From the NCBI GenBank assembly GCA_001938485.1, contig MQRK01242274.1, positions 15,611 through 74,310 of the forward strand: a stretch of DNA of 58,700 nucleotides. Reading direction: 5' to 3'. The notes under the pieces are model-generated. The model was given only the letters and a program-made list of their open reading frames with translations. It ran no database searches and had not been told where the DNA came from. The translations under genes were made by a program, and so were the position numbers. The DNA comes from Girardia tigrina (lineage: Eukaryota). Below, piece by piece: positions 1 to 58,700 of this stretch (position 1 is its first letter; the number at the start of each line of letters is the position of its first letter).

Positions 1-1356
1 ATATATACATATATATATATATATAAGCTAAAAGTCGATAACTAAAACATATTTTCATATTATTTTTTCTTGTTCATTTTCGATGGTATTTATTATATCA
101 CAAATTTTAAATTAACTTTTCGTTTGTGATAATGGAAATCCAAATAAATAATATAATCCGATTTCTAATAAACGATTATTTTTGTCACTTAATTTGAATT
201 TTATAATGAATTTTGAATTAATAATGAATTATTTCTTCCTTCTTTTACTCACTTGAAATAAATCCACATAATTTATAATATTAATTCGCAAAATATAAAA
301 AAGAGGCTAATGTATTATTTATATTTTTGGCGAACAAAGTCCAGTACTTCTTTATCAAATAATGATAGTAAAAACGTTAATTACAGTCGTATATTTCATC
401 CGTAACTTGTTTCAGACGTCTTTGAACTTCGTCAGGTGGGTTGTTCATTTTGTCAAACAGAAAAAACTTTATCATATTTGTGAAACATTGATTATAAAAT
501 CTAATGATATTTGTTTAATTTCGAAATCTTAAAACTTATTGTAAAACTCCTTTAAATTTAAATAACTTAGGAATTTTCATCTAAAATCTCCATAGTAACA
601 GTTTAAGGCCAGGTAGATCTATATAGTATCTTTGGTGCGTCAATTGCTGATGTCCGCTAGATCCACGTAAGATCCAAAAATATAAATCACATATTAGGCG
701 GTCAAAAATTGCAGTGATTGTATCAAAAATTATTTAACATTTTGTTCATGTTTTTGCTGTAGTTATATTTTTATTAGCCACATACTTAGAGGGTTAATGT
801 ACATCAAAGACTAAATACTTTCTGAATTGATTAAGTTAGAAAAACTCATAACTTGAAAATAAAAACAAGAAACTGTTTAGCTTGTTAAAGTGGAAATGGT
901 ACCGTCAAAAGTCTGTTCCGGCGCTTTAAGGGTTAAGATTAAACAAGTGTGACCGTTGAGCATTAAGGGATTATTATATTTTACTGATAATTATTGGGGA
1001 CATTTAGGAGCTTTTGCTGTAAAGTAATTATATTACAGAATTAAATTAAATTTTATAATTTTATATTTTTTAATTGCATTTCTTTTAACTATTGTGTTAC
1101 TTATTGATTCTCTCGTTTAGATGGAAAACGAAATTACTGAAAGTTTATAGAGGATGGCTCTTCTGATAAATGAATAATTTTTTTGTTGTAATAAAAATGT
1201 TAAAAGTCATATTGGTGTTCTTAATATTTATAATTTATAATACGGTATGATACCCTATGTCAATTTTATCGTGGATCGAAAAAAGCTTTGAGAGAGACAA
1301 AATAAAAAAGGCTCAAAGTACTAAAATGATTTTTATAGAGTGTCATTACTGAAATA

Positions 1357-4127
1357 TTGGGTTGGCCAAAAAGTAATTGCGTTTTTGAGTACGTCCTAAT
1401 AAAAAGCTTGGAAATATAAAACGATGTGATAAAATTTAAATTCAATTATATATTCTGAAACCTTAATTTTCAGACTATGTTTATACAAAATATTAATTGA
1501 TTTTGTTTTAATTTATTACTTAACCGTCAATTCAAAATGGAAAATAAAAATGAGCATATTCGTCATGTTTTGTTGCATTATTTTTTAAAAAAAGAAGGAA
1601 AATTAAAAAGCAAAAAAATTTGAAAAAGCAAAAATATATCAAAATTCCTGTATATGATTTAAAAATTATTTTAATATCTTCTAAGCTGTATAGCATTATA
1701 ATATCTCGCCTCCAATCATTTCAAAAGTTGTACAAATCTTTGCTCAAGACTGTAATTGTAATTTGAAATAAATGATTATTGAAGAAGCTTTGTTATTTAT
1801 TAGAGTCAAAGAGTTCATCAAGTTGAAACGTTGGGTCAGATAATTGAGCGCCGAACACCAAACAAATCCTTCTGACTTTGTGTCCAAAATCAAATTCAAT
1901 TAAATACCCAACAACACTATAATGTGACGTAGACATTGGTTAACAAGACAAACCTTTAAGATATAAAAATACAAATTCACACACAGTTCAGATGATTTAT
2001 TTTCAAGTCAAGTGAATAATATGCATAAATACTGAGTAATTAGTGTTTGCTTTACTCTAGCAAAGATACTCCGACTTCTTTTGACGATATTTTTGAATCT
2101 TTATCGTTCTAATTTCTGCAACGTCCATCACAACTCACTGCTATCAATGTTTTCTGTCACTTATAATCCAGTAATTTCTAATGCCACCTGGCCGTCATTA
2201 TCTACAGAGAAGAATACCTAAGTGATCACATAGTTTTGTGAAAATGCTGTGTAAGTCATTATTGACTTTGGAAGGCTAAGAATCGCGTTCCTCTCTGTAA
2301 GTGAAACCAGTCTCACGAAAACTGTTTGTAGTTGTGCCGATTTCACCAACTCGAGAAGCATTATTGGCAATAATAATTGCACCCAGAAGTTGAAATAGAA
2401 ATCGAAATCATGTGATTTGAAGTGCTTTAAAGCAAGTTTCTTGATGGTGCCCCGCTAAATTAGCTGAGTGCGTCATGTTGTTGCAATACATTTCGACTAC
2501 TTCTTTTCAATTAGAATTACACAAAACAGTGTTAATGCTGCAAAAGACTTAACTACGATGCATTTTCTAATGTACCTGACTCAAAATTGAATAAACTGGT
2601 AAAATAGCAATAGAAGAACTTATTCGATATTGTATGTTATTTCAATTTCGATCCGGATTTTATGCAGTTGTCATAACTAAGAAACATTGTCATATTAGGT
2701 TGTCTTGAAAGTTATTTCCAATGTTGGTTTAAAAAAATTACTAACGGTGATTTACACTTAAATGGTCTCGGTTTAAAGATCACGAAGAATCTCATCTTAC
2801 ATTAACAGTAAAGGAAATTGAGAATAGGAAATTGGAATTTTAGTCAACAATATAATGACATCTTCCAGAAATGGAAAAGGCAAATAAAGGTGTTTGGGTT
2901 CCATATTTTTGGATATACCTTAGTAACAAGGGCTAGTAATTTGTTCGACACAAAAGCTGAATTATCCTTATATGGGTGCACGACATTTAAATCTTGAAAT
3001 TTAAGTCTAGGAAATTAAATTTTAAAAAATGAAAAATTCAAGTAAATTTTAGAAATAAATTAATATAATAAAATATAAAATAATAGAATAAAATATAAAC
3101 ATAATTATAAATAGAAAGAAAATATAAATATAAATTAAAAAAAATGAAGAATTAGTTAATTTTCATTTCAATTAAAATATATTTTCAAAAAATTCCATCT
3201 GAAAGATGCACCACGCTCCGGTCGACCAGTTGAAGTTGATGACGACAAAATAACAGCACTGATCAAATCTAATCCACGTTTGACGACAAGAGAAGTTGCA
3301 GAGACTCTGGAAATATCAAAATCAAGTGTTGGAAGTCATTTAAAGAAACTTGGATTCGTCAGTAAACTCGACATGTGATTACCACATGAACTGAAAGAAA
3401 TTCATTTGGTGAAACGTATAAACATTTGTGATTCCATTTTGAAGCGAGAACAAAGTGTTCCATTTTTGAAGCGCTTGATTACAGGTGACGAAAAAGGGAT
3501 TGTTTACAACAATGTGGAACGCCGACGATCATGGACAAAACGTTGTGAGCCTGCCAAAACGATCCCAAAAGCAGAAATTCACCAAAAGAAAGTTATGCTT
3601 TCCGTCTGGTGGGATTTTAAGGGAATTGTGTTTTTTGAACTCCTTCCGAGGAATGAAACCATCAATTCAGACAGATATTGTGGTCAGCTGAAGAAATTGA
3701 CTCATTCAATTCAACAGGAACGTCCTGAATTGGCAAATCGAAAAGGAGTAGTAATTCAGCATGATAACGCAAGACCGCATACAAGTTTGACCACTCGCCA
3801 GAAACTTTTATCATTGGGTTGGAATATTTTGCCGCACCCACCGTATTCTCCAGACTCGGCCCCATCGAATTTTCACTGATTTAGATCACTGCAGAATTCC
3901 TTAAACAGAAAAACATTCACCCTGATGAATACATAAAATTGTTCCTAGACGGCCTTTTTGCTGACAAAGGCAAAGGTTTTTATGAATCAGGAATAATGAA
4001 GCTACCGGAAAGGTGGAAGAAAGTGATTGAAAATAATGGACAATATATCGTGTAAAAATATTTGTGCATCCATGTCACTTTTTGATAATAAATATTTTAG
4101 TAAAAAATGACTTTTTGGCCAACCCAT
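1357..4127 (+). mobile_element. Defective mariner (DD34D) interrupted by a ~1.6-kb unrelated segment
   Basis: TIRs TTGGGTTGGCCAAAAAGT / ACTTTTTGGCCAACCCA with TA flanks; ATG at 1537 (MENKNEHIRHVLL); resumes near 3190 (DAPRSGRP); ITGDEK, QHDNARPH, YSPDSAPSN; in-frame stops. Confidence 0.92.
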
Positions 4128-4385
4128 TATTTTCATTTATTTATTTCATTTTAATTAGTCGAACATTATTTTTTATTTATCTAAAATATAAATATGATTT
4201 TTAAAAAATATCAAAAATTTAAAGTTCACCAAAAGTAACCCCTACAAGTAGGAATAAGACAATACCACATTCTTTTATCAACGTTGTTCAATCTTTTCCT
4301 TGAGAGAATTGTTATGAAAGCAATATACGATCTGGACAATATTGGAACAGTGCAGCAATCTATTAGCCCTTTTTTCTACGGTCCT

Positions 4386-4622
4386 TAGTGATGGGGTCAC
4401 GGTTGCTATGGACACGGGAACCGTTACCATGGTTACAACCACCTTGGATCATTGTATCCGTAGCTAATGAAAAAGTCCCTTGGTTACCGTTGCTATGGTA
4501 ACCATGACGTTAGTTACCGTCACCAAGTGAATCGGAACGGTTGCTATGGTAACCTCGACCGTTTCAATGGCAACGGCCTCCCCCCGGGGGGCGTGGGGCC
4601 GAATGCCCATTTTCCTCCTACT
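4386..4622 (-). repeat. Truncated copy of the X-box-array repeat family (compare 57633)
   Basis: On the - strand it begins AGTAGGAGGAAAATG...CCCCCCGGGGG, then GTTGCTATGGTAAC-type motifs. Confidence 0.8.
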
Positions 4623-5650
4623 GGGTGCACACATGGTCAAATGACTAAGGTCAAAAAGAAAGACTGAAATAACTTTTAGAATATTATAAAGAGACGATTT
4701 TATACTTCAAATGTTAGAAACATAGTTAAATATAAGTATGTTGAATTAAAACCAGTAGAATGCATTGTGTCCCACATATTTTTAGGCTCATTTATTATTT
4801 TCGTAGGACCGCCTAGAGAGAAACTGGTTTAAAACTGTCACAATAGTAAGAAAGCAATACATTTAACATCATGGTATGATTCTCATTGCAATCAATGTAT
4901 CTTTTATTACTAGATCAAAAGGGTTTTAATAAGTGGAACTGATGCGTGTAAATAAAGAGTGTTGAGGTTTGCATTGTGTCCGATATGGACGATAGTGACA
5001 TAGTTCAATCGTCATGGAATCCAAGTGTCTCATAAGCTGGTTGTCAGTGACAACGATGATGGAGCGACCTGATTATTCAAAATCCGATTTCAGTCACATC
5101 ACACACGATTGGCTCGTTTATATTATCGATTGAAATGCCAATTAACGGCCTCTCCCAAACCGGATGTGTTCAACTACTATTTTCTATTTGCACTTTCAAA
5201 AACTTTATTTTGATTTGAAATAAAATGAATAATATCGCAGATTAATTGCCAGGATCAAATGTTCTGGATCAGACGATTTGAGTACAAGCCATTTAAAGAT
5301 CATTCCGTTATAATTATTACAATTCAAAAACAATTATTGAATTTTTAAAAGCTGAAATAGAAATAGAAAATAATAGAAATGTTGCAATTAATAAAATGAT
5401 GCCGTAATTAGGAGGGATAAAATACAATGAGTATTGTAAAGAAGATTATTACATAAAAATAACTGATAAATAATATTTTGTCCATGTGTACCCTTAAAAC
5501 TTTCAAAAAGTAAAATGATTGGTGGAACTTCACAGGATGTCGTTTGGAATTATATGTCAAGTATTCGCTTCAAGGTTTGGTTGACGATAACAAACCTAGA
5601 TTACAAATGTAAATTTAAGTAGTAGCAAATAAATACATGTATAAAGTGTT

Positions 5651-6693
5651 TTTTATATTACTACGTAGTAATACTACGTTTTTAACGTCTCTAAAAGTAC
5701 GATTATTTGCAAAAATATTTTATATCATTAACATTTGAAGTTGTCTACTTGTTTTCTATACTCATTATAGACTCATATACATAGACAACACACACAAACA
5801 CTTAAACAAATATAAAACGCAGAAAAAGACAAGGGACAGTTCCGACCAACGCTTAGACACTTATAGAGAAAAACAAAAATTAAATTAAGTCAAAAAGGTT
5901 AATAATGTATCTGTTGTGTTGACGCATTCGTTGCATTTCTGCCATGACCTCTTCGTTACAAAGAGTAAGCTTTGAACATTCTAATTCCTGAATCCGTTAT
6001 CCTTCTAGTGAGCGAACTCTACTGAGTGCAACATATGCCTGTCCTTTCGCGAAGAGTTTAGGGCCAAGATAGACAACAGCATGGTCGACAGTATATCCTT
6101 GCCTTTTGTGAACAGTGCAAGCATACCATGGAATAAGTAGCAACATTCTTCGTTGTATATCACCATAAATTTGCAGTTCCGGAAATTCAACAGTGCGTGG
6201 ATCAATTCGATGTTTACCATTTCTGCCAACATCGATCCGAACGTATAAATATATATATTTGTACTTGTTTTTTCAAGTGTTTTATAATATCTGAAATGTA
6301 AAACCATTGATTATGTCCATAAATATGTGTGTGTTTTTGTATAAAATGTAAGAAAAAATTAATTGAAAAAATATTTTTTGAAAAAATTTCAATGTCCAAA
6401 ATAAAATTATTTGGTAATTTGAAGAGTTTTAATTTCATTCATGAAAATAAACGAAAAGATTTCTATTTAATACAATGTATAAATTTGTAGATAATATTAA
6501 GTGGGTTTTTTCAAATATGACAATTTAGACATGTCCGATCAACTTGAAATTTTTTTTGCATGTATTGCTTTTAGTTTTGATATACTCCGAGAATTTCAGC
6601 CAGATATCTAGTCGGGAAGTCGGTCAAATTTGAGTTGAAAGATTTTTCCCGGACAGACCAACCACAAATGAAGTTAATAAAAACGTGGTAAAA
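5651..6693 (-). mobile_element. Non-autonomous Helentron/Helitron2 derivative with a PIF1 helicase C-terminal remnant
   Basis: The - strand frame reads [42 protein letters not shown] (~6000-6130); subterminal inverted repeats at 5673-5684 and 6678-6689; 18-bp palindrome at 5656-5673 at the 3' end; T-rich insertion site. Confidence 0.85.
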
Positions 6694-7223
6694 TGACTTT
6701 AGAGCTTTTGCTGAATAAAAGCAAGAAAGAACACTTTATTTGAAGGAAAAAAACGACAGGACATCTGAATACGAAGAAATTGAAATATTAGGAAACTCAT
6801 CAGAACAAGAAAGATTTATTTCCCTTCATTTTAATAATCATGTTTAGTTTTTGACTATTATAGATACAATTAGATGTGTTTTGATTGAAGATAAACAAGA
6901 AAAGGAAGAAAACACTGATTGATTTCGGAAGATGGTTTTTTAATGTCCCACAATTGGGACCAGATTTATTGTGACTAGCTCATTTTGTGAATAAACGTTC
7001 CCAAGTCCATATTTTGTTTTCTATATATCAATTTTAGTAAAAGGTAAAACAGATACTACAATCGAAGTCGAGAATTTAAAGATTGGAAAAATATTGATGG
7101 AATTTCTAACGATAAAACTTTTATCGCGACGTTTATACTTAGAAAAGAAACTCGAATCTGGTGGATGTATGGTCAATATCTCCCAAAACCATAGAGATGG
7201 AAAAAGAAATATATACATATATA

Positions 7224-7555
7224 CAGGGTTTTTTAAGGTTTCCAGCTGGGTGTCACCTAAGAAAATGTGGGTGTACAGTATAGCATTTATTTTTACTCAT
7301 AAGTTGTTACATCACACATACACACTGGATTTAAAGGGTTAAGAACAAAAGAATGTCTTATACTTATTAAATAAGTATACAATTATAAATGACCTTGTGT
7401 AGGAGCGTGTGTGTGCGAGACCTATAGAGAGTGGGTGGAATAGCAGTGTGTATTTTTGATGAACCCATGCTTTACCTATAAATAGCTAATTGTTTTGGTG
7501 TGCATCTACAAAAGTTTGGTGTACATTGTACACCCAAAATGGCCCTAAAACCCTG
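7224..7555. mobile_element. hAT-like MITE
   Basis: CAGGGTTTT...AAAACCCTG termini; imperfect 8-bp flanks catatata/tttatata; internal GGTGTACA motifs. Confidence 0.6.
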
Positions 7556-7682
7556 TTTATATAAGAAATTTTATCATGTACTGTAGTCTATTCACCTTTA
7601 AATTTACAAAAAACATTTTCCTAAAGAAATATTATGCTTTTTAGGCAAAATTGCGTTTAGTTCAAAACTAAAAGACTAAATA

Positions 7683-9050
7683 CAGGGTGTGACAAAAGTA
7701 ACGCAAAACATGAAATTTAGATACAATATACATGTAAAACATTAAATTTTTATTCAAACACAACTAAAAACGTCGTTTCAATTCATGTTCGAATAGTAAT
7801 TCAGTCTTCCGACTGGCACACCCTTTGGCACAACTCATTGTCAATTGATTGTACACCATCGGTGATTGCTGCGGTCAATTCCTCGATTGTTTGAGGATTT
7901 CTGTTGTACACCAAGTCTTTCAACGTTCCCCAAAGAAAAAAGTTCGATGGGGTAACATCAAGCGAACGCGGTGGCCATTCCAACCACGCCTTCCAATCCA
8001 CGAAGCTGGGAACTTTGCATTCAACCAGTTTCTCACAATAATTGCAAAATGTGGTGTTGCTCCGTCGTGCTGGAAAATGATTCGTTCACCACCTTGTATT
8101 CTCGACTCAATCTGAGGCCACAGCCATTCGGATAGCATTTAAAGGTAAGATGAACCTGACACAGTACCATCAAAGAAGGAGGGCCCAATAATTCCTTGAG
8201 AAGAAATGCCGCACCAGACTGTGACTCCTGGAAGATTTACTTCTTTTTCGATGATCTCGTGGGGATTGTTGCTACTCCAGTAGATGCAGTTGTGCCTGTT
8301 AATGTGACCGTTCAGCTTAAATACTGCCTCATCAGACCATAAGATGGAATTAACAAAGGAAACATTTTCTTCGGTATAAGCCAAAAATTCTTCTGCAAAG
8401 TGTAGGCGTCGATCTGAGTCGTCTTCATGGAGTGCATGAAATAATCTCGGGATGTATGGTTTCAAGCCCATGCTTCTTAGACAACGGTGGACACTTCGGT
8501 AAGAGATTTCATCACCGGAACCATCCAACTGACAAGCTATTCTGCGACACGAAGATGTTGGAGTAGCATTGACCTCTCTCAGCACAGCAGTTTGGATATT
8601 AAAATCATTTATTACGGAAGGTCGTCCTGACTTTGGAAGGTCACATACTGAGCCGGTGTTTTCAAACTTCTTCACGAGTCTCTGAATTGTTGATAGCTGA
8701 ATTGTCTCTTTATTTAACTCCACATTCAATTGCTTTGCTGTATTACTGTAATTGCTGCACTTATAAAAGTATTTCACGGCTTTAATTCTTTCTTCGGTTG
8801 ATAATCTGTTCTCCATTATNNNNNNNNNNNNNNNNNNNNNNNNNCTTTTAAATCCAATTTATGCTTAACACAAGCGATGAATCGATAAAGCAAATTTGAA
8901 ATTCAAATTTTTTATTTATAAGAAAGAAAAGTTGAAACATAGAAATCGGCTGAGAAATGAGTCAAACTAATCATAGATTCTGAACGACCTTAAAAGTATG
9001 ATTTAAAATTAAGTCGTTCCAAGATTTTGCGTTACTTTTGTCACACTATG
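7683..9050 (-). mobile_element. Defective Tc1/mariner-superfamily element (DD41D rosa/Visitor-like, DUF4817-type HTH)
   Basis: TIRs CAGGGTGTGACAAAAGTAACGCAAAA with TA duplication; ORF pieces 8139-8816, 7920-8138 and 7801-8001 carry WSDEAVF, QHDGATPH and WPPRSLDVTPSNFFLWG. Confidence 0.9.
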
Positions 9051-11546
9051 TATAAATAAATAATCCTGAAGTGTATAACATTTTGTGTTTGTAAATCAAA
9101 TGCAAAGTATAACTAATCATTGTTTTTGTCTTGTTGTTCATTTATCTGTAAAAATAATTAAGAATGGTGGCTAACCAGAAATTCTTTGATCTATGTTTAC
9201 TGTTTATTAAATTTATTCTGGAATAATTTTGTGATTCAAAACAAATAAAATGTATATTTTAAAACTCTAAGTGATCAAAAGTTCAACTTATGTGAAAAGC
9301 AAATTTTTAAAAAAGTATTTATTACAATATTTATGTTAACGTTAGCGAGAAGCTTTCTTTTCTGTCCTTGAGAGTAGTGTTGTAATCGTTATAAGTGAAA
9401 CTTATGTAATAACCAGATTCAGAAGCTCTTAAAACTCATAAAGTACGAATAAGCTATCTTATAGAACTAGACAAGCAGTGAATGCAACCTCGATTGTATT
9501 TACTATCAAAACTGTAATCCATGGTCCTAAAGTACCAGGGATAAACCGCATCCCTTTGGGATTTTTATAATCTTATCACGATATTCCTAACCCTCCTTCT
9601 TGGTTCATACATGTAGATTTTAATAAATATTTGCCTAATATTAGAGTCGACAAACAGGAAAACTGAGATGGAGGATGACGGGAAGCAAGTTAACATTATA
9701 AAAGCTTATCTCTGGTACTTCGGTGTTAGAAAAACCATTTTTAAATCACTCAGTTTCTCCTTGATAAAGTCATCACAACAGTTTTCATCATATTGTCTAA
9801 CTCAAAAGCTGTAAAGTTTTTTATTTTATATCTAAATATTGTTTTAAAAAGTATTATTAACAACATCAATATGAGGTTTACAACATTTATTAATATCACA
9901 AGCGCATTCACTATTCGACATCTCTCTTGATCAATTTATTTCTGAGTTCAAACTAATTATTTTCAATAAATGAAAATATGTTAATAAAATTTATTAATTA
10001 TAAACAATCTAATTGGTTGAAATTAAATCTAAACATTTTTAAAAAAAAGAACATATTAAATTAATATATTAAAATTTTAAATTACATTTAAAAATAAATA
10101 ATACATTCAAAAATATTTTAAATCTTTTTACTTTACAATTAAATTAAATTATTTTTAAAATTTTAGATTATAAATTTGAAATATGTAAATAATGTTTGTA
10201 TTTTTCATTTCTATTCATACAGATTCCTCCCTCACAACATCCGACCTGCTTCAATGTTCTTGTTAGATGTTATTTTATAATTAATAACGTAAAATCTGAA
10301 ACAACGTAATATACAAAGACTTCTTCAGCCAATCGTCATTAGAAATACAAAAAATAAACATTTTCCTACAAATTTCCTTTAATAAAATATTAAACTTTTT
10401 GATCAGTGTTATGGTTATTGTGATTTGGAAATAATTTTGTTAATCCGTTCATCATTTATCATTTTTACGACCGCGCGATCAATCATTTTAGCGGGACTAT
10501 TCAACCAAATTGTACTTGCGTTTAATTAAAAAAATGAAAAATATTTTATAAAAAATTGAAAAAAAACTCATTTTAAATAACAATTAAAAACAGTGTTTTT
10601 GATAATAGTTAAAATCATTTTAAAATATTAAACGTCATTTTTCAATATTTATTTTAGTAATTAATTTTTGTGGTTTACCCTCCATCTTTAGACTAAATTA
10701 TCATTAGATTTTGCAGCTTTCATATGATGAAAATCATCTCATAATCATCTTCATTCAAGGACTGGAGTAAATGTGGACGGCAAGGTTTTACATGAGCATC
10801 GTGCAGGAGCCTGACAATGGAAGTTTGAGAAATGCTAAGTTCTTGTGATGCTCATCTGCTGGAATTTCGAGGACTAATCGTAAAACTATATGTAATAATT
10901 TGTCTGTTTTCAGAGTTGCAAACAGATTTAGGTCTATCACATCTAGGAAGATCTTCACAGAAACCAGTTATTTCAAGAGAGTTCCTCGAAAACAAAAATA
11001 AACACTAGATTCTGTTTGACGTGAATATCTGAAGAATATTTCTTACTTTAGATATTTTAAATGAAAAGAATGAAAATGGACTGGAGCAGAAGTTAAAAGA
11101 GTGGAAAATAATGAATATCTCATCCCGTTCGAAAGCAAAATGATGGCAATTCTGCCGGTATTGACGTCAGTGAAATGGCACTACAGTAAATTCGAGTAGT
11201 GCTGGACTTTTGAAAGCTAAATGAATTTATATCTAATCATACTGGAGATTGCTTTATTTCGGAGGAAAAACTGCGTAGGTTGTGAAGGATAAAAATGTTA
11301 CTTGAAATATCGTCTTGAGACGGCATATCAGTAAATAATAGCGTGTTGAAGCCTGTGACCTTACAAAGTAGTTGAGTATACAGGACAAACGTGGTGTCCG
11401 ATGTAGGTTGTCTTCAGACTGAATGTGGGGTCAAAAATATATTTTATGTATTTACATATTTTAATTAATATCAATTTATTTTAATTTTTGAGATTTATTT
11501 TAAANNNNNNNNNNNNNNNNNNNNNNNNNNNATTTGTTTTTAAAAC

Positions 11547-11587
11547 ACATGATTAATTTCGATGGATCACCCGTCATCATCAGACAA
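11547..11587 (-). ncRNA. Minimal type I hammerhead ribozyme (Penelope-associated)
   Basis: ttgt CTGATGA T GACGG gtgat CCATC GAAA TTAAT C atgt; one mismatch in stem II. Confidence 0.7.
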
Positions 11588-12235
11588 GACAAATAATAAT
11601 CAAAACAACATATATAATGTAACAATGATTTGTAATCAATTCATGTAATGGTTTTTTAATTAAATACTTTTAATAAATTGGTTGAGATTGTCGCTTGAAC
11701 ATTTACTATATGATTGTGAATCCTGATTAATAAAGCTTCAAAATTTTCTACTTTTTAAAAATCTGATAAAAGTAATAATATGCTAACAAACTTACTAAAT
11801 AATAATGACTATTTAAAATCTTATATTGAAAAACTAATAAATGAAACTATTACTGAATTTCTTGATAAATTTGGGTAAATAATTGTCAAGTTAACAATAA
11901 TTATTCAATTAATAATTGCCAATCCAATAATATCAATAATGTTAGTCAATTGATGAAAGAAGAATAGGTTTCGTTGTAACCATTCCTTATTCTGAAGGGT
12001 TTGAGAAATTAAAAAAACCCTATTAAACGATGAGATCCAAATAATTACTAGGATTAAAGATACATTTTAAAAGATACAAAGTTTAAAGTACGTTTAGCAA
12101 CAAATCTATTTTCCCGTTTGGACCCTATTTGGATTTAGTTTACAATATTCTTGTAATGGGTCCGATGTCACATACAATGGACAGACGTCTCGTCATCTCT
12201 GCAAACGAATCCAAGAACGCGGTCGAACTTATGGT
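11547..12235. mobile_element. Penelope-like fragments arranged head-to-head (3' end on -, GIY-YIG piece on +)
   Basis: - strand EALLIRIHNHIVNVQATISTNLLKVFN* followed by a hammerhead; + strand CNGSDVTYNGQTSRHLCKRIQE. Confidence 0.75.
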
Positions 12236-14628
12236 AATTAATGACGTGTTTTAAAATTAAAAATTATGAACGGTGTTTAGATGTTTTTTATCATAATTTA
12301 CCATTATTTTTTAAATTATTATTAATTTGCTTTATTCAGTTTATTATTTTAATTATTTGAAATTTATATTTAATTATTAAGATATATTTATCGATCCCAG
12401 TAGCAGTATTGGCCTTGTCCAGTGGTAGAAACAGCACCAAAACCTCTGTGACCTCTGGTAACGCGTCCAAACAGGCATTTTCGCAGCCTTTGCGATTTTG
12501 CTGGTCCAAGGAATCTGTGCGTGAATCGATAAGTGAATAATGTTTTGAGATCGAACGAGCGTGAGAGAAACGTTTCTTTATGTTTCGAAAATATTTTCAG
12601 TAATAACGATTTAATAATAAAACGTCAACATATTTTCACAAACAATTTTTAAATTTATATTTCACAAATATTTTATTCTTAAAGAAATAATATTTTAATA
12701 TATTTTCAAAAACAGGTATTACATTTATATTACAAAAATATTTTAGTATTAATAATAAAAAATCAGCATATTTTTAAAAATATTAAAATTTATTAAATTT
12801 ATTTTAGCGCATTTGTTGGTGCGCGCATTGTCAGGTTACGGTTGTTCTTCATAAATATGCCTCTATGTTGCTCTCTCTTATATATTCTTCATCATATAGC
12901 CCATCCTTCTTTTTACAATCAAATACATTTTATATCTCAAGTGTTTAGTCTTCATTTATATTTTATTATTTATGTAAATTATAAAATAATCAGAAAAAAA
13001 TTAGGACAAATTTTATATTTTTCATTATTTCTCTCGTTAGTGATTTAATAATTAGTAATAATATAATCTAATAAATAATAAGTGAATATTTATTTTACTA
13101 TAAAAATATTTTGTTTTGCACAAATCGAGTTCACAGGAGGGCATAATCATGTTTCTATAATTCCATTTTATTACTTATAGCAATAAATAACACAGCCACG
13201 GTAAAATATAAATATTTAATATTGGTCTATAGTAATTAATATTACTTTACATGAATTTTAATAATATTTTTTATTAAAATCTGGGAAAGGACAGTATTAA
13301 TATTTTTGATGTAAATTGATTCTATAATAATAATTATTTTTGTTTTCCCAATTGGTAATTTTTAGCTCTTAATAGTTGATTTAATGAGGATTGAATTGAT
13401 TATGAAGTGTTTTTATTTAATTATAAAATTAAATGAATAAAATATTTTGATAAAAGGGGAAATCCCTCACAGGGTATCATTACAGGTTTATAATATATAA
13501 ATTAATCTCTTTGTTAATACAGTTACATTTTTATTTTGGTTATTCTGAATTTAATGTTACTGAAGAGTGTGAATGCCTGCAAAGAAACTTAAACTTAGTC
13601 AAAACTTGCAGAAAAACTAGAGATTCTCAAATTCATCGAGAGCAATCCGCAGATAATACAAAAGATAAAAAATGTCAAAATAAAAAACATCAAATCCTTA
13701 ATGACTTGTAGAAAAAGATAGAAAATTGAATTTAAAATTAAAATTAAAAAAAATTACCTTAGTTAGAAATCGAAATCAGAACTACCTTACGGGAACAACA
13801 CCTTGATTATTTGGTTTAGGGAAAGGTCTACCCCAGGTGTTACATTAAATATGAAAATGAATCTGTGATGTGTCCATGGAATCAATTGATAGATTTAGAA
13901 AGAGGTATGGAATTGTCAACATTCAAAAATACGGTTCTTGCCGATATATATAATATCGAAGAGACTGGTCGCTTTTGTCAAACGCTACCAGAAAACTTAT
14001 TAGGTCTCATTTTCAATTGGAACAAATTTTAAAGTCAAATTATTCATTTGAGGAAACTGTTATATATACGTTAAAAAGCAATGTTTTGTGAACCATTATA
14101 ATAAAATAATATGCTAACATATGAATGGGTTACTATGTAGCAAAATCTTTACTGACCCGATAAATCCGAGTTCTTTTCAAAAAGGTTAGGTATGTCCTTG
14201 AATACTAGTGCTGATTCAGTTTGGATCAGAATGGGAGTTTGGGTGTACCGGCCTCACAGACTATTATTGTTAGATTTGCATCATTCGAAGACTCGCCAAA
14301 TAAATGTGGTCTTTATCGATTTCTTATTTTGCAACGAAACTTTGAATCTTTAAGTAACCTTTTTTTAAATGTTTCAAGATTTTAAAATTAACTTTTTTTA
14401 TCTCTCAAAATTTCATTTTCACAGCGTAAATTGAATTCAGAGTCAAAGCTTCTGTCCATCTTACCACAATCAAATGAAACAGTAAAAATATCTCTCGAAT
14501 ATCGTTACATATCAAAAACGGCGATTTGTTATGAATCAATCATCCACGACTTTTGTTTATAAAATTGTAATTCTATTATCGATTATGAAATGGTTTTTTT
14601 AAAAAGAACAGATAGAAATAAAGCAAAT

Positions 14629-15268
14629 GGGTACGGGACATTTCGACACCAGAAATTAGGATTTAAATGAAATACTTTATTATTAATTAGGATTTTTTTG
14701 AATAAAATGAAATAATTTGTTATTAATTAGGAATTTTAGGATAAATATTAAATAATTTGTTATTAATTAGGATTTTAGGAATAAAATGAAATAATTTGAA
14801 ATGAATTAGGAATTTTAGCCTGCTTTCAATGGCTGTGAAACATAAATTAAGAGACAACTTGCGTAAAATACCTGAATTGTATATGTAAACGGAACATGTC
14901 ACAGACCTATTGATCCATCCACATATAATGTAAAATTTTGATTAAAAATTATAAATAGTTATTAATATATATAAATAACTACAACATTATTTTTAATATA
15001 AACACAAAATAGTTTATAAAATATACTTTTATTTAAAAATTCTAATTAATAACCAATTATTTCATTTTATTCCTAAAAATCTTAATTAATAACCAATTAT
15101 TTCATTTTATTCTTAAAAATTTTAATTAATAACAAATTATTTAATATTAACCTAAAATTCCTAATTAATAACAAATTATTTCATTTTATTTCTATTTCAT
15201 TTAAATCCTAATTTCTGGTGTCGAAATGTCCCGGAGTCAAAATGACGGCGTCGAAATGTCTTGCTTCG
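14629..15268. mobile_element. Mutator/foldback-like MITE with long TIRs and subterminal repeats
   Basis: 9-bp duplication AAAGCAAAT (14620-28, 15269-77); inverted arms gggacatttcgacaccagaaattagg...; ~41-bp tandem subrepeats in both arms. Confidence 0.85.
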
Positions 15269-15277
15269 AAAGCAAAT

Positions 15278-16445
15278 GGTTTGACATTTTTATTAAAAAA
15301 GCACGTAAAAAAAGTAAGATTCAACAGCTATCTCGAATATCTAAGATAATTGTTCTATTCAGTCATTTTAATGTAATGAAAGGGAGAATAAGAAAAGATC
15401 AAGAGAAATCTTTAGAATCCATAATCGAAGCACTGAATAAGGATAAATCAATCATTCACGAAAAAATAATGGGTGGTGGGAAAACATCAGTTCTGGGTTC
15501 TTGCGTTTCTCTCTATGCTCCACAGAATTGAACAAAATCCCTATTTTCATTTTCCCATCTTCTTTAGTTGATATCAATGCCGCAATTAAACGAGACACTC
15601 TCGAGTACATTTGAGAAACGAATTATTCAGATTATGTTGGGGAGAGAAGCGCGTTACAATAATGACAAATATTTATTAACTCTTTCCACTGTATAGCTCA
15701 TATTTTTCAAGGGATGTAATTGTGAGTGATCCAGAAAGTATTCGATGTCTTCAAAATGCTGCAAATGAATATTGCTTGAATTGTATAAACTCATAAAATC
15801 AGGAAATATTTGAGTACGATAATAATTATTATAAGAAATCTTTCATCAAATCAATTCTTGAAAAATTACAAAGGTCTTTTTATTATAGATGAAATAGATA
15901 GTGTAATGAACTTAAATAGAACATTGCATTAAGGCACCCGCAGCAGATCCATGGAAGAGTAGGAAGAATTATCAATAATAATTGATGTTCTTATAATACT
16001 CTATGTTAAAGATTCTCAATTTGAACAGTTACATACTACTTGGAAGGGAAAACAGATGTACCTGTGGGTATTGAAAATGATTTTGCTTTAATTTGCATCT
16101 TAGAAAACCTGAATGATCATGGAATTGTTAGAAGCTATAGACAAGGCTATAAGTAAACTTTGAAACAATTTGGTAGAATTCAAACTTTTTATTGAGATCA
16201 TAGTGGTTCCCAAACTCAATGTGCATGATCGTGGTATTTCTAACAATTCATACAAGTTAATTATGGGCTGTGAAAGATTTGTGGGACACAGTGGAACATT
16301 TCCAAATATAGAGATACTCAGAAATATCCCAAATACTACTATTGATGACAGTGATGGGAAGAAAATTGTATCCAAGATAATGAGATTATTTAGAATGCAA
16401 GGTAAATATGCAAAATGTATTTTATTGGCTAGATATGATAATTAA
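15278..16445 (+). pseudogene. Decayed DUF3638-like (SF2/SecA-related NTPase) gene; probably extends upstream of the MITE towards ~13.5 kb
   Basis: Ordered motifs across frameshifts and stops: RIRKDQ, IIHEKIMGGGKTSV (Walker A), IFIFPSSLVDIN, VIVSDPESIRCL, FIIDEIDSVM (Walker B), FVGHSGT. Confidence 0.7.
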
Positions 16446-17319
16446 CAGTCTATAATGAGAGAAAAAGAGATTATTCCACAATATATTCCGAAAACACGAA
16501 TCTGTTTCAACAAAAACCTGTCTGGAATGCTTCGATAGGTCAACCATTTCCAAAACCTTCTTCAAGTCTACCTTCGGAAGTAACCATTGTTATTGTTCTC
16601 AACTGGAAATTTGGGAAGAAGTAACTTCTCAAAATTAAAGAACTGTTCAGACGTTATGGGTCTATATAGACATTGTATATTCACTACCTTTAACACCCCG
16701 CACTATAAAATAGTAACATTGTGTATTCACGTGGCATCGGCAACTCTTATTATTAGCGATACTAATGTATCTATTAACGTCCTGAAATTGCATTCTGTTG
16801 GTAAAATTAGATAATTAATTGATCGTTTTATTAATTGATTTATTTTCCTTTTAAACGCCCGACAAGACTTTTAAATATTTAAACAACTGAGAATTATCCT
16901 TAACTATACATATCTATTTATTTATTAATCTAAAACTGTTTCAAACAGTCTCTATACTATAGAGAGACAGTAAATAATGCGATAATCAAAGATTCGTGGT
17001 TAACATTGAAAAAGAATATAAACAATCAGTAAGAAGAAGTGAACACCAAAAATTTATTACACAGAGCCAGTCAGATAAATGTATTAAAAAATATCAACGA
17101 CTCAAATTGTCTTCGTATTTATAGAAGAAGTCATATACCAAATATGCAGTGATAGACGATATGATGATGTTTGGAAAATAAAAATAGAGTAAATGATAAA
17201 GTACAAAAATTTATTAAGAAAGAAACATTTGAGGACAAGGTCGGAGAAGGTTTAGTGAGATCCTTAGAAGATAAAAGTAGAGAACAAGAGACCAGGATTT
17301 TGTCAATCGACAAAATCTG

Positions 17320-17574
17320 ACAAGCAGAAAATATGTCGTATGACATAATGCTGGAGCGATAAAATATAAACGTGGAAAGACAAGGTAACATAGATTATGG
17401 TTAATTAGAAACAGTTGCAAGAGTAAATATAATTAGCAGGGAGATTTTTGAGAAACTATTTGGACTTAAAATTAGAAAATACAGACATTAAATTTCATTG
17501 CGTTTAAATTACATTAAATTACGTTTATCTTTTATAGCTCCAGCATTATGTCATACGACATATTTTCTGCTTGT
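17320..17574. repeat. 54-bp inverted repeat with a ~147-bp spacer
   Basis: 17320-17373 is a near-perfect reverse complement of 17521-17574. Confidence 0.85.
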
Positions 17575-18339
17575 AGATTATATGGTTAAAATATCAGTAC
17601 AGGTCAAAATTGAAGAAAAACGGAGGTATGGAACGGCAGAGATTCTACTGAATCGAAATAAGGTGGAACAAAAACAAAAATGCCGCCAATGAGCAATCTG
17701 ACCAAATATGTAATTTAAAATCCAAATTTAGACTCAGATTTACAAACGAGGAATCATTTAAATGAGCTAAGGAAACAAACAAACCAAAGAAACAAGAAAG
17801 TGAAAGAACAAAGAGTTTGTATGGCAGATAAATTGAACGTTGGGTACATGACGATGATAAACATGGAATGGACACGCAGGACCTCCAACCAACCTAAGAC
17901 CGCGCAAACCACCAGTTACTCTTATTTTGATTAAGAATGTAGAAAACCTTTTGATGTATTAATTATCTGGATGGATTTTGTAAAGGATAATTTAATTGTA
18001 AAAATGATTATGGTTATATGAAGAATATTTTAATTTTAATTTTTATTATTTGCAAGTAAATTAAAATGAAATTTAAAATATAATTATTTAATAAGTTCTA
18101 AATAATTAACTGTTATGAAATATTGTAATATTTTTGATTATTATTATAGATAATACATAAATATGATAAAAATAATAATACCATTAAAATAATAAATATT
18201 CCACACTACATTAAAACAATATTAAAAGAATCATAAAATCATCGACCCTTGACGGTGAATGAAACTGAACAAACCAGCAACTAACTGATCAGTATTCACA
18301 TATTTGATCACATCTTCGTCAACTCACGAGTGAGTATAA

Positions 18340-18573
18340 TCAAGACATCTCGCTCACATCGCCATCTTCATGATCATGAGAATATTGGTTGTTCGTCATA
18401 CTGTGTCCATGTAATCGAACGTGTGACCAATCTATATTGCTGAAGGAGTTCTTTCTTTTTGAGCCATAACCGTCAAGTCTTCGCTTAGCTGCGTAGTTTC
18501 TGTTTGCCATCGAAACGTCTATGGCGAGTGCTACTAACAGAACAATCGCAGGAAATAGAATTGATTTCTTCAT
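18340..18573 (-). CDS. Orphan 77-aa putative secreted peptide precursor
   Basis: MKKSILFPAIVLLVALAIDVSMA signal-peptide-like N-terminus, dibasic KR sites, His/Asp-rich tail; TATAAAA about 30 nt upstream (18603-18609, -); GC content above the flanks. Confidence 0.6.
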   Translation of the reverse strand: MKKSILFPAIVLLVALAIDVSMANRNYAAKRRLDGYGSKRKNSFSNIDWSHVRLHGHSMTNNQYSHDHEDGDVSEMS

Positions 18574-19719
18574 TGTATTACTCTCTTCGCTTCTCAATTT
18601 AGTTTTATAATCGAGTGTTCCTTTGACCTTTTTGTAAATTGTAGAGGCGTCTTATCTGAGATATACACAACTGTACAAATACGTGCTGATTATTGGTCGG
18701 TCTTATCTGACACACGAGATTGTGCGGTCTAGGACAATGACATTATCATTTAGTTGACGATGTATAAATTGTTTTTAATTTTTATGTTATTATTTAAAAA
18801 GAAAATGTTTTATATTTTCTATCACGTTTTGCGCTGCCATTATTTGTAACGTTGGAAAGTTTTTTAGGAATATTGTGATATGTATCTTCCTACAGAAAGT
18901 TTGCTTAAGAACAGGTACGAGTCGTGAAGGGAATATGATTTAAAATTAACAAATGATACAAAAGTGTGAAGTTTTGTATAACTCATTGCTTGTCTGTTAA
19001 CTTAGTTCTATTTGTATTAGCGAAAATATTCCTGAAATTTACATATTATTTTATTTGACATTTAAAGTATTTAATTTTGAATTGCTTAACATCAAACCTC
19101 TAAGTTTTAGATCATGGGTCCAAAATATCAACCAATTTTATTATCAAATGTAAGGGAGTTTAAGTTTAAGTTTAACACTAATAAGGTGTAATAACGTTCT
19201 ATTTTTATACAAAAAAAATAATTTAGAGATTTAACTTATATTAAAAACTTAATTCTGTTTGTATTATTCTTTTACTTGTTAAAAATAATACAACAATTAT
19301 AGAAGGCTTTTTTCGAATGGTACTTATTGTATGTTGTGTTTGGTATGTTGTTTTCAGGATCGTTTTTCTTCCAACTAAATGGAAGATTGATATTTTGAAT
19401 GTTTTGAACTGTCGAATTATTCGGACAATTTTAAAATTTAAAAACAACTTTAAAATTAAATTATTATATTTTAATCAATATATAAATATATATATATATA
19501 TATATCTTAAAAATATAAGATAGATTTGAAATGAATGCCCAAATGTTCAGCAATAGCTTTATGAGTATGTCCTTCCTTTTTTCAAGATAAGCATCTGGGT
19601 GCGCTTTTTAATTGAAATTGGTGAAGAGTTACTCATTACCTAAAAATAGAAGATATTTTGATCTATTTAGCAATGTATTAGATGTTTTAACATGTTTTTT
19701 TAACCACATGTTTTAACAG

Positions 19720-20340
19720 AAGCTGATAAGGAAGAGAATATCTGTGTGTGAAAAACTGCTTGCTATGTACCGCAGCAACAATTTCCTGCACCGTAGTGAC
19801 TGTGGATGAGATGTCGGTATTCTGGTAGAATACATCCTCATACACTCACAAATCTTGGCGTAGAAGTGGCGATGAGCCTGCTACAGATTCCAAAGTGAGG
19901 TTAACTACTAGGAAGCATCTGGCTACCGTCTTCTGGGATTCGAAATGTCTGATCTTGGTGGATGTGTTAGAAAATAGAAAACTCATGACAACAACATACT
20001 ACTGCAGTTTACTGGAAAAGGTGAAGACAGATATCCTGGTAAAACGACGGCGGAAAACAACGGATGGTTTTCTGTACCTTCATCAGGACAACGCATGTCC
20101 ACATACGGCACATCTCACCCATTCCAAGATTGCCGAAATGCATCTAAACATCCTGCCACATCCCCCCTATTCGCCCGATCTGGCTCCTTCAGACTACTAT
20201 TTTCACCAATGAAAGGAGCTTTGAAAGGTCAGAATTGTGCATCGTCTGAGGAGATTCAGGAGAAACATCAAGAGTGGTTGAACACCAAGGCCGGATCCTT
20301 ATTCGAGAATTGTATCAATAAGTTGCCAGGACGTAGACTG
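19720..20340 (+). mobile_element. Mariner transposase fragment, catalytic domain, decayed
   Basis: [39 protein letters not shown]. Confidence 0.88.
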
Positions 20341-21035
20341 ATTGATGATGAATGTTTGGACATTATATTTGATAGTTTTGTTATTTTCGGAAAAATCTAA
20401 GTTGACAACCCTGTAATAATCACAACTGTTATCAAACTAAGAACATACTTTGCGCTTTAAACGATATAAACAACTTAAAACCATATGAAGTGTTCGCAAA
20501 ATAATAAAATTTAAATTTAATTTAAATTTTGAATTAATTTATTTAAATTTTTCCCTGTGGAATTTGACATCCGATATTCACATGTTGTAATCCAATTTAA
20601 CTTTATCATTTTTACGATTCATAATTTTCTTGTTTCCTCGCAACTGGGGATTGAAATAATTGAACAAAGATTTTTACAGATAATTAAAATGAAAACAATT
20701 GTAAATAATGCGTTTTTTGTTTGAATAATATACATTTTCGATTGAGCGTTTTAAAATTTGGATTTATATCTTTTCATTTCTTATTTGTTACGCGATCCGA
20801 GATTTGTCCGTCGGGCCAAGGGGGACTTTTATTATCGATCGGACTGAATGTCCGATCGACTCATATCATCATATAACAGATTTTGTGAAAAAAAATTATA
20901 CATAGTTCTTTGCATCCTGTAATTGCATCCGAAATCTCATCGATGCAATTTGACTGAAATGTCTGAACAAATGGAAATCTGAGAAAACGTTGTGTTCTCT
21001 CAACTGTACCAGGTTTGACACTGGTGACACTCAGC

Positions 21036-21599
21036 TATTGATTTCGAAATGCCTTACTACGAAATCAAGAATGATGAACAAAGCGACTTCTCAACTTCAA
21101 CCAGAAGAATAGATATCCAAGCCAAAAACACAGGAGGAAGAACTATATGGCTACTTGATATCAAAACTCCGTATGACGAGACTGAAAACCTCAAGTCTGC
21201 AAGAGAACTCAATGAAAGCAAGTATGAGCCCCTGGAAAAAGAAGCTAAAGCCAAATACCCAGGATGGAACATTAAACTCGGGACAATTGTCGTAGGATGT
21301 CTCGGATCCTGGCAGGAAAAGAACAACGAGGTACTAGTGGATTTGAAGTTATCCGAAACCGCAATCAATAATCTCAGGAGAAGATGTGTAATCTCCAACA
21401 TCAAACACTGCGCATCAACTTGGGCGAAGCACAACNNNNNNNNNNNNNNNNNNNNNNNNNNNNNNNNNNNNNNNNNNNNNNNNNNNNNNNNAATTCAATC
21501 ACTGGACGTTTAAAAGACGCTGTAGTCTAAAACGGCCCTTTCTCTGTGGTCCTCTGTGACCCTAATTTTCTACTTGTTTTATGATAATAAAATTTTGTC
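21036..21599 (+). mobile_element. 5'-truncated non-LTR retrotransposon with a restriction-like endonuclease (R2/NeSL/Utopia-type)
   Basis: RRIDI...LLDIKTPYD...ARELNESKY...IVVGCLGSWQEKN fits the PD-(D/E)xK RLE C-terminus; 3' UTR with AATAAA at 21586. Confidence 0.8.
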
Positions 21600-22089
21600 A
21601 ACACATTTGACCAGTTATTATACTTAAATACTTACAAGACATAGTATTTAAGTTCATAAATGTAAGTGTTGTTGATAATTGTTGTCTAAGAGTAAGTCTT
21701 TCTACCTAAAATCCAAGAAAGTATTCAAAGCATCAGTGGTAGTTATATTTTGGAGCAATTAGTGATTGTTCCGCTACTTTAATGCATATACATTGATCGG
21801 TTTAGATGATATCTGACCATGACTGTATAATGAAAAGAATCTTGGTATCTGAATAAGTCGTTGCTAGCCATAATTAAATCTTTTGCTGTGGATTTTCGAC
21901 TTCAGACTCGAGAATATATTTGCTACATTAGTCTTTCAGAACGGTCAAATTTAATAGAGCAGCAATATCACACCAGCGAACAATCATCAGTGAATTAAAT
22001 AAATACATATGTGTACAATGATCATTCCAATGAGACAACAAAACAACAAAAAAACGCTATCATTCAATGAAAGGACACGTAAGTATCCA

Positions 22090-22093
<4 letters not shown>

Positions 22094-22139
<46 letters not shown>
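22094..22139. repeat. (TA)n microsatellite; others at 1-25, ~19487-19505 and 38434-38474
   Basis: Directly visible. Confidence 0.95.
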
Positions 22140-22143
<4 letters not shown>

Positions 22144-22700
22144 NNNNNNNNNNNNNNNNNNNNNNNNNNNNNNNNNNNNNNNNNNNNNNNNNNNNNNNNN
22201 NNNNNNNNNNNNNNNNNNNNNNNNNNNNNNNNNNNNNNNNNNNNNNNNNNNNNNNNNNNNNNNNNNNNNNNNNNNNNNNNNNNNNNNNNNNNNNNNNNNN
22301 NNNNNNNNNNNNNNNNNNNNNNNNNNNNNNAAATTAAGAAAAATGCACTAAATGCAATCAATCTCATTCTCGCAAACCAACCATTGGCAGCTATCAATTG
22401 CCATTTGAGAAAACGATATGTTTTCTCTATCGTTCCGTACTTTACAAGTAAACGGAGACATATGATAAAGATGACAACTAACAGCACACCAAAAGCTAAT
22501 CTTTGAGATGAAAATTCTCACACTCAATACAATCAACTCAATTTTAACCTTCTCATCAAACTCAAAACNNNNNNNNNNNNNNNNNNNNNNNNNNNNNNNN
22601 NNNNNNNNNNNNNNNNNNNNNNNNNNNNNNNGTTGTGTTCTCTCAACTGTACCAGGTTTGACACTGGGGACACTCAGCATAATAACACATTTGGCCAATG

Positions 22701-22924
22701 CAAAACAATCCCACACCGACAAAATACATTTTGTTTTGAATTCCTTCATTTTTTTCAAGTTGTTCAAAAAGTGATTGATTTTAACGTCAGAATATACACA
22801 TTGCAAAGAATATACACTTTGCAATGTGTATATTCTGACGTTAAAATCAATCACTTTTTGAACAACTTGAAAAGAACGAAGGAATTCAAAACAAAATGTA
22901 TTTTGTCGGTGTGGGATTGTTTTG
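22701..22924. repeat. Near-perfect 108-bp inverted repeat (hairpin) with an 8-nt loop
   Basis: 22701-22808 versus 22817-22924; two mismatches seen. Confidence 0.95.
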
Positions 22925-23619
22925 AAGTACCTTTGAAGAGTATTTAAAATTATATCAATGAAGATTGTCGATTAAAGATATCGATTTATTCAGAATGGAT
23001 TATAAACTTAATGGTAAAAATTGTTTTAAGATATTGTGATCAGCAATGAAAATACCATGTGCGGTCAAGTGAGATTATGCATGTTGTAAATATTTCGATG
23101 GAAGAGTGGAACATATTGTATTTGTTTAAAATATGTCTGAAGTAATTGATATTGTTTTGGTGTTGTCAGTGATGTGATTGACTGTTTCAGATTATCATAA
23201 GCTTTTGTGTTTTTCAGTAAAGTGGTTAAATTACTGATTCGCGGGAGATATTCTTGTATGACCGAAAGTAGGCTATAAGCTTTTTGAGTTTGTGTTATGA
23301 AGTTAGATGCGGGTATCCAATTTTAATGAATTTGAAGCCAATAATTTGCGGATTGTTTTGGGGCCAAGAAATAAATTTACACAACTTGTTGACCTTAATT
23401 AACTACAAGTTATGCAAATTAATTGTCAAAATGCTGTCTCTGTAAGGAGACGCCGAGACTCAGGGTTAAATACTATATATTACGTTTGCCTTTATTCATA
23501 TTTTTTAAGTTTTTTTCGAACTCTCTTCATGTTTGATTATATCTGTCGATTTAAATAGTTTAATTCAATTGTTGGGTTGTGTTTTTGTGATTATTACGTC
23601 AAAAGAAATTTATTTCCCT

Positions 23620-24000
23620 AATACAAATTATAATCCACTTGAATCAAGGTATATCTTATCGATTTCTTATTCAGAGGGCTTTAAATATTTAAAATCATCA
23701 ATATTGAAAAGTTTGATTCCAAATACCATGAATCTAAAAATGATATCCCAATCATATAAAATTCGTGATATGTTCAGTAAAAAATCTCTAACTCTTCTCG
23801 GTTTGTTCACCCATCCTGTTTATAAATATACATGTAATGGGTCTAACGCCACATACATTGGAGAGACATCTCGTCATCTCTGCAAACGAATCAAAGAGCA
23901 TAGTCGGTTGGTTAATGGGAGCAATATTGCCGAACATAATTTAAAATGTAAAAAGAAAATCGAAGAAAATGATTTTCAAATTTTGGTTGGTTTCTTCTTT
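23620..24000 (+). mobile_element. Penelope-like GIY-YIG endonuclease fragment
   Basis: VYKYTCNGSNATYIGETSRHLCKRIKEH...SNIAEH...C...FQIL. Confidence 0.85.
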
Positions 24001-24047
24001 TTTGGAAAATGCCTTTTTGAAACAATTAATAATCGATTCTTTGGATA

Positions 24048-24545
24048 TTAACTCCCAGGCAATAGAAGTAAAAAAACAATAGCATTTTTAATATTAATGT
24101 TTTTAAATGGATCATTATTTAAATCATCTTCTTCACTTACCCAAAAATCAACAAGATAATTATTGTAATGATCCTTGAATGCCTTTATCAAACCCATATC
24201 CAATGGCTGTGCTATGGAAGTTATGTTTTTTGGCAAATATAAAAACTCTATTGCCGAAAATTGGATATTCAGATAAGATGGTGTATTATCTAAAATAATT
24301 AACATTTTCCTTTTCTCCACTTCCATCTCATTATTAATTTTAATTAACCATTTTTCAAAAACTTTTGATATCATCCATCTCATTGGTGAGTGTCCACAAT
24401 TTATTTTTATGGATTTGGGTCAAACCCACCAAAACACCTCGGTTTTTTTGCCTTGCCTATTACTAGAGGTTCCATTTTATCTCCGCACATATTACAGCAA
24501 AATAATATGGTAACTCTCTGTTTTTTGACTTTAATACCCCTAAAA
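24048..24545 (-). mobile_element. pogo/Tigger (DDE_1) transposase fragment
   Basis: RVTILFCCNMCGDKMEPLVIGKAKKPRCF; WMISKVFEKWL; LIILDNTPSY; LPKNITSIAQPLDMGLIKAFK. Confidence 0.88.
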
Positions 24546-24582
24546 ATGAAGATAATTTATGAAGACTTATTTTTTTATTTAT

Positions 24583-27500
24583 TTATTTTTTTATGAAGAC
24601 ATTTATGAAGACTAAAGCTTTGTGGTCTGTGCAGGCAATGAACCGTTTCCTGTATAAATATTGCTTAATATGTAAGACGTATTCATGAAGAGCCAGAAGT
24701 TCCTTTCCCGTGACACAATACCCCTTCTCATGCAAGGTCAGGTGTCTGGACCCGTATGCAATGACTGTTTCTTCTCCAGTTTCCGTCAATTGGCTTATCA
24801 CCGCACCGATTGCACTAAAACTAGCATCAGTGTCCAAGACAAAAGTACGATTTAATCGAGGATAACTCAAGATCAGAGCGTTGCACATAGCTTCTTTTAA
24901 TTTCTGGAAACTCTCTCGACATTCTGTTGTCTAATGCAATTTGTTACCGCATTTGATATTGCCACATGAAGTGGAATAGTAATCTTGGCGTGATCTCGAA
25001 TAAATCGGCGGTAATAGTTTGTTAGACCTAAAAATGACCGAAGTTGAGAAGAACAATGTGGTTCCTCCGCGTTTTCAATCTCTTTGATTTTCATATTATT
25101 CGTCCGAATACCTTCTGTATTTATGGTGTTACCCAAAAAAACTAACTCATCTTGATGAAACTGACATTTTTCCGGATTCATTTTTAACCCCCATTGACTT
25201 AACCGCCGAAATTCTTCTTTTAGAATATTGTCATGGTCTTCTAGTGTTTTACCATACACCATAATGTCATCTAAATAAACAAGTAATCCTCTGAAAATCA
25301 TACCTTCAAGCATATCATACATTAACCGCTGAAATGTCGCTGGTGCCGTTGACATACCGAATGACATCCGATTGAAGCAAAATTGTCCTTGTTTAAAACA
25401 GAACGCTGTACAAAGTTTAAATTCCTCCGACAAATCAACGTGGTAATATGCTTAACCTAAGTCTATTGATGAAAACCACGCAACTCTGACAAACAATCCA
25501 ACAGTAAATGAGTATTGGGCATCGGAAACGAAACTTTGTCCGTCACAGCATTTAACAAACGATATGCGACGCACATTCTTATGGAGCCATCTTTCTTAAA
25601 CACGATTACCAGCGGTGAGTTCCATGGACTTTTGCATGGCCGAATAAGGTTCGACTGCAATAAATTATTTATCATTTCATCAATCTTACTCTCCAAATGC
25701 ATCGGTTGTCGGCAGGGATGTTGCTTATAGGTGTATTTCTTGTCACAATGTGATGTTAGATCTTCAGAGTATGTCCCAAATCAAACTTTGAAGTCATGAA
25801 TATATTTCCAAATTTACAGATAAGATGTTGAAGAGCTTTCTGTTTGTGATTTTTGTACCGTTCCAGGGCTAAACTCGTCCGCTTCTCATCAGTATGAGTA
25901 TTCTTCAATAAATCTGCGTCAATATTATTAACTTCTAATAGTTGTACTCCAAACATCTGCATAGTGTCAATACCGCCAATGAACGGTGGATGTATCTTTT
26001 TTACAACGACCACCTTGATTTTCCTCAACTTTTTGTTCCAGCGAATATCTAATAAAACAACACCCATGGGCATTTCCGTTCCGGTCGAAAACACACCGTT
26101 TTTTTCGGGTTCAATATCATGTAAAATTAATTGATCCCGGATTGGGCCGTGTTGTGAATTTCATCTTAAACACATAAAATTGCCGAGGCCTCTGATAACT
26201 GCTGTTCTGCAAAAGACTACATTCCTTAAAACAATGACCAGATTTACCGCATATTAGACATTTATCCTTCAATGGGTATTAATGGAAAATTAATTATTAG
26301 AATTATTAGTAACCTTTGCAGCGGGTTTTTCCGCCCTAGCAGGGGCCCGTTCATTAAGGAGGCACGCCTGTTTTGGTAAGAAAAAGCCGTTGAGGATTTT
26401 TTTTAAANNNNNNNNNNNNNNNNNNNNNNNNNNNNNNNNNNNNNNNNNNNNNNNNNNNNNNNNNNNNNNNNNNNNNNNNNNNNNNNNNNNNNNNNNNNNN
26501 NNNNNNNNNNNNNNNNNNNNNNNNNNNNNNNNNNNNNNNNNNNNNNNNNNNNNNNNNNNNNNNNNNNNNNNNNNNNNNNNNNNNNNNNNNNTTATTATAT
26601 GAGTATTATATAAATATTATAATCATTTCTATTATTATATTCTATTATTATTATTTTATTATTATTTAAATAAAAGTTATTATCAAAATTATTATATATA
26701 AAAAAAATAAAAATTTAAAAAACTCACCGTTATAATAAAAAATTTTTCAAAAAATGAAAAGAGTCGACTTAGTCGACTTTCATTTTCATTGAAAAAAAAT
26801 GGGCAATTATGCCCTAATTCCAGCAATTACGCTGGGTCATAAATTTATAATTAATAATTCATGGGCATGAAGCCCGATCTAAAGTAATTTAAATAATGGG
26901 CAATTAAGCCCAGCTGTTAAATTATTTAAAAAATAATTAAAAAAAATAAAGTAAAAGTTTCTTTTAAATGTTAAATTAGGGAGAATTCTAAATTTAGCTG
27001 TTTTTTTATATAATAATAAAACGGGTATAAATACCCTAAAATTTAAATTAAAAAATAAAAGTTTGGTAAAAACGAAATTTTTATTGAAAAGTTAAATTCT
27101 TTTAAAAAGATTTTTCAAATATTTTGGAATCCTCCATTGTTAATAATACGTTGTATTTTTGGATTGGAAGAATTTTCTAATTCAATTGAATAAAGTTTTT
27201 AAAACAGAATTCATTTGATTTATTACTATTGTTACTATTTGAGAAATAATCTCTGACGAGATTCATTCAAAGAAAATAAAAACCTCAAGAGAGGATTGAC
27301 CAAATTAATATTTTCATTCAAAGTTGGAAGAACCATTTGAAAGGAGTCAGATGATTATATATTAAAAAACTTCTTTAAAGTGGTTAATAAAAGAATAATT
27401 TTGAATACCCAACACTTCCATTTTCTCATCTTCCGAGATCTCTTGGTTCTCGTAGACTTTCGCCAGTGTCTTCATAACTTCTCTCTTCATTTCCGGTTTC

Positions 27501-28200
27501 AGAGCCAGTGAGTTCCTCCGACAGGTATTACGAACCCGTTTCGTTAAAAACTCATTTAAAATTTGTTCCCGACTCAACTCTGAGTCTAAAACACTGTGAA
27601 TTAGTTTCTTTTCTCGAATTTCAAACGTGGCAAATCTCTCTTTTGGCTCTTGCTTGACATTCGTCAGTTTCATAAAATTATCTAAGGTTGACTTCTTCGT
27701 CATAAATGTGTCACGAAACTATTCTCGGGCTTCCACCTGAGTCATTTCATCCGTTTTTGAATTCTTCCATAATTCCCCAGCTTCTTCTGACAATAATAAA
27801 TCAAATGCACTCACCAAAGGCAAGTCATTTAATAACAGCCATTCTTCGATATTTTTTAACCATTTTCCTGCTTCTTGCGAATCTCTACCGTCAAACTTAC
27901 AGACATTGAAATTGAGAGTTTATTGAGTCTCCTTCGGCAGCAAGGCAAGTAAAACATTTCTTTGTTGGCTTCTCGTAATTGCGTTGATATTTTCGGGGTG
28001 ATCACCAGTTACGTTTTTGGTTTCTATAAAATCCATTTTCAAAGTCAAATCAAAACTATATTTTAAACCGCGTACAAAAGCTATATATTATTTAAACAAA
28101 CAATATTTAATAATTAATCAATCACACATAACTCTAGCATTCCAAGATCTCGCTGTTTTCATAGACCTTCACCAGTTTACTTATATCTAGTCTCATCATT
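24583..28200 (-). mobile_element. Decayed Ty3/gypsy LTR retrotransposon (gag-PR-RT-RNase H; integrase absent)
   Basis: SPWNSPLVIVFKKDGSIRMCV, RMSFGMSTAPATFQR, VYLDDI, RSFLGLTNYYRRFI, LDTDAS, KELLAL, TDHKAL; gag-like 27362-27970; PBS-like TGGTGATCACCCCG near 28007. Confidence 0.9.
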
Positions 28201-29082
28201 TCCTGTTTCGAAGCAAGGGAATCCCTCAGACCAGTGCTACGCATCTGTTTAGTTAGAAATTCATTCATGGTTTGATCCCGACTAAAATCTTTATCCATAT
28301 TTCAAATGTGTCAAATTTCTCCTTGGGATCTTGTTAAACGTTCATTAGTTCCATAAAATTATCCATGATTGACTTCTTCATGATAAATGTGTTATAATAG
28401 CCAAAGCCGCTTAAATCGAGGTGGATTTGATAAGTATTTTAATTTGTGCATGAATGTGCTATATTTATTTGAGTTAGCTGAAACTGGAATTGTGATTCTA
28501 AAACCTAAATTGAAAATTGGTGAATAATTGTATTTGAAATAACTGTTCGTTTGAATAAAATTTACATGGTACAAATTAATGAAGTTTTAATATTCTAATA
28601 AAATATAAATGTTAAAAGTAATAACATATGATGTGAAGAATATTTGGAATGTTGATGTTTTGAATTTGAATGTTGTTTGTGATTTATGATTATATCTCCT
28701 CTACTCAGACGACTGATTAATATTTTAATTTGTAAAATTGAAAAGATTGTCTTATTTTTATTAAATTATGAAATAAAATTAATTTTGTTCATTATTAATA
28801 ATAAATTTAATTTAGTAAATATTTTTAAAAAGAATATGTAGGTTCAAGTTAAATAATTTTTTTTGAATAAAATTGATTAAACTTTGATAGATGAATATGA
28901 GTTAAAACCCTTTTATAAATTTTAATAAAGATGATCCTAATAAATGTCCTAATTAATCTGTGATATCTCTTAATAGCCTCGTTGGAAAAAAGAATTAATG
29001 ATAAATTATTATTTCAGGAAATTTTTATTTAATTATTCCTTTTTTTTGGAAAATTCGATCATACAAATTTTAGTTTCAAATA

Positions 29083-29206
29083 CAGTCGAACCTCTATATA
29101 ACGAAATGGAAGGGACCAAACAATACTTCGTTATAAAGAGATAAAATTAAAGCTAAAATTCTTCATTAGTACAGGAAAAATCTTTTGTTGAATAGAGGTT
29201 CAAGTG
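29083..29206. mobile_element. pogo/Tigger-like MITE about 250 bp upstream of VMP1
   Basis: TA|CAGTCGAACCTCTATATAACGAA ... TAGAGGTTCAAGTG|TA. Confidence 0.75.
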
Positions 29207-29462
29207 TACTCTAATTTAATAAATTATCGTTTTAGAAAATTAAATTTTTTGAATACAAAAAATTGTTTACGAAAATTATTCGGTCAGGAAAAAAAACAAA
29301 TTATAGAAAAAGTAGTCGGAAAAATTTGTCATTGTTTTAATACGTCATTATTACACTGAGAATCGCGTCATTTTCAATTGTGTGTCTTAAACATCAGGTA
29401 ACGTATGGAGATTTGTTGGAGGCCCGATTGACGGTGAATAAACGATACTATTCAGACGAGAA

Positions 29463-29756
29463 ATGTCCTCCGGAGACTCGATTAAGCATACTCTGCCGAA
29501 TGGCAAGAAGAAGGGCAATTCCAAGAAGATTATCGATCCAGAAAATGGAATTAGGAAGAAATCGGTCGTTAAAGAACCGATTTTGAGACTGCACAAGCAC
29601 CCGATTCTGACAGCGTACTATTGCTTGATGGAGTCGATGTGTTTGCTCGCTCAGTTCCTCGGATATGTTTTCAGTCACAAAAAGATCATCAGCATTTTAT
29701 TTATTTGCGGAGTTTCTTTGTTTTCGATCAATTTGATCGAAGGAGCTCATCAGAAA
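29463..29756 (+). CDS. VMP1: VMP1 exon 1 (MSSGDSIK...EGAHQK)
   Basis: ATG at 29463; [13 protein letters not shown] and IEGAHQK align with the VMP1 N-terminus; donor GTCGGG at 29757. Confidence 0.9.
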
Positions 29757-32700
29757 GTCGGGTTTTCTTTTGCCTTTATTTTTATAATTTTATTTTAATT
29801 ATTTATAATTTTATTTTAATCATTTTAAATATTTTTTATCATTTTAATATAATTAATTTTATTTAAAATATTTTTATAATTTTTTGTAATATTTTATTTT
29901 ATAATTTGTATTAATTTTATTTTTATGATTTTTAATAATTTTTGAAATATTTTAATCAATTTTTATAATTTATTTATTTTTTGAATATTTTCAAATAATA
30001 TTTGTAATTTTATTTTCTAATTAATTTGTTTTATTTTTTTACAATTTTTTGTAATTATAATTTCTAAATAATTTTAATTTATTCTGTTAACACTGTTTTA
30101 ATAATTTTGTTTTTTTTATTATTTTTATTTAATTTTGTTAATTTAATTTTATTTATTTTATTTATTTAATTTTGTTTTATAATATTATTTTTAATCATTT
30201 ATTATATTTTTTTTATTTTTTAAAATGTTCTAAAACTTTTTTAAAATTTTTTTTCTTATTTTAAAATAATTTTAATTAATTTTTTTAATAATTTGTTTTC
30301 TTTTTTTTAATATTTTAAAATAAATATTTATAATTAAAACGTATTATTTACTATAAATTTTTATAATAATAATAATTTTGTTTTACTTTTAATATTTTAT
30401 GTAAATTTATTTTATTAATTTTAAATCAAAAATATTTTTAATTTAATATTTTTTAAAGTAATTATTTATAGCAATATTTTATTTTTCTAATTTTATTTTA
30501 TTTTTTACTATTTACGATATTTTATAATGATTTTTTTATTTTTAAAATAAATAAAATTTTATTTTTTATTCTTAATATTATTTTTGATTGTTTTAATATT
30601 TTGTGAAAAATTGCTAAAAATTAATGTAATACATTTATTTTTATTTAATTTTTCTTTTGGTTAAAATTGTTATTTTATTCTATAAATAATATTGGATAAA
30701 TATTTTCATATTTTATATGCAATAAAAAATAATATATAGAGATATGTTGTGCCGAATTTGCGCAATTGCCAAAGTCTCGAACTCCCCAATTTTTTAAAAA
30801 ATTTGTAATTCAATTTTGAAATTGATATTAATATTTAATATGCAAATATATCGATTTAATATGAAAAAATTTTAAAATACAAATTTTTGCAATTCAGCTT
30901 GCAATAAGGAAGAACTTTTATTAGCTGTGAATCAAATTTTACATTTGGAATCTTTGTGTAATAAAAACTTTTTTCATATTTAATTTATTTTTTTCATATT
31001 AAATTGATATTTTTTCATATTAAATCGATATTTTTTTATATTAAATCAATATTTTTCATATTAATTCGATATTTTTCATATTAAATCGATATTTTTCATG
31101 TTAAATCGATATTTTTCATATTGAATCGATATTTTTCATATTAAATCGATATTTTTTATATTAAATCGATATTTTTATATTAAATCAATATTTTTCATAT
31201 TAATTCGATATTTTTCATATTAAATCGATATTTTTTATATTAAATCGATATTTTTCATATTAAATAGATATTTTTTCATATTAAATCGATATTTTTTCAT
31301 ATTAAATCGATATTTTTTCCTTATTAAATCGATATTTTTTCATATTAAATCGATATTTTTCCATATTACATCGTTATTTTTTCATATTAAATCGATATTT
31401 TTTTATATTAAATCAATATTTTTCATATTAATTCGATATTTTTCATATTAAATCGATATTTTTCATGTTAAATCGATATTTTTCATATTGAATCGATATT
31501 TTTCATATTAAATCGATATTTATATTAAATCGATATTTTTCATATTAAATAGATATTTTTTCATATTAAATCGATATTTTTTCATATTAAATTGATATTT
31601 TTTCATATTAAATCGATATTTTTTTATATTAAATCAATATTTTTCATATTAATTCGATATTTTTCATATTAAATCGATATTTTTCATGTTAAATCGATAT
31701 TTTTCATATTGAATCGATATTTTTCATATTAAATCGATATTTATATTAAATCGATATTTTTCATATTAAATAGATATTTTTTCATATTAAATTGATATTT
31801 TTTTCATAATAAATTGATATTTTTTCATATTAAATGATATTTTTTCATATTAAATTGATATTTTTTTTAATAATAAATTGATATTTTTTCATATTAAATG
31901 ATATTTTTTCATATTAAATTGATATTTTTTTCATAATAAATTGATATTTTTTTCATATTAAATTGATATTTTTTTCATAATAAATTGATATTTTTTTCAT
32001 ATTAAATTGATATTTTTCAAAATAAATTGATAATTTTTCATACTTAATTGAGGTATTTTTTAAATTAAATCGATATTTTTCATATTTACTTTATATTTTT
32101 CATATTAATACACAAAGTTTTCTTTTTAAATTGAGATATATTCATTTTAAAATGAAAAATTTTCATGTAGTTAGTGAATTCGGATAAAATTCACTAGTTC
32201 ACAAATAATACTAATTCACTATTTCAGCAAACTGTTGCGAAATTCGCGAATTCGGTAATTACACAAATACGGCATAACACACATTAAAAATCATTTTTAT
32301 GATTTCAAAAGTTTTTTAATAAAATAAAATTTAAAATATTTTTAAATAAATTTTAAATTTTTTATTGTTTCTTTTATTGTTTTTGGTTAATTTATTATTA
32401 AAATAATTTGAAGTTTATGCAAAACGATTGCAATAAATATTCTTAAAATTAATTGATCGAAAAATTGTACACTCAAATTACATAACGTATAATAAAAGCA
32501 AAAATAAATAACGATAAAATTCGAGATAATTAGGTAAAATAAAACAATTAAAATATTTTTAGAATAATAATTGAACATTTCGGAAAATTATTCTTTTTCA
32601 GATAACATAGATAATATGAAAAACAATTATTACACTTTTACTATAAAATGTATATATATATACATTTCCCTTGGAAAACAAAGGCGGTGGCAACAAAATT

Positions 32701-35700
32701 GTCTATTAGAAAATGAAATTCGAAATCGGTCGTTAAAGAACCCATTTTGAGACTGCACAATCACCCGATTCTGACAGCGTACTATTGCTTGATGCAGTCG
32801 ATGTGTTTGAAAGGATCTTCAGCATTTTATTTTAGACGTTCCTTTGTTTTCCATCAATTTGATTGAAGCAGCTTGTCAGAAAATTAGTTTTCTTTGTAAC
32901 CTTTATTCTGCCTTATTTGAATCATTCTAAAACGTATTTATAACTTTATTTGGTTTATTGTAGTACATAAATTTTACAATGTTTCGATTTAATTTAAATA
33001 AAATATGACAAAGTAATAAACAATTATTATCAATTTGCAATGACAAATAATTAAAAAGAAAAATTTTCTAATAATTTAGTTAAAATAAAATGAATTAAAT
33101 ATAAATGCATTAAATGAATTTTAAATAATTAATTTAATTTTTTTTAAATTATGTGTTTTAAATATTTTTAAAACTCAAAAAACGTTCGTTAAAATTTATT
33201 GTGATCAATTTCGACGGATCAACCGTCATCATCAGACTAAAATTAACAATGATACACTCGTATTTATATATCAAAGCCATGTTTATGTAATTTATAAATC
33301 ATGAAAAGGCTTTCAATAAATTTGAAGTGGATGGTGTTTGCACATTGATTTTAGGATCAAAGGATTTGATCAACAATATGCCTCCCCCGACTGAACGGAA
33401 AAATGAGTATAGTAGAGACTACAGTGCCAGCATTAGTGTACATGTCAGTGATTCATAGACTCTGTATCGGGTAGAAACCATAAATAGACAATACAGAGCC
33501 TACATACTTTCTCGCACAGCTTTAGATGCAAGAATGCGAGCTTTCAGTGCACCGACACACTTCGGTTCGTATCTTGATTCTGTAGAACTTTGGCTGTGTA
33601 AACACATTTCGTACAATGAGTAAAGGGACACCGAAATATCCCCACATCATTTGTATTACTTAATCAAAAGTCGAGAACCACCCTTAAAATCAATCCTGAG
33701 TTCATCTATGCGGTACCGTCGAGGGGGACTGACACATCATTGGGTTCGAAGATTTTGAACATCCTTCATCTGCGTTATTTTGTGAAGCACTAGTACCACT
33801 GGTACTACCTATGGTTCGGTGATCGATCAATAAAAGTCGCTTTAACTATGCATCCGTTTTTATAGGTCTAGTGACAATTTTCCATGGGACATTGAAAAGA
33901 TTTATCACCATTCTGACACTGTGGCGTTGTGATCATATGCACGTTTTTCATGTATCTTTTTAGATCCTTTTGTTCAACAAAAGCTTTGAAACAAGAGGGA
34001 TACATGCATTGCACTCTTAATTTTCTTCGTAAAGTATTTCTTTTCGATGACGGATCGTTGGAGAAAAGAAAATTTACCGTATCATTTTTACAGTTGAAAT
34101 GCGATACTTTAATTTGAAATGTGAAATAAACAAAAATTATAAAATATACTATTTGTTTTAAAATTTGACTTTAAATAACACTACCTATCAACCGATAAAA
34201 ATTTGGCACTGATATTTCTTTTTATACTACTCAATGGTATTGAGCGATCTTCTTCAATCAATCTTTGGACAAGTTCACTTACATCAGTTGTTAAGCGCTT
34301 GAAATTATTGTCACCTTAACTTTAGCACAGACCTGTCCAGTATCATTATATTTTTTTAGGATACGGCACAGTTGTTTTGTGGACGTTAAATGTGGTGGCA
34401 ATTGCAGCTGTCTGCATACCACATTTAAATTATGAGATAATTCGTTCACGAATGTTATTTGATAGGTTTCTTTTTCCAGTCATGGGCAAATCTAAAATAT
34501 TAAAAACGAGTTTGAAATTTAAAATAAATTATGAACACACCAATTTTATGTAAATCTATTGAAAATGGCATATTTTAATTAAAGGAAAAGTTTTATAATT
34601 TTTATAATGTCGCATTTCAACTCGAAAACCCTGTATACCTCTAGACTTATTGTTCCGAATTCACCATTATAAAATTATAGAAATCTAACTCCATAAATTC
34701 TTATAAATCATCTTTTGTAACTTTTTTTCAGAAATTTTTAATAAACATTTAGAAATCAAAAAATAAGTTAATCATGCTTGATAATTGAGAAAATTTTATA
34801 GATTATTTGAAAAAAGTAATAAAATGTTAAATCCCACGTTTGTATTAAAATCTCGGTCAATAATTTCAATTTAAAATAAAAAATATAACAAAAATCGTTC
34901 GAAATGTTCGATCGTCTAAAATGATTGGATAAAAATTCTCTGTTGATAAATTTGCGACATGAGAAAAAATGAATTTGTTGTGGATATGTGAATTAATGGG
35001 GATAAATTTCCTTCAAGATAATACTGGAAATGTTGAAGAAAATCCAGTGGTGGGCCTGGTGGATATTCCTGGGGTTCTTGTCCTCATGTGGTTTCGGAAG
35101 CGGACTCCATACGTTTGTTTTATATTTGGTGAGTACAAATTACATTTCAATTGTTAAAATTTTAATCAATAAATTTTAAAAAATATTTAAATAAATTAAA
35201 AACCGAAAATATTTTTTGAATAAATATTAATTTTTGTTTTTTATTTAAAGAATTCGTAAATTTATTTATTGAATGAGTCTTATTTATATTGATTTACCTT
35301 AATCATCCAAGTATAATGCTCCCAATTTCATCCCGAATTTCAACATCAAACATTGGAAGGGCATTATACTTGAGTATGTGAGAAATCCCTGTTTGCCAAA
35401 TCAAATTCTTTGTAAGAGGAGATCGAATTACGTAATAAAATTTTATTGGTACGTTGGTGGTATTTTATCGATCAGTATAATACAGCGCGTCATAATCAAA
35501 TGAATACCTTCCTCTCTCTTTCCTCCTCCCAATGAAGGCGTTCTTTAGCTCCTTCAACTGAATGTAAAGTGCACCGAAATGCCTTTCACCACCAAAGTCA
35601 CGAATTTGCAAATCTAACCTGCATTCCTCATTCCAAAGACAGTATTTATGTTCGCGTCGCACGGCACTCCCTCTCAACTCAATTGACTTGGCACAGCCGT

Positions 35701-38429
35701 AGGCGTCACTCATTTCATTCAAGGCTTCGGGTCATTATCACGAATGCGTCGGTCAGAAGTTACAGTGAGAATGAAAGCATAAACTTCTGTAATAATTCTG
35801 TATCCCCCCAAACAAGTTCGAAAGGAAAGAGATCTTATTAACTTTTATTTATTTGTGCTCTTTAATGTTTTCTTCCTTTTCCTGAGAGATAAAATGTAAA
35901 AAATTTCATACAGTTAAGGGTACATTGAACAATTTATGTACACGAATACGGATTAAAAAAGAAGCAAAGGAAGAAAACAAAAAAAGTTCCGAGACATGTA
36001 CAATAATCGATTTCTTAAAAAAATAACCAAAATTATTTTTCCAAAATATATATATTAGGTTGGCAAAAGTAATCCATTATTTTAATTAATTATTTATCGA
36101 TCAAACAATTTTTTTTCTTTTTTTTATTCAGTTCTGAGTTACAGGGTGTTAAAAATGGAAGTCAACAAAGAAAAATTCGGTACATTTTACAGTTTTTATT
36201 CGATAGAGGCGAAAATGCAAGCCAGGCGACTGTTATTGTGAATGGTGTTTATGGTGCCAATATTGTAACAGCCAATATTACACGCAATTTGGGTTTCGAC
36301 GATTCCGTGGAAGCATTTTTGGTGCTAAAGATGCACCTCGCACAGGCAGGCCTATCATTGAAAATGACGATAAAATCTCGGCAATGATCATTGGCGATGC
36401 GAGAGCGAGCGCAGCATTGTGGCCGCGGCGGGTTGGCGATGGTGGGTGGGTCGCGGGACGCGGGGGGCTCAAAACAATAACCTCACTGGTCTGTGATTGT
36501 ACGGTTTGTGAATAGCAAATGTCAGATTCGGTTGGTCTTCGGTTTTTGACGTAAATATACAATCTATGCATATATTCCAGGCCTTTGTATATAATTTCCC
36601 ATCTCTTCACATATGCCGGTAGAAAATCATTAATATCGACCATAATCAATTGCTTTTGAATTTCATCGATAAATTTTTCGATTAAAGTAAATGAGTCCAA
36701 ATATAAAGATTCGGCATAAACTTCAGTTCCATCTTTCTTTGCGAAACACACTTCATACACATCACTAAAACTGGAATTCCATTGCGATTTCGATACATCT
36801 TCACATCACAAAACATTCAAAGCCACATCGTTTAACCGACTCCAAATATTCATCATAATTAATTGTTTTAGGTCGTTTGCGGCAAAATCTTCCATATTCA
36901 TTTTTACATTAAGCAAAAATCAAAATTCGCGCAGAAAAACAATATTTTATTTAATTCGAATAAACAAACTAATTGCGGCAAATTCACTCTCAAACAATTT
37001 CAAAATGTAAAAAAACTCGAATCTTTACAAACATAAATAAACAGATGAAATATAATCGATAAAAATTGTTTTTAATTTATCATTTCACATTAATCGATCT
37101 CAGAGAAAATTATTTCATCGGTTTATTATTTAATATACACAATTAAATTAGAACGGTTTCTTGTTTGAGGTTTTTAAATGTTATCTCTTACGTCAAATCA
37201 TGCACGAATTACTCGAATCNNNNNNNNNNNNNNNNNNNNNNNNNNNNNNNNNNNNNNNNNNNNNNNNNNNNNNNNNNNNNNNNNNNNNNNNNNNNNNNNN
37301 NNNNNNNNNCAAAATTTTGAGTTTTTGACGAATATTTTCGTTCCATTTTTCAATTGATCAGAAATTTTGATTATCGAAAGGTTTGTTATTGGTGGAAATT
37401 CGATTTGTTTTCGTATATCGTTGGATTGGCTTTGTTTGTTTTTTTTAAATAGTTCACGTTCGATATTAGATATTTTGTTTTTCAATTTCTCATTTTTCAG
37501 GAATTTTTTTGAAATATAATTTTTGGGGTTAACTTCGATATTGGCCCCCCGAATGTGAATCGAACAATCATAGTTGACCGGCATGTTAGTAGTCGTAGCA
37601 TGGATCAGGAGCTGAAGATCGACCACAAAACGGTTTTAAACCATTTGGACAAAGCAGGCTTCAAAAAGAAACTTGATGTTTGTGTTCCACACCAATTAAC
37701 ACCAAAGAATATGATGGATCGAATTTCCATCTGCAAAGCCTTGGCCAAACAAAATGAAATCGATCAATTTCTTAACCGGATGGTTACTGGGGATAATAAA
37801 TGGGTCACATACGACAATATTGTACGAAAACAATCGTGGTCAAAGCACGATGAAGCACCTCAAACGGTCGCCAAACCAGGACTAACGGCCAGGAAGGTTG
37901 TACTGTGTATTTGGTGGGACTGGAAAGGAATCATAGTAAATGTACTATGAGTTGCTTCCTTAAGGCCAAACACTAAATTCAGATCTGTACTGTCAACAAC
38001 TGGACCGTTTGAAGAAAGCAATTGATGAGAAACGACCAGAATTAGCCAACAGAAGAGGTGTTGTGTTCCATCACGACAACGCCAGACCACATACGTCTGT
38101 AGTGACTCGCCAGAAACTCAGGGAGCTTGGTTGGGTAGTTTTAATGCATCCACCATATAGTCCGGACCTCGCACCAAGCGATTAACACCTTTTTCTCGTA
38201 TTGCAAAATTTCCTGAGTGATAAGAAATTTGGATCAATAGAAGATTGTGAAAATCGATTTCTACAGTTTTTCGTCAATAAGGACCAAAATTTCTACTGAG
38301 GCATTACCTTCAAAATGCCAACTAATTATACAACAAAGTGGTACATATTTGACTCCAAGAGGAGAATCCGAAACATGTTAAATAAAGTTTTGAATTTCAC
38401 GCCAAAATAATGGATTTCTTTTCCCCAAC

Positions 38430-38478
<49 letters not shown>

Positions 38479-41400
38479 ATAAAAAATCATATTCGATTGG
38501 ATATTTAAATCAATATTGTCGAACATAAATTAAAATATAAATTGAAGAAAATAATTTTCAAATTCTGTGCTATCGATTTCATGATTATTGAAAAACAGTA
38601 ACGTGTGAGGCCTTATCAATATGTTCAATGGATCCGAAAATTAATATTGAAGCTTTACACTCAACCTATACATTTTCCAATAGAACCTTAATGACATAAT
38701 TGATCACACAATTTTTTGTTATATGGACTACATAAGGAAGTGAAAAAAACAAAAAAACACAGGTATTCAGAGCGCCTTCCCTTGTTTGGAACACACATTT
38801 TCAGTCTGTCTTAAATAGATCCAAACGCATTTCTACAGTCTTACATGCATAGATTCTATTTGTTCAGACATCTCGCATCTCTTTTGGTCAAGAGACATCA
38901 TTGATGGAAGTAAACTTTATCTTTTAGTTTAGAGAAAACAATTGTAGGTCTTTAATTGGGTCGTCCTTCAATCAATCCTGAATTAAATGAAAATTTAGCG
39001 TTACTGCGTAACACTCTCTGTACATACAACGTATTATTTAATATTTTAACCTTAAAAACTAGTTCCAGGAATTGATTCATTTTAGTTGTCGTTTTCGTGA
39101 GCTAATAGTAGAAATACTGTCCTAGCTCAACGTGTTAATAAATGTGTAAATAAATCTTTATTATTCAAATCAAATTTATCTGTTATGTATAATGTCAAAT
39201 AATCGTTATTCTTGGAAAACTTTTTTCCCACAAATCGCACAAGTGATTTTTTAAATTAAAAACTAGGGCAACTGGTATAGGGAAATCAAAAAACGACTGG
39301 GAGTTTTACATGGTGTGATAACACGAATCAGAAAATTGTGAAAGTAAAAGAGAGTGGTAGCATGTAGGTTCTGAGGATGGTGGAGCTCCTTACTACTGAA
39401 GTTAGAAAGTCTAAGAATGTAATAAAGATAAAAATGGACGTTTCTTGATTGGGCCTCGTAAAGCCCAGATCTGAATCGAATTAGAATCAATTGCCTCTCA
39501 TTATAAAATGATCTCAAGAAATTATTATTTTCAAATTTAGATTTCTCTGAGAATATCTTGTTGATTACACTCAAACCTGCTTTAATGCAATTTTCTTGTG
39601 TGATACATAATTTTTGTGTACGAGATCGCGCAAAAAAGTCGTACAAATAAAAAAGCGCATAAAAGCAGGTCTTAGTGTAATTATTTTATTTTTTACTAAA
39701 ATGCACGAACTTTTATACTAACCAAAAACTTCTAACTGTAATACAGTTTTACACATTTTTATTCCCGTTTCATGTATATATACCAACAAAACATTTGAGC
39801 CTCAAAAGCTGCAAATCTGTATTTTCACGTTACGTTTTATATTTTTCTCCTGCTCTAACCGACATTCGGTTCTAAATGAACAAAACACTTGCTGCATACA
39901 CGTATGACATTCTCAAACTGCTCAACACAAATAAAACCGTAGCACACAAACTTCACTGACACAGTCAAATGGTTAACACAAGTCTTCACAAACTTATGAA
40001 TAATGCATCCAAAAGTGAGTCGACCGAAACCGATATTCAAATTAATATTTAAAATTTATTATTACATCTTTATTGAAAAGTGTTTTTTCTTTGCATTTTC
40101 TAATGCTTAAAACTTAATTCAGACAGATTTGGTTCTGCAAATATTTTTTCTAAAAGCACTCTGATTAATTTAATTTTTAATTCAAAATTATAATTCTTAA
40201 TTGAATAAAATTATCATAAAATAATTGAATCAGGGTCCGTTCATTGCTAAAGTAACAATGGCAGCTTATGAGTGCGGCAGCACTAATTTCCCTGAACCAC
40301 CATACCCAGATCAATTCATTTGTCCCGATGAAATAACTAAGAGCGAGATGAAGACACTGATTGTGGTGCGCAAGATTCTTCTCGAATCAATGCTGTGGGT
40401 TGGGATACTTTAATTATTGATCATTCGATCAATTATTCACAAATCGATCAATTATCGATCGGTGTTTAATTACAGGGTTTCGGAACTGCAGTTGGAGAAC
40501 TACCTCCATATTTTATGGCGCGTGCATCCGCTCTCAGTGGCTCCAATGATTCCCTGAGTACCGACACCGCCGAGTCCGCCTGGCACAAGCGTGCTCAAGA
40601 TGCCATGCGGACAATCGTAAAGCGGGTCGGATTTGTAGGCATTGTCTTGTGTGCATCTGTCCCTAACCCCCTATTCGACTTGGCCGGTATGACCTGCGGA
40701 CACTTCTTGGTGCCGTTTTCTACTTTCTTTGGTGCCACGGTGCTGGGAAAAGCAGTGAACAAGATGCTGCTTCAGATGGCGTTCGTTGTGCTCATATTCT
40801 CTCAGGACAAGGTTGCCTGGATACAGGCCAACATCCGGTGAGAGTCTTTGCGTCAATTCATTCATAATAGTAATAATAAAGTGCTAAAATTATCGAACAA
40901 ACTAAATTAAACTCAACATAGAAAAAATATTGATTGAAAAAAGACATTCGTTTTGAAATTAGTTTTTTAATCGGTTTTTAGAGATTTGTTGATTTATTTG
41001 TATTTACATTTGGAGTTTGTTTGTAAAATGCTTTATTGGACGAAGGAAAAATAGAGAAATACGTGGCGATGATCGATCAATGACCTCATTTACAAGTTCT
41101 TCGAAAAACAAGTTCTTCGAACGATAAATTCTTCGAATGCACTTTTTTTTCGAAAATATCTTCTTACAGAAATATTATTAAAAAATTAATATTTTTTGAA
41201 AAAATAATTATCGATATTGTTATAGTTACAAAATTAATTAATTAAAAATTGATAAAACGAAATCCGGATGATAATGTTCTTTTAAAAACAACACTCATCC
41301 ATTAAAAAATATATTTATTGACAATATAATTCGACGGATCTACCGTCATCTTCAGGTCACTAATTAATAATCAATTCACCTGTATATAAATACAAAAATG

Positions 41401-44400
41401 ATGATTATGTAATCGATTGCATGAAAGCACGCTAATCATAAATTCTAAATAAGCTGGTTGAGACTGCCGATTGAACATTGATTTTAGGGCAACGTGAAAT
41501 AATTATCAATGCTCCACTCGACACTCTCTCCCAATAACTGTCACAATGCTCACATAATTTTGAAATTATCAATATTAACATCACATTTACATTTTTTCCT
41601 ATGTTCTGCAATATTCCTCTTTCTCCCTTTTCGACCATGTTCTTGAATTCGTTTACAGAGTGACGGGCAGTCTCTCCAATGATTGTGGCATCGCACCCAT
41701 TACATTTATATTCATAAACAATATAAGAACACAGTGTTAAAGGTGTAGTAGATTTATTACTGAACATATTTTGAATTTTATGAGATCGTGATATAATTTT
41801 TAAATTTAATTCATTGTTAGTTGCTTTTAACAATGCAGTTTTAAAGTTTTTAAATCCTTCAGAATGAGGTACAATTAAACAATATTTAGGCATATTATTC
41901 ATATCTAATGATCCTTCGATTTCTTTCTTAGATCCATCAGGAGAAGCCAAACTCTGATTTTTCGAAAAATCTGTCAAAATTATTCCATCTGCTGTTTCGT
42001 TTTTTAATTTTTCTAGAAAAGATTCTGGATCTTTTGGTTGAAAGAAAATCTCTTAGTTACGAGACTGGAATTTATAGGAAGCAAACTGATACGGGGTTAT
42101 ATACTTCACCAGATAGTTTTTGTGAACTTAAGAATAAAAGAAACATGATTAAAGGTTTAATTTATCGCTCCTGGTCGTTGCCTTCCATTTTTGTTAAATC
42201 TGTAGAAAGTCTTAATAAACTAAGTTCGTTGTTAAATCAGAGTGGTTATTCTAAATCTTTTCTGGAAAAATTAATAAAGGAAACAGTAGATAAAATACTT
42301 TTGAAAGATTTTTCGAAAAATCAGAGTTTGGCTTCTCCTGATGGATCTAAGAAAGAAATCATAGGATCATTAGATATGAATAATATGCCTAAATATTGTT
42401 TAGTTGTACCTTATTCTGAAGGATTTAAAAACTTTAAAAATGCATTGTTAAAAGCAACTAACGATGAATTAAATTTAAAAATTGTATCACGATCTCATAA
42501 AATTCAAAATATGTTCAGTAATAAATCGATTACACCTTTAACACTGTGTTCTTATATTGTTTATGAATATAAATGTAATGGGTGCGATGCCACAATCATT
42601 GGAGAGACTGCCCGTCACTCTGTAAAAGAATTCAAGAACATGGTCGAAAAGAGAGTAACAGTAATATAGCAGAACACAGGAATGAATGTAAATGTGATGT
42701 TAATTTTGATAATTTCAAAATTATGTGAGCATTGTGACAGTTATTGGGAGAGAGTGTCATGTGGAGCATTGTTAATTAGGTCACGTTGCCCTAAAATCAA
42801 TGTTTCGCGTGTAGACTTGACGTTACAGGAGGATTTCCTAAATTTCTACAGCACGTTTTAATTCATCAAATCGTTTACAAACATTTTATTTATCTCTCAT
42901 TTATTTATTTACGTTTTGCACAATTTTTAACTTTGTCAATCACTCGTAATTTACAACTCGTAAATTGTTACACAAATTGACAATAGAAAATTTAAAAATT
43001 TTTTTATCACTTTAAAAATCTATATTCTATAATAATCAGTGTATGAAGCATTATATGTCAATGAAAGATCCATCGTTCTTTCTGCGCTCCTTCTAAGATT
43101 CGACTAAGCTTGATTTGCAAAGATATCTCGTTGATTATTCTCAAGGTATCGGAGGGACAAAAAATTCATTGGAAAATTAAAATCGTCACATCTTTCTGGA
43201 TCTGCTTGTACCGGGAATCGTTAGTCATACGACTTTATCTTCGATTCTGAGATGTTGAAAGATGATGGTGTTTCATCCACGATTATAGTACTCTTGAGGA
43301 ACTAGGCGCCCAGTATTCCTCCTCAATCCCGATGATGATTCGGTGTTCTTCCCTCTCCATTTAGATACACTCTTTGCAACATAATTTAACATTGCTTAAC
43401 TCAAATTGGAAATGGAACCGACCGATAGGAATCAATGCCACTTGTGGAACCATGTCCCAATGACTTGTTGATTAATATTCGAGGGCCTTATGTACTAACG
43501 AAAACTTTGGAAAAATTCAAAAAGAATATTTTAAGAAATAATTTTTTCGTAGACTTTCTTTATGAAGAGAGAAATTTTAATCAATAATTATTTGGCAATG
43601 AAAAAAATAAACTATTAACCATAAACTATATTAGTGTTTGTGCTATTATGAATGAGAGATACGTATCTGATTGGTAAATCTCATTGACCTTTGACCGGTC
43701 ACGAATGAAATGGAACCACCGCTTCATAACAGCGATACTGACCGATGACCTGTGCTGAGTCTAGGGGTTGGATACGTTCTCTATTGACGTTCTTACTACA
43801 CTAGTGGTTTTCGTCAAGCTAATTCCATAACATTATCGCTGTTTTTATTTACCCTAACAATCGCTTCTCGGAAATGGAGTCATTTTTATTCCTATAGAAA
43901 TTGATCATTTTAATTCTAAAAATAATTTTCATTTAGGTGAATAAATTTGAATACAATTGGAAAATTATCAAACAAAAAATTTCTAAGCCAATCAAAATTT
44001 ATTAATTTCGACGATTTAACCGTCATGGCCTGAACTAATGATTTTTCAAACGAAATTTACTTATATAATGCAGTTAATGATTACGCAATCAACACGTATC
44101 AGTACATCATTTAAATATTCCCAACAAAGTTGTAGAGAATCCAGATTGAACGTTAATTTTAGGATCCAAAGACCTTATGTATAACGCTTCATATGCCACT
44201 CTCTCCCAAAAAATTTTTAAATTCAGTACAAAGATGTTACTTCCACCTTGGAGAGACTTGAGACTCATCTCTTTAAGAGAATCCAGGAACACAGTCGCAA
44301 TGAAGGTGGAAGTAACATTGCAGGACATAGAAGACATTGTAAAGGAGATATAAATTCAGAACACCTTAAAATTCTGTGCACTCAATTTAAAAATTATCGG

Positions 44401-47400
44401 GAGAGAGAAACTCGTGTGAAGCGTAATATATAAGATTTTTGGATCCTAAAATTAACGTTCAAACTGCATTCTTTACAACTTTGTTTGGATTTTGTAAAGG
44501 ATGTAAAGCTGGCTTATTGATTGCACAATCAGTAACTGCACTATATAAGTAAATTCCGTTTAAAAAATCATTTGTTCTTACGATGACGGTTAAACCGTCG
44601 AAATTAATAAATTTTGATTGGCTTGGAAAATTTTTGATTAATTTTCATTTAATTATTTCTTAATGATTCTATCTTTTTATCGATTATATTTATCAATATC
44701 TTCACAGACCTGCCATAACTATACATATAGTTAACAAATTTTGAACAAAGAGAAAATTGTGTTATATTTTCGTGTAATGTTGCACTCTTCTGTGCAGTGA
44801 TTTTCTGTCTCATTTATTCTCGAAAATGTGTCCGATATAAAATTTCCTTTAAACTACAGTCAAAAATTAGAATTTGTGATCTTTATTAAAACGCAACAAA
44901 TACATCTGATAAACTTTACCATATCACAACGTATTGTCAATATCATTCAAATTTGCTTCAAGATATCAAAAGCTTTCGAATTTTAAGCGTGCTATGATTG
45001 TGGGGGCCTATCGGTTTCGCAACTTTTTCAGAGAAATTGGTGTTCGTTTTACTTTATTATCGGAGCTTTTCGGCGTGTTACAGTAGATTATCGTTACGGA
45101 ATGTTTTTAGTAATGAAGAGAAGCGAACAGGAAATGAAAACAATCCAAAAGTCAGACCGAGTTTATTGAGAGATGTTATGAGAAATTCAGATAAATGTTT
45201 CCCATTTTTACTGGCATTGGCATCAGCATGCCTACAAAAGAAGACTTTACGAAGTAACTATATTTGCAGTTTTTTAAATTCAGTCCGAAATTTTGAAATC
45301 CGTGTACAATGGTGCGGGCAAGGAATTATTATAGAACCTGATTATTGAAATTTATTAGCACTTTCCGATGGTACGCAAATTGCAGTTCAATGCAACCGAA
45401 TTCTTTTATGTTCCACATGTATCATGGATTACGCAAAGCCCTGGTCTTAACCCTTTAAAGAACTTTTGGAGATATCTGAAACTGGACATTAATCATAAAT
45501 TTTTATCTGAAAACTATTTTGTTCTAACTTTTTAGTGTGGTTTACTGGTAGCATTCAATGAGGGTGGAATCATGTAGATCGCAATCCAGTACATTTTGAG
45601 CGTTTCAATTCCAACAGTTTTTGAATGAATTCATAACATCATGCCTTTTGGATGGGTTATCAACAAGATTTTATTAGGGTGCCCATAAGTGATCAATTAT
45701 TTTTAGGATGGAATATTTGTTTCAGTCTAGCTCAGAACGTGAATGCATACAGACGCGTTTTATTGCACAGTGCAAAATCTGTGACCTTAAATTTAGTGAC
45801 GCAAATAAATTTAAACGTTTTATTACTCTGGTGTAAACTGACTGTCGATCAAAGAACTGAAGAAAATTTACGTCTTTCAAAAGGATTAAGAAAGGGCGCG
45901 CAAGACTCAGAAAAATCGCTCCGGTAGTTAAGAGTAATCTGCTACCAATCCGAAGTATGAAAGCTATCATTGAAAGCTGCATCTTTCGCATGGTGTACTA
46001 TGGTTTAGAAAACTGGCGAACTAACGAAGCTCTGATAAAGAAATTAGAAGCATTACACAATATGTGCACGAGAACAGCACTATACATCGACAAAAGAGAG
46101 AAAGTTAGGATGGAGACAATTAGTATTGGATTTAGTCACCCAATGGTCATCGTTGCCAGAAGAGGCTCCTGTTCCACGTTCCTCGGGCAACCGGAGAAGG
46201 TCAGGAATACGTACAAAGAATACTCTGAGGTACAATAGAGAGCGACTCAAAGATCGGAGGACGGAAAAAGCAAAAACTATCGGAATGTCGATGTGAAATG
46301 ACTGTTTGTAGAAACAGCCAGTCTCGACAGTGTTATTACTCTGCTGCAGAGTGGTGCTCAACTCCGAATGCGAGACAGACTCGATTTTCTAATTCGCAAT
46401 GCGAACACAGCAGGAAAGAAGACCGCAGACTTGCCAAAGCTAATCAATCCAAGTATGAATACAGTTCGTTGCCATCTCGAGAAATGTAACAAAGGATTTG
46501 CAGAGCAAAAAGGACTGAATCGTCATATTCGTGAGGATCACCAGAAAATTATACCGGACGCAGAAAATAAAGCTACTCCACTCAGGAGAGGTTAATAAGG
46601 CATTATCGAATGATCATTCATCAGCAAACATTCTAGAAGAAACAGTTACCAAGACTCAACAGAAACGTTGCAAACCACAGAAAGAAAGCAGCATCAGAGA
46701 AAATGAAGACTTACCAACAAGTACCAGCACATTTCAGGTACCAACCGTCGGTGCGAGCACATCAACTGTTCCCCAAGAAGCGATCTCCTCAGAAGTACTG
46801 AGTTTACGTCCCATAATATTAAGTGCCTTAATACTGACTTTACAGCTTCAAAGAATACTGTATTAGACACATTTACACGAATAAATATGATTCATAATAG
46901 TGCAATTCTAAATCCAAATGTAACGCAATTTTCAAGTTCAAAATTTGTTGACTATATCCATAGTTGCGGTATGTCGGTGTTTTGTCATTAATTATTATTA
47001 TTATTATTACTACTATTTATTAATGATTAATTAATTCTTCATTCGTCCAATCAATTATCGTCTTTTCGATGACTCGTCAAGGATTTATTTCTTGGGTCTG
47101 GACCTTGTTCCTCAGTCCATTGCAACAAGCTCTCATTATACCAATCCTCCGTCCGTACATCTTTCACTTACAAAATTAAATTCAATTAAAAAAATTCTTC
47201 CACTTTAACCGATAAGAAATAACGTAAAATGGATTTCACTTGAAAGTGCGATTTCTATCAATTACTGATAATTCTTTGTTCTTCGTGTAAAGTCTTGGAA
47301 ATATTTTTGTGGAGATTGTTAACGTTTCAGGCCAGTAAAGCTTCATTCTTCATGGAACAATAAATATTTGCTCGAGAGTAAATTATTTCACGATTACACA

Positions 47401-50400
47401 AAGAACAAGGAACTCTCTCTGCGTACATCCTCCATTTATTCACCATTTGAACGATGCAACGATAACAGCAAATACTTATGAACATTTTTAGCTACAGTTC
47501 TTCCTTGACTTTTTGCTGTTAAATGTCTTGGGGCATGTTTAGTGAATTTCATTACTTAATTCGGCTTAACGCGTGTTTATTATTTCTGGAAGAAAATGTA
47601 AGTAAAAGTAGTTTTAAAATAAAGAAAAAAGATCTATTGATTTTTCCAACGGTTTTTTGTCCTAATCGAGCACAGAGGATTTCCTGTCGATCTGCAATAA
47701 TTAGTGGTTATTTGCGTAGACTTATAAAGTCGGCTTTTGTAGAATATAGTCAGAGGAAGACCGATTTTCAGGACCGCCAGATATTGATCTTATGAGACCG
47801 ATTGAGAACAATTTTTCGATCTTCAGCATTAAAAATATTACGGAAAGAACCTTTTTGGATTTACGGTGAACAATTTCTGACAAATCAAATCCTGCAATGT
47901 TTGCCAATTGTTTGAGAGTAAGTACCAGCGACTTTCAAGAAAGAAGTTGTAGTAACTCTGTTTTGGAGTAGACTAAATATAGTCGCTCCATTTTACTTTA
48001 TGGAGAAGTTCAACAGTGGTCGCAGTGAGAAATGGAAACAAGAGCGATTGTTTTATCTGTAAGAATCCCTTGATGACATCAATAACAAGAGTGAGCATCA
48101 TTTACTGCATTAGGGCGTACAAATAAGCGCTAGATAAGATGGCTTGAGATTTGTCGATAACTGATCTGATCAAATTTAACGAAGTAAATGTCCTTTAACG
48201 GAGAATGAATTTCTGATGCCAGATCGTTGCAAGAATCACACTTGGAATCATCCAAGCCAGTCATTGTTATTAAAACTTTGTAAAGACAGACCCCATTCAT
48301 TTCAAGGAGGAACTTTCAAGGCATCTAGTAAATTATGGTTCACATTATGAGCATCCGTAATATTGATCCGGTATCCCATCTAAGTAGCTGCAATGTTTAC
48401 TAAAATTATTTACTTGCCATCATCAGGTTATACTTTTCTCTTTCGTCGAACATTGTGCAAAGGAAATCAAAAAGGAACATGTGATAAATTACTGTTTTAA
48501 TTGTAGTTAATTGTCGAATAGAATTCATTATCTCATCCATTCCATTTTGGCACTAATCTTTATTTATCTCCATTTTCTATCTGCGTGCACTCGCGTGTAA
48601 ATCGAAACATTAATAACCTATTAATTCTTATTTCATTTCATCGAAACGTGGCGGTTTATCTTCTGGTTTAGCGTTTCCGGACCAGGTTCTAGTTGCATGA
48701 AGGATCTTCCGTATCGACTTACGCGCGGCTCATAGCGAATTTCTTGATTTTCTCATAGAAAATCGAATGTTTAATAATAAATTCATCAGAAAGATCCTCT
48801 CAGTGTAATTGGTATGATCTTATTCCCTGTCATCGTCGACTGTGATTCAATGGTACTCCTTCCGCTGCCGGAGATAGTTCAAGTACTCAGTAAATATCAT
48901 TTATAAAAATCCAGATTCCCAGTATGTATAAAAATATCATAACCCGAAAAAATAATTTATATTAACTTGTAGTAGAATCGCGAGGAACATCATTGATGAT
49001 CCATACAGTCGGTTAAGAAATGTTTCCATTAATTTGCCTGGTGAAATAATCTGTTAACTAGCATTGTTATTCGTGGTTCTCTATGACAAAGTCGACATTA
49101 TTTCCTTGACTCCCGACTCTGTTTATCCTAGGAATCGTTCTCTTCGTTGAAAGTTAAATTTCTTAGGAATTTTCGCATCCCAGATGTTTTGATTATTAAT
49201 TTTATACTTTTTTATTTTTATTGCAGGCCAAAGGCAGTGTACCGGTTTTGTATAGTTCACAATTTGTAACTCAAACACTTTAACTTATTCATATTAATAT
49301 GCACTTAAAAAACTTAGGGCTACTAAAGATCGTTCTACGAGGGGCGTTCCGAAAGTAAGTGGAAAAAGGGAGACGACACCACAAGAAAGTATTTATTGAA
49401 GGAATACAGTGTCATTAATTCATCCCCGCCAACTCGCGAATGGTAAGGCAGCGATTTGCATTGATGGTCTCCGACACTTTTCCCACATTTTCTACCGCGC
49501 TCGTCGTCCAAGGATTCACGTACATTTCCAATTGATGCACCCAATTGTATACGGCAGACTTTTGCAGGGCTCTTCCTTGAAACACATTTGATAAGCGGCG
49601 CACAATGTCAGACACTGGAGTATCCTCTTTCCAAAGGAAAAAGATGATGGCACGCTGAGAACGTACTGCGTCTTCCATGTGTTAANCAAAAATGAAAACA
49701 CTGCCTATGACAGTTTCCTCTATGCTGCTCACATGTTGCATGGACCAATGCCACTTTTGCTCGATTTCTATTGGCTGGTAAGTACATCACGCCATCTGTC
49801 CGTCTGTAAGATGCACACACACACGCACACCCGCATTTCGGAACGCCCCTCGTATAATTTTTTTCCGGGGGAATTTATCCCTTCTAATCCCCTCTGTGTA
49901 CGCGCCTGATTGGAACCGTTAATTTTTTGAAAGAAACGTTGTAGGGTTTATAATTTCACGTTGCGATTTCTATCAATTACTGACCATTCTTCGCTCTTCG
50001 TGTAAAGTCTTGGAAATATTTTTTGTGGAAGTCGTTAACGTTTCAATGTAGTAAAGCTTCATTTATAGCTAGGAATTATTACTGATTGATGAAAATCGCA
50101 ATTTCAAATGAATAATTCTTAATTCTTTTGATTATATAATCAATAATACGACAGTAAGTTCAGTTCGGACGTTATTTCTAGAAATGTTTCATTTCTTGAA
50201 TGTCTTTTGTGCCAATATCAATAACGGATATTATCAAATTGTGTGACCTAATCAATTAGTGTGACATAATAAAACAAATTTATTTGATAATATCCGTTAC
50301 TTTTAATTTAAGGTATCACAACAAAACACCGCGGACAAAAGCGTCAAATTTAATAATTAAATGAATATTATTAATTGAAAAATTTTCAAAAATGGCTCAA

Positions 50401-53400
50401 ATTAATCTATAAATCATCTGAAAATGTCTGCAAGTCGCCAAAAAAATATCAATGCATATTTGTGGGGAAAAACTAAATGATAGAAAATTTAAATTGAGCC
50501 CAGTCCGTTTTGTACATAGAATGTCGATATATTGTTTAGAAGAAAATATTTTTAAATAATAAAAAATCACATAAAAATATAATTTTATTCTCTGATTGGA
50601 ATTAGTTTTATAATAATATTGAATAAAACATTGTCTTTATTTTTATTTTTTTTAATGTTAAATAAATTAATAGTAAAATTTAGAAAAAAATAGTAAAAAA
50701 TTAAATAAATATCAAAAATATTTTTCAATATTATTATGAAAATAATTCCAAAACAGAGAATAAAATAATATTTTTTTATTATTTATAAATATTTTCTTAA
50801 AAACAAAATATTAACATTGCATCTACAAAACGGATTGGGCTTCATTTAAATGTTCTATAATTTATTTTTTCACCAAAAAGATGCATTGAAATTTTTCGCG
50901 ACTTCCAGACATTTTCAGCTTAATTATAGGTTAATTTAAACCCTTTTTGAAAAATTTTCAATTAATAATATTCATTTTACTAATATTAATTGAAAATTTT
51001 TCAAAAATGGGCTTACATTAACCTACCTTGATCTTGGATTCTTTTACATAGGTGAGGTGTTAGAAACATTAGGTTAAGAAGCAGAAAGAGAAAGCAAATC
51101 ACGCTATGGTATTGGATTGTTTCCAGTTTCTAAGGACTGAGTGCGAAAAATATTACTAACCTTAAATCTCTATAACTCGAACATACATTCACAAATTACA
51201 AAATACTAATCAAGTGGGCTGTTGTTTGAATAAATGAAAATAAAATTCATTTTAGCATTCATTCTTCATGAATATGTCGTCAGAAACAGGAAGTCGCGAA
51301 TTAATAATTCGTTTATTTCAAGAAAGTCCACAATCAAGTCAGTTTCTAACGTTATTACAAACTTCAATGAGAACTTGAGCGTTTTCAAAAAAAATGGTTC
51401 GGGAAGAAGAAAGGGCTTTCGTGTACACAGAACGTGAAGAAAGTAAAGGCTCTGTTAGAGAGAAATCCTCGTCTATTAAATCGAAAACTAAATATCAAAA
51501 GGCCAATTGTAAGGAGAAAACATTTCGGAAAACTAAACAGTCTATAGGTTTAAAAACGTATAAAGTTCAAACAGTACCAGACCGGAACGCTAACAAGACT
51601 TGTGTGCTCTGCGAGTTTTCCCAGCTACCCGGACAAGAATTTTACTCTGCAACTAAGAGAGGAGTTGAAGACAAATTGAGAAGCAAGAAAAAATCTAAGT
51701 TTTCAAAAAAATTTCTTGTTTTGCAGTCTATATTTGGATGCGGGAAAAAGAGTAAATGCTTTGTCACATCTGGCACAATAAACACAGAATTCTATGTGAA
51801 GGAGTGCTTGCAAAAGCGTTTCTTACCATTCATAAGTCAGCCCGGAGGTCTTACTTTCTTTTGATCGGATATGCCATCGTGCTACTATGGTAAGGCAGCC
51901 AAGAAGTGGTGCGAAGACAACGTCGATTTGGTGCAAAGAAAGGCAAACGCTCCAAAGATATTGGGCTCTGGTAAAAATGCAATTAAAGACGACAAACAAA
52001 ATGGCACAGACAATTGCAGATTTTCAGAACAAGTGGAATGATGCGGCCAAAAACGTGACAGGAACTACATTTGGCAAGCTAATAGCAGGCATTCCAGAAA
52101 AGCTCGTAGAATTTATTAAAAAAAAGAAATAATCTTTCTTAGCTTACTACAGTGCGTTCCAAGAGTCTGTTCGCATCCATAAAAATCATCACTTATACAA
52201 ATTTCCTAAGTAAAAAGACGATGAAGTGGAAGTAAATATTATATTTACAAATAAAAATGTTATTTTTAATATTTTATGTGGTATCCTTTCATCTTGATTA
52301 TTGAAGACACCCTTCGCGGCATCGAATAGACAAGTCGACGACATAAAGAACTTGGTATGTTGTACCATAACTTTTGTATTTCTGTCCACATTTTCTCTGA
52401 ATTCAAAGTATCCATATTATTTATTTTTCTCTTTATAATACCCCACAAATTCTCAATTGGGTTTACATCTGGTGAGTTGGCAGGCCAATCAAGAATATTT
52501 ATCTTCTTTGTTTTCAAAAAAGACACTGATGATGCTGATCGATGGCAAGGCGCATTGTCTTGCTGAAATATAAAATTTGGAAGAGGGAATACCAAGCATT
52601 GCCCTGTAATCTCTATGTTATTGACATTTAGGTCTTGATAGTTCTTCCAATTTAAATTTCCGTTTATCCGTTTGAAGATACCAACACCAAATCTGGAGAA
52701 AGATCCCCATACACGAACTTTAGCACCGTGTTGGAGGACCTTCTTAGTACAAATGTGACTAAGCCTTTCATTGTCAAACCTTCTAACGATTTCGCTACGA
52801 GTGTGACTATATGTACGGAACATAGATTCATCGCTAAAAACTACATTCGACCACTTATCGATGTCCCAATTTTGTTTATCCCGAGCCCATTCAACTCTTC
52901 TTTTTCGTTGCTTTCCATTCAATAAAGGCTCGTAAACAGCATAATGACTTTTTAAGCCGTACTTTATCAAAATTCTATTTACTGCACTTCGTGATTCATG
53001 TATCATTCCAGCTGCATTGAAAGCTCCTGTTATTTTACTTATCGACATGCTCCTATTTTTCATGCATATACGGCGAATAATTCTTTCAGAACGTTTTGGT
53101 AATTTTGAAGGTCGTCCACTACGTTTTTCATCTTCATTTGTACCTACTGTCTTGAACTTAGGTACAATTTTTTGAATGCCCCGCTTTGAAACAATAATAC
53201 CATGTCTAACCTTCATAATTTCTTGTATCCGACCAGTTGAATGACCCTCGTTCATTAATTCTACAATAATAATCCTAAACCTTATATCTATATTTCGAGT
53301 TGTCATTGAATCTAAAAGACATTTAATTAATTCATTTTAAACAAAGATGGTCTTGATATTTAATATTACTTCTGGAACGCACTGTAATGTAATTTTGAAT

Positions 53401-53970
53401 TAAACACATTTTTCAAAACAGTCGGTATTTTTTCAATCAAAAATATCGTTGTGAAGATAGAGGATTTTAAAGTTACTAATATTTTTCACACTCGGTCCTT
53501 AAAATACACCAAATCATAAGCAAACACTACAAAAAATTAAAGCAAAAATTAATTTTTTTTCTTCTGGTTTTCATCTTCACACAATTTCGTCGCACTGTTA
53601 ACATTGGATCCGTTTCCATTTGCAGAAATGTGCCTCGGTACGGTGAGTCGTTACATTCATTGATCGACGAGTTTCTGTCGCAACAGCGCGAGAAGATCCA
53701 TAAATCCATCGTATCAGAGGTATCCTTCATTAAAGCGTCTGTCTCGGTCTCATTAATTTTCTCTATCTCTGCGCTCGCAACCAATAGAAACAGAGCTGGC
53801 TGCAGCTGATATTCGGCTACATCCAACTGATCGTCATTCTCGGATTTGTGATATCGATCATCCACTCGCTGGCCGACAATTACGCGGCGCGTCTCCGCAA
53901 ATGGCGCTCCGACTACAACCAGTGCGTTACGACCACCGGTGACGACCAGGCCAAGTTGAAGAACCACTGA
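29463..53970 (+). CDS. VMP1: Vacuole membrane protein 1, complete 6-exon gene, 402 aa: join(29463-29756,35018-35128,40234-40398,40476-40837,53626-53719,53788-53970)
   Basis: All five introns are GT-AG with compatible phases (0,0,0,2,0). The spliced protein has VMP1 motifs: [99 protein letters not shown]. Confidence 0.96.
29790..30740. repeat. Extremely AT-rich low-complexity tract at the start of VMP1 intron 1
   Basis: Almost only A/T, T-biased on the + strand. Confidence 0.85.
30745..32279. mobile_element. TIR element with 5'-TGT termini (possibly Ginger-like) carrying a ~21-bp minisatellite
   Basis: TGTTGTGCCGAATTTGCGCAATTGCC matches the reverse complement of the right end (TGTTATGCCGTATTTGTGTAATTACC); no clear target-site duplication. 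Confidence 0.75.
30970..32110. repeat. Tandem array of ~21-bp units (TTTTTCATATTAAATCGATA), about 50 copies
   Basis: Directly visible; runs of variant units recur as higher-order blocks. Confidence 0.95.
32709..32895 (+). pseudogene. VMP1: Degenerate duplicate of VMP1 exon 1 inside intron 1
   Basis: Near-identical to ~29541-29770 (gaaatcggtcgttaaagaacc...tactattgcttgatg) with a ~33-nt deletion, further indels and a destroyed donor (cagaaa|attagt). Confidence 0.9.
33199..33239 (-). ncRNA. Minimal type I hammerhead ribozyme (intact core)
   Basis: tagt CTGATGA T GACGG ttgat CCGTC GAAA TTGAT C acaa. Confidence 0.8.
33199..33390 (-). mobile_element. Penelope-like 3' end (pseudo-LTR)
   Basis: [25 protein letters not shown], then TATATAAA, a hammerhead and AATAAA. 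Confidence 0.8.
33400..34010 (-). mobile_element. Decayed C2H2 zinc-finger-bearing fragment, probably a non-LTR element
   Basis: [23 protein letters not shown]; resembles the zinc finger at ~46460. Confidence 0.4.
34085..34634 (-). mobile_element. Internally deleted IS630/Tc1-like element
   Basis: Inverted ends CAGTTGAAATGCGA / TCGCATTTCAACTCGAAAACCCTG|TA; HTH remnant [16 protein letters not shown]...[12 protein letters not shown]. Confidence 0.7.
35018..35128 (+). CDS. VMP1: VMP1 exon 2 (IILEMLKK...HTFVLYL)
   Basis: Acceptor AAG at 35015-17, 111 nt, donor GTGAGT at 35129; [23 protein letters not shown] motif. This frame is missed by the ORF track. Confidence 0.95.
36392..37566. mobile_element. 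TG...CA-bounded insert with a 5-bp duplication (ATCAT), carrying the cullin-2 fragment
   Basis: ATCAT at 36387-91 and 37567-71; insert begins TGGCG and ends GAACA; contains an N gap at 37220-37309. Confidence 0.65.
36482..36900 (-). pseudogene. CUL2: Cullin-2-like N-terminal exon fragment (one stop, probable frameshift)
   Basis: [35 protein letters not shown]...AESLY...[23 protein letters not shown]...PTESDICY parallels the CUL2 cullin repeat 1; it ends at a plausible GT donor (gag|gttatt). Confidence 0.8.
40234..40398 (+). CDS. VMP1: VMP1 exon 3 (GPFIAKV...ESMLW)
   Basis: CAG acceptor at 40231-33; [17 protein letters not shown]; donor GT at 40399. Confidence 0.95.
40476..40837 (+). CDS. 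VMP1: VMP1 exon 4 ([16 protein letters not shown]...QANIR)
   Basis: TACAG acceptor ends at 40475; DedA/VTT-domain core; donor GTGAGA at 40838 (phase 2). Confidence 0.96.
41315..42805. mobile_element. Penelope-like element with an inverted duplication (RT thumb plus GIY-YIG)
   Basis: ORFs 41432-41977 (-) and 42034-42669 (+) are near-identical: [31 protein letters not shown]. Confidence 0.92.
41319..41359 (-). ncRNA. Minimal hammerhead ribozyme, GAAA mutated to GAAT
   Basis: TGAC CTGAAGA T GACGG tagat CCGTC GAAT TATAT T GTCA; perfect stems I and II. Confidence 0.7.
43960..44650. mobile_element. Inverted pair of Penelope-like 3' ends, each with a degenerate hammerhead
   Basis: [28 protein letters not shown] (-) and [17 protein letters not shown] (+); hammerhead relics at 43997-44036 (-) and 44573-44613 (+). 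Confidence 0.85.
45650..46870 (+). mobile_element. Decayed RTE/CR1-like non-LTR 3' portion with a C2H2 zinc finger
   Basis: [19 protein letters not shown]...[12 protein letters not shown] (post-RT motif); [24 protein letters not shown]. Confidence 0.65.
49338..49852 (-). mobile_element. Internally deleted mariner (CGAGGG-type TIRs)
   Basis: TA|CGAGGGGCGTTCCGAAA...TTTCGGAACGCCCCTCG|TA; [14 protein letters not shown]...AVYNWV. Confidence 0.9.
50222..50299. repeat. 78-bp mini element with perfect 18-bp inverted ends
   Basis: TAACGGATATTATCAAAT / ATTTGATAATATCCGTTA. Confidence 0.8.
50354..50982. repeat. Foldback-like imperfect inverted repeat with ~280-bp arms
   Basis: ~50354-50632 matches the reverse complement of ~50715-50982; a partial third arm lies at ~50985-51025. 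Confidence 0.8.
51270..52132 (+). mobile_element. Decayed Tc1/mariner-superfamily transposase (DD37E-like)
   Basis: [26 protein letters not shown]...[41 protein letters not shown]. Confidence 0.75.
52150..53384 (-). mobile_element. Full-length Tc1 element (1235 bp)
   Basis: TA|CAGTGCGTTCCA...TGGAACGCACTG|TA flanking an intact ORF. Confidence 0.95.
52266..53306 (-). CDS. Intact Tc1 DD34E transposase, 346 aa
   Basis: [18 protein letters not shown], then 34 residues to NPIENLW; no stops or frameshifts. Confidence 0.93.
   Translation of the reverse strand: MTTRNIDIRFRIIIVELMNEGHSTGRIQEIMKVRHGIIVSKRGIQKIVPKFKTVGTNEDEKRSGRPSKLPKRSERIIRRICMKNRSMSISKITGAFNAAGMIHESRSAVNRILIKYGLKSHYAVYEPLLNGKQRKRRVEWARDKQNWDIDKWSNVVFSDESMFRTYSHTRSEIVRRFDNERLSHICTKKVLQHGAKVRVWGSFSRFGVGIFKRINGNLNWKNYQDLNVNNIEITGQCLVFPLPNFIFQQDNAPCHRSASSVSFLKTKKINILDWPANSPDVNPIENLWGIIKRKINNMDTLNSEKMWTEIQKLWYNIPSSLCRRLVYSMPRRVSSIIKMKGYHIKY
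53626..53719 (+). CDS. VMP1: VMP1 exon 5 (NVPRYGESL...KSIVSE)
   Basis: TTTGCAG acceptor ends at 53625, phase matches exon 4; [11 protein letters not shown] corresponds to VMP1 EYLEAQRQKLH; donor GTATCC at 53720. Confidence 0.92.
53788..53970 (+). CDS. VMP1: VMP1 exon 6, terminal (KQSWLQLIF...KLKNH*)
   Basis: TAG acceptor at 53785-87 (an in-frame alternative CAG lies at 53791-93); final TM helix; TGA at 53968-70. Confidence 0.92.
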   Translation, partial: KQSWLQLIFGYIQLIVILGFVISIIHSLADNYAARLRKWRSDYNQCVTTTGDDQAKLKNH

Positions 53971-54060
53971 GAGATGATCACACTCGATCGATCGATCGAT
54001 CGATATTTGGCGTTCCATTTATGATATATTTATGATATCTATGATATATATATATTGTGT

Positions 54061-54066
54061 AATAAA
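54061..54066 (+). promoter_or_regulatory. Likely VMP1 polyadenylation signal AATAAA
   Basis: AATAAA about 90 nt after the stop, followed by a U/C-rich tract. Confidence 0.6.
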
Positions 54067-54637
54067 TAGACCGTGTTCTCTCTCTCTTTCACACGATTCG
54101 GTATTCTCTGTCTCGCGCTTGCTCTCTCTCTTTTGTTCAATCTTTCTCCTCTCTTTTTTGAGTTTCGATTAATAATATTCAACTCGGTGATCGATTTTGT
54201 CTTTCAATCAATCGATCTTTATTGTCAATATTGATTTGGAAGTGATGTGTCGTGTGGTGTTGAGAGGGCAGTTGTTTGTGTCTTGGTTAGAGTAGCAGTG
54301 GTGGCGGTGGGAGGGGCGGGNGTAATGGGGTGGCGGGAGTCTCGTGATCGTCGTTGCCAGACAGAGCGTGTTTCAACAAACAATGTCACAGAATTGCTCA
54401 ATTAAATCGCGTTTTTCCAAGTTTTCCAACAAAGTGAGTTTGATGATCCATGAATCGGAACATCATTTCTAATTAATACTCAAATAATCATTCATTAAAC
54501 ACTCATATTTATGAATTACTAAACCGGCTGCCTCACTCAGAGCAACCTGTTTGAAGAGGTGTGTGGACACCTAACAGGATGAAAAACAAAATCTAGCAAA
54601 GAGCGGATGAGCTCCTTGGAGCAAACGGCCATCCATA

Positions 54638-55632
54638 ACTGGAGAGGAGATAGGCGCCACCAGGTTCCTTGCTTACTGAGACACTGAAATAAATATGCAA
54701 ATCCAAGCCATATGTTTGTGCATAATTGAGTGCACCCACGGACCAAAGGCTACGGTATCAAAAAAAATATGAATTACACATGAATAACTCACTCTAATAA
54801 AATAAAATCAAACAACTAACAGCCGTGAATCACTGGAGAGGAGATAGGGGACACCAGGTTCCTTGCCTACTGAGACACTCAAATAAATATGCAATCCCAA
54901 GCTATATGCTTGTGCATAATTGAGTGAGCCCACGGCCCAAAGGCTACGGTACCAAAAAAATAATGATTACACATGAATAGAGGTGGTACGTTTCGCGTTT
55001 AAACGTTTTTGATTTTTAAGACGTTTAAACGTATTTCAAGTTCGTATTTCAAACTCACGACATGGGTTATACTTTTTTGAAACTTTTATCACGCTACGTA
55101 AGGCCTATTCATTTGTAAAGAACACATTGAGCTTTTTCTAGGGACTATAAATACAAAATATCAAAAGTGGTATTAATATCATATTTGAAAATTGCATCAA
55201 AATTTCCAGTAACTTTTTTTGTTAGACGTAAAATTATTTAAATTATGTTAGTTTTCTAAAATTTTTTCGAGTAAAAAAGTTTTAAAAACAAAATGTTTTG
55301 TATTGAAGAAAAGGTATTGGTTTTTTATGAAGCTTATAATTAAAATTTTAAACGTTTAATTTGCAAAACGAAGACCGTTAAAACGTTTAGAAAATTTTAA
55401 ACCGTGCCCACGTCTATTTATTACGCTAAACGAAGACCGTTTAAAAGTTTAGAGAATTTTCAAAAGTACCTACATCTATCAATGCTGTTAGAGATCGTTT
55501 AAACGTTTTTTTAATTAATTTGCTAAACGAAGACCGTTTAAACGGTTAGAAAATTTAAAAACCTGCCCACGTCTACACATGAATAACTCACTCTAATACA
55601 ATAAAATCAAACAACTAACAGCCGTGAATTAC
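54638..55632. repeat. ~194-bp tandem duplication; the second unit is interrupted by an hAT MITE
   Basis: actggagaggagatagg...acagccgtgaat occurs twice. Confidence 0.9.
54978..55575. mobile_element. hAT-family MITE with a triplicated right end
   Basis: Perfect 8-bp duplication CACATGAA (54970-77, 55576-83); ends TAGAGGTGG / CCACGTCTA; repeated AAACG motifs. Confidence 0.9.
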
Positions 55633-57391
55633 TGTCATATTATAAAATCATTTGAGAATCGGTCTAAAATAGCCAGGAAAACTTTAAAGTGTACGATTTG
55701 TAGGAAATTATTTTCGAGTTGCTACGAAAGTTGCAACAAAAAAAAATGGTCTCAGTCAATCACTGAATTCACAAAAAATGTAATAATGATTCCTGTTACT
55801 TAATTAAAATGAACTTACAATTATTTAGTAACAATTTGACGTCTTTCAATTTGCGTGGTAAATGAGCAATAACACTAGAAGTACAGGGGTGTTGATCTTA
55901 TATTTATAACATTTTTTCATTAAAAATCTTTGCAAACCATTTATAAGATGTTCTTTAAATGATTCTTTAAATCTCATCAGAGAGCCACTTTTGGAACAAG
56001 AAAGTGACTTGACCATCCAAAGCCGAATCCCTAACAGCAATGATTTGGCCAATTTAAAAAGGTTTGTATATTGATGTTTTTGTGTGGGAGATAACACATT
56101 GTCTAAATTAAGTAATTTTTATAAACGTTTGACTATATATAAATTGGCCAATCATTGACGATAATACATGAGTGTATAAGTCTCCAAAAGATAATATCAA
56201 AAATATAATTTGTTGTGCTCACTTACGGTATTCTGACGCTGAATTGACTAAGATATTGTTCAGTATTTTTTTATTGACGCGGTTGTCTACTTTTTGTAAT
56301 TGTATGACGTTAAAATTATATTACAATGTTCAGAGCGACCTATAGACGACTTAATTTTGCATATCTACTGGGTCTCCTGCAATCGGAAAATGATTGTTTG
56401 GTACTGTTCAAAATAACTTGTTCTTTTCTTTGAGATAAAAAAAGGAGGTGTAATTTAGTGAAGAAATATTATATAGTAACATTATACCATCATGAATATG
56501 AACTGGCGTATGAGAGAACTACTTTCTGTGCAAGTTATATACCGATTCCTAACTTATCTTTAATATAAAACTAAAGAATACTTTTATTTTAAAAAAGTAA
56601 ACGTGTCACATCAAATTTCCTATCTAAATATGGCATTCCAAACTAAGACTATTTAAATTAACCATCTGCAATTAATTTGTGCGAAATAATTGTTTGTCAA
56701 TATTATTAACTATTGACTCAATAGTTAAGGTGGTGAATGTCAGTATTTTTACTCTTCTTCTCCGTACTGCAGTTTAATGACAAGGACTTTGATCGTCAAG
56801 AGTCTATGGGAATGCATTTAGTGCAAATTGAGGTCGTCAATCATAATGAGCTAGCAGGTGATACAGATAAAAATGCCGTCTTCAAGGGAATACGCGATAA
56901 AAAGAAGTGTTGAGGTCTTCTGGTGTTTATAAGTTTTATTAAAAGCAAAACACAGTAGATTTTATACTCTGTTAATAATTACAAGATTACAGAGAACCTT
57001 TTAGGTATTACTCAGTACTAATTATTTAATTATTTTTTCTATCACCTTTCGATGTAGAATAAAAGTAAATATGTGATTTTATTAAAAAGTATTTCTTTAA
57101 TAACTTGTGCGCTCGTTCAAATTCTAACATTATTTTCATAGTCTCTTCAAGAACAGGGGTAATTAAAATTCAATATATCAGTAACTGATCGTCTCCGTGT
57201 AAAAATCAGTATTGAAGATCTCAATAATTAACAGTTTCTGGGTGATAATCGAAATTCAATAGCTAAATTATCTTTTCTCTCACGCACTAGGATTTGCACT
57301 CTCTGTAAGGTTTAACCCCTTGTCTGTTATATCATAATTTTACATCTCATATATTTTCTTACTGTCTTGTTTATTATTATTAATTTAACTA

Positions 57392-57540
57392 CAGTGAAAG
57401 TCGCTTAATAGGACTACTGGTTAATATGACCAGCCGCTTAATAGGACCAGATTCTGTGGGACCGAATCATTTCCTATGTTTCGAATATTAAAGCAGCCGC
57501 TTAATAGGACCAGTAAAAGTCAGTTAATGGGACTACTCAT
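57392..57540 (+). mobile_element. pogo/Tigger-like terminal fragment
   Basis: TA|CAGTGAAAGTCGCTTAATAGGAC with repeated GCTTAATAGGACCAG motifs. Confidence 0.6.
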
Positions 57541-57632
57541 GAAACTGTTTGATCCTTCAAACAACATGAAAGTCATGAGAAACGTGTTTTTAGCGTAGGT
57601 CATACACCCACCCCAATCAACATACACATACA

Positions 57633-58260
57633 AGTAGGGGAAAAATGAGAGTTCTCCACCACCCCCCCCCCGGGGGGTCGTAACTAGTTACCGTGGTTGC
57701 CATGGCAACGGTCGCGGTTACCATGGCAACGGTTGCGATCACCATAGCAACGGTCGCGATCACCTTAGGAACGGTCGCGGTTACCATGGCAACGGTCGCG
57801 ATCACCTTAGCAACGCTTCTGATTGGCTGCCGGGTCCCTAGCAACGGTCGCGATCACCTTGGCAACGCTTCTGATTGACCGCCCGGTTCCCTAGCAACGG
57901 TCGCGATCACCTTAGAAACGCTTCTGATTGGTTCCTTGGTTCCCTAGTAACGGTCGCGAAACTGGGGGCGATCGCCCCCATTCACTACAGCAACTCTTCT
58001 GATTGGTCGACGGTTCCCTAGCAACGGTCGCGATCGTCATAGCAACGGTCGCGAGCACCTTAGCAACGGTTCCAGTTCACTTGGAAAGGCTTCTGATTGG
58101 TTCCTAGTTCCCTAACAACGGTCACGGTTACCATCGCAACGTAACCAGTTACCGCGCACGGTTACCATGGCCTAGGCAGCAACGGTCACGGTTACCATGG
58201 CCTAGACAGCAACGGTCACCATCACCATAGCCTAGGCAGCAACGCTTCTGATTAGTCGAC
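57633..58260 (+). repeat. GC-rich ~21/52-bp tandem array of RFX X-box and CCAAT (Y-box) motifs; probable transposon terminus
   Basis: Starts AGTAGGGGAAAAATG; GTTGCCATGGCAAC at 57696-57709; repeated CC(A/T)T(A/G)GCAAC and TTCTGATTGG. Confidence 0.85.
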
Positions 58261-58265
58261 GGCTG

Positions 58266-58585
58266 TTATTGGGTTATGTCTATATATAGACAGTGGGGAA
58301 TCACCCATACTGGGTTGGGTTGGGTTGGGTTATTGGGTTATTGGGTTATGTCTATATATAGACAGTGGGGAATCACCCATACTGGGTTTGGTTGGGTTGG
58401 GTTATTGGGTTATTGGGTTATGTCTATATATAGACAGTGGGGAATCACCCATACTGGGTTGGGTTGGGTTATTGGGTTATTGGGTTATTGGGTTATGTCT
58501 ATATATAGGCAGTGAGGAATCACCCATACTGGGTTGGGTTGGGTTGGGTTATTGGGTTATGTCTATATATAGACAGTGGGGAATG
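58266..58585 (+). repeat. Tandem ~65-75-bp units: palindrome, hairpin and (TTGGG)n tract
   Basis: TGTCTATATATAGACA occurs 5 times (one variant), each followed by GTGGGGAAT; the first four continue CACCCATACT and GGGTT repeats. Confidence 0.95.
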
Positions 58586-58700
58586 GTTTAGTACCAAAAT
58601 GGAGGTCTTTTAGACAATCTTGAGTAAATCCTCTATAATTGATATTACACAGCATTTTGTTAAAAATGTACGACAGTATTCATTTCAATTCAAAATCCTA

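Follow-up and report, generated by a model that had tools for sequence, protein, structure and literature searches.

Apparent capture of spliced cullin-2 and other host mRNA pieces, in frame with ubiquitin-Gag, within the LTRs of a BEL/Pao-type retrotransposon family of Girardia tigrina

In this study, we analysed a 58,700-nucleotide stretch of Girardia tigrina DNA, referred to below as the window (contig MQRK01242274.1, positions 15,611 to 74,310, forward strand), in which a mariner copy is interrupted by an insert that holds part of a cullin-2 gene. Judged from its sequence, the insert is almost certainly a solo LTR of a BEL/Pao element, and there is hardly any doubt that its cullin-2 piece originated from spliced mRNA. 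In sister LTRs, this slot was found to hold pieces of other host genes. A common reading frame runs through cargo, primer site, spacer, ubiquitin and Gag at a frequency far above chance, which very probably reflects selection for the frame.

The insert and its site

The original prediction for this DNA described a TG...CA insert with a 5-bp duplication, ATCAT, inside a mariner element. The sequence bears this out: the insert starts with TG, ends with CA and is flanked by ATCAT on both sides (Table 1). A search for related mariner copies gave 1589 first-look candidates, and the 14 copies compared with that of the window were 87–94% identical to it. The spacing in intact copies equalled that of the window minus the insert and minus one 5-mer in 13 of 14 (13 aligned at the site). 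The 5-mer at the site was ATCGA in 10 of the 13 uninterrupted copies and ATCAT in none of them, which indicates that the window mariner had already changed before the LTR was inserted. Removal of the insert together with one ATCAT had been said to restore the mariner frame exactly; this holds locally, but because the mariner is decayed the restoration does not extend further.

The insert was also correctly placed antisense in intron 2 of VMP1, where it lies between coding exons 2 and 3. This nesting of the LTR in a mariner within VMP1 is incidental. The insert contains a stretch of N, and the same flanks enclose 86–89 bases in all seven sister copies checked; a mis-join of the assembly at this stretch is therefore ruled out. 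The closest sister LTRs are 97–98% identical to the window insert.

Table 1. Positions of the insert, its parts and the enclosing features in the window
Feature	Position	Strand	Basis or remark
VMP1 coding intron 2 (ends approximate), contains mariner and LTR	35129..40233	+	flanking exons by translation; VTT domain match
Mariner copy, decayed, recipient of the LTR	36055..38433	+	terminal repeats; transposase Pfam matches
Target-site duplication, left copy, ATCAT	36387..36391	.	sequence inspection and mariner copies
Solo LTR, BEL/Pao retrotransposon, cullin-2-cargo sub-family, lineage B, 1175 bp	36392..37566	-	dispersed family whose ends are fixed
Conserved GC-rich LTR end (U5-like), open in the cargo frame	36392..36500	-	last 80–120 bp common to LTRs with different cargo
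Captured cullin-2 mRNA piece, exon 1 from codon 4 and 5' part of exon 2	36501..36874	-	identity to host exons; junction near 36554
Premature stop in the cullin-2 piece	36806-36808	-	present in few copies
Two in-frame ATG codons, the first after the leader remnant	36851..36856	-	reading frame; candidate starts
Remnant, first 9 bases of a spliced-leader-like piece (39 bases in lineage A)	36875..36883	-	LTR comparison; leader identity inferred
Variable upstream LTR part (U3-like), N stretch included	36884..37566	-	only first 60–95 bp common to LTR variants
Further in-frame ATGs	36901 and 36895	-	reading frame; candidate starts
Target-site duplication, right copy, ATCAT	37567..37571	.	sequence inspection and mariner copies

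Family identity

The family was searched with the two halves of the insert, which gave 879 and 258 first-look candidates, and 40 were scored for each. Among 27 distinct LTRs with both ends, 20 are flanked by an exact 5-bp duplication, four follow a polypurine tract, one precedes a primer site and two are mismatched; the four and the one are 3' or 5' LTRs that belong to longer elements. An identical purine run precedes the LTR in five contigs and in locus L060. The LTR end joined to the primer site was matched exactly 35 times, compared with none in the control. This primer site is complementary to the 3' end of tRNA-Met(CAT); ARAGORN called three tRNA-Met(CAT) genes in one of the eight loci examined, and the remaining loci look decayed.

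The 3' end of L060 is a cullin-2 LTR, and the Pfam matches in this locus follow the order DUF1759, RVT_1, Peptidase_A17, Integrase_H2C2, rve (E 0.005, under the cut-off) and DUF5641. Frames for gag, RT, Pao peptidase/RNase H and integrase are all present in L060, an aspartyl protease was found in L054, and ubiquitin-Gag is joined to the same RT in L157 and L288 (96% identical to L060). The assembly is fragmented and holds no intact element with two matching LTRs, ubiquitin and a full gag-pol; the links were pieced together from L053, L054, L060, L150, L157 and L288, with L060 deleted at its 5' end and having LTR starts that differ from each other, and L054 lacking pol. The 5-bp duplications, the polypurine tract, the tRNA-Met primer site and the gag-pol of L060 together argue strongly that the insert is a minus-strand solo LTR.

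It had been proposed that the insert was a Pack-type DNA element, similar to Ginger, that carried a piece of genomic DNA. The TG...CA ends and the 5-bp duplication would suit such an element. However, the insert has no terminal inverted repeats beyond TG/CA, sister copies lie beside a polypurine tract, a primer site and a BEL/Pao gag-pol, so that the partner is a retrotransposon, and the introns of the cargo are lost. The Pack-TIR/Ginger class was therefore rejected, and its probability is negligible. Two broader parts of that proposal stood: an integrase of the retroviral type made the insertion, and the element spreads pieces of host genes.

Origin of the cullin-2 cargo

The parent of the cargo is a host cullin-2 gene (L142) with exon 1, a 49-bp GT..AG intron 1, exon 2 and a 57-bp intron, and both introns were skipped by RNA contigs in all four runs compared. 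The window piece is 94.7% identical to host exon 1 and 94.2% identical to the corresponding part of exon 2, and the LTR joins the two exons without the 49-bp intron. Because intron 1 is missing, the cargo must come from spliced mRNA, and the predicted origin from DNA or unspliced RNA was rejected. The first coding exon of cullin-2 had been recognised correctly from codon 4 onwards, but the piece also includes the 5' part of exon 2. The gene's upstream DNA, which had been expected in the insert, is not part of the piece, and the sequence read as the GC-rich start of an intron turned out to be the conserved LTR end common to all sub-families.

Two contigs with the cullin-2 C-terminus (L095 and L096) were considered as the source of the parent start; they do not reach exon 1, and the start was found via P0001. 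Eight weaker cullin-2-like matches (L070-L077) are decayed fragments and were rejected as parents. In the insert frame, Pfam matched Cullin, and the best matches among solved structures were all Cullin-2, with 4WQO at the top. We take the cullin-2 region in this structure to be the Elongin C interface. The best named cullin-2 relatives came from Heterobilharzia and Taenia. At the protein level, 55 cullin-2 matches were obtained, parents included, most of them without an internal stop; the protein search found no long protein relatives of the cargo.

Other cargoes and their joins

In sister LTRs, a variety of host pieces, all in sense orientation, was found in the slot just upstream of the conserved LTR end, and at least nine unrelated genes occupy it. 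The 73 antisense stretches gave no Pfam gene match. Some cargo names, NDUFS4 and PKN, are presumptive; Pfam gave only HR1. The VAC14 cargo starts about 19 bases before the VAC14 ATG and lacks two introns, so that the two cargoes with a parent found, cullin-2 and VAC14, are both intron-free. For VAC14, there were 44 protein-level matches, parents included. The PRMT piece is not N-terminal.

The cullin-2 and PKN-type LTRs have both cargo flanks in common. At the 3' join of cullin-2, inside exon 2, about 10 of 12 bases agree between the parent mRNA and the PKN-type LTR; the 3' join of VAC14, inside exon 3, has four shared bases, and 14-3-3 is joined to an older PRMT stub with five. Newer cargo lies 5' of older stubs. 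This is the expected order, because a reverse transcriptase would start at the primer site, copy the LTR end and then jump to a host mRNA.

The pieces could instead have been acquired by splicing, as an exon trap or 5' transduction, in which an intronic element receives host 5' exons at a cryptic LTR acceptor and the hybrid RNA is reverse transcribed. Such a route accounts for cargo that is sense-only, intron-free and 5'-biased without co-packaging. In two independent captures of 14-3-3, the piece stops at one and the same codon, where a related genomic copy (L312, 87% identical) has an intron with a GT donor; this agrees just as well with splicing. The LTR with PRMT cargo carries AG at its join. 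However, cullin-2 ends within exon 2 and VAC14 within exon 3, where shared bases were found and not donor/acceptor pairs, and the 14-3-3 join also has its five shared bases. Splicing may account for some cargoes, and as an explanation of the capture it is improbable. Selection for the frame and release by ubiquitin would operate alike if the pieces were captured by splicing.

Reading frame and ubiquitin

The frame was examined at 36 LTR/primer-site junctions, which form 28 clusters and are thus partly non-independent. Within 1100 bp, stop-free stretches of at least 55 aa amounted to 4769 aa in the Gag frame versus 1510 and 1553 aa in the other sense frames, and open stretches that reach the primer site numbered 19 in the Gag frame versus 2 and 1. 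Eight cargoes named by Pfam are in the Gag frame (Cullin, VAC14, SMC_N, HR1, ThiF, 14-3-3, PRMT_C and BTB), and two are off frame (Snapin and STI1), to which a second, frameshifted VAC14 copy is added. Eight in-frame genes out of ten named correspond to P 0.003 at an expectation of one in three. A PRC1-like cargo (L123, MAP65 match) was left outside this count because a run of N lies between cargo and primer site. In 5' LTRs, the cargo frame continues past the LTR end through the primer site, and in one contig the open frame extends over 1118 codons, from VAC14 across ubiquitin and on into Gag. RNA contigs span the LTR, and some of them cross the LTR end and the primer site; start, strand and freedom from DNA are not readable from such contigs, so we make no claim of expression.

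Ubiquitin is present after 26 of the 35 primer sites and absent within 1.5 kb after the other nine. It was matched by Pfam in the ubiquitin-Gag frame, and its terminus, LRGG, stands directly before Gag in 19 of 22 readable copies. Eight ungapped ubiquitins are only 55–68% identical to a near-canonical copy, and all eight have kept R72-G75. The spacer between primer site and ubiquitin has a length divisible by three in 16 of 21 N-free copies, and the same is true of 8 of the 12 distinct lengths (P 0.019). These counts omit L256, a tRNA-derived locus, and L112, which has a partial ubiquitin unit only. The exceptions are two sister copies with a common stop at residue 76 and one copy without a glycine; an out-of-frame spacer of 668 nt is common to two copies. 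The spacer also contains ATGs of its own. As a protein query, the Gag part alone gave one unnamed match, and a query of spacer, ubiquitin and Gag returned mostly polyubiquitins.

Changes within the cullin-2 cargo

Changes were counted in 22 distinct cullin-2 LTRs and set against 277 non-synonymous, 73 synonymous and 24 stop sites. Private changes comprised 57 non-synonymous, 10 synonymous and 5 stops, and shared changes 20, 8 and 0, respectively. The shared dN/dS was 0.66, with no difference from the private changes (P 0.15), and the absence of stops among the 28 shared changes is not significant alone (P 0.15). No significant purifying selection on the cullin-2 protein sequence was found in these 22 LTRs.

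In lineage B, to which the window copy belongs, a loss of 40 nt removed cullin-2's own start and residues 1-13. The loss is accompanied by a gain of 1 nt in all 17 readable copies, which brings the next ATG into frame. The remaining shared indel in cullin-2 is 15 nt long. When single cullin-2 LTRs were subjected to a strict test of the frame, 5 of 12 and 1 of 2 passed; LTRs that extend one base further are miscounted by this test, which is mostly a measure of the decay that followed insertion, and we do not rely on it. The pattern of indels and changes fits selection for an open frame and not for the protein sequence, and a cullin decoy finds no support in it.

Such a decoy would be an accessory protein that, by binding Elongin C, blocks the CRL2 ligases of the host. 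The fragment had been predicted to be the adaptor-binding region, and it is indeed the right part of cullin-2: it covers the N-terminal region solved with Elongin B/C in 4WQO, and most of the protein-level matches are stop-free inside. The functional side of that prediction did not hold, as residues 1-13 are lost in the lineage, the window copy has a stop, the shared changes look no different from the private ones, and unrelated genes use the same slot. A role as decoy is thus very unlikely.

Another explanation is that the cargoes are untranslated passengers of the LTR, with the frame pattern as a by-product and Gag started at an ATG of the spacer. The cullin-2 changes do look neutral (private 57:10:5, shared 20:8:0), spacer ATGs exist, and frames are broken in some sub-lineages. 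However, passengers would not be expected to show eight of ten named cargoes in frame, a ratio of 19:2:1 for open stretches to the primer site, or a compensating gain in every readable lineage-B copy, and a ubiquitin at the start of Gag would be of little use without an upstream extension. We consider passive cargo quite unlikely, although somewhat less so than a decoy.

Proposed mechanism

Taken as a whole, the mechanism that we regard as likely is that starts of spliced host mRNAs, captured by template switch, lie within the LTR in frame with ubiquitin-Gag, from which Gag is predicted to be released at ubiquitin. The reverse transcriptase would start at the primer site, copy the LTR end and switch to a host mRNA where a few bases match. 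It would then copy this mRNA towards its 5' end and return to the element. The new piece would be copied into both LTRs, and older cargo would survive as a 3' stub. Captures in frame would likely be favoured by selection, since they would supply the start codon of Gag. RNA of the element is predicted to start upstream of the cargo and to be translated from the cargo ATG, and host deubiquitinases are predicted to cut after LRGG, freeing Gag. Because this cleavage would release normal Gag whatever the cargo, the slot should be tolerant. The window copy itself is presumably a dead remnant, produced by recombination between two LTRs.

Relation to known systems

Transducing retroviruses form Gag-onc fusions, in which a cellular mRNA is captured by template switch and translated fused to Gag. 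In these fusions, the product under selection is the host protein, and Gag is as a rule destroyed. In contrast, Gag is kept in the present family, and the host piece seems disposable.

BEL/Pao families have been reported in the planarian Schmidtea mediterranea (PMC3118150). The present family resembles the elements of that survey in its domain set (DUF1759, RT, Peptidase_A17, integrase and DUF5641), TG...CA LTRs, 5-bp duplications, primer site, polypurine tract and solo LTRs, and differs from them in the host mRNA pieces within the LTR and in the ubiquitin fused to the start of Gag. The word "ubiquitin" is absent from the main text of this survey, of a study of extra ORFs in rotifers (PMC5408684) and of planarian genome papers (PMC11410931 and bioRxiv 10.64898/2025.12.11.693146).

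Tan et al. 2016 (PMC5131818) described LTR-mediated retroposition as mRNA capture by template switch. Spliced pieces, short shared bases at the joins, multi-gene chimeras and repeated copying are found in both cases. In LTR-mediated retroposition, the retrocopy replaces an internal coding part and the product is non-autonomous, whereas the cargo described here lies inside the LTR, solo LTRs included, has been swapped repeatedly in one slot and is in frame with the element's own Gag.

It has been reported that ubiquitin insertions in pestiviruses (BVDV Osloss, CP1 and CP Rit) act as processing signals, at which host hydrolases cut and free the viral protein (PMC8310069). As in those viruses, a captured cellular ubiquitin is preceded by other sequence and stands in frame directly before the protein to be released. 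Pestiviruses are RNA viruses in which such insertions are rare, lineage-ending events with proven cleavage; cleavage is only predicted here, and a swappable leader is found only here. The giant Burro elements (PMC6431247) are likewise planarian LTR elements with host-like domains, including ubiquitin/SUMO-like ones, but they belong to the Gypsy clade and carry fixed domains in a long polyprotein after Gag, whereas the present cargo is variable, young, in the LTR and before Gag.

We found no title on swappable in-frame LTR cargo before ubiquitin-Gag in the literature covered; most subscription journals, supplements and Repbase lay outside its scope and could describe the family. Two known tricks, mRNA capture by an LTR element and a ubiquitin cleavage signal, are combined here in one design, with the LTR as a replaceable leader cassette. 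The family provides a dated series of natural captures with mapped joins, which is useful for the old question of the way in which cellular RNA is transduced by retroelements. Each sub-family adds dozens of open fragments of host genes to the genome; these can mislead annotation and could also feed small-RNA silencing of the parent genes.

A spliced-leader-like piece at the cargo edge

Spliced leaders of flatworms end in ATG, which is usable as a start codon, and partial leaders have been reported in LTR/LINE loci of parasitic flatworms (PMC12582326). That study reads them as trans-spliced transcripts of the elements, whereas a leader-like piece is joined here to a host ATG within the LTR. In lineage A, this piece is 39 nt long, ends in ATG and adjoins the cullin-2 ATG. 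The 5'-edge motif was found in 21 loci, namely 15 PKN-type, five cullin-2 lineage A and one other. A spliced leader as the universal 5' edge of the cargo was rejected, since other LTRs scanned gave no full-length match above shuffles.

The genome contains 18 SL-RNA-like loci with four leader variants, in which the leader ends in ATG and a GT donor, a stem partner and an Sm-like site are present; no Rfam family matched these genes. Aligned end to end with one of their leaders, the 39-mer has 30 identities and a score of 34, versus a shuffle maximum of 30, and the genome holds no SL gene within one mismatch of the 39-mer. In the cullin-2 parent, AG stands immediately before the ATG, where one RNA contig carries another, non-genomic leader. 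The 39-nt piece, this AG and the non-genomic leader together suggest that the capture likely reached the 5' end of a trans-spliced mRNA; the piece would then be a captured spliced leader.

We tentatively raise a further possibility, which is rather less likely than the mechanism above: the lineage may have no fixed start of its own and may snatch the 5' ends of host mRNAs, including leader and ATG, with the leader as homology for cargo swaps and the captured ubiquitin as universal release. If this were true, cargo swapping would be a built-in way of borrowing expression signals or of altering the sequence seen by host silencing. An AATAAA is located 68 bases upstream of the leader remnant in the window copy.

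Ubiquitin and host-mRNA pieces in the BEL/Pao elements

The older BEL/Pao sub-families (loci L155, L156, L163, L168, L169, L172, and L288) carried a diverged ubiquitin that had just 55-68% identity to the near-canonical copy of the younger sub-families. In the younger sub-families, this near-canonical ubiquitin was accompanied by a partial extra ubiquitin unit. Because of the low identity of the older copies and the presence of the partial unit, the sequences suggest that the ubiquitin of the younger sub-families is a fresh capture from polyubiquitin mRNA.

In the U3-like part of the L053 LTR variant (L053:390-1062), short stretches were matched by RNA contigs of up to 3.4 kb. Since these contigs diverged from the LTR beyond the short matched parts, the U3-like region of this variant may likewise be a patchwork of host mRNA pieces.

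Structure of L060 and of internally deleted elements

The gag-pol element ending in the cullin-2 LTR (L060:1802-9779, G000:C227395) was bounded by a single 5-bp duplication. Despite this one flanking duplication, its two LTRs had unlike start sequences, and its 5' end contained neither a primer site nor ubiquitin. Internal deletions that removed most of pol were observed at L054, L034, L051, and L150. A long acidic frame was common to these four loci, placed 3' of Gag or of the protease part, and they are likely to be non-autonomous sub-families.

A possible second gene-capturing repeat family

The 14-3-3 search yielded 662 first-look candidates, and 150 of them were scored. Loci in the set L302-L310 (e.g., G000:C172948 and C84314) joined the front end of a third 14-3-3 paralogue to a shared tail of ~129 bp, which differs from the conserved BEL/Pao LTR end. 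This tail was also found nested within some BEL LTRs (L295, L298, and L299). A separate second repeat family seems to capture genes in the same genome, beside the BEL/Pao LTRs.

Other features

Five of the spliced-leader RNA gene candidates were tested against Rfam, with no family match. By eye, neither of two open frames in the window (see the table) resembled transposon proteins, and the shorter one appeared peptide-precursor-like, with a hydrophobic start and dibasic sites. The moderately GC-rich stretch contained open frames on both strands.

Coordinates of additional features in the window and at other loci
Feature	Location	Strand	Remark
Spliced-leader RNA gene candidates	L194-L205, L227-L237		18 candidates, four leader variants
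Open frame, 163 codons	window 53530-54018	-	starts at or near ATG
Open frame, 103 codons	window 18343-18651	-	starts at or near ATG
Moderately GC-rich 380-bp stretch	window 35460-35840		VMP1 intron, upstream of mariner

Follow-up and report, generated by a model that had tools for sequence, protein, structure and literature searches.

Conserved X-box/CCAAT array in the terminal inverted repeats of a Polinton-derived element in the Girardia tigrina genome

Termini, terminal inverted repeats (TIRs), target site duplications (TSDs) and gene content identify the repeat terminus at the end of the analysed window (the whole stretch of 58,700 nt from Girardia tigrina) as the outer TIR of a minimal Polinton-derived element with two genes, one for a protein-primed DNA polymerase B (PolB) and one for a predicted single-stranded DNA-binding protein (SSB). 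The X-box and CCAAT-box (Y-box) motifs in this TIR, together with the gap between them, are conserved across copies. We propose with moderate confidence that the phased X-box/CCAAT array recruits host RFX and NF-Y, thereby opening and activating the element.

Terminus and array of the window copy

In the window, the family is represented by a truncated outer TIR (57633..58586, forward strand) that has no inner TIR, genes or partner end in the contig; the contig ends with the window, and the copy is a stub stopping at about 58586. It begins with the terminal motif AGTAGGGGAAAAATG (57633..57647), a Polinton-type AGTAG end that is presumed to be the origin and the integrase site. The flanks are unrelated among the compared copies, and the sharp repeat terminus at 57633 is therefore real. 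A short C-run/G-run palindrome (57659..57676) that was found in most termini follows, and then a 21-nt tandem array of X-box palindromes and half-sites (57696..57814), with full boxes at 57696, 57717 and 57780. These features and the other components of the array described below lie on the forward strand.

The preliminary description of this DNA had pointed to a perfect 14-bp X-box palindrome, which is present at 57696-57709, and to three half-sites (ending at 57793, 57845 and 57898) that are each followed 25 nt later by CTGATTG(G/A); these coordinates hold. The three pairs belong to 52/53-nt units (57784..57959) composed of a distal X half-site, 25 nt and a Y box, with Y words at 57819, 57871 and 57924; the second Y word is CTGATTGA, and its CCAAT is therefore broken. 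A nearer half-site, degenerate in the third case, sits 4 nt ahead of each of these Y words, so that the gap of 25 nt equals the 21-nt tandem period plus 4, in agreement with the earlier caution that the spacing derives partly from the tandem unit. The Y box at 57999..58006 has half-sites at 4 and 47 nt and no X partner at 24/25 nt. A fourth X-25-Y module, missing from the preliminary description and carrying a spacer of a different type, was located at 58059..58100 (half-site end 58067, Y at 58093), and the 30-nt units at 58157..58255 include a broken Y word at 58248 with half-sites at 4 and 34 nt. The tandem unit lengths in the window array were 21, 53, 30 and 72 nt. In total, 16 strict X half-sites were counted in 57633..58260, and the X-box pattern GTNRCCNNRGYAAC matched nine times in the window versus 0.03 times expected from shuffles. 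A second, diverged terminus of the family (4322..4622, reverse strand) contains X boxes and no Y box. A search of the window against Rfam matched no family.

The 72-nt tandem units (58265..58584) hold nine further ATTGG words and five palindromic TATA elements and constitute a TIR variant, which was observed in 8 of 115 termini and is exemplified by the window copy and by copies L014, L019, L002, L006 and L008. Its unit has one to three reverse CCAAT words adjoining a palindromic TATA, and it displaces most X-Y units; it forms a second, promoter-like array at the equivalent position of the TIR.

Identity, gene content and relatives of the element

The end motif had 14,718 exact matches genome-wide versus 11 for the control. 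Exact 6-bp target duplications flank L014 (5,111 bp), L418 (8,992 bp) and L435 (4,015 bp); a 6-bp TSD was found in three of the four inward-facing pairs with true termini, and the fourth, 2.4 kb in length, lacks a duplication. Because of false left ends, three loose end-pairs (two on C247944 and one alternative in L435) were set aside. TIRs with AG..CT ends were found, and the ends read AGTAGG rather than the (AGT)2 given in the available part of PMC8097293. AG..CT ends, TIRs and 6-bp duplications are marks of Polintons according to the accessible portions of PMC8097293 and bioRxiv 2023.08.22.554363. The TIR is about 2.3 kb long and takes in the 3' end of PolB (L073 4630-4880, L418 2090-2450), and an antisense copy of this end therefore lies in the opposite TIR. 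The earlier view of the stretch as the terminus of a mobile element is confirmed by the sharp end, the TIRs and the target duplications of family copies. A Helitron or Helentron identity was rejected on the basis of the long TIRs, the TSDs and PolB.

A protein-primed PolB (PF03175 plus EndoVII PF02945) lies between both TIRs in 12 loci and is broken by stops or frameshifts in the copies seen, L418 included. The family PolB shares 50-61% identity with the PolBs of animal Polintons and adintoviruses. In a PolB tree, which was midpoint rooted for drawing only, thus pointing to no donor, and left out five complete-Polinton loci with no fragment longer than 200 aa, the family stands apart from the four alignable complete Polintons of the genome and groups with animal Polintons. 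No integrase, capsid or ATPase was detected in 11 of the 12 TIR-bracketed loci by tblastn with the ORFs of the genome's complete Polintons; in the twelfth, L244, an insertion that disrupts PolB contains an integrase-like piece. Several of the 12 loci have N gaps. L418 is gap-free, and tblastn and an ORF inventory revealed no integrase, capsid, packaging ATPase or protease in it; its gene content is PolB plus one divergent 184-aa ORF (ORF2). Judged from 12 bracketed loci and from the gap-free L418, the element appears to be minimal, that is, integrase-less and capsid-less, and a minimal replicon with PolB and SSB and no integrase would therefore need an integrase in trans.

ORF2 had 155 scored matches among 1,894 candidates genome-wide and 29 relatives in the representative library, and no match was found in Pfam, PHROG, PDB sequences or Atlas. 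A structural model from eight sequences was poor (pLDDT 57), and the core model reached a pLDDT of 89.6. The best fold matches were the Enc34 SSB (Z 9.3, rmsd 3.0, 109 aligned), DUF2815 (Z 9.1) and T7 gp2.5 (Z 8.8), with the next unrelated structure at Z 5.6; Foldseek again placed these three first, but with E>0.09. ORF2 is predicted to adopt the SSB fold (OB fold) of the T7 gp2.5/Enc34 type. The pN/pS ratios were 0.17-0.35 for PolB and 0.39-0.53 for ORF2 in 7 of 12 comparisons, with higher values among near-identical copies; among diverged copies, both genes are under purifying selection.

Fold-back derivatives of the family are common. Gene-less derivatives (4-5 kb) and stubs like that in the window ride on the ends of the family. 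Copies L014, L004, L019, L054 and L078 are inserted into PolB genes that belong to other Polintons or to the family itself; a target preference for other Polintons was considered and dropped, as the numbers fit random insertion. Contigs from four sequencing runs, each of a different study (one leaf-litter metatranscriptome and three organism labels), covered 27-30 of the 30 bins of the outer TIR; contigs do not demonstrate transcription. Sampled words of the family PolB (L073 4900-8400) were common to runs under six organism labels and to leaf-litter metatranscriptomes, and this sharing may reflect related hosts or horizontal spread; small shares of words are not taken as evidence.

Compared with the accessible portions of PMC8097293, PMC6431247 and bioRxiv 2023.08.22.554363, the family resembles Polintons/Mavericks (adintoviruses, with EndoVII-type PolB) in its AGTAG-starting AG..CT ends, long TIRs, 6-bp TSD and protein-primed PolB. 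It differs from Polintons, so far as these portions describe them, in the lack of integrase, capsid, ATPase and protease genes between its TIRs, in its length of 8-9 kb versus 13-25 kb, in a TIR that holds the 3' end of PolB, in its predicted SSB-fold gene and in its thousands of copies. Linear plasmids and transpovirons, as presented in the available part of PMC11161782, also have replication genes between TIRs and no virion genes, whereas the family is integrated in nuclear DNA with 6-bp TSDs, Polinton ends and a PolB that groups with animal Polintons. Mobile Polintons lacking PolB, which are the reverse case, appear in the accessible part of bioRxiv 2025.02.07.637071. The literature searched, which excludes Repbase and most subscription papers, contained no account of Polinton TIRs with RFX/NF-Y arrays or of Polintons with PolB and SSB only; the excluded sources may hold the family.

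The genome also contains complete Polintons, which have AGTAGT/AGTAAT ends and encode integrase, capsid and ATPase; the X/Y array occurs in the family and is absent from them. Five other Polinton-type ends of the genome showed no X array. The same was observed in 82 related PolB loci from metagenomes/IMG-VR, a result that is uninformative because only one locus reached its TIRs. An IMG/VR search for X-(18-32)-Y gave 30 scattered matches, three of them at 25 nt, which were taken as chance, and a search there for tandem full X boxes gave no match. The TIRs of the other Polintons are palindromic, with the first ~60 nt recurring inverted ~330 nt inward (L219 3864-4270, L221 4361-4792, L226 7068-7465 and L069 5725-6049), and one such family has a CCAAT at position 27. 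Integrases of complete Polintons carry an in-frame N-terminal phospholipase A2-like domain, PF08398 (L221 5591-6955, L223 4194-5729 and L229 7114-8157). An ORF matching the viral fusion glycoprotein family PF24664 was found in an unrelated flank (L211 1438-2007).

Conservation and spacing of the array across copies

The full 14-bp X palindrome was found in 108 of 115 termini. All 58 complete gap-free outer zones had at least three half-sites; a Y box was present in 42 of them and absent from 16, and their architectures ranged from 233 to 650 nt. When Y boxes were picked on the Y word only, 120 of 160 had an exact distal half-site at 24/25 nt (the gap was tested at 24 and 25 nt only), compared with 57 of 160 for the nearer slot, and in a held-out set of 23 termini the corresponding values were 19 of 24 and 7 of 24 Y boxes. 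Genome-wide, X-(22-28)-Y had 12,273 matches versus 73 for the control, and the gap was 24 or 25 nt in 98 of the first 100 matches listed (counted by eye). At least three types of spacer retain the 24/25-nt gap, including one from which the nearer half-site has disappeared, and whole unit types place X at 4/34 or 3/46 nt from Y. Helical phasing was observed for 84% of 1,775 distances and is not counted as independent evidence.

At the level of single bases, 146 units picked on two X sites were compared; 53 of the 159 X..X slots of the first unit set were not Y units (5-6 mismatches) and had been dropped. ATTGG departs in 17 of 730 bases (2.3%), the spacer in 10-11% and the next four bases in 42%; common ancestry makes these unit counts non-independent. 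Some parts of the spacer vary no more than the Y box does. The sole widely shared Y variant keeps CCAAT, and three broken variants occur in three termini each. The first two positions past the Y word switch between C and T, with pyrimidines in 145 of 146 units; the preference of NF-Y predicts pyrimidines directly after the Y word, and C/T changes are the commonest mutations. A test of shared versus rare alleles looked clean in a first, smaller set (0 of 8 Y columns versus 20 of 31) and was not significant in the larger set (p=0.12 and 0.11). As to the check proposed earlier, whether the X and Y words exceed the spacer in conservation, both words are preserved more strongly than the bases around them in the various subfamilies.

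Such an array could have arisen as a by-product of a GC-rich subterminal minisatellite undergoing slippage and recombination; in that case, the 21-nt palindrome would be X-like by chance, one ancestral CCAAT would have been multiplied and 25 would be simply 21+4. This explanation accommodates the gap of period plus 4, the spread of architectures from 233 to 650 nt, the 16 of 58 outer zones with no Y box, the Fisher p values of the allele test (0.11-0.12) and the other Polinton ends, which manage with no array. However, units with unlike spacers share the gap, and it persists where the nearer half-site has been lost; directly after Y the bases vary by 42%, against 2% for ATTGG; held-out termini gave a replication; and at least three half-sites persist in every zone. 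We regard a by-product as rather unlikely.

Host factors and interpretation of the array

The RFX and NF-Y genes on which the earlier reading depended were found in the genome, namely, an RFX1-3-type gene, an RFX5/7-type gene (L034; 63.5 bits to RFX5 versus 36.2 to RFX1) and an NF-YA gene, NF-YA being the subunit searched for NF-Y. The best matches of an RFX exon were one cestode and one trematode. The RFXAP profile PF15289 had no match in the genome in a weak search that does not imply absence.

In HLA-DRA, 25 nt lie between the X and Y words, as the preliminary description stated, and a second, 47-nt MHC-II box has 24 nt (supplement of PMC4381081, counted by eye). The available part of this source describes the MHC-II X-Y spacing as conserved and the spacer as variable, and according to the accessible part of PMC4889920, RFX5 and NF-Y partner widely outside MHC II. 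Within the compass of these two sources, the array is like the MHC class II X-Y enhanceosome (RFX5-RFXAP-RFXANK, CREB, NF-Y and CIITA) in half-site, Y word, orientation, 25/24-nt gap and variable spacer. It is unlike the enhanceosome in that the array has no X2/CRE or W box, is multimerised and belongs to an invertebrate host with no RFXAP match; a single TGACG/CGTCA was found in the whole of 57633..58260, outside the spacer slot between X and Y. The array thus resembles the MHC-II X-Y module without being a member of it.

In the proposed life cycle, PolB and SSB of the element would replicate it from the AGTAG ends, and complete Polintons would supply, in trans, the integrase for its insertion. 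As an enhancer, the array would serve the divergently oriented PolB and SSB genes located a few kb further inside, probably in stem cells or the germ line; RFX and NF-Y have germ-line roles. The interpretation in the preliminary description is partly supported as a whole, and the binding, enhancer activity and effect on nearby genes that it envisages remain putative.

Less probable than a by-product is that the constrained word is read by host MYB together with NF-Y (a cell-cycle module) or by C2H2-like fingers of the element's own PolB. The MYB consensus is YAACNG. The X half-sites run into AACGG/AACCG and each overlaps a MYB-type word, 13 YAACGG words occur in 57633..58260, and the bases after RGCAAC (884 sites; second base G in 86%, first base G or C) fit YAACNG; two C2H2-like Cys/His finger-like motifs were read by eye in the N-terminal frame of PolB. 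On the other hand, conservation of the CC and T preceding the half-site amounts to 86-94%, MYB has no need of the 14-bp X palindrome in 108 of 115 termini, and ORF2, with its predicted SSB fold, is not expected to be a sequence-specific binder.

RFX and NF-Y might instead bind as origin helpers for protein-primed initiation rather than as a transcriptional enhancer, a similarly improbable reading by analogy with adenovirus. In adenovirus ITRs, NFI and Oct-1 sites help protein-primed initiation, bending or clearing the DNA beside the terminus. The array is comparable in that host-factor motifs are multiplied at an element end, and different in being a spaced module of two factors located within a Polinton TIR. 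It starts ~60 nt from both ends, its Y words all point one way, it lies several kb from gene starts, and the gene-less copies L014 and L435 retain it, all of which would suit an origin helper. Its length of hundreds of nt, MHC-II-like gap and TATA/CCAAT variant look promoter-like, however, and location in the TIR puts the array on both ends whatever its function.

Recruitment of RFX and NF-Y leads to a broader and more tentative proposal, which we hold to be possible but doubtful: an integrase-less, capsid-less, self-replicating Polinton satellite may have reached thousands of copies via a multimerised RFX/NF-Y enhanceosome with MHC-II geometry, the RFX5/7-NF-Y partnership at 24-25 nt may be an ancient bilaterian module predating MHC and CIITA, and ~12,000 such modules may have been spread through a flatworm genome. 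The family, whose abundance greatly exceeds that usual for Polintons, establishes a Polinton-derived class intermediate between autonomous and gene-less elements; this class appears to keep the replication kit and borrow only integration. If bound, the array would provide a natural, thousands-fold test of the vertebrate MHC-II RFX-NF-Y spacing rules in an invertebrate, and a route for selfish DNA to time its activity to germ-line or stem cells.

Elsewhere in the window, an exon of a VMP1-like host gene (Pfam VTT domain) lies at 40470-40841. Mariner/Tc1-like, Gypsy-like and Penelope-like (inverted pair) remnants and a 20-nt satellite were observed at 3379-3879, 8139-8858, 24583-26160, 37513-37950, 41474-42804, 52266-53336 and 30969-32108, the family names being assigned from translations read by eye.
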